Origin: Malacoraja senta
Lineage: Eukaryota
Reading direction: 5' to 3'
Assembly (NCBI GenBank): GCA_038087875.1
Contig: CM075995.1
Span: 7,566,001-7,630,000, forward strand
Length of the DNA stretch: 64,000 bases
Shown here piece after piece: positions 1-64,000 of this stretch. The first letter of the stretch is position 1. Each line of letters begins with the position of its first letter. Made by a program: the position numbers and the translations under genes. A model generated the notes under the pieces. The model was not told the origin of the DNA and searched no databases. It was given only the letters and a program-made list of their open reading frames with translations.

Positions 1-884
1 TGAGTTACTCAGCATTTTGTGTCTATCTTGGTGGTGGTGTGTAAACCAGCATCTGCAGTTCCTTCCCACAAAATGGCAAACTGTACTTACCGAACAGTGA
101 AAGGCTTGGATAGAGAGGGTATTTCCAGCAGTGGGAGAGTCGAGGACCAGATGGAACTGAATTAAAGGACGTTCTTTGGGAAGGAGATGAGGATGGAATT
201 TCTTTAGTCAGAGGGTGGTGAATCTGTGGAATTCATTGCCGCAGACGGCTGTGGAGGCCAAGTCAGTGGATATTTTTTTTAAGGCAAAGATAGATACGTT
301 CTTCATTAGTGGCGGGTGTCAGCGGTTGTAGGGAGAAGGCAGGAGAATGGGGTTAGGAGGGAGAGATAGATCAGCCATGAGTGAATGGCGGAATAGACTT
401 GATGGGCCGAATGGCTCAATTCTGCTCTGTGAACTATGACCTTATGAGCTGCGGTTCCCTCCTGTCACCTGGGGTCGGGCATCACGTCACTCAGGGTGAC
501 GTGTCACGGTGGGCGGAGTTAGTCACTGGATGACGTAAGACGGTCCCCGGCTACGTCGCTGCGTCACACCAGAGGACGGGGCGAGACGACGTTGACCGCA
601 CTCGGCGTCCTGTGACGTCGCATGGAGTCACGTGAGACGTTTGTGGGGGCGGGACAGGCAGTGGCGACGTCGATTTGCGCGTCTACGTCGCCTTAAGGCT
701 TAACACGTCAGAAGCAAGGGCCGTGACCGCGATAGTGATGAAGCAGTGGTCACCCATTCCTTCTCTCCAGAGATGCTGCCTGTCCCGCTGAGTTTCCGCA
801 GCAATTTATGAGTTTACCTTCGGTTTAAACCAGCATCTGCGGCTCCTTCTTACACATAGGTGATGACGATCCGTCTTCGTCGCT

Positions 885-1890
885 GCCTGACGTCAGACGC
901 AGGGTGCGTGGGCACCGGTGGGTAACGACGTCAGACGCAGGCTGCGTGGCAGCGATGGTGACGACGACAGACGCAGGGTGCGTGGGCACCGGTGGGTGAC
1001 GACGTCATACGCAGGCTGCGGGGCAGCGGTGGGTAACGACGTCATACGCAGGGTGCGTGGGCCGCGGTGGGTGACGACGTCATACGCAGGGTTGGTGTGG
1101 GGGGGGGGGAAGAACAGTAACGTCGACGTCATACGCAGGCTGCGGGGCAGCGGTGGGTGACAACGTCATACGCAGGGTTGGTGTGGGGGGTGGGAAGAAC
1201 AGTAACGTCGACGTCATACGCAGGCTGCGGGGCAGCGGTGGGTTGACAACGTCATACGCAGGGTTGGTGTGGGGGGGGGGAAGAACAGTAACGTCGACGT
1301 CATACGCAGGCTGCGGGGCAGCGGTGGGCAACGACGTCATACGCAGGCTGCGGGGCAGCGGTGGGCAACGACGTCATACGCAGGCTGCGGGGCAGCGGTG
1401 GGCAACGACGTCATACGCAGGCTGCGGGGCAGCGGTGGGCAACGACGTCATACGCAGGCTGCCGGGGCAGCGGTGGGTGACGACGTCAGACGCAGGCTGC
1501 GGGGCAGCGGTGGGTGACGACGACAGACGCAGGCTGCGGGGCAGCGGTGGGTAACGACGTCAGACGCAGGCTGCGGGGCAGCGGTGGGTGACGACGTCAG
1601 ACGTGGGCTGCGGTGGTGACGACGTCAGACGCAGGCTGCGGGGCAGCAGTGGGTGACGACGTCATACGCAGGCTGCGGGGCAGCGATGGCGACAACGTCA
1701 TACGCAGGGTTGGTGTGGGGGGGGAAGAACAGTAACGTCGACGTCAGAGGCAGGCTGCGGGGCAGCGGTGGGTGCCGACGTCATACGCAGGCTGCGTGGG
1801 CAGCGGTGGTGGCGACGTCAGACGCAGGGTGTGTGTGTGTGTGTGTAGGGGGGAAGGCACAGCAGCGTCGACGTCAGACGCAGGGTGCGA
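885..1890. repeat. CpG-rich minisatellite, 37-bp core unit with longer variant units
   Basis: GGGCAACGACGTCATACGCAGGCTGCGGGGCAGCGGT recurs at 1326, 1363, 1400 and 1437. About 25 degenerate copies overall. Confidence 0.95.
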
Positions 1891-2094
1891 GGCCGCGGTA
1901 GTGATGACGACGGCGGGCGTCCGGCGATGGAGGCAGCTGTTGCCTCCCGGGGCTCGAAGACCAGTTTCAGCCGCTGGGATCTACAGTTCGACGGCTCAGC
2001 AGCGGGGAGGCGAGGGCCATGCCGTTGCGCTCGGGTGGAGAGCGGGCGCTGTGCTGCGGGCGGGTGATGGCGCCGGGGCCGGCTCCCGGCTCGG

Positions 2095-2140
2095 ATGGTG
2101 AGGTGGGAGGCGGCGCTGGGCCGCAGGCTTGCGCGGAGAG
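2095..2140 (+). CDS. MCUR1: Candidate first coding exon of MCUR1 (MVRWEAALGRRLARR, mitochondrial presequence-like)
   Basis: ATG at 2095 in a CpG-rich region. Strong donor GAG|GTGAGT at 2140/2141 (phase 1). The peptide is Arg-rich and acid-poor. Its phase does not join directly to the exon at 4488. Confidence 0.45.
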
Positions 2141-2960
2141 GTGAGTGCATGCCCGGCCCGGCCCGGCCCTCCCCTCCCTCCCTCCCTCCCTCCCTCCCCC
2201 ACCGACAGGCCCGGAGACCCAGGGGGGCCGCCTGTCTGTTACAGCAGGGTCCCCTCTCTAATGCGCCGACCAGCGGTCCCTCAATACTAACACTGTCCTG
2301 CACACACTAGGGACAATTTACAATTTTACGAAGCCAATTAACTAAACTACAAACCTGTGTAAGAAGGAACTGCAGATGCTGGTGAAACCGAAGATAGAAT
2401 AGAATAGAATAGAAACTTTATTTGCCACACGACCAGGGTTGGTGTAATTGGGTTCGGTACATGATGGTACTGCTTTAGCACATTAACAACAATAATAATA
2501 AAAGCACATCACAAATCACAATCTCACCAACAATACATACATAGTGCAAAAGAACAGACAAAACCATAGACAAGACACTGTATACATCAAAGTCAAAAAG
2601 TTATTGGAGGGAATTAAGTGTTCTTATTGCTGAGGGAAGAAACTGTTTTTTAAAACGGGTGGATTTTGTAGCACAAAATCTGGAGTAACTCAAAAAGCTG
2701 GAGTAACTCAGCGGGACAGGCAGCATCTCTGGAGAGAAGGGATGGATGACGTTTCGGGGTCGAGACCCTTCTTTAGACTGGGTAGGGATAAGGGAAACGA
2801 GAGGTAAGACGGTGACGTGGAGAGATAAAGAACAACGAATGAAAGATATGCAAAAATGTAACGATGATAAAAAGGAAACAGGCCATTGTCAGCTGTTTGT
2901 AGGGTGAAAATGAGAAGCTGGTGCGACTTGGTGGGTGCTGTGTTCACGGCCGGGCTGCAG

Positions 2961-3073
2961 TGCTCGCGGCCGGGCTGGCTGTGTCCCGCTGGCGGGGGCT
3001 GGCTGTTGGAGACTCGCTTTGTCGTCAGTGGCGGTTGCCGGACCTGTCCGCACGGCACTGGAAAGCGTTCCAG
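2961..3073 (+). CDS. MCUR1: Candidate additional 113-nt MCUR1 exon
   Basis: CTGCAG| acceptor (weak pyrimidine tract) and strong CAG|GTAAGC donor. The open frame converts phase 1 to phase 0, giving ...RR-VLAAGLAVSRWRGLAVGDSLCRQWRLPDLSARHWKAFQ-GLSTS... Confidence 0.35.
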
Positions 3074-3604
3074 GTAAGCTGACACCGTCGCTGGTTAGGC
3101 TTTTAAATTTCTATTTCTATATTGCACTACTACTATGGACTGACGCAAAACTGCATTTCGTTGTACCCATACTCGGTATTTGTGCAATGACATTAAAGTT
3201 GAATTGAATTGAATAGCTTCCAGCTGCACTCTTTCGGTGACCCTTACTGCCCCGCTTGTTTTTCACGCGCACTTGCTTCCGGTTCCGACTTTTCTTTGGC
3301 GCCTATTCAAATTACAATTTGGCGTCAAATCTTTTTGATGGTGCCATTCCAATTTGTGGCACCAAATACAAAATCTTTTAAAACTTTTTCTTGGCAGTAC
3401 TTTTTCTTCTCTGTTCTTTGATCCTCGTCGCCAATGTTGTGTATTTGTTGCTGGAAACGGACTTTAAATAATACTCGGACACGCGAGTAAACTAACAAGC
3501 TACTTTATTGCAGGACGCCACCTAGAGTCTCTCTGCGTATCCGTACCATTGTGCAAGACATCAAATATGTTAATCATATTTCATACATAACAGTGGGGGG
3601 GGGG

Positions 3605-4080
3605 GGATAGAGAGAGAGGGAATGCTGGGGCTACCTGAAGTGAGATAAATCAATATCCATACCACTGGGCTATAAGCTGCCAAGTGAAATATAAAATGCT
3701 GTTTCAATTTGTGTTTAGCCTCACTCTGACAATGGAGGAGGCATAGAACAGAAAGGTCAGTGTAGGAATGGGATGGGAATTAAGGTGTCCGGCAACCGGG
3801 AGATCAGGTAGATTCACGCGGGCTGAGCGAAGGTGTTCCGCGAAACAATTCGCCCAGTCTGTGTTTGGTCTCGCCGATGTATAAGATTCCACATCTTGAA
3901 CAACAGATACATGAGATGAGGTTGGAGGGCGCAAGGCGCAAGTCAACCTCTGCCTGACCTGAAAGGACTGTCGGGGTCCCTGGACAGAGAGTGAGGGAGG
4001 AGGTATAGCGACAGGTGTTGCATCTTCTGCGGTTGCAGAGGAAAGTACCTGGGATGGGGATGGTTTGGGTGGGGGAGGGA
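3605..4080 (-). mobile_element. Penelope GIY-YIG fragment
   Basis: QGPRQSFQVRQRLTC...FAEHLRSARVNLPDLPVAGHLNS, homologous to 6700-7075. Confidence 0.8.
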
Positions 4081-4487
4081 ACCTACAAACCTTCACATCT
4101 TTGGAGTGTGGGAGGAAACCAAAGATCTTGGAGAAAACCCACGGGGGAGAAAGTACAAACTTCGTACAGACAGCACCTGTAGTCAGGATCAAACCCGGGT
4201 CTCTGGTGCTGTAAGGCAGCAAAGCAACTTACTGCTGTGCCAACATGCCACCTGTAAATGAATGAATGGTGTGTCTGAAATAAATGAGCTAATCATTATC
4301 AAAATGCTACATGTAGAAGCTGTTGTGCACAAATGACTGCCTTGTTTCCTGCATTGACTACATTTAGGCTCCTTCCCAGACAATTTCTTGGGTTGTAAAA
4401 CATTTTGAAAAGTCATGGAATGGACCTGAAACATGCTGAAAGAGATGGTTATTTCCCTGTTTAATACTCGTTTCAATCTTGTTTCAG

Positions 4488-4605
4488 GGGTTAAGCACGT
4501 CGGTGGCATCTTTGCAATATAATCCAAAACAAGTAGCTTCGTTGGAAAGTCAAAAGTACTTCTATTTCGATACACATGCAGTTGTGCAACATTTGGAAGA
4601 ATGTG
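4488..4605 (+). CDS. MCUR1: MCUR1 coding exon (head domain, GLSTSVASLQ...YFYFDTHAVVQHLEECG)
   Basis: TTTCAG| acceptor and G|GTAAA donor. Contains the FDTHA motif typical of CCDC90 proteins. Confidence 0.88.
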
Positions 4606-6429
4606 GTAAATATAATTATCTTTTATCTGCTGAAATGGTGTTTATTTTACCATCACATTTTAAACCACTTTACCAGAACAAACTTGTACGGCCAGTGATG
4701 TTGCTTCGCAGCTCAGTCAGGAAAGTCACAGGAAAGCAAGCTAATTTGACAATAGACAATAGGTGCCGGAGTAGGTCATTCGGCCCTTCGAGCCAGCACC
4801 GCCATTCAATGTGATCATGGCTGATCATCCCCAATCAGTACCCCGTTCCTGCCTTCTCCCCATATCCCCTGACTCCGCTATCTTTAAGAACCCTATCTAT
4901 CTCTCTCTTGAAAAGTATCCAGAGAACTGTCCTCCACCGCCCTCTGAGGCAGAAAATTCCACAGACTCACACTCTCTGTGTGAAAAAGTGATTCCTCATC
5001 TCCGTTCTAAATGGCTTACCCCTTATCTTAAACTGTGGCCCCTGGTTCTGGACTCCCGCAACATCGGGAACATGTTTCCTGCCTCTAGCGTGTCCAAACC
5101 CTTAATAATCTTATATGTTTCAATGAGATTCCCTCCCATCCTTCTAAACTCCAGAGTATACAAGCCCAGCCGCTACATTCTCTCAGCATATGACAGTCCC
5201 GCCATCATGGGAATTAACCTTGTGAACCTACGCTGCACTCTCTCAATAGCTGGAGATAGACACAAAAAGCTGGAGTAACACAGCGGGTCAGGCAGCATCT
5301 CTGGGGAGAAGGCATGGATGATGTTTCAGGTCGAGACCCTTCAGACTAAGAGGCAAGGGAGAGGAAGACAGATGTGGAAGGGTGAGATGTGTAAATGAGA
5401 CATCAAAGGGGACGAAGCTCAAGGAAAATGTAGAATAGATCATTGATAGCTTGGGAAAGGTGACAACGAAGCATACAAAAATAAAATTTAATCAGGAAGA
5501 CACTCAGACTGGTCGGCGAACTAGGATGAGGGAGGGATGGAGAGAGAGGGAAAGCAAAGGTTACTTGAAATTAGAGAGAAGTCGATATTCATACTGCGGG
5601 TTTGTAAGCTACCCAAGCGAAATATGAGATGCTGTTCCTCTAATTTGCATTGGGCCTCACTCCGTCAGTGTAAACCAGCATCCGCAGTTCCTTCCTACAC
5701 ACTTGATGAGAACCGGTCTTTGTTTTTTGAATACATAGTCATGTGAGTGTGATAAAAAATCCCACGCCTTTAATCCATCCTAAATGATGATTTCATCAAA
5801 TAAGCTTTGCTTCAGCTGATATCCATGGTTGTAAATACAGTGAACCCTTGCTATAAAGGACCACGCAGGGACCACACTTCATCCATTTCACCACTAACTT
5901 CCATCCGGCACTCAAATACACCTGGACCATTTCCGACATTTCCCAACCATTTCTAGACCTTACCATCTCCATCACAAGTGACAGACTACTGACCAACATC
6001 CACGATAAACCCACTGACTCCATGGGTATCTGGACTACATTTCTTCCCAACCTGCTTCCTGTAAGGACTCCATCCCCTACTCCCAATTCCTCCGTTTACG
6101 CCGCATCTGCACCCAGGATGAGGTGTTCCACACCAGGGCATCGGAAATGTCCTCATTCTTCAGGGAACTGGGGTTCCCCTCTTCTACTATAGATGAGGCT
6201 CTCACCAGGGTCTCTTCTATACCCCGTGACTCTGCTCTCAACCCCCCCATAACAAGGGCAGAGTCCCCCTTGTCCTCACCTTCCACCCTACCAGCCGTCA
6301 CATACAACAAATCCTCCAACATTTTCCCCACCTCCAAAGGGATCCCACCACTGGCCACATCTTCCCATCTCCTCCCGTGTCTGCTTTCCGCAGAGACCGC
6401 TCCCTCCGTAACTCCCTGGTCAATTCGTC

Positions 6430-6629
6430 NNNNNNNNNNNNNNNNNNNNNNNNNNNNNNNNNNNNNNNNNNNNNNNNNNNNNNNNNNNNNNNNNNNNNNN
6501 NNNNNNNNNNNNNNNNNNNNNNNNNNNNNNNNNNNNNNNNNNNNNNNNNNNNNNNNNNNNNNNNNNNNNNNNNNNNNNNNNNNNNNNNNNNNNNNNNNNN
6601 NNNNNNNNNNNNNNNNNNNNNNNNNNNNN
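6430..6629. other. Assembly gap (200 N) with duplicated flanks
   Basis: The same sequence of about 46 nt (GCTTTCCGCAGAGACC...CAATTCGTC) occurs on both sides. Confidence 0.97.
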
Positions 6630-7146
6630 GCTTTCCGCAGAGACCGCTCCCTCCGTAACTCCCTGGTCAATTCGTCCCTTCCCACCCAAACCACCCCCTC
6701 TCCTGGCACTTTCCCTTGCAACCGCAGGAAATGCTACAATTGTCGCTTTACCTCCCCTCTTGACTCCATTCAAGGACCCAAGCAGTCGTTCACCTGCACC
6801 TCCTCCAACCTCATCTATTGCATCCGCTGCTCTAGATGTCAGCTGATCTACATCGGTGAGACCAAGAGTAGGCTTGGCGATCATTTCGCCGAACACCTCC
6901 GCTCGGTCCGCAATAACCAACCTGATCTCCCGGTGGCTCAGCACTTCAACTCCCCCTCCTATTCCGAATCCGACCTTTCTGTCCTGGGCCTCCTCCATGG
7001 CCAGAGTGAGGACCACTGTAAATTGGAGGAGCAGCACCTCATATTTCGCTTGGGCAGTTTGCACTCCAGCGGTATGAACAGTGAAGGTACACAAAAATGC
7101 TGGAGAAACTCAGCGGGTGCAGCAGCATCTATGGAGCGAAGGAAAT

Positions 7147-7182
7147 AGGCAACGTTTCGGGCCGAAACCCTTCTTCAGACCT
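7147..7182 (-). ncRNA. Minimal type I hammerhead ribozyme motif in a Penelope terminal-repeat copy
   Basis: The minus strand reads AGGU-CUGAAGA-A-GGGU(UUCG)GCCC-GAAA-CGUU-GCCU: core boxes, stem II, palindromic ACGU stem III and a 4-bp stem I. Confidence 0.6.
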
Positions 7183-8410
7183 GAACAGTCAGGTATGAAC
7201 AGTGACTTCTCTAATTTCAGGTAGTCCCTGCTTTCTCCTCCCCTTCTCCGCTCTCCCTCAGCCCACTGTCTCCGCCTCTACCTTTCTTCTTCCCGCCCCC
7301 ACCCCCCCTCCAAGCTCACATCAGTCTGAAGAAGGGTCTTGACCCGAAACGTTGCCTATCTCCTTCGCTCCATAGATGCTGCCTCACCTGCTGAGTTTCT
7401 CCAGCATTTTTGTCTACCATCCCCCTAGTGGTCATTCCGTGAAACAACACACTGGGTCTACAGTAGATTCGGTCTGCTATAAGTGAACTCCGTTACGAAG
7501 AGATCCATATAGTGAGGGTTTACTGTATTTCTGAAGCTTGTCTTTAAAAGCAATGTATTATTGATTCAGACTGCAGTTTCTGTTTATCAAACTCAACCGA
7601 CCATGTACTTATGAATTCTACTCATGAATCGGGTCATATGCAGGCTTATGAGTCGTGTTTTAAAATGTCACAAAGCGCTGGAATCACTCGGCGAGTCAGG
7701 CAGCGTCTCTGGAGACCATGGATATGTGATGTTTCAGATCTGGACCCTTTCCCAGACTGATTGTAGGCAGGGGAGGGGAAGAAAGGTCAAAGAGAGAAGG
7801 GGCAGGGCAAAGTGTGACGGGTAATAAGTCAGCACAGGCAAGGTTTTTTAATGATTCAACAAAGGCCAGAGATGGGGGAGGGGGGGTGGGAAGGTGTGAG
7901 ACAAAAGGATTGAACACGAGTGGATTGTGAAGCCAGAGGAAGGAATGTAGGTGGCAGGCAAAATGGGTACGTCTAGGTGGGTCACAAAAGATGGGGGGCG
8001 GAGGGAGAAAGGGGAGGGGGAGGTGTTGTTGTTAGAGGTCTATCTTGGGCATCATAAACAGGACAGACTTCCAAATGCCTGTTCCCGTGCTGTAGCTTTC
8101 TGTTCTACGATTTAAACAATTTATACATTAGTTTTGTAATTTCCTTTACAAGGCACTTTGATCGATGAGTCCAAACTATCCAGATAGACAATAGGTGCAG
8201 GAGTAGGCCATTCGACCCTTCGAGCCAGCACCGCCATTCAATGTGATCGTGGCTGATCATCCCCAATCAGTACCCCGTTCCTGCCTTCTCCCCATATCCC
8301 CTGACTCCGCTATCTTTAAGAGCCCTATCTAGCTCTCTCTTGAAAGCATCCAGAGAACCCGCCTCCACCGCCCTCTAAGGCAGAGAATTCCACAGACTCA
8401 CAACTCTCTG

Positions 8411-10900
8411 TTGTCCCAGCTACACTACTCCCACTTGCCTGCGCTTGGTCCATATCCCTACAAACCTGTCCTATCCATGTACCTGTCTAACTGTTTCTTA
8501 AACGATGGGATAGTCCTAGCCTCAACTACCTCCTCTGGCACCTTGTTCCATACACCCACCACTCTTTGTGTGAAAAAGTTACCCCTCGGATTCCTATTAA
8601 ATCTTTTGCCTTTCACCATGAACCTATCTCCTCTGGTCCTTGATTCCCCTACTTTAGGCATAAGACTGCCACTACCCGATCTATTCCTCTCATAATTTTG
8701 AATAGAGACCCAGCCTAGCCTATAGCTCACACCCTCTAGACCTGCTCGTAAATCTTTTCTGAACCCTTTCAAGCTTAACAATATATTTCCTGTAACATGG
8801 TGCCCAGAACTGAACACAATATTCTAAATGCGGTCTCACCAACGTCTTATACAACTGCAACATGACCTCCCAACTCCTATACTCAATACTCTGACTGATG
8901 AAGGCCAAAGTGCCAAAACCCGTTTTGACCACCTTATCTACCTGCGACTCGACCTTCAAGGAACCATGCACCTGTACTCCTAGATCCCTCTGCTCTACAA
9001 CACCACCCAGAGGCCGACCATTCACTGTGTAGGTCCTGCCCTTGTTCGACGTCCCAAAATGCAACACCTCACATTTTCTGTGTTAAATTCCATCAACCAT
9101 TCCTCCACCCACCTGGCCAATCGATCCAGATCCTGCTGCAATCTTTCACAACCATGTGCAAAACCACTAACTTTTGTATCATCAGCAAACTTGCTATTCT
9201 TGCCCTGCATGTTCTCATCCAACAGTAACGGGCCAGCACCAAACGCTGAGGCACACCACGTCACAGGCCTCCAGTCCGAGAAGCAACCTTCCACCATCAC
9301 CCTCTGCTTCCTTCCATGGAGCCAATTTGCTATCCATTCAGCCATCTCTCCTTGGATCCCATGCGATCTAACCTTCCAAGCAGCCTACCATGTGGAACCT
9401 TGTCAAACGCCTCACTGAAGTCCATGTACACAACATCTACAGCTCTGCCCTCATCAACCTTTTTGGTCACGTCTTCAAAAAAATCAAATCAGATTTGTGA
9501 GACAACCTCCCACATACAAAACCAATCAGCCCTTGCCCATCCAAATGCCTGTATATCCTATCCCTCAGAATGCTCTCCAGCAACTTACCAACTACAGATG
9601 TTAAGCTCACCGGCCTATAGTTCCCAACATTTTCCCTGTAGCCCTTCTTGAAAAGAGGCACAACATTTGCCACCCTCCAGTCTTCCAGCACCTCTCCTGT
9701 ACCTAAGGACGATTTGTAATTTTCAACCAGGGCTCCCACAATTTCCTCTCTAGTTTCCCCACAATGTCCTTGGATATATATGATCAGGCCTGGAGATTTG
9801 TCTACCTTCAAACACAACAGTACCTTCAGTACTTCTTCGACGATAACCCTGACTGCTCTCAAGACACTTCCAGTGACTGCTCCAATTTCCTCCGTCCTAC
9901 TGTCTTTCTCCTCTGTAAATACAGAGGAGAAATACTCATTGAGGACCTTGCCCATCTCCTGTGGCTCCACACAGAGGTGACCACTTTGATTCCTGAGAGG
10001 TCCCACTCTCTAGTTACTCTTTTCCCCTTATGTATTTATAAAATCTTTTGGGATTGTCCTTAATGCTACCCACCAGAGCTATCTCCTGGCCCCTTTTTGC
10101 CCTTCTGATTTCCTATTTTAGTATACTCCTTAGTTCCCGAAACCCCTCCAGGGATGCACTTGATCCCAGTTGCAATCCTGAGATCACTACCCTGCAGGTC
10201 CTGCTTTTCAGTCTTTTACCCAATTCCGTAAATTCTTGTTGCAGAACTCCCTTTCCGCTCCCCCTCACTCTTGAGGATGCCGTGCAGCCGCTCCAAGACG
10301 CCCTGGACCCTGGCACCAGGGAGGCAACACACCATCCTGGAGTCTCGCCTGCTGCCGCAGAATCTCCTGTCCGCACCTCTGACGAAGGAGTCTCCCACCA
10401 CCATAGCTCTGCCTGACGTCACTCTTCCCCGTTGAGCCTCGGCACCAGGGTTGGAACCACAGCCCTGGCTACCACTCAATCTTGTCGTGTCGTTCGATCC
10501 CAAGAGGGTGCACCTGTTTTCAGTAGGTACAGCCCCACCGGGGTCTCCTGCACTCCACGTTTACCCCTCTTTCTTATGGTCACCCACCTTTGCTCTTCCG
10601 GTATCCTTGGCGAGACAACCTCACTGAAGGTCTTGTCCAGGAAACTCTCGTTTTCCCGGATGCTCCTGAGGTCATCCAGCTGCTGCTCCAGTTCCCCAAC
10701 ACGTTCATTCAGGAGCTGCGCCTGGACACAATGTCTGCAGGTGTCGTTTCCAGGAGCTCCAGCGGTGCCCCTGACTTCCACATCCTGCAGGAAGTACATT
10801 GTACCAACTTGCCTGCCATTTCTTCAGTGGACAAAAATCACAAGTGTATCCCCCTTGCCTCAGCCTCCTCGCCAAAGACTCTTGAACCAAAGACTCACAC
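8411..10900 (-). mobile_element. Degenerate CR1 LINE keeping ORF1 (zinc-finger/coiled coil plus GDS esterase-like) and the ORF2 RT, with an internal deletion
   Basis: CRHCVQ...LEQQLDDLRSIRE, GDSFVRGADRRFCG...VCCLPGARV, NYRPVSLTSVVGKLLE, KFADDTK, RPHLEYCVQFW. Confidence 0.88.
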
Positions 10901-11719
10901 TTTACCTCCCAAGGCCGCGCTGCTATAGCTGCGCTTATTTTTATCTGCTACCTAATCAACTACTCTAGGGCTAATTCGTAACTTACTTGAACCTGTGCCT
11001 GGCCCTCTTTTCAAATCTCCGTTCCCTCTGACTCGCCTTCTTTCTGCCGATACTCGCTCTCACTGCTTCTGGCTGCTGCTTCTCTCCTACCTTCACGGTC
11101 AAAACAATCTGTCTTCGACCCGTTTCCCCTCTAAAATAAGTGGATCATTTGGTGTCCCGTGCCTGCTCTGCATTTAACAAGATCAATGCTAATCTTTGAC
11201 CTTTATACCAACTCCTTATCCCTTCATTCTCTGCCCAAAACGTCACCCATTCGTTCTCTCCAGAGATGCTGCCTGTCCCACTGAGTTACTCCAGCTTTTT
11301 GTCTACCATTCAGATAGTTCTTGCCACCAAAGTGGATAAGCTCACATTTATCCACATGATACTGCATCTGCCCACTCACCCAACCTGTCCAAGTCACCCT
11401 GCAGCCTCATAGCATCCTCCTCGCAGCTCACACTGCCACCCATCTTTGTGTCATCCGCAAACGTGGAGATGTTACATTTAATTCCCTCGTCTAAATCGTT
11501 AATATATATATTGCAAATAACTGGGGACCCAGCACCGAGCCTTGCGGCACCCCACTCGTCACTGCCTGCCATTCTGAAAAGGACCCCGTTAATTCCTACT
11601 CTTTGCTTCCTGTCTGCCAACCAATTCTCTATCCATGTCAATACCCTACCCCCAATACCATGTGCTCTAATTTTGCACACTAATCCCTTGTGTGGGACCT
11701 TGTCAAAGGCTTTTGTTGC

Positions 11720-12370
11720 ATGCTAACACAGTCAGCGGAAAGACTACATGATTGCATTCGAGCCAGAGTGTACAGATCCAGGACAAAAGGGAATAACTTG
11801 AATAACATTTAGTATAAGAGAAAGCCAGTAAAGTACGATTTAAGATAGTCCGAGGGTCTCCAATGAATTAAATAGTAGTTCAAGACTGCTCTCTGGTTGT
11901 GGTAAGATGATTCAGTAGCCTGATAACAGCTGGGAAGAAACTGTCCCTGAATCTGGAGGTGTGCGTTTTCATACTTCTGTACCTTTTGCCCGAAGGGAAA
12001 GGGGAGAAGAGGGAGTGGCCAGAGTGCGACTCGTCCTTGATTATGCTGCTGGCCTTGCCGGGGCAGCGTGAGGTATAAATGGAGTCAATAGAAGAGAGTC
12101 AATGGAGTCAATCCTTCGCTCCATAGACGCTGCTGCACCCGCTGAGTTTCTCCAGCATTTTTGTGTACCTTCAATAGAAGAGAGGTTGGTTTGTGTGATG
12201 GTCTGGGCTGCGTCCACAATTCGCTGCAATTTCTTGCGGTCTTGGATGGAGCTGTTCATAAACCAAGCTGCGAAGCATCCCGAAAAAATGTTTTCTGCGG
12301 CGCATCTGTAGAAGTTGGTGAGAGTTGTTGGGGACATGCCGAACTTCTTAACCTTTCTAAGGAAGTAGAG
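11720..12370 (-). mobile_element. Rex1/Babar LINE 3' fragment
   Basis: RLYFLRKVKKFGMSPTTLTNFYRC...DRKKLQRIVDAAQTI. Confidence 0.8.
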
Positions 12371-12469
12371 GCGGGTACAATTACAGCATTGAAGAGACAC
12401 TGAGATAGGTACAGAGATACAAAAGGTTTTGAGGGACGTGGGACCAGCCCAGTTTTTTTTTTTTGGGGG

Positions 12470-13200
12470 GGTTTTGTTTATTTTATTAGAAGTTAATACA
12501 ATACAAAACAATACAGTGGCACCTAATTTTAGGTGCCAACTATGTCATAACGTAATGCATTCTATGTACAACCTCTAGTTTTATGTTCTTGAAAAGGAGG
12601 TAAAAAATAAAAAAAAGGAAAGAAAAAAAAAATTAGAGAAAAGAAAGAGGAAAAATAAATAGTAGAAAATAGAAAAACGTGAAGTGTGTATATAAGAAAA
12701 TAAAAAATAGAAAGTAGAAATAGTAGAAAAAGACCCTTAAAAAAGAAATTTTCAAATCTTTCTTTGGAGATGTAAATCTATCCACGACCTGACCTGAAAT
12801 CAGTAATCTTTACGGTACTGCTGCATCACATGATGCCAAAAAGTCGATGAAAGGGGACCAACTCCTTAAGAATTGGTCATATTTATCTATTAGGCGGAGT
12901 CTCATTTCTTCAAGGTGTGCTATGTCCGTCATATTCCTAATCCACATTTTAATAGTTGGTATAGCTGTATTTTTCCAAAATTTAAGTATCAATTTCTTTC
13001 CAATTATTAACCCATAATTAAAGAATACTTTTTGGTCTTTGTTTAAATTGATATCTTCTAATATTATTCCAAATATAATCCATTCCATATTAGGTTCTAT
13101 TCTTGACTTGAAGAGCTTTGTAAATATATCAAATATATCGCTCCAAAATGTATTCAACTTTGTACATCCTACAAATGAATGTGTTATATTGGCATTTTTA
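12470..13200 (-). mobile_element. L1/Tx1-clade LINE 3' end
   Basis: HSFVGC...FWSDIF...IIFG...KKLILKFWK...W.PF ORF2 C-terminus and an A-rich tail. Related pieces at about 24716-25070 and 43560-44140. Confidence 0.75.
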
Positions 13201-15101
13201 ACTAGATCAGTTAACTGCTTAAGAAGGGTTTCGGCCCGAAACGTTACCTATTTCCTTCGCTCCATAGATGCTGCTGCACCCGCTGAGTTTCTCCAGCATT
13301 TTTGGGTACCTTCAGTTAACTGCTTAACTGATCTAGTTAAATGCTTAACCAGCTCAGTAAAGCATTTGGTCGGCATGGATGAGTAGAGCTGAAGAATCCG
13401 TCTCCGTGCTCTATCACTGGGTGACTGTCATTCTTCCCTAAAGGCCCCTTCAGCACAAGATTATTAATTAACATTTTGAATCAGAAGTTGCGTGTTCTCT
13501 GGTTGGTGCTTCTGTATAGTGGCCTAGAAATGTATCTTGAATAGAGTCATACAGCGTGGAAACAGGCGCAACTTGCCCACATCGACCAACATGATAGAGC
13601 TCTAGGGGCTAAGGGATATGGGGAGAAGACAGGCACGGGTTACTGATTGTGGATGATCAGCCATGATCACAATGAATGGCGGTGCTGGCTCAAAGGGCCA
13701 AATGGCCTCCTCCTGCACCTATTTTCTATGTTTTCTATCTACGCTAGTCCAACCTGCCGGTGTTTGGCCCATATCTCTCTAAATCTGTCGTATACATGCC
13801 TTTCTAATTGCTTCTTAAACTTAAAGTACCTACCTCAACTACTTCCTCTGACAGCTCATTACATGTGCCCACCATCCTTTGTGTAAAAAAAAAAGTTACC
13901 TCTCAGGTTCCTATTAATATGAAATTAAATGAATATACACTATTAATTTGTCATTCACTCAATCGGTGCTAATTTGGTTCCAAGATGATTCAGGGCCAGT
14001 TTCTTCCCAGCTGTTATTGGGCAATTGAACCATCCTACCAACAACTAGAGAGCGGTCCTGAGCTACTATCGACCTCATTTGGAGACCCTCGGACTATCTT
14101 TGATCGGACCTTACTGGAATTTATCTTGCACTCAATGTTATTCATGTTATTCCCTTTATCATGTAATCGTACACTGCGGGTGGCTTGATTGTAATCATAT
14201 GTTGTCTTTCCGCTGACTGGTTAGCACGCAACAAAAGAAACATTTCACTGTACCTCTGCACACGTGTCGATAAACTGAACTCAAAACTCCAGAAGTGGAT
14301 TAGTATCTCTCACATCCTACCCTCATGATTATCCTGTTACCCCTGTTATGATTACACAAGACTACATTTGGAGCACTGTGCGCTTCTGGTCACTCTGCTA
14401 CAGAGAGGATGTCACTTCGCTGGAAAGGGTGAAGAAATGATTCACTAGGATGTTACGAGAACTTGAGGGCTTGAGTTATAAGGATAGGCGTGGTGACCTG
14501 GGTGAGGCGATCAGTGTCAACCAGCATCAGGTCATGTGATGGGAGTAGAATTAGGCCATTCAGCCCATCAAGTCTACTCCGCCATTCAATCATGGCTGAT
14601 CTATCGTAGACACAAAATGCTGGAGTAACTCAGCGGGTGAGGCAGCAGCTACAGAGAGAAGGAATTGGCGACGTTTCAGGTCGAGACCTTTCTTCAGGGT
14701 CTCGACCTGAAACATCGCCAATTCCCTCTCATAGAAACATAGAAAATAGGTGCAGGAGGAGGCCATTCGGCCCTTCGAGCCAGCACCGCCATTCATTGTG
14801 ATCATGGCTGATCGTGCCCTATCAATAACCTGTGCCTGCCTTCTCCCCATATCCCTTGACTCCACTAGCCCCATGAGCTCTATCTAACTCTCTCTTAAAT
14901 CCATCCAGTGACTTGGCCTCCACTGCCCTCTCTCCATAGATGCTGCCTCACCCGCTGAGTTACTCCAGCATTTTGTGTCTACCTTCGATTTACCAGCATC
15001 TGCAGTTCTTTCTTAAACATGGCTGATCTATCTCTCCCTCCGAACCCCATTCTCCTGCCTTCTCCCCATTACCTCTGACACCTGTACTAATCAAGAATCT
15101 A

Positions 15102-16719
15102 CAGTGGCTTGCAAAAGTATTCATACCCCTTGAACTTTTCCACATTTTGTCACATTACAACCACAAACGTAAATGTATTTTATTGGGATTTTATGTGATA
15201 GACCAACACAAAGTGGCGCATAATTGTGAAGTGGAAGGAAAATGATACATGGTTTTCAAATTTTTTTACAAATAAAAAACTGAAAAGTGTCGCGTGCAAA
15301 AGTATTCAGCCCCCTTTACTCTGATACCCCTAAATAAAATCCAGTGCAACCAATTGCCTTCAGAAGTCACCTAATTAGTAAATAGAGTCCACTTGTGTGT
15401 AATCTAATCTCAGTATAAATACAGCTGTTCTGTGAAGGCCTCAGAGGTTTGTTAGAGAACATTAGTGAACAAACAGCATCATGAAGCCCAAGGAACACAC
15501 CAGACAGGTCAGGGATAAAGTTGTGGAGAAGTTTAAAGCAGGGTTAGGTTATAAACAAATATCCCAAGCTTTGAACATCTCACGGAGCACTGTTCAATCC
15601 ATCATCCGAAAATGGAAAGAGTATGGCACAACTGCAAACCTACCAAGACATGGCCGTCCACCTAAACTGACAGGCCGGGCAAGGAGAGCATTGATCAGAG
15701 AAGCAGCCAAGAGGCCCATGGTAACTCTGGAGGAGCTGCAGAGATCCACAGCTCAGGTGGGAGAATCTGTCCACAGGACAACTATTAGTCGTGCACTTCA
15801 CAAATCGGGCCTTTATGGAAGAGTGGCAAGAAGAAAGCCATTGTTGAAAAAAAGCCATAAGAAGTCCCGTTTGCAGTTTGCCACAAGCCATGTGGGGGAC
15901 ACAGCAAACATGTGGAGGAACGTGCTCTGGTCAGATGAGACCAAAATTGAAGTTTTTGGCCTAAATGCAAAACGCTATGCGTGGCGGAAACCTAACACTG
16001 CACATCACCCTGAACACACCATCCCCACTGTGAAACATGGTGGTGGCAGCATCATGCTGTGGGGATGCTTTTCTTCAGCAGGGACAGGGAAGCTGGTCAG
16101 AGTTGATGGGAAGATGGATGGAGCCAAATACAGGGCAATCTTGGAAGAAAACCTGTTAGAGTCTGCAAAAGACTTGAGACTGGGGCGGAGGTTCACCTTC
16201 CAGCAGGACAACGACCCTAAACATACAGCCAGAGCTACAATGGAATGGTTTAGATCAAAGCATATTCATGTGTTAGAATGGCCTGGTCGAAGTCAAGACC
16301 TAAATCAAATTGAGAATCTCTGGCAAGACTTGAAAATTGCTGTTCACAGACGCTTTCCATTAAATCTGACTGAGCTTGAGCTATTTTGCAAAGAAGAATG
16401 GGCATAAATTTCAGTCTCTAGATGTGCAAAGCTGGTAGAGACATACCCCAAAAGACTTGCAGCTGTAATTGCAGCGAAAGGTGGTTCTACAAAGTATTGA
16501 CTCAGGGGGGCTGAATACTTTTGCACGCGACACTTTTCAGTTTTTTATTTGTAAAAAAAATTGAAAACCATGTATCATTTTCCTTCCACTTCACAATTAT
16601 GCACCACAATTATGCACAACTATCACATAAAATCCCAATAAAATACATTTACGTTTGTGGTTGTAACGTGACAAAATGTGGAAAAGTTCAAGGGGTATGA
16701 AAACCTTTGCAAGCCACTG
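15102..16719 (+). mobile_element. Full-length Tc1 DNA transposon (DD34E, IR/DR type, Passport-like)
   Basis: TA TSD at 15100-15101 and 16720-16721. Long TIRs starting CAGTGGCTTGCAAA. Central transposase ORF. Confidence 0.96.
15481..16500 (+). pseudogene. Tc1 transposase with one premature TAA (16405-16407)
   Basis: PAI-RED HTH with GRPPK, then WSDETK, QQDNDPKH and DLNQIEN (34 residues between D and E). The frame continues ISVSRCAKLVETYPKRLAAVIAAKGGSTKY* to 16500. Confidence 0.92.
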
Positions 16720-16951
16720 TATCTATCTCTGCCTTAGCATCTGCAGTTCCTTCCTACACACTTACGGTCTTGAGGCATAAGTTCAATACAAGAAGCAAAC
16801 CAGAGTACTCCTTAACAATATTCATCAATAATTTTGAATACCATTTATCAAAATTGATACAGCTGTGTTATCTCCTCCCGGTTAAGTTCCCATGAATTTT
16901 ACCCAATTACCCAACTTTCTTCTTAGTCTTTTGCTGTTGTTTCTCTTTCAG

Positions 16952-17055
16952 GTTTCAGCACTATGCAATCGGAGGTTGTGGTAGCCACACTGCTGAGAAT
17001 CATGAATTCCAATATGGAAATCACACACAAAGACATGGCCACCAAAATTCAACAA
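16952..17055 (+). CDS. MCUR1: MCUR1 coding exon, 104 nt (GFSTMQSEVVVATLLRIMNSNMEITHKDMATKIQQ)
   Basis: AG/GT boundaries (CTTTCAG|, |GTAAGC), phase 1 to 0. Matches the recalled CCDC90 sequence GF..QQAE..V..L....NM...KDM.TK.QQ. Confidence 0.93.
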
Positions 17056-18109
17056 GTAAGCCAGCAGCTAAAATTAAACCATCACATTTACCACAGCTAG
17101 GTACGAAACGCTGGAGCAACTCAGCGGGTCAGACAGCATCTCTGGAGGAAAGGGATAGGTGACATTTCCGGTCACGAAACGTCAGCTATTCATTTTCTCC
17201 AGAGATGCTGTCTGTCCCGCTGAGTTACGCCAGCATTTTGTGTCTATCTGCAGTTCCTTCCTACACATTTACCACAGCTATTGGAAATTGTACAAAAACA
17301 GAAAACACTGGGTCAGTGAACAATAGTTTAAAAAATGCATATCAAGTTAACTGCCTTGTTTTTCCGTTGGATGCTAACTTGTCAGCTGAGCATCTGTGGT
17401 ATTTTCCATTTTGTGCCTGCCCCAGCGATATGGTTAGTAGAGAATTGTTCATAAGTTCATAAATTATAGGAGCAGAATTCGGCCGTTGTGCCCGTCAAGT
17501 CTACTCCGCCATTTAATCATTGCTGATCTATTTTTGCCATTCAACTGCATTCTCCTGCTTTCTCCCCATACGGCTTGACACCTGTACTAATCAAGAATCA
17601 AGCAATCTCCGCCTTAAGAATATCCATTGATGGCCTCCACAGCCTTCTGTGGCAATGAATTCCACAGACTCTCCAGTCTTCCCTCCCATTCCCAACCTGA
17701 CTATTCTGTCCTGGGCCTCCTCCATTGTCAGAGTGAGGCCCAGCACAAATTTGAGGAACTGCACCTCATATTTCACTTGGGCAGCTTACACCCCAGCGGC
17801 AAGACATTGACTTCTCTAACTTCACTGTGGAATTCTCTGCCTCAGAGGGCGGTGGAGGCCGGTTCTCTGGATGCTTTCAAGAGAGAGCTAGATAGGGCTC
17901 TTAAAAATAGCGGAATCAGGGGATATGGGGAAAAGGCAGGAACGGGGTACTCATTGGCCATGATCACATTGAATGGCGGTGCTGGCTTGAAGGGCCGAAT
18001 GGCCTACTCCTGCACCTATTGTCTATTATTTAATTTTCCAAAACAATACATTGCAAGTTAAAAATCTCTCAATGACTATTTGAAGGATTATTCCTCGATG
18101 CTTATTATA

Positions 18110-19035
18110 GTGTTCCATTCCAGGACATCCGCGATATCCTCATTCTTTAGGGAACGGGGATTCCCCTCTTTTATCATTGATGAGGCCCTCACTCTCATCC
18201 CATCTTCTCATCTCCATCCCTTTCTGCCTTCCGCAGAGAACGTTCCCTCCACAACTCCCTGGTCAACTCCTGTGCCTTCTCACTCAAACCACCCCCCTCC
18301 CCAGGTATCTTCCCATGCAACCACAGGAGACGCAACACCCCTCCCCATACCTCCTCCCTCGACTCTGTCCAGGGACCCCGACAGTCCTTTCCGGTTAGGC
18401 AGAAGTTCACTTGCTCCTCCTCCAACCTCATCTACTGTTTCCGTCGTTCCGGGTTTGGACACTTATACATCGGCGAGCCCAAATGTAGACTGGGCGATTG
18501 TTTCGTTGAACACCTTTGCTCAGTCCGCATGGGCCTACGTGATCTCCCAGTTGCCAAACACTTTAACTCCCCCTCCCATTCCCACACTGACCTGTCTGTC
18601 CTGGGCCTCCTCCATTGTCAGAGTGATGCCAAAATGCAAATTGGGGGAACAGCACCTTGTATTTCGCTTGGGCAGCTTACAGCCCAGTGGTATGAATATT
18701 GATTTCTCTACCTCCAAGTAACCCTTGCATCCCCTCTCTCTCTCCATCTCCCCCCACCCTAGTCCTTGTACTAGTTTCACTATCGTCTTGGTGAGTCTCG
18801 TAGTCTGTAACTCGGTTTCATCTAGCGCACAGCGAACAATGGCCTGTTTTATCATTGTTACAATTTTTGCATTTCTTTCATTCCTTTGTTCTGTATCTCT
18901 CTATATTACCACCTATGTCCCTTGTTTCCCTCTCCCCCGACTAGTCGGAAGAAGGGTCTCAACCTGAAACATCACCTATTCCTTTCCTCCAGAGATGCTG
19001 TCTGACTCGCTGAGTTACTCCAGCTTTTTGTGTCC
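18110..19035 (+). mobile_element. Penelope fragment with terminal repeat
   Basis: Degenerate homologue of 6120-7420, ending in a GAAGAAGGGTCTCAACCTGAAAC terminal repeat. Confidence 0.8.
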
Positions 19036-19351
19036 ACTGTTTTGGTTTCTGGTTAATCTGTTTAAATGGCCCACCTGTATTCCAGTCATAGGGTGGTGGG
19101 TGTATGGAAGGAGCTGCCAGAGGAGGTAGTTGAGGCAGGGGACCATCACAGCAATTAGAGACGTAAATGGATGGGACGGGTTTAGAGGGATATGGGCCAA
19201 ATGCAGGCAGGTGGGACTAGTGCAGATGGGGCATGTTGATCGGTGTTGGCAAGTTGGGCCGATGGGCCTGTTTCCACGCTGTATGATTCTATTTGCATTG
19301 AAATTATGATATGTCTTGCATTAAATATTTCTGTTGTGATTTTAATTTCAG

Positions 19352-19453
19352 GAGATGATGCTTCAACATATTATGTCACACATAGCAGCTGTGAAGAAAG
19401 ACATGATCATATTAGAAAAGAGTGAGTTTTCAGCATTACGAGCAGCAAATGAG
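19352..19453 (+). CDS. MCUR1: MCUR1 coding exon, 102 nt ([34 protein letters not shown])
   Basis: AG/GT boundaries. Contains the conserved [16 protein letters not shown] motif. Confidence 0.95.
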
Positions 19454-19539
19454 GTGAGCTTGTGTCATTTTGAAACTGGATTCCTACATCAGTAAGGTAT
19501 AGGACACTGGGATCTCAGCAATGGAAAATAACCACCATT

Positions 19540-20295
19540 GCAGATTATTATCTGAATGGTGTCAAGTTGGGAAAAGGGGAAAAGTACAACGAGATCTGGG
19601 GGATCCTTGTTCATCAGTCATTGAAAGTAAGCATGCAGGTACAGCAGGCAGTGAAGAAAGCGAATGGCATGTTTGGACTTCATAACAAGAGGAGTTGAGT
19701 ACAGGAGCAAAGAGGTACTTCTGCAGTTGTACAGGGCGCTAGTGAAACCGCACCTGGAGTATTGTGTGCAGTTTTGGTCCCCTAATTTGAGGAAGGACAT
19801 TCTTGCTATTGAGGGAGTGCAGCGTAGGTTTACAAGGTTAATTCCGGGATGGCGGGACTGTCATGTGTTGATTGAATGGAGCGACTGGGCTTGTATACTC
19901 TGGAGTTTAGAAAGATGAGAGGGGATCTTTTTGAAACATATAAGATTATTAAGGGATTGGACACGCTAGAGGCAGGAAACATGTTCCCAATGTTGGGGGA
20001 GTCCAGAACCAGGGGCCACAGTTTAAGAATAAGGGGTGGGCCATTTAGAACGGAGATGAGGAAAAACTTTTTCAACCAGAGAGTTCTGAATCTGTGGAAT
20101 TCTCTGCCTCAGAGGGCGGTGGAGGCCAATTCTCTGGATGCTTCAAGAGAGAGTTAGATATAGCTCTTAAAGATAGCGGAGTCAGGGGATATGGGGAGAA
20201 GGCAGGAACGGGGTACTGATTGTGGATGATCAGCCATGATCACAGTGAATGGGGTGTGGGCCGAATGGCCTGCTCTTGCACCCATTGTCTATTAT
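19540..20295 (+). mobile_element. CR1 3' fragment
   Basis: KPHLEYCVQFWSPNL...WNSLPQRAVEA plus 3' UTR. Confidence 0.88.
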
Positions 20296-22024
20296 CACAG
20301 CGTGGCACAGTGGTGCAGCTGTAGAATTGTTGCCTTACAGTGCAAGAGACCCAGATTTACTCCTGACCTAGGAGTGCTGTCTGCACAGAGTTACGCCCTC
20401 TAGTGTTGGGTATTTCCCCCCTGTGAGAAAGATTCTGATCCTCCACCTTATCTAATAATTGTATATACTTCTATCAAATCTCCCCTCAATCTATTTGTCT
20501 CAAATCGATGCAATTTGTTTCTTTATGAAAATTAGATTTTTACTTGAGACTTTAGAGATACAGTGAGGAGACAGGCCCTTCGGCTCTCCGAGTCCGCACC
20601 AACCAGCGATCAACCCGTATCTCTTAAAGTCTAAAAATCAAATTTTCATAAAGAAACAAAGCTTAACCCACACGGTCACAGGGAGAACGTACAAAGTCCG
20701 TACAGACAACACCTGAGGTCAGGATCAAACCCGGGTCTCTGGCGCTGTAAGACAGCAACTCTACCGCTGCACCACCGTGCCGTCCAAAAGATGATTTAAC
20801 CAGGTTAAGAATGAAAAAAGTATTTTTGTATGGACTGAAAGCTGGTGGAGGTTTTTTTAATTTAAAGCCAAAGATCTATGGTTTAGGTTATTATTGCCAC
20901 GGTGTACCGAGATACAATGAAAAACTTTGTGTTGCATGCTATCCAAACAAATCTGATATTGAATTTGTAATTATAATTAATTTTATTAGCCAAGTATGTA
21001 AACATACAAGAATTTAATTTGCCAACTGTCATACGAAAAAAAGCAACAAGATACATACATAAAAATGAACATAAACTTAAACAGCCACCACAACGACGTG
21101 AGAATCCCCGGGGTTTCCCGGAGACCTCGCATTCCCCGCTGTGATGGAAGGCAATATAACTTGTATCTTCTTTCCTCCTTTTCTCCCGCGGTCGGAGTAA
21201 TCGAACCTCCGCAGTCGGGGCGATCGAAGCTCCCGTAGTCGGCGTAATACATACAATAGTCAATAGACAATAGGTGCAGGAGGAGGCCATTTGGCCCTTC
21301 AAGCCAGCATCGCCATTCAATGTGATCATGGCTGATCATCCCCAATCAGTACCCCGTTCCTGCCTTCTCCCCATATCCCCTGACTCCGCTATTTTTAAGA
21401 GCCCTATCTAGCTCTCTCTTGAAAGCATCCAGAGAACCTGCCTCCACCGCCCTCTGAGGCAGAGAATTCCACAGACTCACCACTCTCTGTGAGAAAAAGT
21501 GTTTCCTCGTCTCCGTTCTTAATGGCTTACTCCTTATTCTTAAACTGTGGCCCCTGGTTCTGGACTCCCCCAATATCGGGAACATGTTGTTTAAGAAGGA
21601 ACTGCAGATGCTGGAAAATCGAAGGTACACAAAAATGCTGGAGAATCTCAGCGGGTGCAGCAGCATCTATGGAGCGAAGGAAATAGGCAAAGTTTCGGGC
21701 CGAAACCCTTCTATATTATCATTGTCTGAAGAAGGGTTTCGGCCTGAAATGTTGCCTATTTCCTTCGCTCCATAGATGCTGCTGCACCCGCTGAGTTTCT
21801 CCAGCATTTTTGTGTACCATCGGGAACATGTTTCCTGCCTCTAGCGTGTCCAAGCCCTTAACAATCTCATATGTTTCAATATATGCACAATAAGTACAGT
21901 CATACATTAGTACAGTCAAGTCAAAACCCGGGTAGCTGAATGATAATGTTTTGGGAACTGTGTAAAATCAGAGCTGTGACTGGATTTCACGACATTAAAA
22001 AAAAATCTGACTTTTCTTTTTCAG

Positions 22025-22066
22025 AAACTGAAGATTGAATTGACACAATTACAGAAACAGTTAACC
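22025..22066 (+). CDS. MCUR1: MCUR1 coding exon, 42 nt (KLKIELTQLQKQLT)
   Basis: Polypyrimidine tract plus CAG|, donor |GTAAGT. Coiled-coil peptide in phase with neighbouring exons. Confidence 0.9.
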
Positions 22067-23089
22067 GTAAGTCCTTTTTGAGTGCATTGCAACGATACTG
22101 ATCACTGAGACTGAAACTTTTATATGTTAACTGCAGTTTTTTTAAAGAGTAATGGGTTTTAAATGTATTTCTATATTATCAGTCATTGTAGAGGAAACCA
22201 GGATGTTAAATATTTCTGAAAGAAGATGATTAGAGAACTTAGCAAATGCATGTTCTCTGTGTTCCTCTCTCCACTTGACCCCATCTCACTTCACATCTGA
22301 GCTCTGAGTTTGGAAACAGCCTCCGTCAGAGTCTTTATTTCACATCTCACATTCATGTGCGGCGCAACGTTAGAGTTTGTGTAAGAAAGAGCTGCAGATG
22401 CTGGTAAAATTGAAGGTAGACACAAATTGCTGGAGTAACTCAGCGGGTTAGGCAGCATCCATGGAGCGAAGGAATTGGCAAAGTTTCAGGTCGAGACCCT
22501 TCTTCAGACCAGCAACAACTGTAAGGCAGCAATGGTAGAGTTGCTGCCTCGCAGCACCGGAGACCCGGGTTCGATCCTGACTGTGGGTGCTGTATGTACG
22601 GAGTTTGTTCGTTCTCCCCGTGACCACGTGGGTTTTCTCCGGTTTCCTCCCACACTCCACAGATGTGTGGGTTTGTAGGTTAATTGGCTTCTGTAAATTG
22701 TCCCCGGTGTGTAGGATAAGGCTAGTGTGCGGGTGATCGATGGTTGGCGTGGACTCAGCGGACCAAAGGGCCTGTTTCCACGCTGTATCTCAAAATAAAA
22801 CTATGTGATAATTTGATGCGGTTCAATAATTTTTTTTGTGTACAGTATATGCTGCAGCATAGCATTCTCACAAATCATTAGAAAACTTGTACAGATCAAT
22901 AGGGTTTTGAATTTGGCAAGCACTTCTTGGGAATAGAATTTTAAATTTACCATAGGACTCTATTCCTTGGAGCGCAGGAGGACAAGGGGTAACCTTTAGA
23001 GGTGTACAATGTCATGAGAGGAATAGATCGGGTAGAAGCAGAAGAGTCTCTTGCCCAGAGTAGGGGAATCGAGAACCAGAGGACATAGG

Positions 23090-23880
23090 TTTTTTTATTT
23101 TTGTCTAGTTAAATGTAGTTGTTCGTGTTTTTTTTGTACTGTTTTTAACTGTGTATATGTGGGGGGCGGTGGGGGGGGAGGGGAAACGTTTTAGAATCTC
23201 TTCCCTGCACGGGAGACCCGACCTTTTCCCTGTCGGGTCTCCGTTGTCGTTGGGGCCTAGCACCGTGGAGCGGCCTCCAACCGGAACGACCTGGGGGCTC
23301 CAGTCGCGGAGCCTGCAGAGCTGCGGACTTACCATCGTGGGGCTGGCCGGCCTCGGAGCATGGGGAGCGGTGGTGGCGCGTTGCTGCTCACTCCGGAGCT
23401 CCAGCTGCAGCTGCAGGCCGGTGGACTGTGATATCGGGAGCTCGCGGGTCCAGGTGAGAGACCGCTTTCCGGAGCTCCCGCATCGCACCTTCTCCAGCCC
23501 GAGTCACGGGGTTGGAACGACCCGGAGCGGGGCCGTAAATCGCCCGGCGCGGCTTTAACAGCCGCGGGACATTCCAGCGCCCGCCGAGGGCTCCAACTTG
23601 TGACTTTTGGGCCCAGAGCGAGGATGTACATCGCCCCGCGCGGCCTCAGCGGCCGTGGGACTTGACATTGCCCGCCTGGGGCTTCAACATCGGGAGAAAA
23701 TTGGTGCAGGGGAGAGAAAAGTCTTTGCCTTCCATTACAGTGAGGAGGAGATTCACTGTGATGGATGTTTTTCTGTAAATTGAATTGTTTGTGTGTCGTG
23801 TAGGAATTGTTTTGTTTGTATGGCTGTGGAAACGGAGTTTCTTTTGAGCCTCTCTGAGGTTCAAACGACAAGTAATAAAA
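23090..23880 (+). mobile_element. GC-rich non-coding interspersed element with a LINE-like 3' tail
   Basis: Related to 26822-27270 (-), 21080-21245 (-) and 46378-49525 (+, split by CR1), sharing a 3' stem-loop. Confidence 0.6.
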
Positions 23881-26014
23881 TCTAATCTAGGTTTAAGGTG
23901 ATGGGGGAGAGATTTAATAGGAAACTGAGGGGTAACTTTTTCACACAAAAAGTGGTGGGTGTATGAATCGAGCTGCTGGAGGATTACATTTAAGAAACAT
24001 TTAGATGGGTATATGTATAGGACAGGTTAAGAGGGATATGGGCCAAACGCAGGCAGGTGGGACTAGTGTAGATGGGACGTGTTGGTCGGTGTGGGCAATT
24101 TGGGCCGAACAGCATTTTTCCACGCTGTCTGACTTTGACTCATTTTGATGTCAGGGAAACCTTTCCTGTTGTATGGCAGAGTATACGAATGTACAATCTA
24201 TTAAAGTGGAGCAAGTTCAGCACATAAATGTCAGTAGTCCTGACTGTGAAACCACGTTTGATGGATGGAAAGATACCGTGCGGAAAAAGGCCCTTCGGCA
24301 CAACGAGTCCATGCTGACCATCGATCACCCTTACACACTCGCATTATCCCACTTTCTCATCCCTCTCCACACACCGGGGGCAATGTAGAACAGCCAATGA
24401 ACCCGCAAACCCACATACCCTGGGAATGTGGGAGGAAACCGAAACACCCGGAGGAAACCCACTCAGTCAATAGACAATAGGTGCAGGAGTAGGCCATTCG
24501 GCCCTTCGAGCCATTCAATGTGATCATGGCTGATCATCTCCAATCAGTACCCCGTTCCTGCCTTCTCCCCATATCTCCTGACTCCGCTATTTTTAAGAGC
24601 CCTATCTAGCTCTCTCTTGAAAGCATCCAGAGAACCGGCCTCCACCACCCTCTGAGGCAGAGAATTCCACAGATTCACCACTCTGTGAGAAAAAGTGTTT
24701 CCTCATCTCCGTTCTTTTTAAAATATGTTTATTTTATTAGAAGTGAGTACAGTGATGTGGCACCAAGGTGCCTAATATATATTGGCAGGTTACATTTTAT
24801 GTACAGCTTCGTATTTATTTTTTTATAATAAAAGAGAGAAAGAGCGAATAGATAATAAAAAATAGAAAAACGTGTGATGTATGGTGTGTGAAAAGGAAAA
24901 GGGGGGAAAGAGGGAAAGTGGAAAAAAAAAGAAAGAGAAAAAGTAGAGAGTAGGAGATTATAGGAGATAGTTATTTATATTCTTGACCATCCCTCACCCA
25001 GTCCTGAAATAGTTGGTTTCTACGATTTTGTTGCACCATATGCTTCCAAGAAGTCGATAAATGGAGACCAACTCGTCTCCGTTCTAAATGGCTTACTCCT
25101 TATTCTTAAACTGTGTGGCCCCTGGTTCTGGACTCCCCCAACATCGGGAACATGTTTCATGCCTCTAGCGTGTCCAAACCCTTAACAATCTTATATGTTT
25201 CAATGAGATCCCCTCTCATCCTTCTAAACTCCAGAGTGTACAAGCCCAGCCGCTCCATTCTCTCAGCATATGACAGTCCCGCCATCCCGGGAATTAACCA
25301 CAGGGAGAAGGTGCAAACTCCGCACCGGCTGCACCCGTGGTCAGGATTGAACCCGGGTCTCTGGCGCTGTGAGGCAGCAACTCTACCAGCTGTGTTACCT
25401 GCTAACACGTATTTGCAGTTATTGTTACCTGCTTGATTGTCTCTGAATTCCAAAGCCCTGCAAGTTTCCACAAGACTAAAGTTTTCAAATGTGACATCAA
25501 TGGCATGTAGCTCAGGAACCAACAAAAAACAAAAGCTGAATTGTGCGGCATTTGGATGGTTTGCAGCGGTTAAGCAATTTGAGGTTTTGTTTACTCCGAT
25601 TAAAATGGTGCACTCATTTAAGTCTCTGCACCCAAAAATTTGTATTCACCACAATTGCAAGCTACTGTTTGAAGAAGTGCTAGTATAGAAGACAACCTTG
25701 TAAAAATCAGTGGGTTGCATGTTGGGGCGCCACAGTGGTGCAGCGTAGAGTTGCTGCCTTACAGCGCCAGAAGCCTTGGTTCGATCCTGACTGCGGGTTC
25801 TGTCGGTGTGGAGTCTGCACGTTCTCCCTGTGACTAAGTGGGTTTCATCCGAGTGCTCTGGTTTCGTCCCGAAGGCCCTTTGTGCCGAAGGGCCTTTTTC
25901 CACGCTGTATCTTTCAATCCATCAAAAGGGTACAGAGTCTGTAGGTTAATTAGCTTGGTATAAATGTAAATTGTCCCTAGTGTGCGTAGGAGAGTGTCAG
26001 TGTTGGCGCGGACC

Positions 26015-26280
26015 AGTGGCATGGAGTCCAAGACGACCGGAGACCCCTTTTCTGCTGCAGCTTCCATCTGCCTTCCCAGCCGTTGTGACGCTCCACTAAA
26101 GCCAGCTATCATCCTCTGCCTGTTCCACCGTTGAGGTCTTGGTTGGATTGCTCTTTGTCAGGGACCTCCCTCTCGACCGTACCGCCATGGGGGGCCCTAC
26201 CAGGAGCATAGCTCCAGACGGCATCGCTCTCAGGAACTCACAAGCTAATCCACCACGACAAGGTGACAATCCACGGAAAA
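26015..26280 (-). mobile_element. RTE (Expander/BovB-like) LINE 5' UTR fragment
   Basis: The minus strand begins TGTCACCTTGTCGTGGTGG...GGAGCTATGCTCCTGGTAGGG..CCCATGGC, which resembles recalled RTE 5' ends. Confidence 0.55.
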
Positions 26281-27764
26281 ACTCCTGATACTATCTTAAT
26301 CTTTATCCTTAACCTTGTCTTTTTCGATTAAATAATTGGAACATTTTAAGCTCATTAGTATAATCTAATTAGTCGTTGTTGAATCTAGTGTGCACAAGGC
26401 ACTGTGAAACCGATGGAATAGTGATGACATAATGGATTGTCATTAGCACATTATGCTTAACACGGTCCCCATATACTCATCAAATTTCCAGGATTTTTAC
26501 CTGTAAAGGTGACATTTAACAGCTGTTCCACAGCATATTGGAGATGGGCCCGAGAAGGTTTACGAGAATGATCCCAGGAATGATTGGGTTAACATATGAT
26601 GAGCGTTTGACGACACTGGGCCGGTATTCGCTGGAGTTTAGAAGGACGAGGAGGGACCTCATTGAAACTTACCGAGGATGTTTCCACTAGTGGGAGAGTC
26701 TCAGGCCCGAGGGCACAGCCTCCAAATAGAAGTTCAGTTTATTGTCATGTGTACTGAAGTACAGCGAAAAGTAAAAGGAAATGCCATTAAAAAGGAGATG
26801 AGGAGGAATTGTTTTTAGTCAAGATACAATACAATACAATACAATACCATTTATTGTCATTTGAACCTCAAATGAGGTTCAAACGAAATTTGGTTTCTGC
26901 AGTCATACAAACAAGTAAAAAGAACCAAGACACAACACAATTTACACAAACATCCATCACAGCGAATCTCCTCCTCGCTGTGATGGAAGGCAAAGTCTTA
27001 TCTCTCCCCTGCACTCCCCATTCTCCTCCCGATGTCAGAGTCAGAGCCCCCGGCGGGCGATGGAAAATAAGTCCCGCGGCCATTAAAGCCGCGCCGGGCG
27101 ATGCAAGGCCGCCCTCCGGGTCTGGATGTTGGAGCCCCCGGTAGCGCTAGCAAGTCCTGCAGCCATTAAAGCCGCGCCGGGCGATGTTAGACCCAGCTCC
27201 AGGTCATCTTCAACCCCGCAACTCGGGCGGGAGAAGTTGCCGTTGTGGGAGCCCCGAAACGGCAACTTGGTGGTGAATCTGAAATTGATCGCCACAGACG
27301 GCTGCAGAGGCCAGGTCATAGGGTATTTTAAAGGCAGAAATTAACAGTTTCTTGATTAGTACCAGTGCCAGGGCTTATGGGGAGTACCAGTACCAGTGCC
27401 AGGGCTTATGGGGAGTACCAGTACCAGTGCCAGGGCTTATGGGGAGAAGGCAGGAGAATGGGGTTGAGAGGGAGAGATAGATCAGCCATGATTGAATGGC
27501 AGAGTACACTCGATGGGCCGAATGGCCTAATTCTGCTCCTTTGACATGAACATATAAAGGTTTTATCAAAGGTCTCAAAAAACATCAGATTTTTAAAATA
27601 AATTGTTAATTTTTTGCTTATTTCTGACAGCGCATAGGAACAGGAATTGGACATTCAATCCCCTGAATTTGTCTCTACTATTTAGTCAGATTGTGACTTA
27701 AATCCATCTGTCAATCTAGGTTCCATTTTGAACGTTGCGTTTAGGATTTCTATGTACGTATTTA

Positions 27765-28055
27765 GTTTAGTTTAGAGATACAGCGCGGAAACAGGGTCTT
27801 CGGCCTACTGGGTCCGCGCCAACCAGCGATCCCAGCACACTGACACTCTCCTGCGCACACTAGGGATAATTTACATTTATACCGAGCTAATTAACCTACA
27901 AACCTGCACGTGTTTAGAGTGTGGGAGGAAACCGAAGATCTCGGAGAAAACCCACGCAGGTCACGGGGAGAACGTACAAACGAACAGACAGCAGCCGTAG
28001 TCGGCATCGAACCCGGGTGTCTGGTGCCATAAGGCAGCAACTCTACCGCTGCGCC
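27765..28055 (-). mobile_element. tRNA-derived V-domain SINE (HE1-like), representative of many copies
   Basis: tRNA-like head (GCAGCGGTAGAG...GGGTTCGAT), central GTTCTCCCCGTG..GGGTTTTCTCC domain and (TAAAC)n tail. Other copies at about 22520-22800, 25725-26010, 29460-29775, 31300-31520, 35168-35420, 38570-38875, 43275-43555 and 56945-57240. Confidence 0.85.
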
Positions 28056-28270
28056 TCCCACTGCATGTGTCAAATCCACTGACTTCTCCAAATGTACTGT
28101 GGGGGGGATTTTTAACATAACCTTAAAGCGTGTTTTGTTAATGTAATGAATGATTGATAAATACCAGGAATATCATGCAAAATGCTCTGACTTATTGTCC
28201 CTTGAACTTCAACAATTTCAAGCAGCAAGCTACCACATTTAGAATAATGTTTCAAAATGCTTCTTTTTAG

Positions 28271-28342
28271 GATGAAGTTGTCAAAGTTTCATCGAACAAC
28301 AAACTGGACCTGAATTTGCAAAAAGGTAGAGTCCAAGAAATG
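28271..28342 (+). CDS. MCUR1: MCUR1 coding exon, 72 nt (DEVVKVSSNNKLDLNLQKGRVQEM)
   Basis: TTTTTAG| and |GTGAGA boundaries. KLD.NL.K.RV motif. Confidence 0.92.
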
Positions 28343-30471
28343 GTGAGACATCTTCATAGTTACAGGCACCTTTTTGTTGCTTTATTAATGTGGAATTGAG
28401 TGATACAGTGTGGGAACAGGCCCTTCAGCCCAACTTCCCCGCACTGACCAACATGTCCCATCTACACCTGCCTGCGTCTGGCCCGTATCCCTCTAAACCT
28501 GTCCTATCCATGTACCTGTCTAAATAGATAGAGCTCTAGGGGCTAGTGGAATCAAGGGATATGGGGAGAAGGCAGGCACGGGTTATTGATTGGGGACGAT
28601 CAGCCATGATCACAATGAATGGTGGTGCTGGCTCAAAGGGTCAAATGGCCTCCTCCTGCGCCTATTTTCTATGTTTCTAGATGTTTCTTAAATGTTGTAA
28701 TAGTCCCTGCCTCAACTACCTCCTCTGCTTGTTCGTTTCATACACCCGCCACCCTTTCTTTGTGTGGTTTAAAAAAAAGTTACCCCTAAGGTTCCTATTA
28801 AATCCTCCCCCCCCCCTCACCTTAAGCCTATGTCCACTGGCTCTCGATTCCCCTACTCTGGGCAAGAGCCCCTACCTGATCCATTCCCCTCAATGATTTT
28901 GTACACTTCTATAAGATCACCCCTCATCCTCCTGCGCTCCAAGGAATAAAGTCTTAGCCTGCTCAACCTCTCCCTATAGCTCAGGCCCTCACGCCCTGGC
29001 AACGTCCTCGTGAATCTTCTTGACGTGGATTTTCCCCATGTGCTCGGTTTCCTCCCACACTCCAAAGACGTATAGGTTAATTGGCTCCGGTAAAAACTGT
29101 AGATTGTCCCTAGTGTGTGTAACATAGAAACATTGAAAATTGGTGCAGGAGTAGGCCATTTGGCCCTTCGAGCCTGCACCGCCATTCAATATGATCATGG
29201 CTGATCATCCAACTCAGTATCCTGTACCTGCCTTCTCTCCATACCCCCTGATCCCTTTAGCCACAAGGGCCACATCTAACTCCCTCTTAAATATAGCCAA
29301 TGAACTGGCCTCAACTACTTTCTGTGGCAGAGACTTCTGTATGCAAGTTTCAGCATTATCATAACACCTGCACAAACCCCAGGTCTGAAGAAGGGTAGCA
29401 ACCGGAAACACCGCCCATACATGTCCTCCAGAGATGCTGGTTGACCCCACCCCCCCAAGTTTAGTTTAGTTCAGAGATACAGCGAGGAAACGGGCCCCTT
29501 TCGGCCCACCGAGTCCGTGCCGACCAGCGATCCCCGCACATTAACACTATCCTGCACACACTAGGGACAATTGTTTACATTTACACCAAGCCAATTAACC
29601 TACAAACGTGCACGTCTTTGGAGTGTGGGAGGAAACCAAAGATCTCGGAGAAAACCCGCGCAGGTCACGGGGAGAACATACAAACTCCGTACAGACAGCA
29701 CCCGTAGTCGGGATTGAACCCAAGTCTCGGGCGCTGCACTCGCTGTAAGGCAGCAACTCTACCGCTGCGCCACCATGACTTAGGGTTTTTAACATTGTTA
29801 ACATCGAGAACCAGAGGACATGGGTTTAAGGTGAGGGGAGGGGGGAGATTTAATAGGAACCTGAGAGGTAACCTTTTCAGGCAAAGGATGGTGGGTGTAT
29901 GGAACGAGCTTCCAGAAGAGGTAGTTGAGGCAGGTACTATCGCAACTTTTGAGAACCATTTAGACAGGTACATGGATAGGACAGGATAAGAGGGATATGG
30001 GCCAAACGCAAGCAGGTGGGACTAGTGTAGCTGGGACATGTTGGTCGGTGTGGGTAAGTTGGGCTGAAGGGCCTGTTTCGTGCTGGATGACTCTATGACT
30101 ATGGTCTCTATGACAGTCTCTGGTTCTGATTGAAAGTAGTATCTGAAGCAACACTGCAGTGCAATTGAAGCTGTGAATATTAAGTATAAGGCTGTGAAAT
30201 GTTTAATATCTTTCCAAATCAAGTACCGCAAAATAATTTCAACCCTAGATTATCTAAACATCATGTCCCCTCACTTGGTGGAAAAGCATTCGCGTCCCGT
30301 AAGAACATTTTATAGCATTCTCCTTTAATGTATTAATGTGTATTTAGTGTAGCATTTGGGTTAATGCAATAGAACATTACTTCTGATCTTAAGCAGTGCT
30401 CCAATATAACCTTAATACGCAACTTGTGTTGTTTTTAGTATCACTTGTAACGCTTTTATCTGTCTCTACAG

Positions 30472-30525
30472 TTAACAGAGCATGAAAGGAGAGTGTTGGA
30501 TACCAGATCGGACATTGTGGAATTG
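30472..30525 (+). CDS. MCUR1: MCUR1 coding exon, 54 nt (LTEHERRVLDTRSDIVEL)
   Basis: CTCTACAG| and |GTGAGA boundaries, phase 0-0, in frame with both neighbours. Confidence 0.88.
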
Positions 30526-30912
30526 GTGAGAATATTGCTTTGAAACTTGCATTAATCTTCACAAATTTAAATTAGATATTGCCCAACCATCTCCCAATCA
30601 ATCACCCCCTTCCCTCCCTCACACCTGTATCCACCTATCAGTTTAGTTTTTTGTTAGTTTAGTTTAAAGATGCAGCGTGGAAACAGGCCCTTCGGCTCAC
30701 CAAGTCCATGCTGACCAGTGATCACCGCGCATTAACACTGGGGACAATTTTACATTCATACCAAGCCAGTGAACCTACAAACCTGCACGTCTTTGGGAGA
30801 CGTGGGAGGAAACCGAAGATCTCGGAGAAAACCCACGCAGGTTTAGAGGTACAGCGCGGAAACAGGCCCTTCGTCCCAACAGGTCCGCGCCAACCAGCGA
30901 TCCCAGCACATT

Positions 30913-31300
30913 AAGTCAAGTCAAGTCAATTTTATTTCTATAGCACATTTAAAAACAATTCTCGTTGACCAAAGTGCTTTACATTGGTGCAGGTACTAAC
31001 GTGCTACAAACAGTGGTACATAGATCAACAATACATACATAGACACATACATACAGCGCTCCCTCAGAGGACCTCAAGAAAGGCTTGAGAGTAGAAATAA
31101 GTTTTAAGTCTAGACTTAAAGAGTCAATGGAGGGGGCAGTTCTGATGGGAAGAGGGACGCTGTCCCATAGTATAGGAGCTGCAACCGCAAAAGCGCGGTC
31201 GCCCCTGAGCTTATGCCTAGACCGCGGGATAGTCAGTAACCCCAAGTCGGCTGATCTGAGGGGCCTGGAGGTGGTGTGGTGGGTAAGCAGCTTTTTGATG
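30913..31300 (-). mobile_element. L2 LINE 3' fragment
   Basis: Same family as 40090-41210 (GDRAFAVAAP, (GACTT)n tail). Confidence 0.8.
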
Positions 31301-31681
31301 TTAACACTATCCTACACCCACTAGGGACAGTTTGTACATTTACCAAGCCAATTAACCGACAAACCTGCACGTCTTTGGAGTGTGGGAGGAAACCGGAAGA
31401 TCTCGGAGAAAACCCACGCAGGTCACGGGGAGAAGGTATAAACTCCGTACAGACAGCACCCGTAGTCAGCATTGAACCCGGGTCTGTGGCGCTGTGAGGC
31501 AGCGACTCTACCGCTGCGCCACCTTGCTGCCCATTGCAATGCTACCGTGCTGCCCACTCTCCTAATCTGTCCAAATCCCTCAAGGATCGCGAGACTTATT
31601 TGGTGCGAGCTTTTGATCATTTATAAACCTGTTGATGTCGCCGCCGGGAGCTTTGATGTGTGGGCTCGTTCAATTTTGCAG

Positions 31682-31796
31682 AATTCGCTGCAAGGGCGGG
31701 CTGTCACGCAGGCGAACCAAAAGATCGACACCGAAGTGGCCGGGCTCAAAACTCTGTTGGAATCACACAAACTCGACACCATTAAATATTTAGCAG
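31682..31796 (+). CDS. MCUR1: MCUR1 coding exon, 115 nt (NSLQGRAVTQANQKIDTEVAGLKTLLESHKLDTIKYLAG)
   Basis: TTTGCAG| and G|GTACGG boundaries. Highly conserved KI.TEVAGLKT.LESHKLD.IKYLAG. Confidence 0.95.
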
Positions 31797-33911
31797 GTAC
31801 GGATCAGGTTTTCAGACCAGCCACTGCACCAGAGTGACACTCATCATCGGCGTCACTGATATCCAGTGTACTGGCAATGATGATACCTCTTCCTTCTGTA
31901 ACCTTGCAGCGATGTAACGCCGAGGCTCTATAAGGCCCTGGTCAGGCCACATTTGGAGTATTGTGAGCAATTTTGGGCCCCATATCTGAGGAAGGACTGG
32001 TGCTGGCTCTGGAGAGGGTCCAGAGGAGGTTTACGAGAATTGATCCCAGGAATGAGTGGGTTAACGTATGATGAGCGTTTGACGGCACTGGGCCTGTGCT
32101 CGCTGGAGTTTAGAAGGGTGAGGGGAGGACCTCATTGAAACAGAATAGTGAAAGTGCCCAGAGAGAGTGTATGTGGAGAGGATGTGGAGTGGGGGAGTCT
32201 AGGACCAGAGGTCATAGTCTCGGAATTAAAAAAGACATTCCTTTAGAAAGGAGATGAGGACTTTCTTTAGAGGGTGGTGAATGTGGAATTCATTGCCACA
32301 GATGGCTGTGGAGGCCAAGTCAATTAATATTTTGAAGGCAGAGCGAGAGATTCTTCATTAGCCATGTGTCGGGGATGATGGGAAGAAGGCCGGAGAATGG
32401 GGTCAAGAGGGACAGATAGATCTGCCATGATTGAATGGTGGCGTAGACCTATGGGCCGAATGGCCTAATTCTACTCTTATCACTTATGAACTTCACTATT
32501 TTCTACCACAGCATGCTCTTCCATCATTGCCTGTTTGCCTGCTCAACCTCTCCCTATAGCTCATGCCCTCGTGTCCTGCCAACATCCTCATAAATCTTCT
32601 CTGCACTCTTTCCAGCTAAACAACATCTTTGTGCCCCTCTTTGCCCCCCCCCCCCATGTACAGGTTTGTAGGTTGATTGGCATGGTATAAGTGTAAATTG
32701 TCAATAGACAATAGGTGCAGGAGTAGGCCATTCGGCTCTTCGAGCCAGCACCGCCATTCAATGTGATCATGGCTGATCATCCCCAATCAGTACCCCGTTC
32801 CTGCCTTCTCCCCATATCGCCTGACCCCGCTATCTTTAAGAGCCCTATCTAGCTCTCTCTTGAAAGCATCCAGAGAACCGGCCTCCACCGCCCTCTGAGG
32901 CAGAGAATTCCACAGACTCACCACTCTCTGTGAGAAAAAGTGTTTCCTCGTCTCCGTTCTAAATGGCTTGCCCCTTATTCTTAAACTGTGGCCCCTGGTT
33001 CTGGACTCCCCCAACATCGGGAACATGGTTCCTGCCTCTAGCGTGTCCAAGCCCTTAATAATCCTATATGTTTCAATGATGTTATCCCACCTTTGCAATT
33101 TAAAGACGGCCAATTAACTTACAGACCTGTACGTCCTTGGGATATGGGAGGAAATCGGAGCATCCGGAGGAAATTCCCGTAGTCAGGATCGAACCCGTGT
33201 CCCTGGCACAGTGAGGCAGCAATTCTACCGCTACTCCACCGTGCCAACCAGCGATCACCCCGTACACTAGCACTATCCTACACGTTGTGGGGCAATTTAC
33301 AATTCTACTGAAGCCAATTAACCTACAAACCTGTACGTCCTTGGAGTGTGGGAGGAGACCGGAGCCCCCGGAGGAAACCCACACGGTCGCAGGGAGAATG
33401 TACAAACGTACGCAGGCAGCTCTACCATGGGCAGGATCAAACCTGGGTCTCCAGCTGACGCAGCAGCTCTACCAGCTACAGTTAGTTTTGTTTATTGTCA
33501 CGTGTACCAAGGTACAGGGAAAAGCTTTTAGTTGCGTGCTATCCAATCAGCGGAAAGACAATATATGATTACAATCGAGCCATTTACAGATACATGATAA
33601 GGGAATAACGTGTAGTGCAAGGTAAAGCCGGCAAAGTCCGATCAAGGATAGTCCGAAGGTCACCAATGAGGTGGATAGTAGTTCAGGACTGCCCTCTGTT
33701 TGTGGTAGGATGGTTCAGTTGCCTGATAACCGCCCCACCCTAAATGAGGAGACTGATTTTTGCTGTGTAAAGTGTCCGACCGACATTGCTTCCCTAGTGA
33801 TCAATTAGAATTAAGTGCAGGGTGAGAAAACAATTTTTTAGATAGCTATTAAAAAGTGACATTGTTTTGCTTGTAACATTGGTCTTTATTTCAACGGCTG
33901 TTTCCCTGCAG

Positions 33912-33967
33912 GTTCGGTTTTCACCTGCCTCACCATCGTGCTTGGATTTTATCGCCTCTGGGTATGA
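33912..33967 (+). CDS. MCUR1: MCUR1 last coding exon, C-terminal transmembrane anchor (GSVFTCLTIVLGFYRLWV*)
   Basis: CCCTGCAG| acceptor and TGA stop at 33965-33967. Identity as MCUR1 rather than CCDC90B rests on same-strand adjacency to RANBP9, as recalled for mammals. Confidence 0.93.
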
Positions 33968-34304
33968 TATTTAATTCCACGTTAGATCTTCACTCGATGA
34001 GGATCAGCAGCAACATCCTTCTGATTTTTTTTGTGAGCAGGAGGAACGATTTTTTGACGTGTTTTACATGCTGCAAGGAACCAAGAAATTAACCAGTTGA
34101 TTTATTTTTTTTAAATTGTGAATCCATTATTTTTAAAGAATATTTCGAGCTTACTTTGCACAATACATTTGACTACTGTAATGTAAACCGAGGGTTGTGC
34201 CTGAAAATGGTGTGTTGGTTTAAAATTGATTTGCTTGATTTAAACCACAAATACGTGTTAATTTAAAAAATGTTGTCCAGTTGCACTGAGCAGTGACAGA
34301 TGAA

Positions 34305-34310
34305 ATTAAA
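34305..34310 (+). terminator. Possible MCUR1 polyadenylation signal (ATTAAA)
   Basis: ATTAAA about 340 nt after the stop in an AT-rich unique stretch, with GT-rich sequence downstream. Confidence 0.4.
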
Positions 34311-37300
34311 AAGGTATTCATATTTTCAAAAGTGGTGTCTGCTGTCATGCTACTAGTGTGCCTATTATGCAGTGCCTGTATTAGTCAGCATCGGCAGTTC
34401 TTTGTTTCTGCATGTTACACAGAAACATAGAAAATAGGTGCAGGAGGGGGCCATTCGGCCCTTCGAGCCAGCACCACCATTCATTGTGATCATGGCTGAT
34501 CATCCCCAATCAATAACCCGTGCCTGCCTTCTCCCCATATCCCATGATTCCACTAGTCCCCTAGAGCTCTATCTAACTCTCTCTTAAATCCATCCAGTGA
34601 TTTGGCCTCCACTGCCCTCTGTGGCAGGGAATTCCACAAATTCACAACTCTCTGGGTGAAAAACGTTTTTGTTGCAGGTACTCCACTGATTTTCCAGCAG
34701 CTGGGGGGTGTCAGCCCTCCTTTAATCTGGATAAAATCTCTCCCCCCCCCCCCCCCAAATTACACCCCCCCCCCTCCTTCCGCCGTCGGAAGTCCCTCCG
34801 AAAATGTGGGATCCGAGCGAAATGGGCCATTCTCAACCTCGTCGGGTCTTCCGTGCTATTCGGTTCCGGAAATCCAGCCAGGCCAAAGGAGCCTGCAGAT
34901 CCGTTACCCTAGCTGACTTTGCGGGCCGGTATCTCTCTCCCCCCCCCCCCCCCCCCAAGGCTGTGGCCTCTGTTGGTCCGGCAAAAAATACGGCAAAGCT
35001 CTGTAAACCAGACAATCGTGGTGGTGTTTCTGAAATACAAGCATGAAACACAAGAGCTGCCAACACCAACAGTTGCAGACTTGCAACATGGAGATAACCT
35101 TGAGGTCCACAACCACAAAAATCAAGGCGACTTAAGAATCCCATAGTCTTTTTGATGCATCTTGACGGGGCGGCACAGCGGTAGAGTCGCTGCCTCACAG
35201 CGCCAGAGACCCGGGTTTGATCCTGACTACGGGCGCTGTCTGTACTGTGTTTGTACTTTCTCCCCGTGACCTACGTGGGTTTTCCCTGGGTGCTCCAGTT
35301 TCCTCGCACACTCCAAAGATTGGCACTAGTGTGTGCAGGATAGCGTTGGTGTTCGGGGTGGTCGCTGGTCGGCGCGGACTCGGTGAGCCGAAGGGCCTGT
35401 TTCCGCGCTGCATCCCTAAAGACCTGTTTCTGATATTTATGGTGCACGTCATGAGTACTTGAACTGGATGCTGCTAACCAGCTGGGATTAGACCCCTAAG
35501 TGATTAATGAATCATCCTATGATTTGTTCACTGCTGGTGGTTATGGTATTGAGAATCAAACAAGAAATGGACATAGCGTGGATTTGGATGCCAGTACTGT
35601 GGTTTCATAAAATCTGTTGTGCAGGTTTAATACCAAAGGTTAAGCAATGTTTACATGATATACTAGAACATTAACTAACGGCCATACTGTGTGTTGAGCT
35701 TAAAGCTCTATTGCAGACCAAACAGCTTTTCCTTGAAGATACTTCCACTTGTTTTTCAACTTTTTAAAGGCATTTGTATTTTAATTTATCCGCCAATATA
35801 TGAGATTTTTTTTATTTCTGTGATAATTAAACCTAAGAATTGTAAAGTTCAAAAGTGATAGGAGCAGAATTAGGCCATTCGGCCCATCGGGTCTACTCCG
35901 CCATTCAATCATGGCTGATCTATCTCTCCCTGCTAACTCCATTCTCCTGCCTTCTCCCCGTAACCCCTGACACCCGCACTAATCAAGAATCTATCCATCT
36001 CTGCTTTAAAAATATCCATTGACTTGGCCTCCGCAGCCTTCAGTGGCAATGAATTCCACAGATTCACCACCCTCTGACTAAGGCATTTCCATTATCTTCC
36101 TGAACAAAGTGCTGGAGTGACTTAGCGGGCCAGGCAGCGTCTCTGGAGAACCTGGACAGGGACCCTTTTCTGTCGCCTATCTGTCAACTCGGTGGGACAG
36201 ACAGCATCTGTGGGGGGACAGAGGGTAATGGACTGAGAGTGTAGAGGGGACGTACTGGTTGGCGGTGTCTCTTCACGCACAACTGGAAACCAATTTTGTC
36301 ATTAATTCTGTGAGCAAAATGAGACATCAAGTTTACTTTGCCATTCAATCATGGCTGATCTATCCCCCTCACCCCAATCTCCTGCCCTCTCCCCATAACC
36401 TCTGACACCCGTACTAATCAAGAATCTGTCAAAGGTAGACAAAAATGCTGGAGAAACTCAGCCGGGGAGCCTCACCCGCTGAGTTTCTCCAGCATTTTTG
36501 TCTACCTTCGATTTTTCCAGCATCTGCAGTTCTTTCTTAAACAAGAATCTGTCAAATCACTCTGACTAAAGAAATTCCTCCGTCTCCTTTCTAAAGGAAT
36601 GTCCTTTTATTCGGAGGCTATGGCCTCTGGTCCTAGACTCTCCCACCAGTGGAAGCATCCTCTCCACATCCACTCTCTCCAGGCCTTTCACTATTTGGTA
36701 ATATCAATGATGTCCCCCCCCACCCCCATCCTTCTAAACTCCAGCGAACACTGGCCAATGCCGTCAAGCGCTCATTATATGTAGGTTTGGGACTACAGAG
36801 ATACACAAGGTTCAAGAAAATCGAACCTCTTCAACACATGCGGTCTGCTGCACCTCACCCAGAATGCACAGATGAGGCAAGAACAGGCATTTTATTCTCC
36901 AATTAATAGTTACTGTTCTATATAATGTCATTCCTAATCTCATTCCTTATATGTTTTTACATACTTGGCTGATAAATTAATTAAAATTACGTGTTTTATC
37001 TCTGGTCACCGATGGAAGTGAAGTATCTGCCATTTTATTCAATTCAACTTTAATGTCATTGCACAAATACTGAGTATGGGTACAACGAAATGCAGTTTTG
37101 CGTCAGTCCGTAGTAGTAGTGCAATATAGAAATTTAAAAAAAAGAGGATACAGAATAATCAAAAATACAGAATAATTAACAATGGGGACGGAGGGACCAG
37201 AGGAATCTATCGGCGGGGACTCCGAGTTCAGGCCGATAGATTCCTCATCAAAGCTCCCAGCGGCGACATCAAAAGGTTTATAAATGATCAAAAGCTCGCA

Positions 37301-39126
37301 CCAAATAAGTCTAGCGATCCATGAGGGATATTGTCACTGCCTGTGATTTTTGTTTATACATATATATATAAAATGACACTTGTAATGTTTGTAGGATCAA
37401 CTATTATCAATAATAAAGTGCTTTAACCGTCTACAGTTTTTGCAGCCTTGAATTACTCTGGGTTTTTATGGTGGGGGTGTGGGGGGGTGTGGGGGGGGAA
37501 AGCCAGCAGGGTTGAGCAGCGGTGGAGTTGCTGCCTCACAGTGCCAGATACATAGCCCTCATGGCTTACTAATGTTTTAATTGTGGCCGCCAGTTGGGGA
37601 GGATTATTTAGTTGAATCTTTTCTTTTACTCTTTGGTATTTTAAATACGTTCATTTTAAGATTAAAGTTAAAATAATAAAAGACGAACAAAAACATATTA
37701 ATAAAAATAAAAGGATTTGTTCTACAAAATTTGGATTCATTCAAAAGGCCGCACTTAATGGCCTAGAAGGCCGCATGTGGCCTTAAGGCCGCAGGTTCCC
37801 CACCCCTGGTTTAGCGCAAGGTAGATGTGTAGGAAGGAACTGCAGATGCTGGTTTAAACCAAAGATGGACATAAAAAGCTGGAGTATAGAAACATAGAAA
37901 ATAGGTGCAGGAGGAGGCCATTCGGCCCTTCGAGCCAGCACCGCCATTCATTGCGATCATGGCTGATCGTCCCCAATCAGTACCCCGTTCCTGCCTTCTC
38001 CCCATATCCCCTGTCTCCGCTATCTTTAAGAGCCCTATCTAGCTCTCTCTTGAAAGCATCCAGAGAACCTGCCTCCACCGCCCTCTGAGGCAGAGAATTC
38101 CACAGACTCACAACTCTCTGTGAGAAAAAGTGTTTCCTCGTCTCCGTTCTAAATGGTTTACCCCTTATTCTTAAACTGTGGCCCCTGGTTCTGGACTCCC
38201 CCAACATCGGGAACATGTTTCCTGCCTCTAGCGTGTCCAAGCCCTTAATAATCCTATATGTTTCAATAATGTTATCCCACCTTTGCAATTTAAAGACGGC
38301 CAATTAACTTACAGACCTGTACATCCTTGGGATATGGGAGGAATTCGGAGCACCCGGAGGAAATTCCCATAGTCAGGACCGAACCCGTGTCCCTGGCGCA
38401 GTGAGGAGGCAATTCTACCGCTACTCCACCGTGCCAACCAGCGATCTCCCCGTACACTAGCACTATCCTACACGTTGCCTGCCTTCTCCCCATATCCCTT
38501 GATTCCACTAGCCCTGAGAGCTCTATCTAGTAACTCAGTGAGACAATTTATTTTAGTAGCTTAGTTTATTTAGTTTAGCTTAGAGATACAGCGCGGAAAC
38601 AGGCACTAAGGCGCACCGGGTCCGCGCCGACCAGCGATTTCCCCGCACATTTATACCCACTAGGGACAATTGTTTAAAAACATTTACCAAGCCAATTAAC
38701 CTACAAACCTGTAAGTCTTTGGAGTGTGGGAGGAAACTGAAGATCTCGGAGAAAACCCACGCGGTCACAGGGAGAACTTACAAACTCCGTACAGACAGCA
38801 CCCGTGGTCGGGATCGAACCCAAGTCTCGGGCGCTGCACTCGCTGTAAGGCAGCAACTCTACCGCTGCGCCATCGTGACTTAGGGTTTTTACTCCTACAT
38901 GTCGGCGAAACCAAACGCAGACTGGGCAATCGTTTCACAGAATACTTACGCTCAGTCCACCTTGGCCTACGCGATCACCCGGTTGCCAAACACTGTAACT
39001 CGTTCCCATTCCCATTCTGTTATCATCCTCCCACAATTAGAGAGCAGTCCTGAACTACTATCTACCTCATTGGTGACCCTCGGACTATCTTTGATCGGAC
39101 TTTACTGGCTTTACCTTGCACTAAAC

Positions 39127-39509
39127 CAGGGGTGGGGAACCTTTTCATGTTGGAAGGCCGCATTAAGTTAGCTGTAATCTAATAAGGCCGCATTCCAAGA
39201 AACTTCAATTAGATATAGGATTATTTCGTTGAATCTTCTTTTCTTCTTTGGTATTTTAAATATGTTCATTTTAAGATAAAAATAAAAATAATAAAAGACG
39301 GACAAAAACATATTAATAAAAATAAAAGGATTTGTTCTACAAAATTTGGATTCATTCATAAGGCCGCACTTAATGGCCTAGAAGGCCGCATGGTTTCGGC
39401 CCGAAACGTTGCCTATTTCATTCGCTCCATAGATGCTGCTGCACCCGCTGAGTTTCTCCAGCTTTTTTGTGTACCTGTGGCCTTAAGGCCGCAGGTTCCC
39501 CACCCCATG
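39127..39509. mobile_element. hAT-type MITE (partial second copy at about 37600-37808)
   Basis: TIRs CAGGGGTGGGGAACCT/AGGTTCCCCACCCC and a degenerate 8-bp TSD CACTAAAC/CATGAAAC. Confidence 0.75.
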
Positions 39510-40089
39510 CATGAAACGCTATTCCCTTATGTATCTGTACACTGTAAACGGCTCGATTGTAATCATGTATTGTCTTTCCGCTGACAGGATAAAGCACGCA
39601 ACTGAAAGCTTTTTGCTGTACCTCAGTACACGTGACAATAAACTAAACTAACATCTTTGATCGCACTTTACTGGCTTTATCTGTACTAAACTTTATTCCC
39701 TTATCATGTACAGTATCTGTGCACTCTGACTCGATTGTAATCATGTATTGTCTTCCAGCTGACTGGTTAGCACCCAACAAAAGCTTTTCTCAGTACCTCG
39801 GTACACGTGACAATAAACTGAACTGAAACTAATCTCTCTGTCCTGGGCTACCTCCACTGTCAGATTTAGGCCACATGCAAATCAGAGGAACAGCACCTCA
39901 TATTTCGCTTGAGCAGCTTACAACCCAGCGGTATTTTAATTTCAAGTAATCCTTGCATTCCCTCTCTCTCCCTCATTTTTCCCTTTATCGTGTACAGTGC
40001 CCTCCATAATGTTTGGGACACAGAACCATCATTTATTTATTTGCCTCTGTACTCCAAAAGTTGAGATTTGTAATTTAAAAAATCACATG

Positions 40090-41210
40090 TCAAGTCAAGA
40101 CACTTTTATTTTCTATAACACATTTAAAAAACAACTCTCGTTGACCAAAGTGCTTTACATTGGTGGAGGTATTGTATTGTATTGTATTGTATATCTTTAT
40201 TGTTATTTCCTGAGTATTCGCATACCCAGAGGAAACAAAAAAACGTTCCTCAACCAGTGTCCATTTCAGTGTGTGCAGTAAAAAATAAATAGAAGTAAAA
40301 ATACATATATCATGAACAAATTAACACTCTACTCTCTACTAAACATCAACAGGCGTTCCGATCGGCAGCGGCACGACAGTGGCTCTGCTGCAGTGTGTCC
40401 AGGTTGGTGGTTGGTGCACGATACTTTGGCAGGGGGACAAAGTCCGTTTATCAGTCTTATAACCTGCGGGAAGAAGCTGAGGAGCATCCTGCTGGTTTTG
40501 CACCTAATGCTCCTGTACCTCTTCCCAGATGGCAGGATGGAGAATATGTGATGGGATGGGTGGTAGGGGTCTTTGATGATGGAGATGGAGGTACTAACGT
40601 TATACAACAGTGGTTCATAGATTAAGTACATACATAAATACATACATGTAGCCCTCCCTCAGAGGACGTCAAGAAAAGCTTGAGAGTAAAGATGAGTTTT
40701 AACTCTCGACTTAAAAGAGTCGATGGAGGGGGCAGTTCTGATGGGAAGGGGGATGCTGTTCCACAGTCTAGGGGCTGCAACCGCAAAGGCGCGGTCCCCT
40801 CTGAGCTTATGCCTAGACCGCAGGATGGTCAGTAACCCTAAGTCGGCCGATCTGAGGGACCTGGAGGTGGTGTGGTGGGTAAGCAGACTTTTGATGTAGG
40901 TGGGGGCAAGCCCGTTAAGGGCTTTGTAAACATAAAGAAGGATCTTGACATTTATTCGGAACCGCACAGGGAGCCAGTGGCGAGAGGCCAGTATCGGGGT
41001 GATGTGGTCCCTTTTTCGGGTGCCCGTCAGGAGTCTCGCTGCGGCGTTTTGGACCAGTTGCAGGCGGGACAGGGAAGATTGGCTGATGCCAGTGTAAAGG
41101 GAGTTGCAGTAATCGAGGCGGGAGGAGATAAATGTGTGGATGATCTTTTCGAGGTCGTCAAACTGGAGGAATTGTTTTATTTTAGCTATCGTCCGAAGCT
41201 GGAAGAAGCT
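40090..41210 (-). mobile_element. L2 LINE 3' fragment inserted in the left Tc1 TIR
   Basis: ORF2 C-terminus KILLYVYKALNGLAP...GDRAFAVAAPRLWNS...FKSRVKTHL and a (GACTT)n tail. Confidence 0.85.
40172..40585 (-). mobile_element. Rex1/Babar LINE 3' end nested in the L2
   Basis: IIKDPYHPSHHIFSILPSGKRYRS...SFFPQVIRLIN, a (CAATA)n tail, and an 8-bp TSD TGGAGGTA at 40164 and 40586. Confidence 0.82.
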
Positions 41211-42946
41211 AGGTTAAAGTGCACATTGACAGACAGTCTGAAGAAGGGTCTCGACCCGAAACATCGCCTATTTCCTTCACTCCAAAGATGCTGCCTCACC
41301 CGCTGAGTTTCTCCAGCATTTTTGTCTACCTTTGACAGACAGCCTAGTCGCCTATAGTCGCCTAAAAATCGACTAAGTGGGCAGGCCAATTAGAGACATC
41401 AGCCAAACTTTAGACTTATCAGAATCAACTGTTTGGAACATCATTAAGAAGAAAGAGAGCACTGGTGAGCTTACTAATCGCAAAGGGACTGGCAGAACAA
41501 GGAAGACCTCCACAGCTGATAGACAATAGACAATAGGTGCTGGAGTAGGCCATTCGGCCCTTCGAGCCAGCACTGCCATTCAATATGATCATGGCTGATC
41601 ATCCCCAATCAATACCCGTTCCTGCTTTCTCCCCATATCCCCTATTTTTAAGAGCCCTATCTAGCTCTCTCTTGAAAGCATCCAGAGAACCAGCCTCCAC
41701 TGCCCTCTGAGGCAGAGAATTCCACAGACTCACCACTCTCTGTGAGAAAAATTGTTTCCTCGTTTCCGTTCTAAATGGCTTACTCCTTATTCTTAAATGA
41801 CAGAAGAATTCTCTCTATAATAAAGAAAAATCCCCAAACACCTGTCCGACAGATCAGAAAAACTCATCAGGAGTCAGGTATGGATTTGTCAATGACCACT
41901 GTCCGCAGAAGACTTCATGAACAGAAATACAGAGGCTACACTGCAAGATGCAAACCACTGGTTAGCCGCAAAAATAGGATGGCCCGGTTACAGTTTGCCA
42001 AGAAGTACTTAAAAGAGCAACCACATTTCTTGAAAATGGTCTTGTGGACAGATGAGACGAAGATTAACATATCAGAGTGATGGCAAGAGCAAAGTATGGA
42101 GGAGAGAAGGAACTGCCCAAGATCCAAAGCATACCACCTCATCTGTGAAAGAAGGTGGTGGGGGTGTTATGGCCTGGGCATGTTTGGCTGCTGAAGGTAC
42201 TGGCTCACTTATCTTCATTGATGATACAACTGCTGATGGTAGTAGCATAATGAATTCTGAAGTGGATAGACACATCCTATCTGCTCAAGTTCAAACAAAT
42301 GCCTCAAAACTCATTGGTCAGCAGTTCATTCTACAGCAAGACAATGATCCCAAACATACAGGTAAAGTAACAAAGGAGTTTTTCAAAGCTAAAAAATGGT
42401 CAATGGCCAAGTCAATCACCCGATCTGAACCCAATTGAGCATGCCTTTTATATGCTGAAGGAAAAACTGAAGGGGACTAGCCCCCAAAACAAGCATAAGT
42501 TAAAGATGGCTGCAATACAGGCCTGGCAGAGCATCACCAGAGAAGACACCCAGCAACTGGTGATGTCCATGAATCGCAGACTTCAAGTAGTCATTGCATG
42601 CAAAGGATATGCAACAAAATACTAAACTTGACTCCTTTCATTTACATGACATTGCTGTGTCCCAAACATTATGGTGCCCTGAAATAGGGGGGGACTATGT
42701 ATAAACACAGCTGTAATTTCTACATGGTGAAACCAAAATGTATAAAAATGGCCTTTATTAAAATCTGACAATGTGCACTTTAACCACACGTGATTCTTTT
42801 TTCTATTACAAATCTCAAATTGTGGAGTACAGAGGCAAATAAATAAATGATGGGTCTTTGTCCCAAACATTATGGAGGGCACTGTATACACTGTGAATGG
42901 CTCAATTGTAATGATGTATAGTCTTTCCGGTGATTGGTTAGCACGC

Positions 42947-43000
42947 GGGGTGGGAGATTGCAGCCTTCATGTGGTCCGCCTTGTTTCGACGAATGCAATC
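42947..43000 (+). ncRNA. HDV-like self-cleaving ribozyme (54 nt, minimal)
   Basis: P1 GGGGUGG/CCGCCUU, P2 GAUUGCA/UGCAAUC, P3 GCC/GGU, L3 UUCAUGU, tiny P4 with UUCG, J4/2 CGAA. Confidence 0.78.
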
Positions 43001-43086
43001 AACCCGGCGTGCACAATCAAATAAGATCAAATAGAGCAAGTTGTCCTACAACTTTAGGCTGTGCACATCATACGCAAGAAGAAGAA
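42947..43086 (+). mobile_element. 140-bp non-autonomous retroposon (possibly Ingi/Vingi-related) with a (GAA)n tail
   Basis: TSD GTTAGCACGC at 42937-42946 and 43087-43096, inside a Rex1-type 3' UTR. Confidence 0.85.
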
Positions 43087-44360
43087 GTTAGCACGCAACA
43101 AAAGCTTTTCGCTACCTTGGTACGCGTGACAAGAAGCTAAACAATAAACTGAACAAAACTAAAAATTTGTGTGATGTATTTTTGCGAATTTTTAAACCTG
43201 ACCTTTTTGAAGCTCGAGCACATTCAGATCACCTGACTGTTGATGAAATAACTATTGCCTTATTTAGTTTTGTTAATAGATACAGCACGGAAACAGGCCC
43301 TTCGGCCCACCAAGTCCGTGCCGACCAGCGACCCCCTATCCTACACACCAAGGACAATTTTTACCCAATCCAAATTAACCTACAAACCTGTACGCCTGTG
43401 GAGCGTGGGAGGAAACCGGAGCACCCGGGGAAAACCCACGTGGTCACGGGGAGAACGTACAGACTCTGCACAAGGCAGCACCCGTAGTCAGGATCGAACC
43501 CGGGTCCCTGGTGCTGTAAGGCAGCAACTCGACCACTGCGACACTGTGCCGTCCCACCGATTCTTTTATTTATTTTGTACTTTATGATTAATATTTTTAT
43601 TAGTAGTGTACAGTAGTATAAACCACGGCCTATGACAAAATACATTTTTTGTACATCCTCCATTTTAATTTTGACAAAGAAGAAATAGAAAAGGAGAGAA
43701 AGAGCAAGAAAGAGAGAAAGTGAAAGAAATAGTGAATGGGTAAACCGCTAAACTACCAAATAGTGTAGTCAAAGAGTGAATAAGTAAAAACCTAAAAAAG
43801 AATAAGAAAACAAAAATGAAAAATATTTTTTTTTAAAAGGGACGTGTTGATAAACCTGCTTCATTTCTCACCACACCCATCACCCAGTCCGTAAATTGGT
43901 TTAATTCCAAAATTGTGTTGCACCACATACTATACTTGTAATGAATCAATGAAAGGAGACCATATCTTTGAAAATTGCTCTGGTTTTCCTGCTAAGACGA
44001 GTCTCATATCTTCAAGATGTAGCGTCTCAGACATGCTTGTAATCCACATTTTAAGAGTTGGGGAAGAAGCATTTTTCCAAAATTTAAGTATGTTTTTTTG
44101 CCATTATCAGGCCGTAATTAAGGAAACGTCTTTGAAATATTGATAGCTCAGAGCAGGCTCCTCTTTTTTTTTTTGATAAAGTAATTTCATTTATGGACAG
44201 ATCCAATATTGGTAATACGAAAGATCGCACAATTTATAATCAAAATTGAATACTATTTCATATTAAAACCACTTTCTTGATTTTATCAAAGATCGAGTTA
44301 AAAGATGAGACAACTTTCTGAACGTGTTGTTTTCTTGACATTAATTCAAAGATATAGAGT

Positions 44361-44752
44361 GATCATCATCATTGAAAACATTAGCGATGCTGGTTTCCAA
44401 CGGGAACGGTGACGGACGCACCACACATCTCTGTCCTCCAGTTTCTGCGGACTTCCGCCGCTGGAAGTACAGGATTTTGGTGTGTGTGCGTGCTTTATCA
44501 TCATTCCTCACAATGCTATGTACGACAGTGATCGCAACTTCGACTGAAGAGTGGGTGGCCGTTGGCTCGCTAGAAGCTCATCCGCCCTTTGACAGGTCTT
44601 CTTTTAGGTCCTGCTGGGGGTCCACAGCCCCCTCCTCACCTGGCAAACCAGGTGGGGGAGACGGTTCAGTCACCGACTATCCGACCATGGAGCGGGTAGC
44701 ACGGGATTACATGGTACCCGTGGTGGGGGGAACTCCCCCCGACCTGACCTGG
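44361..44752 (-). mobile_element. About 390-bp structured non-autonomous retroposon with a (GAT)n tail
   Basis: TSD TATAGAGT at 44353 and 44753. ATCATCATC tail on the + strand. Hairpin-rich 5' half. Confidence 0.6.
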
Positions 44753-45191
44753 TATAGAGTAATACAGCGGGGAAACAGGCCCTACAGCCCAACTTGCCCA
44801 CATCGACCAACATGCCCCATCTACACTAGTCCCACTTGACTGCATTTGGCCCATATGCCACAAAACCTGTCCTGTCCATGTACTTATCTAAATATTTCTT
44901 AAACATTGTGATAGTACCTGCCTCGACTATCTCCTCCGGCAGCTCGTTCTACACACCCTCCAACGTTTGTGTGAAAAAGTCACCCCTCAGATTCCTTTTA
45001 AATCTTTTCTCCTTTTCCTTAAAATGTCCTTAAACCTACATCCTCTGGTTCTCGTTTCCCCTACTCTGGGCAAGAGAATCTGTGTATCCACCCAATCTAC
45101 CAACATGCCCCATGATACCTACATGCCCCATCTCGTGATTGTATACACCTCTATAAGATCACCCCACATCCACCTGAACTCAAGAATATAA

Positions 45192-46040
45192 AGGAGGATA
45201 GTAAAAGCTTCTTTAGGTATGTGAAGAGGAAAAAATTAGATAAGACTAAAATTGGACCAAAGACTGAAAAGGTGAATTTATTATGGGGAACAAGGAAATG
45301 GCAGATGAGTTGAACACATATTTTGGATCTGTCTTCACTAAGGAGGACACAAACAATCTCCCAGATGTACAGAGAATCTAGGGTGACGGAGGAACTGAAG
45401 GAAATTCACATTAGACAGGAAATGGTGTTGGGTAGACTGATGGGACTGAAGGCTGATAAATACCCAGGGCCTGATGGTCTGCATCCCAGGGTACTTAAGG
45501 AATTGTGGACACATTGGTGATCATTTTCCAATGTTCTATAGATTCAGGATCAGTTCCTGTGGATTGGAGGGTAGCTAAAGATATCCTACTTTTTAAGAAA
45601 GGCAGGAGAGAGAAAACAGAGAATTATAGACCAGTCAGCCTGACATCAGTGGAGGGGAAGATGCTGGAGTCAATCATAAAAGATGAGATAGCCGCACATT
45701 TGGATAGCAGTAACAGGATCGGTCTGAGTCAGCATGGATTTACGAAGGGGAAACCATGCTTGACTAATCTTCTGGAATTTTTTGAGGATGTAACTAGGAA
45801 AATGGACTTTCAGAAAGCATTTCATAAGGTCCCACATAGATTAGTGGGCAAAATTAGAACATATGATATTGGGGTAGGGTGCTGACATGGATAGAAAATT
45901 GGTTGGCAGACAGGAAACAAAGAGTAGGGATTAACAGGTCCCTTTCAGAATGACAGGCAGTGACTAGTGGGGTACCGCAAGGCTCGGTGCTGGGACCGCA
46001 ACTATTTACAATATATATTAATGATTTAGATGAAGGGATT
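45192..46040 (+). mobile_element. CR1 ORF2 fragment
   Basis: PGPDGLHPRVLKE, NYRPVSLTS, GVPQGSVLGPQLF. Confidence 0.88.
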
Positions 46041-46898
46041 CGGACCTTCGTGCCAGCACTGCCATTCAATGTGATCATGGCTGATCATCTACAATCAGTG
46101 CCCTGTTCCTGCCTTCTCCCCATATCCCCTGACTCCGCTATCTTTAAGAGCCTTATCGAGCTCTCTCTTGAAATTATCCAGAGAACCGGCCTCCACCGCC
46201 CTCTGAGGCAGAAAATTCCACAGACTCACCACTCTGAGAAAAAGTGTTTCCTCATCTCTGTTCTAAATGGCTTACCCCTTATTCTCAAACTGTGGCCCCT
46301 GGTTCTGGGCTCCCCCAACATCGGAAACAAGTTTTACATCGGAAACATATTATACATTAGGATTACAACTCGGTCAGTGGGGGGCGCTGCGAGATGGCTG
46401 CCCTGCCAGCAACGTGTTTGTCATTTCTACTTTTTTGTTTTTTTCAGTGTGTCTAAATGTGTGTTTTAATGTCTTTTGGTGTATCTTGTGTGGGGGGTGG
46501 TGAGGGGGGGTAAGGGGGGAACCGCTTTCGGTCGTCTCCTCCACGGAGAGGCGATATTTTCCATGTCGCCTCCCTCACGGCCTAACATCATGGATTGGTG
46601 CGGCCTTTCCCGGAGTCGGGCCCAGAGATTTAGCAGCGGGTGCAGCGTGGACTTTTCATCGCGGAGCGGGCGAGCCCTTGCCGGGGTCACCAGTAGGGAG
46701 TGCTCCGATCGCTGGCCCGCGACTTATAACATCCTGAAGCAGCGGTCTGCGGAGCTTCTAGCCATGGGAGCGGCTTCCAGAGCCTGGGACCCCTCGTTAG
46801 GGATCGCCGGAGAAGAGCTCCGCTCGCCGGCTCGCGGCCGATAATATCCTAAAGCCGCGGTGTGCGGAGCTTCTAGCTGCGGGAGCGACGTGGACTTA

Positions 46899-49240
46899 CA
46901 TAGAAACATAGAAAATAGGTGCAGGAGGAGGCCATTCGGCCCTTCGAGCCAGCACCGCCATTCATTGTGATCATGGCTGATGGTCCCCTATCAATGTCCC
47001 GTGCCTGCCTTCTCCCCATATCCCTTGATTCCACTAGCCCCTAGAGCTCTATCTAACTCTCTCTTAAATCCATCCAGTGATTTGGCCTCCACTGCCCTCT
47101 GTGGCAGGGAATTCCACAAATTCACAACTCTCTGGGTGAAAAGGTTTTTTCTCAACTCAGTCTTAAATGACCTCCCCTTTATTCTAAGACTGTGGCCCCT
47201 GGTTGTGGACTCGCCCAACATTGGGAACATTTTTCCTGCATCTAGCTTGTCCAGTCCTTTTATAATTTTATATGTTTCTATAAGATATCCCCTCATCCTT
47301 CTAAATTCCAGTGAATACAAGCCTAGTCTTTTCAATCTTTCCTCATATGACAGTCCCGCCATTGCAGGGATCAATCTCGTGAACCTACGCTGCACTGCCT
47401 CAATCACAAGGATGTCCTTCCTCAAATTAGGAGACCAAAACTGTACACAATGCTCCAGATGTGGTCTCACCAGAGCCCTATACAACTGCAGAAGAACCTC
47501 TTTACTCCTATACTGAAATCCTCTTGTTATGAAGGCCAACATTCCATTAGCTTTCTTCACTGCCTGCTGTACCTGCACGCCAACTTTCAGTGACCGGTGT
47601 ACAAGGACACCCAGGTCTCGCTGCACCTCCCCCTTACCTAACCTAACCCCATTGAGATAATAATCTGCCTCCTTGTTTTTGCCGCCAAAGTGGATAACCT
47701 CATGTTTATCTATATTATACTGCATCTGCCACGCATCTGCCCACTCACTCAACCTGTCCAGGTCACCCTGCAACCTCCTAACATCCTCTTCACAGTTCAC
47801 ACTGCCACCCAGCTTTGTGTCATCCCCAAACTTGCTAGTGTTGCTCCTAATTCCCTCTTCCAAATCATTAATATATATGGTAAACAGTTGCGGCCCCAAC
47901 ACCGAGCCTTGCGGCACTCCACTTGCCACTGCCTGGCATTCTGAAAAGGACCCATTCACTCCTACTCTTTGCTTCCGGTCTGCCAACCAATTTTCAATCC
48001 ATGTCAACACCCTACCCACAATACCATGTGCTCTAATTTTAGTCACCAGTCTCCCGTGCGGGACCTTATCAAAGGCTTTCTGAAAGTCCAGATACACTAC
48101 ATCCACTGGCACCCCTTCATCCATTTTACTTGTCACATCCTCAAAAAATTCCAGAAGATTAGTCAAGCATGATATCCCTTACATAAATCCATGTTGACTT
48201 GGACTAATCCTTTTACTGCTATCCAAATGCCCCATTATTACCTCTTTAATAATTGACTCCAGCATTTTTCCCACCACCGAAGTCAGGCTAACTGGTCTGT
48301 AATTCCCCGTTTTCTCTCTCCCTCCTTTCTTGAAAAGTGGGATAACATTAGCTATCCTCCAATCCACAGGAACTGATCCTGAATCTATTGAACATTGGAA
48401 AATGACCACCAATGCATCCACTATTTCTAGAGCCACCTCCCTGAGGACCCTGGGATGCAGACCATCAGGCCCAGGGGATTTATCATCCTTCAGTCCCATT
48501 AGCCTACCCAATACTATTTCTCGCCTAATGAAAATTTCTTTCAGTTCCTCTACCCCCTTAGTTCCGCTGTCCTCCAGTACATCTGGGAGATTGTTTGCGT
48601 CTCTCTTAGTGAAGACAGATCTGAAGTACCTATTCAACTCTTCTGCCATTTCCTTGTTGCCCATAATAATTTCACCCCTGTCTGCCTTCAAGGACCCACA
48701 TTTGACTTTGCTACTCTTTTTCCCTTAACATATCTAAAGAGGGTTTTACTGTCCTTCTTTATATTCCTGGCCAGCTTCCCCTCGTACTTCATCTTTTCAG
48801 CCCGTATTGCCCGTTTTGTTTCCTTCTGTTGTCCTATGAAAGTTTCCCAATCCTCTGGCTTCTGGCTACTCTTTGCTGTGTTATACATCTTTTCATTTAG
48901 TTATATTCTATCCCTAACTTCTCTTGTCAGCCACGGTTGCCTCCTACTCCCCTTAGAATCTTTCTTCCTTTTTGGAATGAAATGATCCTGCGTCTCCCGG
49001 ATTATGCCCAGAAATTCCTGCCATTGCTGTTCCACCGTCATTCCTGCTAGGATCCCTTTCCAATCTACTTTGGCCAGCTCCCCTCTCATGCCTTCATAGT
49101 CCCCTTTGTTCAACTGCATCACTGCCACTTACGATTTAACGTTCTCCTTCTCATATTGCAGATTAAAACTAATCATATTATGATCACTACCTCCAAGCGG
49201 TTGCTTTACCTCGAGTTCTCTTATCATATCTGGTTCACTG
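46899..49240 (-). mobile_element. CR1 LINE, 5'-truncated, ORF2 RT with a few frameshifts
   Basis: 391-aa frame LDFQKAFDKVPH...GVPQGSVLGP...KFGDDTKL...RPHLEHCVQFW and a (TTTCTATG)n tail. Confidence 0.95.
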
Positions 49241-49525
49241 GACCAGATATGACATGAGAATGGAGACTGGGTTCTCTTGCCGGGGACAGCCAGAGAAGAG
49301 CTCCGACCGCCGGCCTGCGGCCTACAACATCCTGAACCGCGGTCTCCGGTAGGGAAGCGCTAATTCTGGACTTACTGTCCCGACGAGAGGGCCTGTACAT
49401 GCGGCAGCCCGCAGCGGCGACTGTGGAGGTTTATGGCCCCGACCACGGGGGATCAATGGAGGAGGACTGACTGTACTTTGTGCCTTCCACCACAGCGAAG
49501 AATGCTGTGGTGGATGTTTGTGTTA

Positions 49526-50420
49526 ATAGACAATAGACAATAGGTGCAGGAGTAGGCCATTCGGCCCCGAGCCAGCGTGATCATGGCTGATCATCCCCAA
49601 TCAGTACCCCGTTCCTGCCTTCTCCCCATATCCCCTGACTCCGCTATTTTGAAGAGCCCTATCTAGCTTTCCCTTGAAAGAATCCAGACAACCTGCCTCC
49701 ACCGCCCTCTGAGCCAGAGAATTCCACAGACTCACCACTCTATGTCAGAAAAAATGTTTCCTCGTCTCCGTTCTAAATGGCTTACTCCTTATTCTTAAAC
49801 TGTGGCCTGTGGTTCTGGACTCCCCCAACAACGGGAACATGTTTCCTGCCTCTAGCGTGTCCAAACCCTTAACAATCGTATATGTTTCAATGAGATATCC
49901 TCTCATCCTTCTAAACTCCAAAGTGTACATGCCCAGCCGCTCCATTCTCTCAGCATATGACAGTCCCGCCATCCCGGGAATTAACCTGGTAAACCTACGC
50001 TGCACTCCCTCGAATGTCCTTCCTCAAATTAGGGGACCAAAACTGCACACAATACGCCAGGTGTGGTCTCACTAGGTCCCTGTACAACTGCAGAAGGACC
50101 GCTTTGCTCCTATACTCAACTCCTCTTGTTATAAAGGCCAAGTTCGCTTTCTTCACTGCCTGCTGTACCTGCATGCTTCCTTTCATTGTCTTTAAGAAGG
50201 AACTGCAGATGCTGGAAAATATCGAAGGTAGACAAAAATGCTGGAGAAACTCAGCGGGTGCAGCAGCATCTATGCAGCGAAGGAAATATGCAACGTTGCC
50301 TGTTTCCTTCGCTCCATAGATGCTTGCTGCACCCGCTGAGTTTCTCCTGCATTTTTGTCTACCTGCTACCTTTCATTGACTGATGAACAAGGACAACCCA
50401 GATCCCGTTGTGCCTCCTCC
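49526..50420 (-). mobile_element. CR1 3' fragment containing a fold-back Penelope-repeat insert
   Basis: RRFTRLIPGMAGLSYAERMERLG and a (TCTATTG)n tail. Confidence 0.85.
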
Positions 50421-50426
50421 CCCTTG

Positions 50427-50665
50427 AGACCCCGCCCCCAGTCCGCAGGCCCCGCCCCAGTCATGACCCCGCCCCCAGTCCTCAGGCCCCGCCCCAGTCA
50501 TGACCCCGCCCCCAGTCCTCAGGCCCCGCCCCATTCACGACCCCGCCCCCAGTCCTCAGGCCCCGCCCCAGTCATGACCCCGCCCCCAGTCCGCAGGCCC
50601 CGCCCCAGTCACGACCCCGCCCCCAGTCCGAAGGCCCCGCCCCATTCACGACCCCGCCCCCTTTT
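50427..50665. repeat. GC-box minisatellite, about six 37-bp units, RANBP9 promoter
   Basis: TCA(T/C)GA at 50461, 50498, 50535, 50572, 50609 and 50646. Each unit holds two CCCCGCCCC motifs. Confidence 0.93.
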
Positions 50666-51377
50666 GCTGTAACTCCACCCCCTCCGAGTGAAGCCCGCCC
50701 TTCCTGTGACCACACAGGCCCCGCCCCCCCAGTCGTGACCTCGCCTCCTCCCCCCCCACACAGGCCCCTCCCCCATAGACCACGCCCATCCTTGTGACCC
50801 CGCCCTTTGCTCTGCCTCCCGCCCCTTTCGCTGTAACTCCACCCCCTCCGAGTGAAGCAAGCCCGCCCTACTTCGACCCCGCCCTTTCTGTGACCACACA
50901 GGCCCCGCCCCCTCCCCTGTCGTGACCTCGCCTCCTCCCCTCCCCCTCCCCCTCCCCCTCAGACCACGCCCACCCTTGTGACCCCGCCCCTTGTACCCAC
51001 TCCCCTCGCCCCCCCCATCCCCCTCTGGCCCCGGGCGCGCCCCCGCGGGCCGGGCTGAGGCTGAGCGCGCGGCCAGTGAGGCGCGCGCCGGGGTAGCGGC
51101 CTGTCACTGAGCGGCGGGCGGTGGCGGGGGCGCGGATGCAGGAGCAGCGGCGGCAGCAACTCCTCCTCCTCCTCCTCCTCCTCCTTCTCGGCCTGGGCGG
51201 GCGGACAGCGGCCTCCAGCCGGCTCTAACGACAGCCCAGCCACCATCACTCCACTCCTCTCCTCTCCTCACTCCTCACTCCTCCCGGGACCCCGACCTCT
51301 CCTTACCTCGGTCGGTCTTACCTCAACCAACCCCCCCCCCCCCCCCACCACCCTCCTCATCCCGGCCCCCCGCCGCC

Positions 51378-51609
51378 ATGGCCGGGCTGTCGGTGTCGGT
51401 GTCGGCGGCGGCGTCGGTAACAGCGACAGCGACGGCAGCCCACGGCGAGGCGGCCTTCAACCCCCAGGAGAAGGAGCTGGCGGATCGCTTCAGGCGCCTC
51501 TACCCGGCCGTGGACGAGCGGGAGACGCCGCTGCCCCGCTGCTGGAGCCCGAAGGACAAGTACAGCTACATCGGCCTGTCTCAGAACAACCTGCGGGTCC
51601 ACTACAAAG
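51378..51609 (+). CDS. RANBP9: RANBP9 (RanBPM) first coding exon, start of the SPRY domain
   Basis: Kozak GCCGCCATGG. Encodes [45 protein letters not shown]. Donor AAAG|GTGAGC. VDE and QNNL match RANBP9 better than RANBP10. The rest of the gene lies beyond the window. Confidence 0.93.
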
Positions 51610-51669
51610 GTGAGCCCGCGGGGGGGGGGGGGGGGCTGACCGACCAGGGCCTTGCTTAGCAACCAGCCC

Positions 51670-52570
51670 CCAGGGGTGGGGAGAGTTTGTGTTTGGGTGG
51701 GTGGGTGGGGGAGGTTTGTGTGAGAGAGGGAGGGGGTGGGGGGGAGCTTTGTGTGTGTGTGTGTGTGTGGGGGGGGGGGTTGTTGAGGGGGTAGGGTGGA
51801 GACGTGTCGCGGATTTGTGGGTGGGTGAGTGGTTTGTGTGGGGGGGGGGGAAATGGGAGGAGGTTTGTGTGTGTGGGGGGTAGGGAGAGGTGTGTCGAGG
51901 GGTTTGTGTGTGGGGGGGGGAATGGGAGGAGGTTTGTGTGTGTGGGGGGGGTAGGGCGAAGGTTTGAGGGAGGTAAGGAGAGGCGTGTCGAGGGGTTTGT
52001 GTGGGGGGGGGTTAGAGTGGAGGTTTGAGGGGGGTAGGAAGAGGTCGAGGGGTTTGTGTGGGGGATGGGAGGAGGTTTGTGTGGGGGGTAGAGTGGAGGT
52101 TTAAGGGGGGGGGGTAGGAAGAGGTGTGTGGAGGGGTTTGTGGGGGGATGGGGTTGTTTATGGGGGAGGTTGGGGTGGGGGATGCTGGTAGGGGGAGGTG
52201 TAGAGGGGTTTGTGGGGGGGAAGTGCCCGATGGGAGGTTTGTGTGAGGGAGGTGGGGGTAGGGGGGAGGTTTGTGAGGGATGGGTTTGAGGGGGAGTTGG
52301 GGGCAGTTTTTTTTAGGGTGAGGGGAGGTTTGTATGTGGGGTGGAATGGTTGTGGGGGGTGGCAGGAGGCTTGTGGAGGAGATGGAGGAGGTTTGTAGGG
52401 CTGGGGACGTTTGAAGAAGAGGGAGGAGATTTGTGGGGTGGGGGAGTCTGTAGGGTGGTGAGGGAAGGTTTGTGTGGGGGAGATGGAGGAGGTTTGTGTG
52501 GGGGAGATGGGAGAGGATTGGGGGGCGTGGGGAAAGGTTCTGTGTTTGTGGGGGAGGTTTGTGGGGCTTG
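51670..52570 (+). repeat. G-rich degenerate tandem repeat (GGAGGTTTGTGTGGGG-like) at the start of RANBP9 intron 1
   Basis: Repeated GGTTTGTG plus G-runs, with strong G over C skew. Confidence 0.85.
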
Positions 52571-54941
52571 GAGCCAGGCATCCAGTCATCCCCCCGGCCT
52601 CCTTTCTCTCACTGTCTGCTAGCCAGAGAGACTTCCTTATCCAGCAGGCTGCAAGGGAGGAAGGACAAGCCTTTCATGACATGTCAACTGGGCCTAGGCT
52701 CTCGGTAGAGCTTTGTCAACCCTCTGTGTGTGTGTGTGGAATTAAACAGATTTAAAGCAAGCATTTACACAGTCAAATCCTGCAGCCAGGAAACCACCCA
52801 AACCTGTCTTGTACAGGCAGCCTTTTTAAACAAGTCCACTCGCATAAAAGACCAGTTTGGAGGTTAAAAATCAACCCCCACCCCCAACTTGAGAGTAGGG
52901 GGGGGGGGGGCGGGGAGAGTGCAACGATTGACAAAATGTGTAGGAAGGAACTGCAGCTGCTGGTTTACACCGAAGATAGACACAAAGTGTTGGAGTAACT
53001 CGAGTCATTTCGGGCCTGAAGAAGGCATCGAGACCCTTTTTCAGACTACCTCAAACTTTTAAAGCAAGCTATTTAAAAAAAATATAAACAGTACCAATAG
53101 AACGTGGCAAAAGGATGGATGGGACAATGTTGGTGTTAACAGCTATCAATTTAAATATATAACAGTCATGGTGTTTTAAACTCCAGTTAGACTTGTTGGA
53201 AGTGAGAGGATAAACAGTGATTAATTAAGGGTGCTGCTGTGAGTTACAGGGACAACCATTATTTGGAGACTAGGAAGAAGCTTTAAATTTAGGCAATGAC
53301 GTGCTGATTACACTACATATCCGTTTTGCTTTGAGTAAGCGGAGTTTAGTATTTATAGTTTCCGTATTGACAAATATCAATAAGGTCCAGCACAGACATT
53401 GTGGGCTGAAGGGCCTTGGTGCTGTACTGTTCCATGTTCCATAATACTCCATTGAAAAATGCTCTAATTTTGTGGATTGAATATTTGGAAGAATTGACAG
53501 AAGGATAAAATTAGTTACCTGGAGTTGTGTCGCCAAAAGATGCAAAAACAAGAACAACAGCAACATTGTCAAAGTTAGCCAGGATTTAATTTGTTTTCTT
53601 GAGGTTTTTACATTTAAAAGTGTATCATCTTTTTAGGATCTGAGTGTTCTAACACTTATGCCACAGAAAGACAATTAACTGGCCCAGTGCCAAGAATCAT
53701 AGCTGTGATGGATATATTTTGCTCATGGTAGATTTAACAAAAAAGATCCTAGTTGAACCGTGAACGAGAAATGGACGGTTACTGGTTTATTTTAATGCAG
53801 TTTGATAGCTCTAATCTCAGTTTTAAATTTTGACCAGTTCCCACGTTATATTTGTATTATCTTTGTGTAGTAAACTATGCAGATGAAAAGGAACTTAAAG
53901 GAAAAATGGGATCAAAACAGGCAACACCTGACTTTGTTGGTGGATGTTTATGACTTGCAGTTTTCTGCCATGTTGCCATATCTTAAGTCATTTTGCTTCA
54001 TCTATCCTGCACAAGTATCATAACCAATATTTCAAGTTCTTTGCAGATATTTCTCATGGCCTTCCTTCCCTCGGTACTCAATGTCAGTGTAATATTATCT
54101 CTGTCTTCATTTGAGATATCACACTACTCGGTGATGTCACTTGAGTGCAAAATGTTTCATTCTGCAGAATGATACCAAAGCACAAGTTTGTTTACCAATT
54201 AAATTATTTAGTGAATAGAATAATTTATCTGTTGCTTTCTGAGGTCAGTCTATAGAACAGTACAGCACAGGATTAGGCCCTTTGGCCCACAATGTCTGTG
54301 ATGAGTATGATGTCAATGCCAACACATAACCTGCCTGCACATAACCCATATCCCTCCATTCCATGCGCATTCATATCATAGAATCATAGAGTTATACAGT
54401 GTGGAAACAGGCCTTTTGGCCCAACCTTTCCACACCGGACAACATGTGCCTTCTACACTAGTCCCACCTGCCTGTGTTTGGCCCATATCCCTCTAAACCT
54501 GTCCTATCCATGTACCTGTCTAAATGCTTCTTAAACGTTGCAATAGTACCTGCCTCAACTACCTCTTCTGGCAGCTCATTCCATACACCCACCAACTTTT
54601 GTCCTATGTCCTCTCATAAGGTCATAAGTGATAGCAGAATCTGCTATTCAATCATGGCTGATCTATCTCTCCCTTCTAACCCCATTCTCCTGCCTTCTCC
54701 CCATAACCCCTGACACCCTCTATCTCTGCCTTAAAAATATAAATTGACGGCCTCCACAGCCTTCTTTGGCAAAGAATTCCACAGATTCGTCATTTTCTAA
54801 CTAAAGAAATTCCCTCCTCATCTCCTTCCAAAAGGAACGTCCATTAATTCTGAGGCTATGACCTCCGGTCCTGGACTCTCACTAGTGGAAATATCCTCTC
54901 CACATCCACTCTATCCAAGCCTTTCACTGTTCTGTAAGTTT

Positions 54942-55830
54942 CAATAGACAATAGGTGCAGGAGTAGGCCATTTTGCCCTTCGAGCCAGCACCGCCAATTA
55001 ATGTGATCATGGCTGATCATCCCCAATCAGTACCCTGTTCCTACCTTCTCCCCATATCCCATGACTCCGCTATCTTCGGGAGCCCTATCAAGCTCTCTCT
55101 TGAAAGTATCCAGAGAACTGGCCTCACCGCCCTCTGAGGCAGAGAATTCCACAGTCTCACGACTCTGTGTGAAAAAGTGTTTCCTCATCTCCGTTCTAAA
55201 TGCCTTACCCCTTATTCTTAAACTGTGGCCCCTGGTTCTGGACACCCCACCAACATCGGGAACATGTTTCCTGCCTCTAGCAGTTCCAAACCCTTAATAA
55301 TAATATGTTTCAATAAGATCCTCTCATCCTAAATTCCAGAGTATACAAGCCCAGCCGCTCCATTCTCTCAGCATATGACAATCCCGCCATCCCAGGAATT
55401 AAGCTTGTGAACCTACGCTGCACTCCATCAATAGCAAGAATGTCCTTACCCAAATTAGGGGACAAAAACTGCACACAATACTCCAGGCGTGGTCTCACCA
55501 GGGCCCTGTACAACTACAGAAGGACCTATTTGCTCCTATACTCAACTCCTCTTGTTATGAAGGCCAACATGCCATTCGCTTTCTTCACTGCCTGCTGTAC
55601 CTGCATGCTTACTTTCATTGACTGATGAACAAGGACCCCAGATCCCCTTTTCCCAACTTGACACCATTTAGATAATAATCTGCCTTCCCGTTTTTGCTAC
55701 CAAAGTGGATAACCTCACTGCCCACTCACCCAACCTGTCCAAGTCATCCTGCATTTTCATAGCATCCTCCTCACTGTTCACACTGCCACCCAGCTTTCTG
55801 TCATCTGCAAATTTGCTAATGTTACTTTGA
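54942..55830 (-). mobile_element. CR1 3' fragment
   Basis: RPRLEYCVQF, KFADD and 3' UTR. Further short CR1 3' ends lie at about 72-450, 4750-5250, 8184-8410, 11320-11715, 21260-21880, 24470-25297, 31920-32490, 32701-33078, 59822-60212, 61598-62780 and 63060-63870. Confidence 0.85.
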
Positions 55831-57562
55831 AGTCCCCCCCCCCCCTCCCCCTCATCCTTCTGAACTCCAGGCTCAGTGCCGTCAAACACTCATATGTTAA
55901 CCCACTTATTCCTGGAATCATTCTTGTAATCCTCCTCTGGACCCACTCCAGAGCCAGCACATGGTTCTCGATTCCCCTACTCTGGGCAGAAGACACTATG
56001 CATTTACCCAATCTATTCCTCTCATGATTTTGTACACCTCTATAAGATCACCCCTCATTCTGCTGTGCTCCCAGCCTACTCAACCTCTTCATATAACTCA
56101 GGCCCTCAAGTTCTAGCAGCATTCTCTTAAATCTTGTCTGCACCATATTCCAATCTACAAGTCTCTTGAACCTTTGCAAAATTAAACTATCTTCTTCAGC
56201 CACCAATCCTGGCAGCGCGTTCCAGGTACTCACCACCCTCTGTCTAAAAACAAAATTTACCCCACATATGTGAAAATAAAACTTGCCCTGCACGCCACCT
56301 TTAAACTTTGCCCCTCTCATCATGAAGTTATTCCCTCGAGCACAGTATTTGATTTTTCCATGCTGGGGAATAAGGTTCTGATTCTGCCCTCTATGCCTCT
56401 CATACATCAATGCCATGATTGAGGTATTGAAGGCAGTATCTGTCCCTATTAAGATTTGTCACTAAATGATGTTGAATAACATTGCAATGAAATAACTTGC
56501 TCAGAAACTGTGGGAATAAAATTCTGGGGAGAAACTGGATTGAGATTGACCATAAATCCGTAAGTTGTAGGGACAGAATTAGGCCATTTGGCCCATCAAG
56601 TCTACTCTGTCATTTAATCATGGCTGATCTATCTTTCCCTCTCAACCCCATTCTCCTGCCTACTCCCCATAAACCTTGACACCCTTACTAATCAAGAACT
56701 TATCAATCTCCTCCTTAAAAATATCTATTGACTTTGTCTCCACAGCCTTCTAAAGGTCTATGACCTCTAATCATAGACTCTCCCACTAGTGGAAACATCC
56801 TCTCCACATCCACCCTATCCAGGCCTTTTTCTATTCGGTAAGTTTCAATGAGGTCCCCACCTCATCCCACCGCTTCCTGATACATCACTCCTTGATTCAT
56901 CACCCCCTGATTCCACTCAGTAGTAGAGTAGCAGTTACATCTTAGTTTAGAGATTCAGCGTGAAAACAGGCCCTTCAGCTCACCGAGTTCATGCTGACCA
57001 GCGATCAACCGTTTGCCTCTTTTGTGAGGGACAGAGAACTCGTGCAATTTACTGAAGCCAATTAACCTCCAAACCGGCATGTCTTTGGAATGTGGGAGGA
57101 GACCAAAACTGGAGCACTCGGAGAAAACCCATGCGGTCACGGGGAGAAGGTACAAACTCCATGGGGACAGCACCCGTAGTCTGGATCGGATCTGTGCCAC
57201 TGGTGCTGTAAGGCAGCAACTCAACTGCTGCGCCACTATGCCGAATACCATGAGATCTTTAATATTAGTGCAAACTGTTAGCATAGTCGGTAATGTTACT
57301 GAATCTGTAGTATGGGTCCTCTGCTTATGCCTTTCTTGTAGACTGAAATATCAGACTAGTGATACTGACCAGTGCGGCACCATGGTTCAGCGGGGAGTGT
57401 TACTGTCTCACAGCGCCTGAGATCTGGGTTCGATCCTGACCTTGGGTGCTGTCTGTGTGGAATTTGCACGTTCTCCCAGTCCAGTTTGTTATTATTGTCA
57501 CGTATACTGAGATACAGTAAAAAACTTTTTGCGACACGTGCTATCCAGTCAGTGGAAGGACT

Positions 57563-57762
57563 NNNNNNNNNNNNNNNNNNNNNNNNNNNNNNNNNNNNNN
57601 NNNNNNNNNNNNNNNNNNNNNNNNNNNNNNNNNNNNNNNNNNNNNNNNNNNNNNNNNNNNNNNNNNNNNNNNNNNNNNNNNNNNNNNNNNNNNNNNNNNN
57701 NNNNNNNNNNNNNNNNNNNNNNNNNNNNNNNNNNNNNNNNNNNNNNNNNNNNNNNNNNNNNN
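57563..57762. other. Assembly gap (200 N)
   Basis: Run of N. Confidence 0.97.
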
Positions 57763-57763
57763 G

Positions 57764-59824
57764 ATGGAGGAACTGAGTGAAATCCAGGTTAGTCGGGAAG
57801 TGGTGTTGGGTAAATTGAATGGATTAAAGGCCGATAAATCACCAGGGCCAGATAGGCTGCATCCCAGAGTACTTAAGGAAGTAGCTCCAGAAATAGTGGA
57901 TGCATTAGTGATAATTTTTCAAAACTCTTTAGATTCTGGAGTAGTTCCTGAGGATTGGAGGGTAGCAAACGTAACCCCACTTTTTAAGAAGGGAGGGAGA
58001 GAGAAAACGGGGAATTACAGACCAGTTAGTCTAACATCGGTAGTGGGGAAACTGCTAGAGTCAGTTATTAAAGATGGGATAGCAGCACATTTGGAAAGTG
58101 GTGAAATCATTGGACAAAGTCAGCATGGATTTACGAAAGGTAAATCGTGTCTGACGAATCTTATAGAATTTTTCGAGGATGTAACTAGTAGAGTGGATAG
58201 GGGAGAACCAGTGGATGTGTTGTATCTGGACTTTCAGAAGGTTTTCGACAAGGTACCACATAAGAGATTAGGATACAAACTTAAATCACACGGTATTGGG
58301 GGTTCAGTATTGATGTGGATAGAGAACTGGCTGGCAAACAGGAAGCAAAGAGTAGGAGTAAACGGGTCCTTTTCACAATGGCAGGCAGTGACTAGTGGGG
58401 TACCGCAAGGCTCAGTGCTGGGACCCCAGCTATTTACAATTTATATTAATGAACTGGATGAGGGAATTGAAAGCAACATCTCCAAGTTTGCGGATGACAC
58501 TAAGCTGGGGGGCAGTGTTAGCTGTGAGGAGGATGCTAGGAGACTGCAAGGTGACTTGGATAGGCTGGGTGAGTGGGCAAATGTTTGGCAGATGCAGTAT
58601 AATGTGGATAAATGTGAGGTTATCCACTTTGGTGGCAAAATCGGGAAGGCAGACTATTATCTAAATGGTGGCCGATTATGAAATGGGGAGATGCAGCGAG
58701 ACCTGGGTGTCATAGAAACATAGAAACATAGAAAATAGGTGCAGGAGTAGGCCATTCGGCCCTTCGAGCCTGCACCGCCATTCAATATGATCATGGCTGA
58801 TCATCCAACTCAGTATCCCGTACCTGCCTTCTCTCCATATCCCCTGATCCCCTTAGCCACAAGGGCCACATCTAACTCCCTCTTAAATATAGCCAATGAA
58901 CTGGCCTCAACTACCCTCTGTGGCAGAGAGTTCCAGAGATTCACCACTCTCTGTGTGAAAAAGCTTTTCCTCATCTCGGTCTTAAAGGATTTCCCCCTTA
59001 TCCGTAAGCTGTGACCCCTTGTCCTGGACTTCCCCAACATCGGGAACAATCTTCCTGCATCTAGCCTGTCCAACCCCATAAGAATTTTGTACGTTTCTAT
59101 AAGATCCCCTCTCAATCTCCTAAATTCTAGCGAGTATATGCAGGTGCAGCAGGCAGTGAAGAAAGCGAATGGTATGTTGGCCTTCATAGCAATAGGATTT
59201 GAGTATAGGAGCAGGGAGGTTCTACTGCAGTTGTACAGGGTCTTGGTGAGACCACACCTGGAGTATTGCGTACAGTTTTGGTCTCCAAATCTGAGGAAGG
59301 ACATTATAGCCATAGAGGGAGTGCAGAGAAGGTTCACCAGACTGATTCCTGGGATGTCAGGACTTTCATATGAAGAAAGACTGGATAGACTTGGCTTATA
59401 CTCGCTAGAATTTAGGAGATTGAGAGGGGATCTTATAGAAACGTACAAAATTGTTATGGGGTTGGACAGGCTAGATGCAGGAAGATTGTTCCCGATGTTG
59501 GGGAAGTCCAGGACAAGGGGTCACAGCTTACGGATAAGGGGGAAATCCTTTAAGACCGAGATGAGGAAAAGCTTTTTCACACAGAGAGTGGTGAATCTCT
59601 GGAACTCTCTGCCACAGAGGGTAGTTGAGGCCAGTTCATTGGCTATATTTAAGAGGGAGTTAGATGTGGCCCTTGTGGCTAAAGGGATCAGGGGATATGG
59701 AGAGAAGGCAGGTACGGGATACTGAGTTGGATGATCAGCCATGATCATATTGAATGGCGGTGCAGGTTCGAAGGGCCGAATGGCCTACTCCTGCACCTAT
59801 TTTCTATGTTTCTATGTTTCTATG
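57764..59824 (+). mobile_element. CR1 LINE ORF2 and 3' end, interrupted by an inverted copy of its own 3' end
   Basis: 305-aa RT frame 57764-58681 that resumes at about 59137. Inverted arm at 58711-59138. Confidence 0.93.
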
Positions 59825-60804
59825 GCTGATCGTCCCCTATCAATAACCTGTGCCTGCCTTCTCCCCATTTCCCTTGACTCCACTAGCCCCTAGAGCTCTA
59901 TCTAATTATTTCTTAAATCCATCCAGTGATTTGGCCTCCACTGCCCTCTGCAGCAGGGAATTCCACAAATTCACAACTCTCTGGGTGAAAACGTTTTTTC
60001 TCACCTCAGTCTTAAATGACCTCCCCTTTATTCTAAGGCTGTGGCCCCTGGTTCTGGACTCGCCCAAGATTGGGAACATTTTTCCTGCATCTAGCTTGTC
60101 CAGTCCTTTTATAATTTTATATGTTTCTATAAGATCCCCCCTCATCCGTCTAAACTCCAGTGAATACAAGCCTAGTCTTTCAATCTGTCCTCGTATGACA
60201 GTCCCGCCATCCCAGCATACAGCATGGAAACGGGCCCTATAGGCCACCGAATCCAGACCGACCATCCATCACCCATTCACACTAGTTCTATGTTATCCCA
60301 CTTTCTCATCCACTCCCTACATGCTTGGAGCCCTTCGGCCCAACTCACCCACGCCAACTAAGATGCCCCACCCCTGCTAATTTGGCCCACATCCCTCTAA
60401 ACCTTTCCTATCCATGTACCTGCCCAAATGCCTTTTAAATGTTGTCATAGTCCCTGCCTCAACCACCTCATCTGGCAGCTCATTCCATGCACCCACCACC
60501 CTTTGTGTGAAGAAAGTTGCCCCTCGGGTTCCTAACAAATCTCTCCCCTCTCACCTTAAACCTATGCCCTCTGGTTCTTGATTCCGCTACTCTGAGAACT
60601 TCACGCTAACTATTTTCCTCATGGTTTTATACAGCTTTAGACTTTAGAGGCACAGCGTGGAATCAGGCTCTTCGGCCCATCGAGTCCAAGCTGACCATCG
60701 ATCACCCTGTACTCCAGCACTGTCCTACACACCAGGGACAATTTACAATTTTACAGAAGCCAATTAACCTACAATCCTGTACGTCTTTGGAGTGCGGGAG
60801 GAAA

Positions 60805-61305
60805 TTGGGTGCTCCATCCAAGACCGTGAGAAACTGCAGCGAATTGTGGACGCAGCAGCCCAGACCATCGCACAAACCAACCTCCCTTCCATTGACTCCA
60901 TCTACACCTCACGCTGCCTCGGCAAGGCCAGCAGCGTCATCAAGGACCAGTCGCACCCCGGCCACTCCCTCTTCTCCCCTCTCCAATCAGGCAAGAGGTA
61001 CAGAAGTGTGAAAACAAACGCACACACCTCCAGATTCAGGGACGGTTTCTTCCCAGCTGTTATCAGGCAACTGAACCATCCTACCACAACCAGAGAGCGG
61101 TCCTGAACTACTATCTACCTCATTGGTGACCCTCGGACTATCTTTAATCAAACTTTACTGGCTTTACCTTGCACTAAACGTTACTCCCTTATCAGGTATC
61201 TGTAAACTGTAAACGGCTCGATTGTAATCATGTATTGTCTTTCTGCTGACTGGTTAGCACTCAACAAAAAAGCTTTAAACAATAAACTAAACTGAACTGA
61301 ACTGA
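60805..61305 (+). mobile_element. Rex1/Babar LINE 3' end
   Basis: KLQRIVDAA...IKDQSHPGHSLFSPLQSGKRYRS...FFPAVIRQLN and an (AACTG)n tail. Confidence 0.82.
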
Positions 61306-61834
61306 AAACCAGGCGGTCACGGGAAGAACGTACAAACTCCGTACAGACAGCACCCGTACTCAGGATGGAACGTCGTGGTGCCCACCTCTATAAATTTGCT
61401 TCAGTTTATTATTGTCACGTGTACCGAGGTACAGTGAAAAACTTTTGTTGCGAGCTGACCAGTCAAAGGAAAGGCAATACATGATTACAATCTAGCCGTC
61501 CGCAGTACACAGATACAGGACAAAGGGAATAGCGTTTAGTGCAAAATATAACATTGAAGTCCAATAAAGTCCTATTAAAGATAGTTCAAAGGTCTCCAAT
61601 AGACAATAGGTGCAGGTGTAGGCCATTCGGCCCTTTGAGCCAGCATCGCCATTCAATGTGATCATGGCTGATCATCCCCAATCAGTACCCCGTTCCTGTC
61701 TTCTCCCCATATCCCCTGACTCCACTATCTTTAAGAGCCCTATATAGCTCTCTCTTGAAAGTATCCAGAGAACCAGCCTCCACCGGCAACTGAGGCAGAG
61801 AATTCCACAGACTCACCACTCTCTGTGAGAAAAT

Positions 61835-62155
61835 GTCAAGTCAAGTCACTTTTATTTCTATAGCACATTTAAAAAACAACTCTCGTTGGCCAAAGTGCTT
61901 TACATTGGTGGAGGTACTAACGTTATCCAACAGTGGTTCATAGATTAAGTACATACATAAATACATACATGTAGCCCTCTCTCAGAGGACGTCAAGAGAG
62001 GCTTGAGAGTAAAGATGAGTTTGAACTCTCGACTTAAAAGAGTCGATGGAGGGGGCAGTTCTGATGGGAAGGGGGATGCTGTTCCACAGTCTAGGGGCTG
62101 CAACCGCAAAGGCGCGGTCGCCCCTGAGCTTATGCCTAGACCGCAGGATATTCAG
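61835..62155 (-). mobile_element. L2 LINE 3' fragment
   Basis: Same family, uninterrupted at the site where the Rex1 inserted in the 40090 copy. Confidence 0.8.
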
Positions 62156-62279
62156 TAAATGTGTTTCCACGTCTCCGTTCTAAATGGCTCACCTCTTATT
62201 CTTAAACTGTGGCCCCTGGTTCTGGACTCCCCCAACATCGGGAACATGTTTCCTGCCTCTAGCGTGTCCAAACCCCTTA

Positions 62280-62682
62280 AGGGCCTGTCCCACGGGCAGG
62301 CGATTCCAGGCGGCAAGCACGACCTAGCAGGAAGCGGAGGCCGCACGGGGACCGCGGGGTCGGTCCCACGTAGATAGCCGGAGCCGTATGTAGTTGGTCC
62401 CGACACCGCGCGGGGCTCAGAAAAACTGACACTGTTCAAAACTCCCTTGCGGCAACGGCCTGTCGCCCCGCTGCCGCCTCGACGCCGCGCGCACCGCCTC
62501 GCGCACCGCCTCGACGCCTCGCACACCGCCTGGACGGAGTAGGCTAGCGCGTTGCGTTGCGCGATGATGTCATCACCCGACGCCGCGCTCGCCGCATGCA
62601 TTCGCATGCTCGTGGGGCAGGCCCCCGATTCCGGGGAAGTCGCGCTTGCCGCCTGGAATCGCCTGCCCGTGGGACAGGCCCT
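62280..62682. mobile_element. PIF/Harbinger-type MITE
   Basis: TIRs of about 45 bp (AGGGCCTGTCCCACGGGCAGGCGATTCCAGGCGGCAAGC). TTA TSD at 62277 and 62683, inserted in a CR1. Confidence 0.88.
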
Positions 62683-64000
62683 TTAATAATCTAATATGTT
62701 TCAATAAGATCCGCTCTCATCCTTCTAAATACCAGAATATACAAGCCCAGTCGCTCCATTCTCCCAGCATATGACAATGAGGGTGACTGGAGGTCAGGAC
62801 CGCTCTCTAGCTGATGAGAGCACGGTTCAATTAGTTAACAGATCATCCCTCAGTCTCTTACGCTCCAAGGAACAAAGACTTGGGCAGCAAGCCAGTGTTT
62901 GCAGGCTGTGGCTTAAATGGACGTGCCTGAAAGCACATATCACCGATGAAGCTCTCACACACACACACACACACATATCGATGGCCTCTCACACAGTCTC
63001 CTCTGCCTACAGCCTCTGATCTCTCCCTATCACCACCACCACCACCCTCATTGTCATAAAGATGGTTAAGGGCTTGGACACGCTAGAGGCAGGAAACATG
63101 TTCCCGATGTTGGGGGAGTCCAGAACCAGGGGCCACAGTTTAAGAATAAGGAGTAAGCCATTTAGAATGGAGACGAGGAAACACTTTTTCTCACAGAGAT
63201 TGGTGAGTCTGTGGAATTCTTTGCCTCAGAGGGCGGTGGAGGCCGGTTCTCTGGATGCTTTCAAGTGAGAGCTAGATAGGGCTCTTAAAGATAGCGGAGT
63301 CAGGGGATATGGGGAGAAGGCAGGAACGGGGTACTGATTGGGGATGATCAGCCATGATCACATTGAATGGCGGTGCTGGCTTGAAGGGCCAAATGGCCTA
63401 CTCCTGCACCTAATGTCTATTGTCTATCATTCATAGTCATACAGTGTGAAATAGGCCCTTCGGCCCAACTTCGGCACTGGGCCTGTACTCGCTGGAATTT
63501 AGAACAATGGGGGGGGGGGGGGGGGGACCTCCTTGAAAGATACATAATTCTGAAAGGCTTGGATAGAGTGGATGTGGAGAGGATGTTTCCACTAGTGGGA
63601 GAGTCTAAGACCAGAGGTCATAGCCTCAGAATTAAAGGACGTTCTTTACGGAAGGAGATGAGGAGAAATTCCTTTAGTCAGAGGGTGATGAATCTGGGGA
63701 ATTCTTTGCCACATTAGGCCGTGGAGGCCAAGTCAATGGATATTTTTAAGGCAGAGATGGATATGTAGATTCTTGATCAGTACGGGTGTCAGAGATTATG
63801 GGGAGAGGGCAGGAGAATAGGTTTAGGAGGGAGAGATAAGATCAGCCATGATTGAATGGAAGAGAAGACTTGACTCAGTCGTAGAGTTGTACAGCACGGA
63901 ATCAGGCCCTTCGGCCCAACTCATCCATACCGACCAACATGCCCCATCTACACTAGTCCTACCTGCCTGCGTTATCCCTCTAAACCTGTCCCGTCCATGT

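Follow-up and report, generated by a model that had tools for sequence, protein, structure and literature searches.

What is a 140-bp insert that opens with what looks like a self-cleaving ribozyme and closes with a (GAA)n tail, and what gave it so sharp a 5' end? In the window, by which we mean the whole 64-kb stretch of DNA analysed here, such an insert occupies positions 42947-43086, between 10-bp direct repeats at 42937 and 43087, just as the preliminary description had it. In L157 an uninterrupted copy of the host repeat crosses the insertion site with the duplication motif present once and exact; a second uninterrupted copy (L063) has it once with one mismatch, and a third (L117) is more degenerate. 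Because uninterrupted host repeats have the motif only once, the 10-bp repeat is a true target duplication. Contigs of organisms B and C match the 3' flank from 43087 on, with about 77 letters before it unaligned, which is a weak hint of an empty site; the joint 42946/43097 that an empty site would have was not among the matches listed for contigs from the three organisms.

The element is intergenic. Its neighbours have the same orientation: the stop of a CCDC90-like gene (PF07798) lies about 9 kb before it, and a putative RANBP9-like exon 8.5 kb after it. The latter is a GC-rich first exon at ~51460-51620 on the + strand, which we take to be RANBP9/10-like; Pfam gave no match on this exon piece. 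A transposase-like fragment at 42034-42438, also without a Pfam match and presumably Tc1-like, sits in the DNA-transposon-like element nearby. The repeats in this neighbourhood point to a cartilaginous fish. The features are as follows.

4440-33970, + strand: exons of the CCDC90-like (MCUR1-type) gene at ~4500, 19400, 31750 and 33950 (stop), with PF07798 on the 31.7-kb exon
15469-16407, + strand: Tc1/mariner transposase open frame, 312 aa (PF01498, PF25787, PF13358)
41212-42886: DNA-transposon-like element with 22-bp inverted arms at 41212-41233 and 42764-42785, ending 50 bp before the duplication
42887..43160, + strand: older interspersed repeat hosting the insert, in pieces 42887-42946 and 43087 to ~43160
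42937..42946, + strand: left target-site duplication, GTTAGCACGC, a single copy in uninterrupted host repeats
42947..43000, + strand: putative HDV-like ribozyme fold of 54 nt, matching the parent LINE 5' end (from the descriptor, LINE identity, compensatory changes in L190 and L250, and the Rfam CPEB3 consensus)
43001..43023, + strand: remainder derived from the LINE 5' UTR, containing the 5' arm (43005-43015) of the end-to-end helix
43024..43040, + strand: junction filler found only in the dominant deletion class, its best LINE match repeating part of the neighbouring 5' UTR sequence (12/18 bases)
43041..43075, + strand: part derived from the LINE 3' end, with the last ORF codons, the stop at 43055-43057, the 3' arm at 43060-43070 and a terminal CATACG motif
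43076..43086, + strand: (GAA)n tail
43087..43096, + strand: right target-site duplication, GTTAGCACGC, 150 from the left copy

Does the head of the insert deserve to be called a ribozyme? All the helices of a nested double pseudoknot that had been named for it are in place, and a compact HDV descriptor (a 7-bp P1, a P2 of 6 or more and short joiners; features as in the excerpted text of PMC6326823) finds one match in the 64-kb window, exactly at 42947-43000, and none in 20 dinucleotide shuffles on both strands. A relaxed descriptor was left out as evidence since it matches shuffled DNA, with 0-6 chance matches per shuffle (8 shuffles). On the + strand, the predicted parts of the fold are these.

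Between 42946 and 42947, + strand: predicted cut, before G1
42947-53/42976-82, + strand: P1
42954-55, + strand: J1/2, 2 nt only
42956-62/42994-43000, + strand: P2
42963-65/42973-75, + strand: P3
42966-72, + strand: L3
C42968-G42983, + strand: P1.1, one pair
42984-89, + strand: vestigial P4, 6 nt
42990-93, + strand: J4/2, with the putative catalytic C42990

A G1-Y pair is present at the base of P1 in the nested P1/P2/P3 double pseudoknot, as are U20, C22 and G25 of L3 together with G37, and P1.1 is a single pair, which is also the case in the CPEB3 consensus. Compared with the family majority, the window copy carries A17G (P3 A-U to G-U), C24U in L3 (UUCACGU in the family) and C35U (P1 G-C to G-U). 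P1 had been described with a single wobble, G1-U; the helix itself stands, but in the window copy P1 has three wobbles, C35U being among the changes. Judged from its sequence, the window copy is decayed, with pairing kept as wobbles. The comparison with Rfam's HDV-like models that the preliminary description proposed gave no ribozyme match on the window copy, on the near-majority copy L085 or on L240 (the first two at E<=10), and the window copy reached no gathering threshold. In a nested minimum-energy fold, the element as a whole does not stand out (z 0.48), as one would expect of a pseudoknot. P4 is absent from the element as a full helix, only 6 nt being left of it; according to the excerpts of PMC6326823, P4 is dispensable in minimal HDV-like ribozymes. 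The excerpts of PMC4908430 report for another ribozyme that there is no activity with no J1/2 spacer, and little with a 1-nt spacer. A one-pair P1.1 combined with a nearly absent P4 could make for a slow ribozyme. We regard the fold as very probably homologous to HDV-like ribozymes and its catalytic activity as likely, and cleavage probably set the 5' ends of source elements. Whether the window copy itself would still cleave well is rather doubtful, its putative activity being less likely than that of the family majority.

The family to which this copy belongs is large. A 25-nt pattern from the 3' part has 3,152 exact matches in the 1.94-Gb genome and a 35-nt pattern from the core has 4,593, against 0 for the reversed controls. 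From the 28 of 40 3'-selected copies that fit the core pattern, we arrive at ~6,500 copies, a rough and probably low estimate. For the 5' ends, we used the first 40 of the 3,152 matches, which lie on contig C1 and were chosen by their 3' end alone; two of them, L078 and L079, share flanks and represent a single insertion event. The G1 region is reached in 38 of the 40, the other 2 being 5'-truncated, and a duplication was detected in 36 of these 38, with lengths of 7-14 bp and a mode of 12. It ends at G1 in 16 copies and one G later in 15, which places the 5' end at G1 in 31 of the 36 copies with a duplication, as would be anticipated if the proposed cut defines it. A further 19 copies chosen by the core pattern are all of one class, and 18 of them reach the G1 region.

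The fold is fully intact in 18 of the 40 sampled copies, and median divergence from the family majority is 4.5% among the 3'-selected copies. Counted by eye among 100 copies listed, J4/2 reads CGAA in 55, CUAA in 28, CAAA in 13 and UGAA in 4. The differences between subfamilies (P1 U-A to U-G; CUAA to CGAA; J1/2 GA/AA) all leave the fold unharmed. Furthermore, the family is present in contigs of all three organisms compared. Sequencing runs searched with the flanking DNA of L085 included no RNA run among those listed, a result that concerns the flank and not the expression of the element. The median divergence, the lack of an intact parent and the three ribozyme substitutions in the window copy suggest that the family is now mostly fossil. 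Substitution counts at CpGs give no clear sign of selection among copies: the catalytic CpG has fewer C44T than G45A changes (301 vs 581), and a non-catalytic loop CpG shares this excess of G-to-A (~35 vs 19, by eye among 200 matches listed); at the L3 CpG, C24T and G25A are equally frequent (438 each), although G25 should matter. Over element positions 41-45 we observed G-to-A exceeding C-to-T by ~2:1 at both CpGs in which the G is followed by A, an excess that is absent at the L3 CpG, where T follows, and that would be a strand-specific or context effect.

So where do the two ends of the element come from? The preliminary description had supposed an Ingi/Vingi-type partner LINE, and such a parent was reached by way of two element copies with a different middle: a Vingi-like LINE of 3.1 kb, which shares both ends of the element. 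L155 and L158 each span ~3.1 kb of it, and L158 has both element ends inside its own duplication. Positions 1-77 of the element are 88-92% identical to LINE 5' ends (L158, L172, L175), and positions 95/100-140 are 85-92% identical to LINE 3' ends, the 3' part including, upon translation, the last codons and the stop of the LINE ORF. From these identities, it is as good as certain that the element consists of the first 77 and last ~45 bases of the parent LINE, as a bipartite derivative made by internal deletion. The earlier picture of a SINE-like parasite thus holds insofar as this is a retroposon without a tRNA head, but not as an independent SINE with a borrowed tail, since its ends were joined by a deletion within the LINE.

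The parent encodes a PF14529 endonuclease (APE), a PF00078 RT and a C-terminal knuckle. RNase H was found neither in the parent nor in P0001, an intact relative of 1,019 aa that is 72% identical to the parent protein, nor among the domains precomputed for the listed homologs of ~1,000 aa; the nearest homologs of P0001 are of this length and have the same domains. The single ORF of the parent is taken from P0001, the parent's own copies being broken, with no intact ORF among 21 long copies. The parent is also rare: 800 bases of its 5' region give 36 matches, nearly all of them 85-96% identical. Against an I-group-like ORF from this genome that includes RNase H, the RT of P0001 reaches 157 bits; it reaches 117 against a CR1-like ORF and ~81 against L1 by another program; a C-terminal knuckle of the form C-x-C-G...H...C is common to P0001 and the I-group ORF. 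Matches in the PDB were only to RTs of L1, R2 and group II introns, and the 10 pattern matches in viral contigs included no relative. The Vingi architecture described in the excerpted text of PMC13708176 (single ORF, APE endonuclease, RT, no RNase H) fits the parent. From this architecture and from the RT scores against I-group-like, CR1-like and L1 sequences, the parent likely belongs to the Vingi clade.

Another route to the parent, via PF14529, was abandoned, the top 20 loci being without DNA similarity to the element; the main PF14529 family consists of an I-group-like ORF of 1,277 aa that does have RNase H. At L253 (142-3975), we observed a young LINE ORF of this I-group-like, 1,277-aa type, with many open genome copies of the same length and, by eye, an endonuclease, an RT and an RNase H-like region. 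Separately, in L135, L138, L149, L157, L159, L164, L168 and L170-L173 the 5' and 3' parts of the parent LINE are oppositely oriented, suggesting frequent inversion on insertion. The minus-side flank of L170 (~500-2100 on +) has frames like those of an LTR retrotransposon gag-pol beside the LINE fragment.

The dominant class is not the only derivative of this LINE. Among 30 loci anchored on a 5' UTR motif there were 4 LINE 5' ends, 24 deletion-class copies and 2 that are interrupted or unclassified, the 24 falling into four deletion classes of 8, 5, 8 and 3 copies. There are thus at least four independent deletion classes, and all of them retain the ribozyme with the arm that follows it, as well as the (GAA)n tail with the complementary arm that precedes it. 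The shortest, of ~120 bp, is without the AAGTTG/CAACTT hairpin, which is therefore dispensable. The 3' part had been credited with two stems of its own; of these, GTGCACA/TGTGCAC turns out to be formed by arms from the LINE 5' and 3' ends, and AAGTTG/CAACTT is real only in the deletion class of the window copy.

Pairing between the two ends recurs beyond the element, at varying strength. In the near-majority copy L085 the end-to-end helix is 11 bp long (z -3.0, 3/300 shuffles). The parent's own decayed LINE copies pair weakly, with z -0.5 and -1.8, and -2.6 for ends taken from two different copies. In L230, L225, L223 and L212, which form one lineage with a sequence unrelated to that of the element, there is extensive pairing between the last 50 bases and the 50 that follow the ribozyme (z -3.6 to -5.8, 0/200 shuffles each). 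The complementarity in L230 lies at ~3940-4000 versus 7017-7075, in what appears to be a separate Vingi-like lineage, and L223, L225 and L212 are alike in this. We infer that end pairing may serve as a recognition or circularising structure.

Because copies within one genome decay neutrally, distant relatives were examined for signs that the fold is meaningful. A metagenome scan provided 77 loci from 408 confirmed relatives, and 7 of the 77 contain the P3-L3 core. In 24 loci the region upstream of the ORF was examined, and L190 alone passes a strict descriptor, which also gave 2 chance-like matches inside coding regions. L190 and L250, whose proteins are 45% and 37% identical to P0001, respectively, have a G1-to-P3 spacing of 16 nt as in the element family, and their P1, P2 and P3 are fully paired. 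The covariation of P1-P3 that the preliminary description proposed to look for among copies is seen between lineages: across the three of them, both-sided changes affect 7/7 P2 pairs, 2 P1 pairs and 2 P3 pairs, a count that leans toward the model because the P2 3' strands were picked as the best-pairing 7-mer. A C is located four bases before the P2 3' strand in each of the three lineages, and the catalytic C, the U/C/G of L3 and G1-Y are kept while the helix sequences differ. J4/2 of L250 is CUUA, and CCAA in its sister copies. When aligned with the Rfam CPEB3 model, L190 is in register and scores 15.8 bits, below the cut-off of 35. Both relatives have a full P4, which suggests that the element lineage lost its P4 to arrive at 54 nt. 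In L176 and L180, neither an HDV-like fold nor end pairing was found. At L240 (279-360), we saw a degenerate HDV-like fold related to that of L190, with a 7-bp P4 and, by eye, one mismatch each in P1 and P2.

How, then, would such a short element be multiplied? The explanation that we consider probable as a whole is that of a bipartite LINE derivative with a 5' end set by its ribozyme, which the LINE protein mobilises in trans. RNA polymerase II would read through a source copy from a host promoter, and the 54-nt HDV-like ribozyme, whose fold is assigned by comparison, would cut before G1 to leave a defined 5' end, which the compact fold may also shield. The arm behind the ribozyme is predicted to pair with the arm before the tail; in the LINE, such pairing would bridge 3 kb of RNA from one end to the other, and the short element would acquire a local 11-bp stem from it. 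The LINE protein would then bind the 3' end in trans, and target-primed reverse transcription, which is established biology for non-LTR elements, would yield the duplications of 7-14 bp. A need for both ends would explain why every deletion class keeps both.

The sharp 5' ends are in themselves compatible with another mechanism, in which a polymerase II promoter inside the first ~80 bases sets the 5' end, and the fold either is left over from a ribozyme, now weak or dead, or does no more than protect the 5' end. The loss of P4, the 2-nt J1/2 and the lack of a selection signal at G25 would suit it, and Pr77 of L1Tc/NARTc is described as both promoter and ribozyme in the excerpts of PMC4035085 and PMC3383444. 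A promoter of this kind is nevertheless unlikely, given that 31 of the 36 copies with a duplication have their end exactly at G1, that the catalytic C, L3 U/C/G and G1-Y persist across three lineages, and that subfamily differences all spare the fold. If the dominant class were instead a polymerase III SINE, with degenerate A and B boxes within the ribozyme region, this would account for its weak box-like matches at +5 (3/11 mismatches) and +38 (2/9), and the class is without the T4 run that other classes keep. These matches are at chance level, however, no tRNA was detected in the element, which has no tRNA-like head, and the 3.1-kb LINE and the T4-bearing classes have the same 5' end, all of which makes a polymerase III origin extremely unlikely.

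A parent from the RTE clade rather than from Vingi would leave the mechanism unchanged. RTE elements have a single ORF without RNase H and are known to have HDV-like ribozymes, and no named Vingi sequence occurs among the 240 homolog matches listed. The RT scores of P0001, taken against I-group-like, CR1-like and L1 sequences, and the knuckle that it has in common with the I-group ORF speak against such a parent, which we deem very unlikely. As for the fold being nothing but a chance pattern in a LINE 5' UTR, the missing Rfam match and the relaxed descriptors that match shuffled DNA would allow for it; the silence of the compact descriptor in 20 shuffles, the position of the fold exactly at the element's start and the compensatory changes in distant relatives make it scarcely credible.

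A more far-reaching joint reading is put forward tentatively, and we would sooner bet against it than for it. Vingi-type LINEs as a group would start with an HDV-like ribozyme, and their RNA would become a ring when the arm that follows the ribozyme pairs with the 3' end; nothing more than the ribozyme, the tail and the two arms, ~120 nt together in the shortest class, would be needed in cis for insertions that are nearly always full-length; and this lineage's P4-less 54-mer would be active, with ~3,000 intact-fold copies (extrapolated from 18 of 40) in a vertebrate genome. If true, Vingi is one more LINE clade whose elements open with a self-cleaving ribozyme, and a vertebrate has a natural HDV-like ribozyme that lacks P4. 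End-to-end pairing moreover offers a testable answer to why few clades yield bipartite derivatives, a question raised in the excerpted text of PMC5786205. From the four natural deletion classes one can read the minimal cis elements of Vingi-type RNA, which bear on Vingi-1_Acar gene-writing systems, whose templates are, according to excerpts of PMC13708176, flanked by both UTRs and prone to truncation. Thousands of potential cut sites should also bias orientation in host introns. Given the identical core, an element of this kind could even be the ancestor of the mammalian CPEB3 ribozyme, an idea that we mention as a long shot.

How does the element compare with known systems? Kojima and colleagues reportedly described, in 2011, non-autonomous derivatives of Vingi-1_EE in hedgehog. 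As far as these are summarised in later literature such as PMC5786205, they resemble the present case in comprising several independent internal-deletion families of one single-ORF, RNase H-less vertebrate LINE. In the excerpted texts compared, no ribozyme or end pairing is reported for Vingi, and no P4-less HDV-like ribozyme from a vertebrate. The lists of Ruminski (2011) may include Vingi-type elements named as Ingi, and the Vingi/SINE alignments in the supplement to PMC5786205 may bear on novelty. The consensus of the CPEB3 ribozyme (Rfam RF00622) has the same G1-U, the same L3 UUCACGU, GU after P1 (a one-pair P1.1) and a J4/2 CGAA equal to the family majority. It differs in being single-copy and intronic with a full P4, and the element scores nothing against its model. 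Minimal HDV-like or theta ribozymes (bioRxiv 10.1101/2023.06.13.544163) are likewise without P4, small and with a short J1/2; in the excerpted preprint they come from gut phages and metagenomes, often beside tRNAs, and it reports no minimal forms in human, mouse or protist genomes.

With regard to overall design, R2 SIDEs (PMC3414825, in excerpt) also combine a 5' HDV-like ribozyme with the 3' end of a parent LINE and are mobilised in trans; unlike them, our element has an APE-type, Vingi-like parent, dispersed insertion rather than rDNA sites, thousands of copies and a 54-nt ribozyme. NARTc, RIME and SIDER of trypanosomatids are short derivatives of Ingi-group LINEs with the parent's HDV-like ribozyme at their head, as outlined in the excerpts of PMC4035085, in which several ribozymes of such Pr77-headed derivatives are active in vitro and several are not. 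Here the differences are that Pr77, at 77 nt, has a P4 and doubles as a promoter, that the parents encode RNase H and that the hosts are protists. The excerpted texts of PMC6765202 and PMC5786205 add, respectively, that some metazoan LINEs and SINEs use HDV-like ribozymes, and that RTE, Ingi, Vingi and R2 are known to have given rise to bipartite derivatives. With these likenesses in design, the element is best described as a bipartite non-autonomous LINE of the SIDE/NARTc-like, known kind, and not as a new class of SINE.
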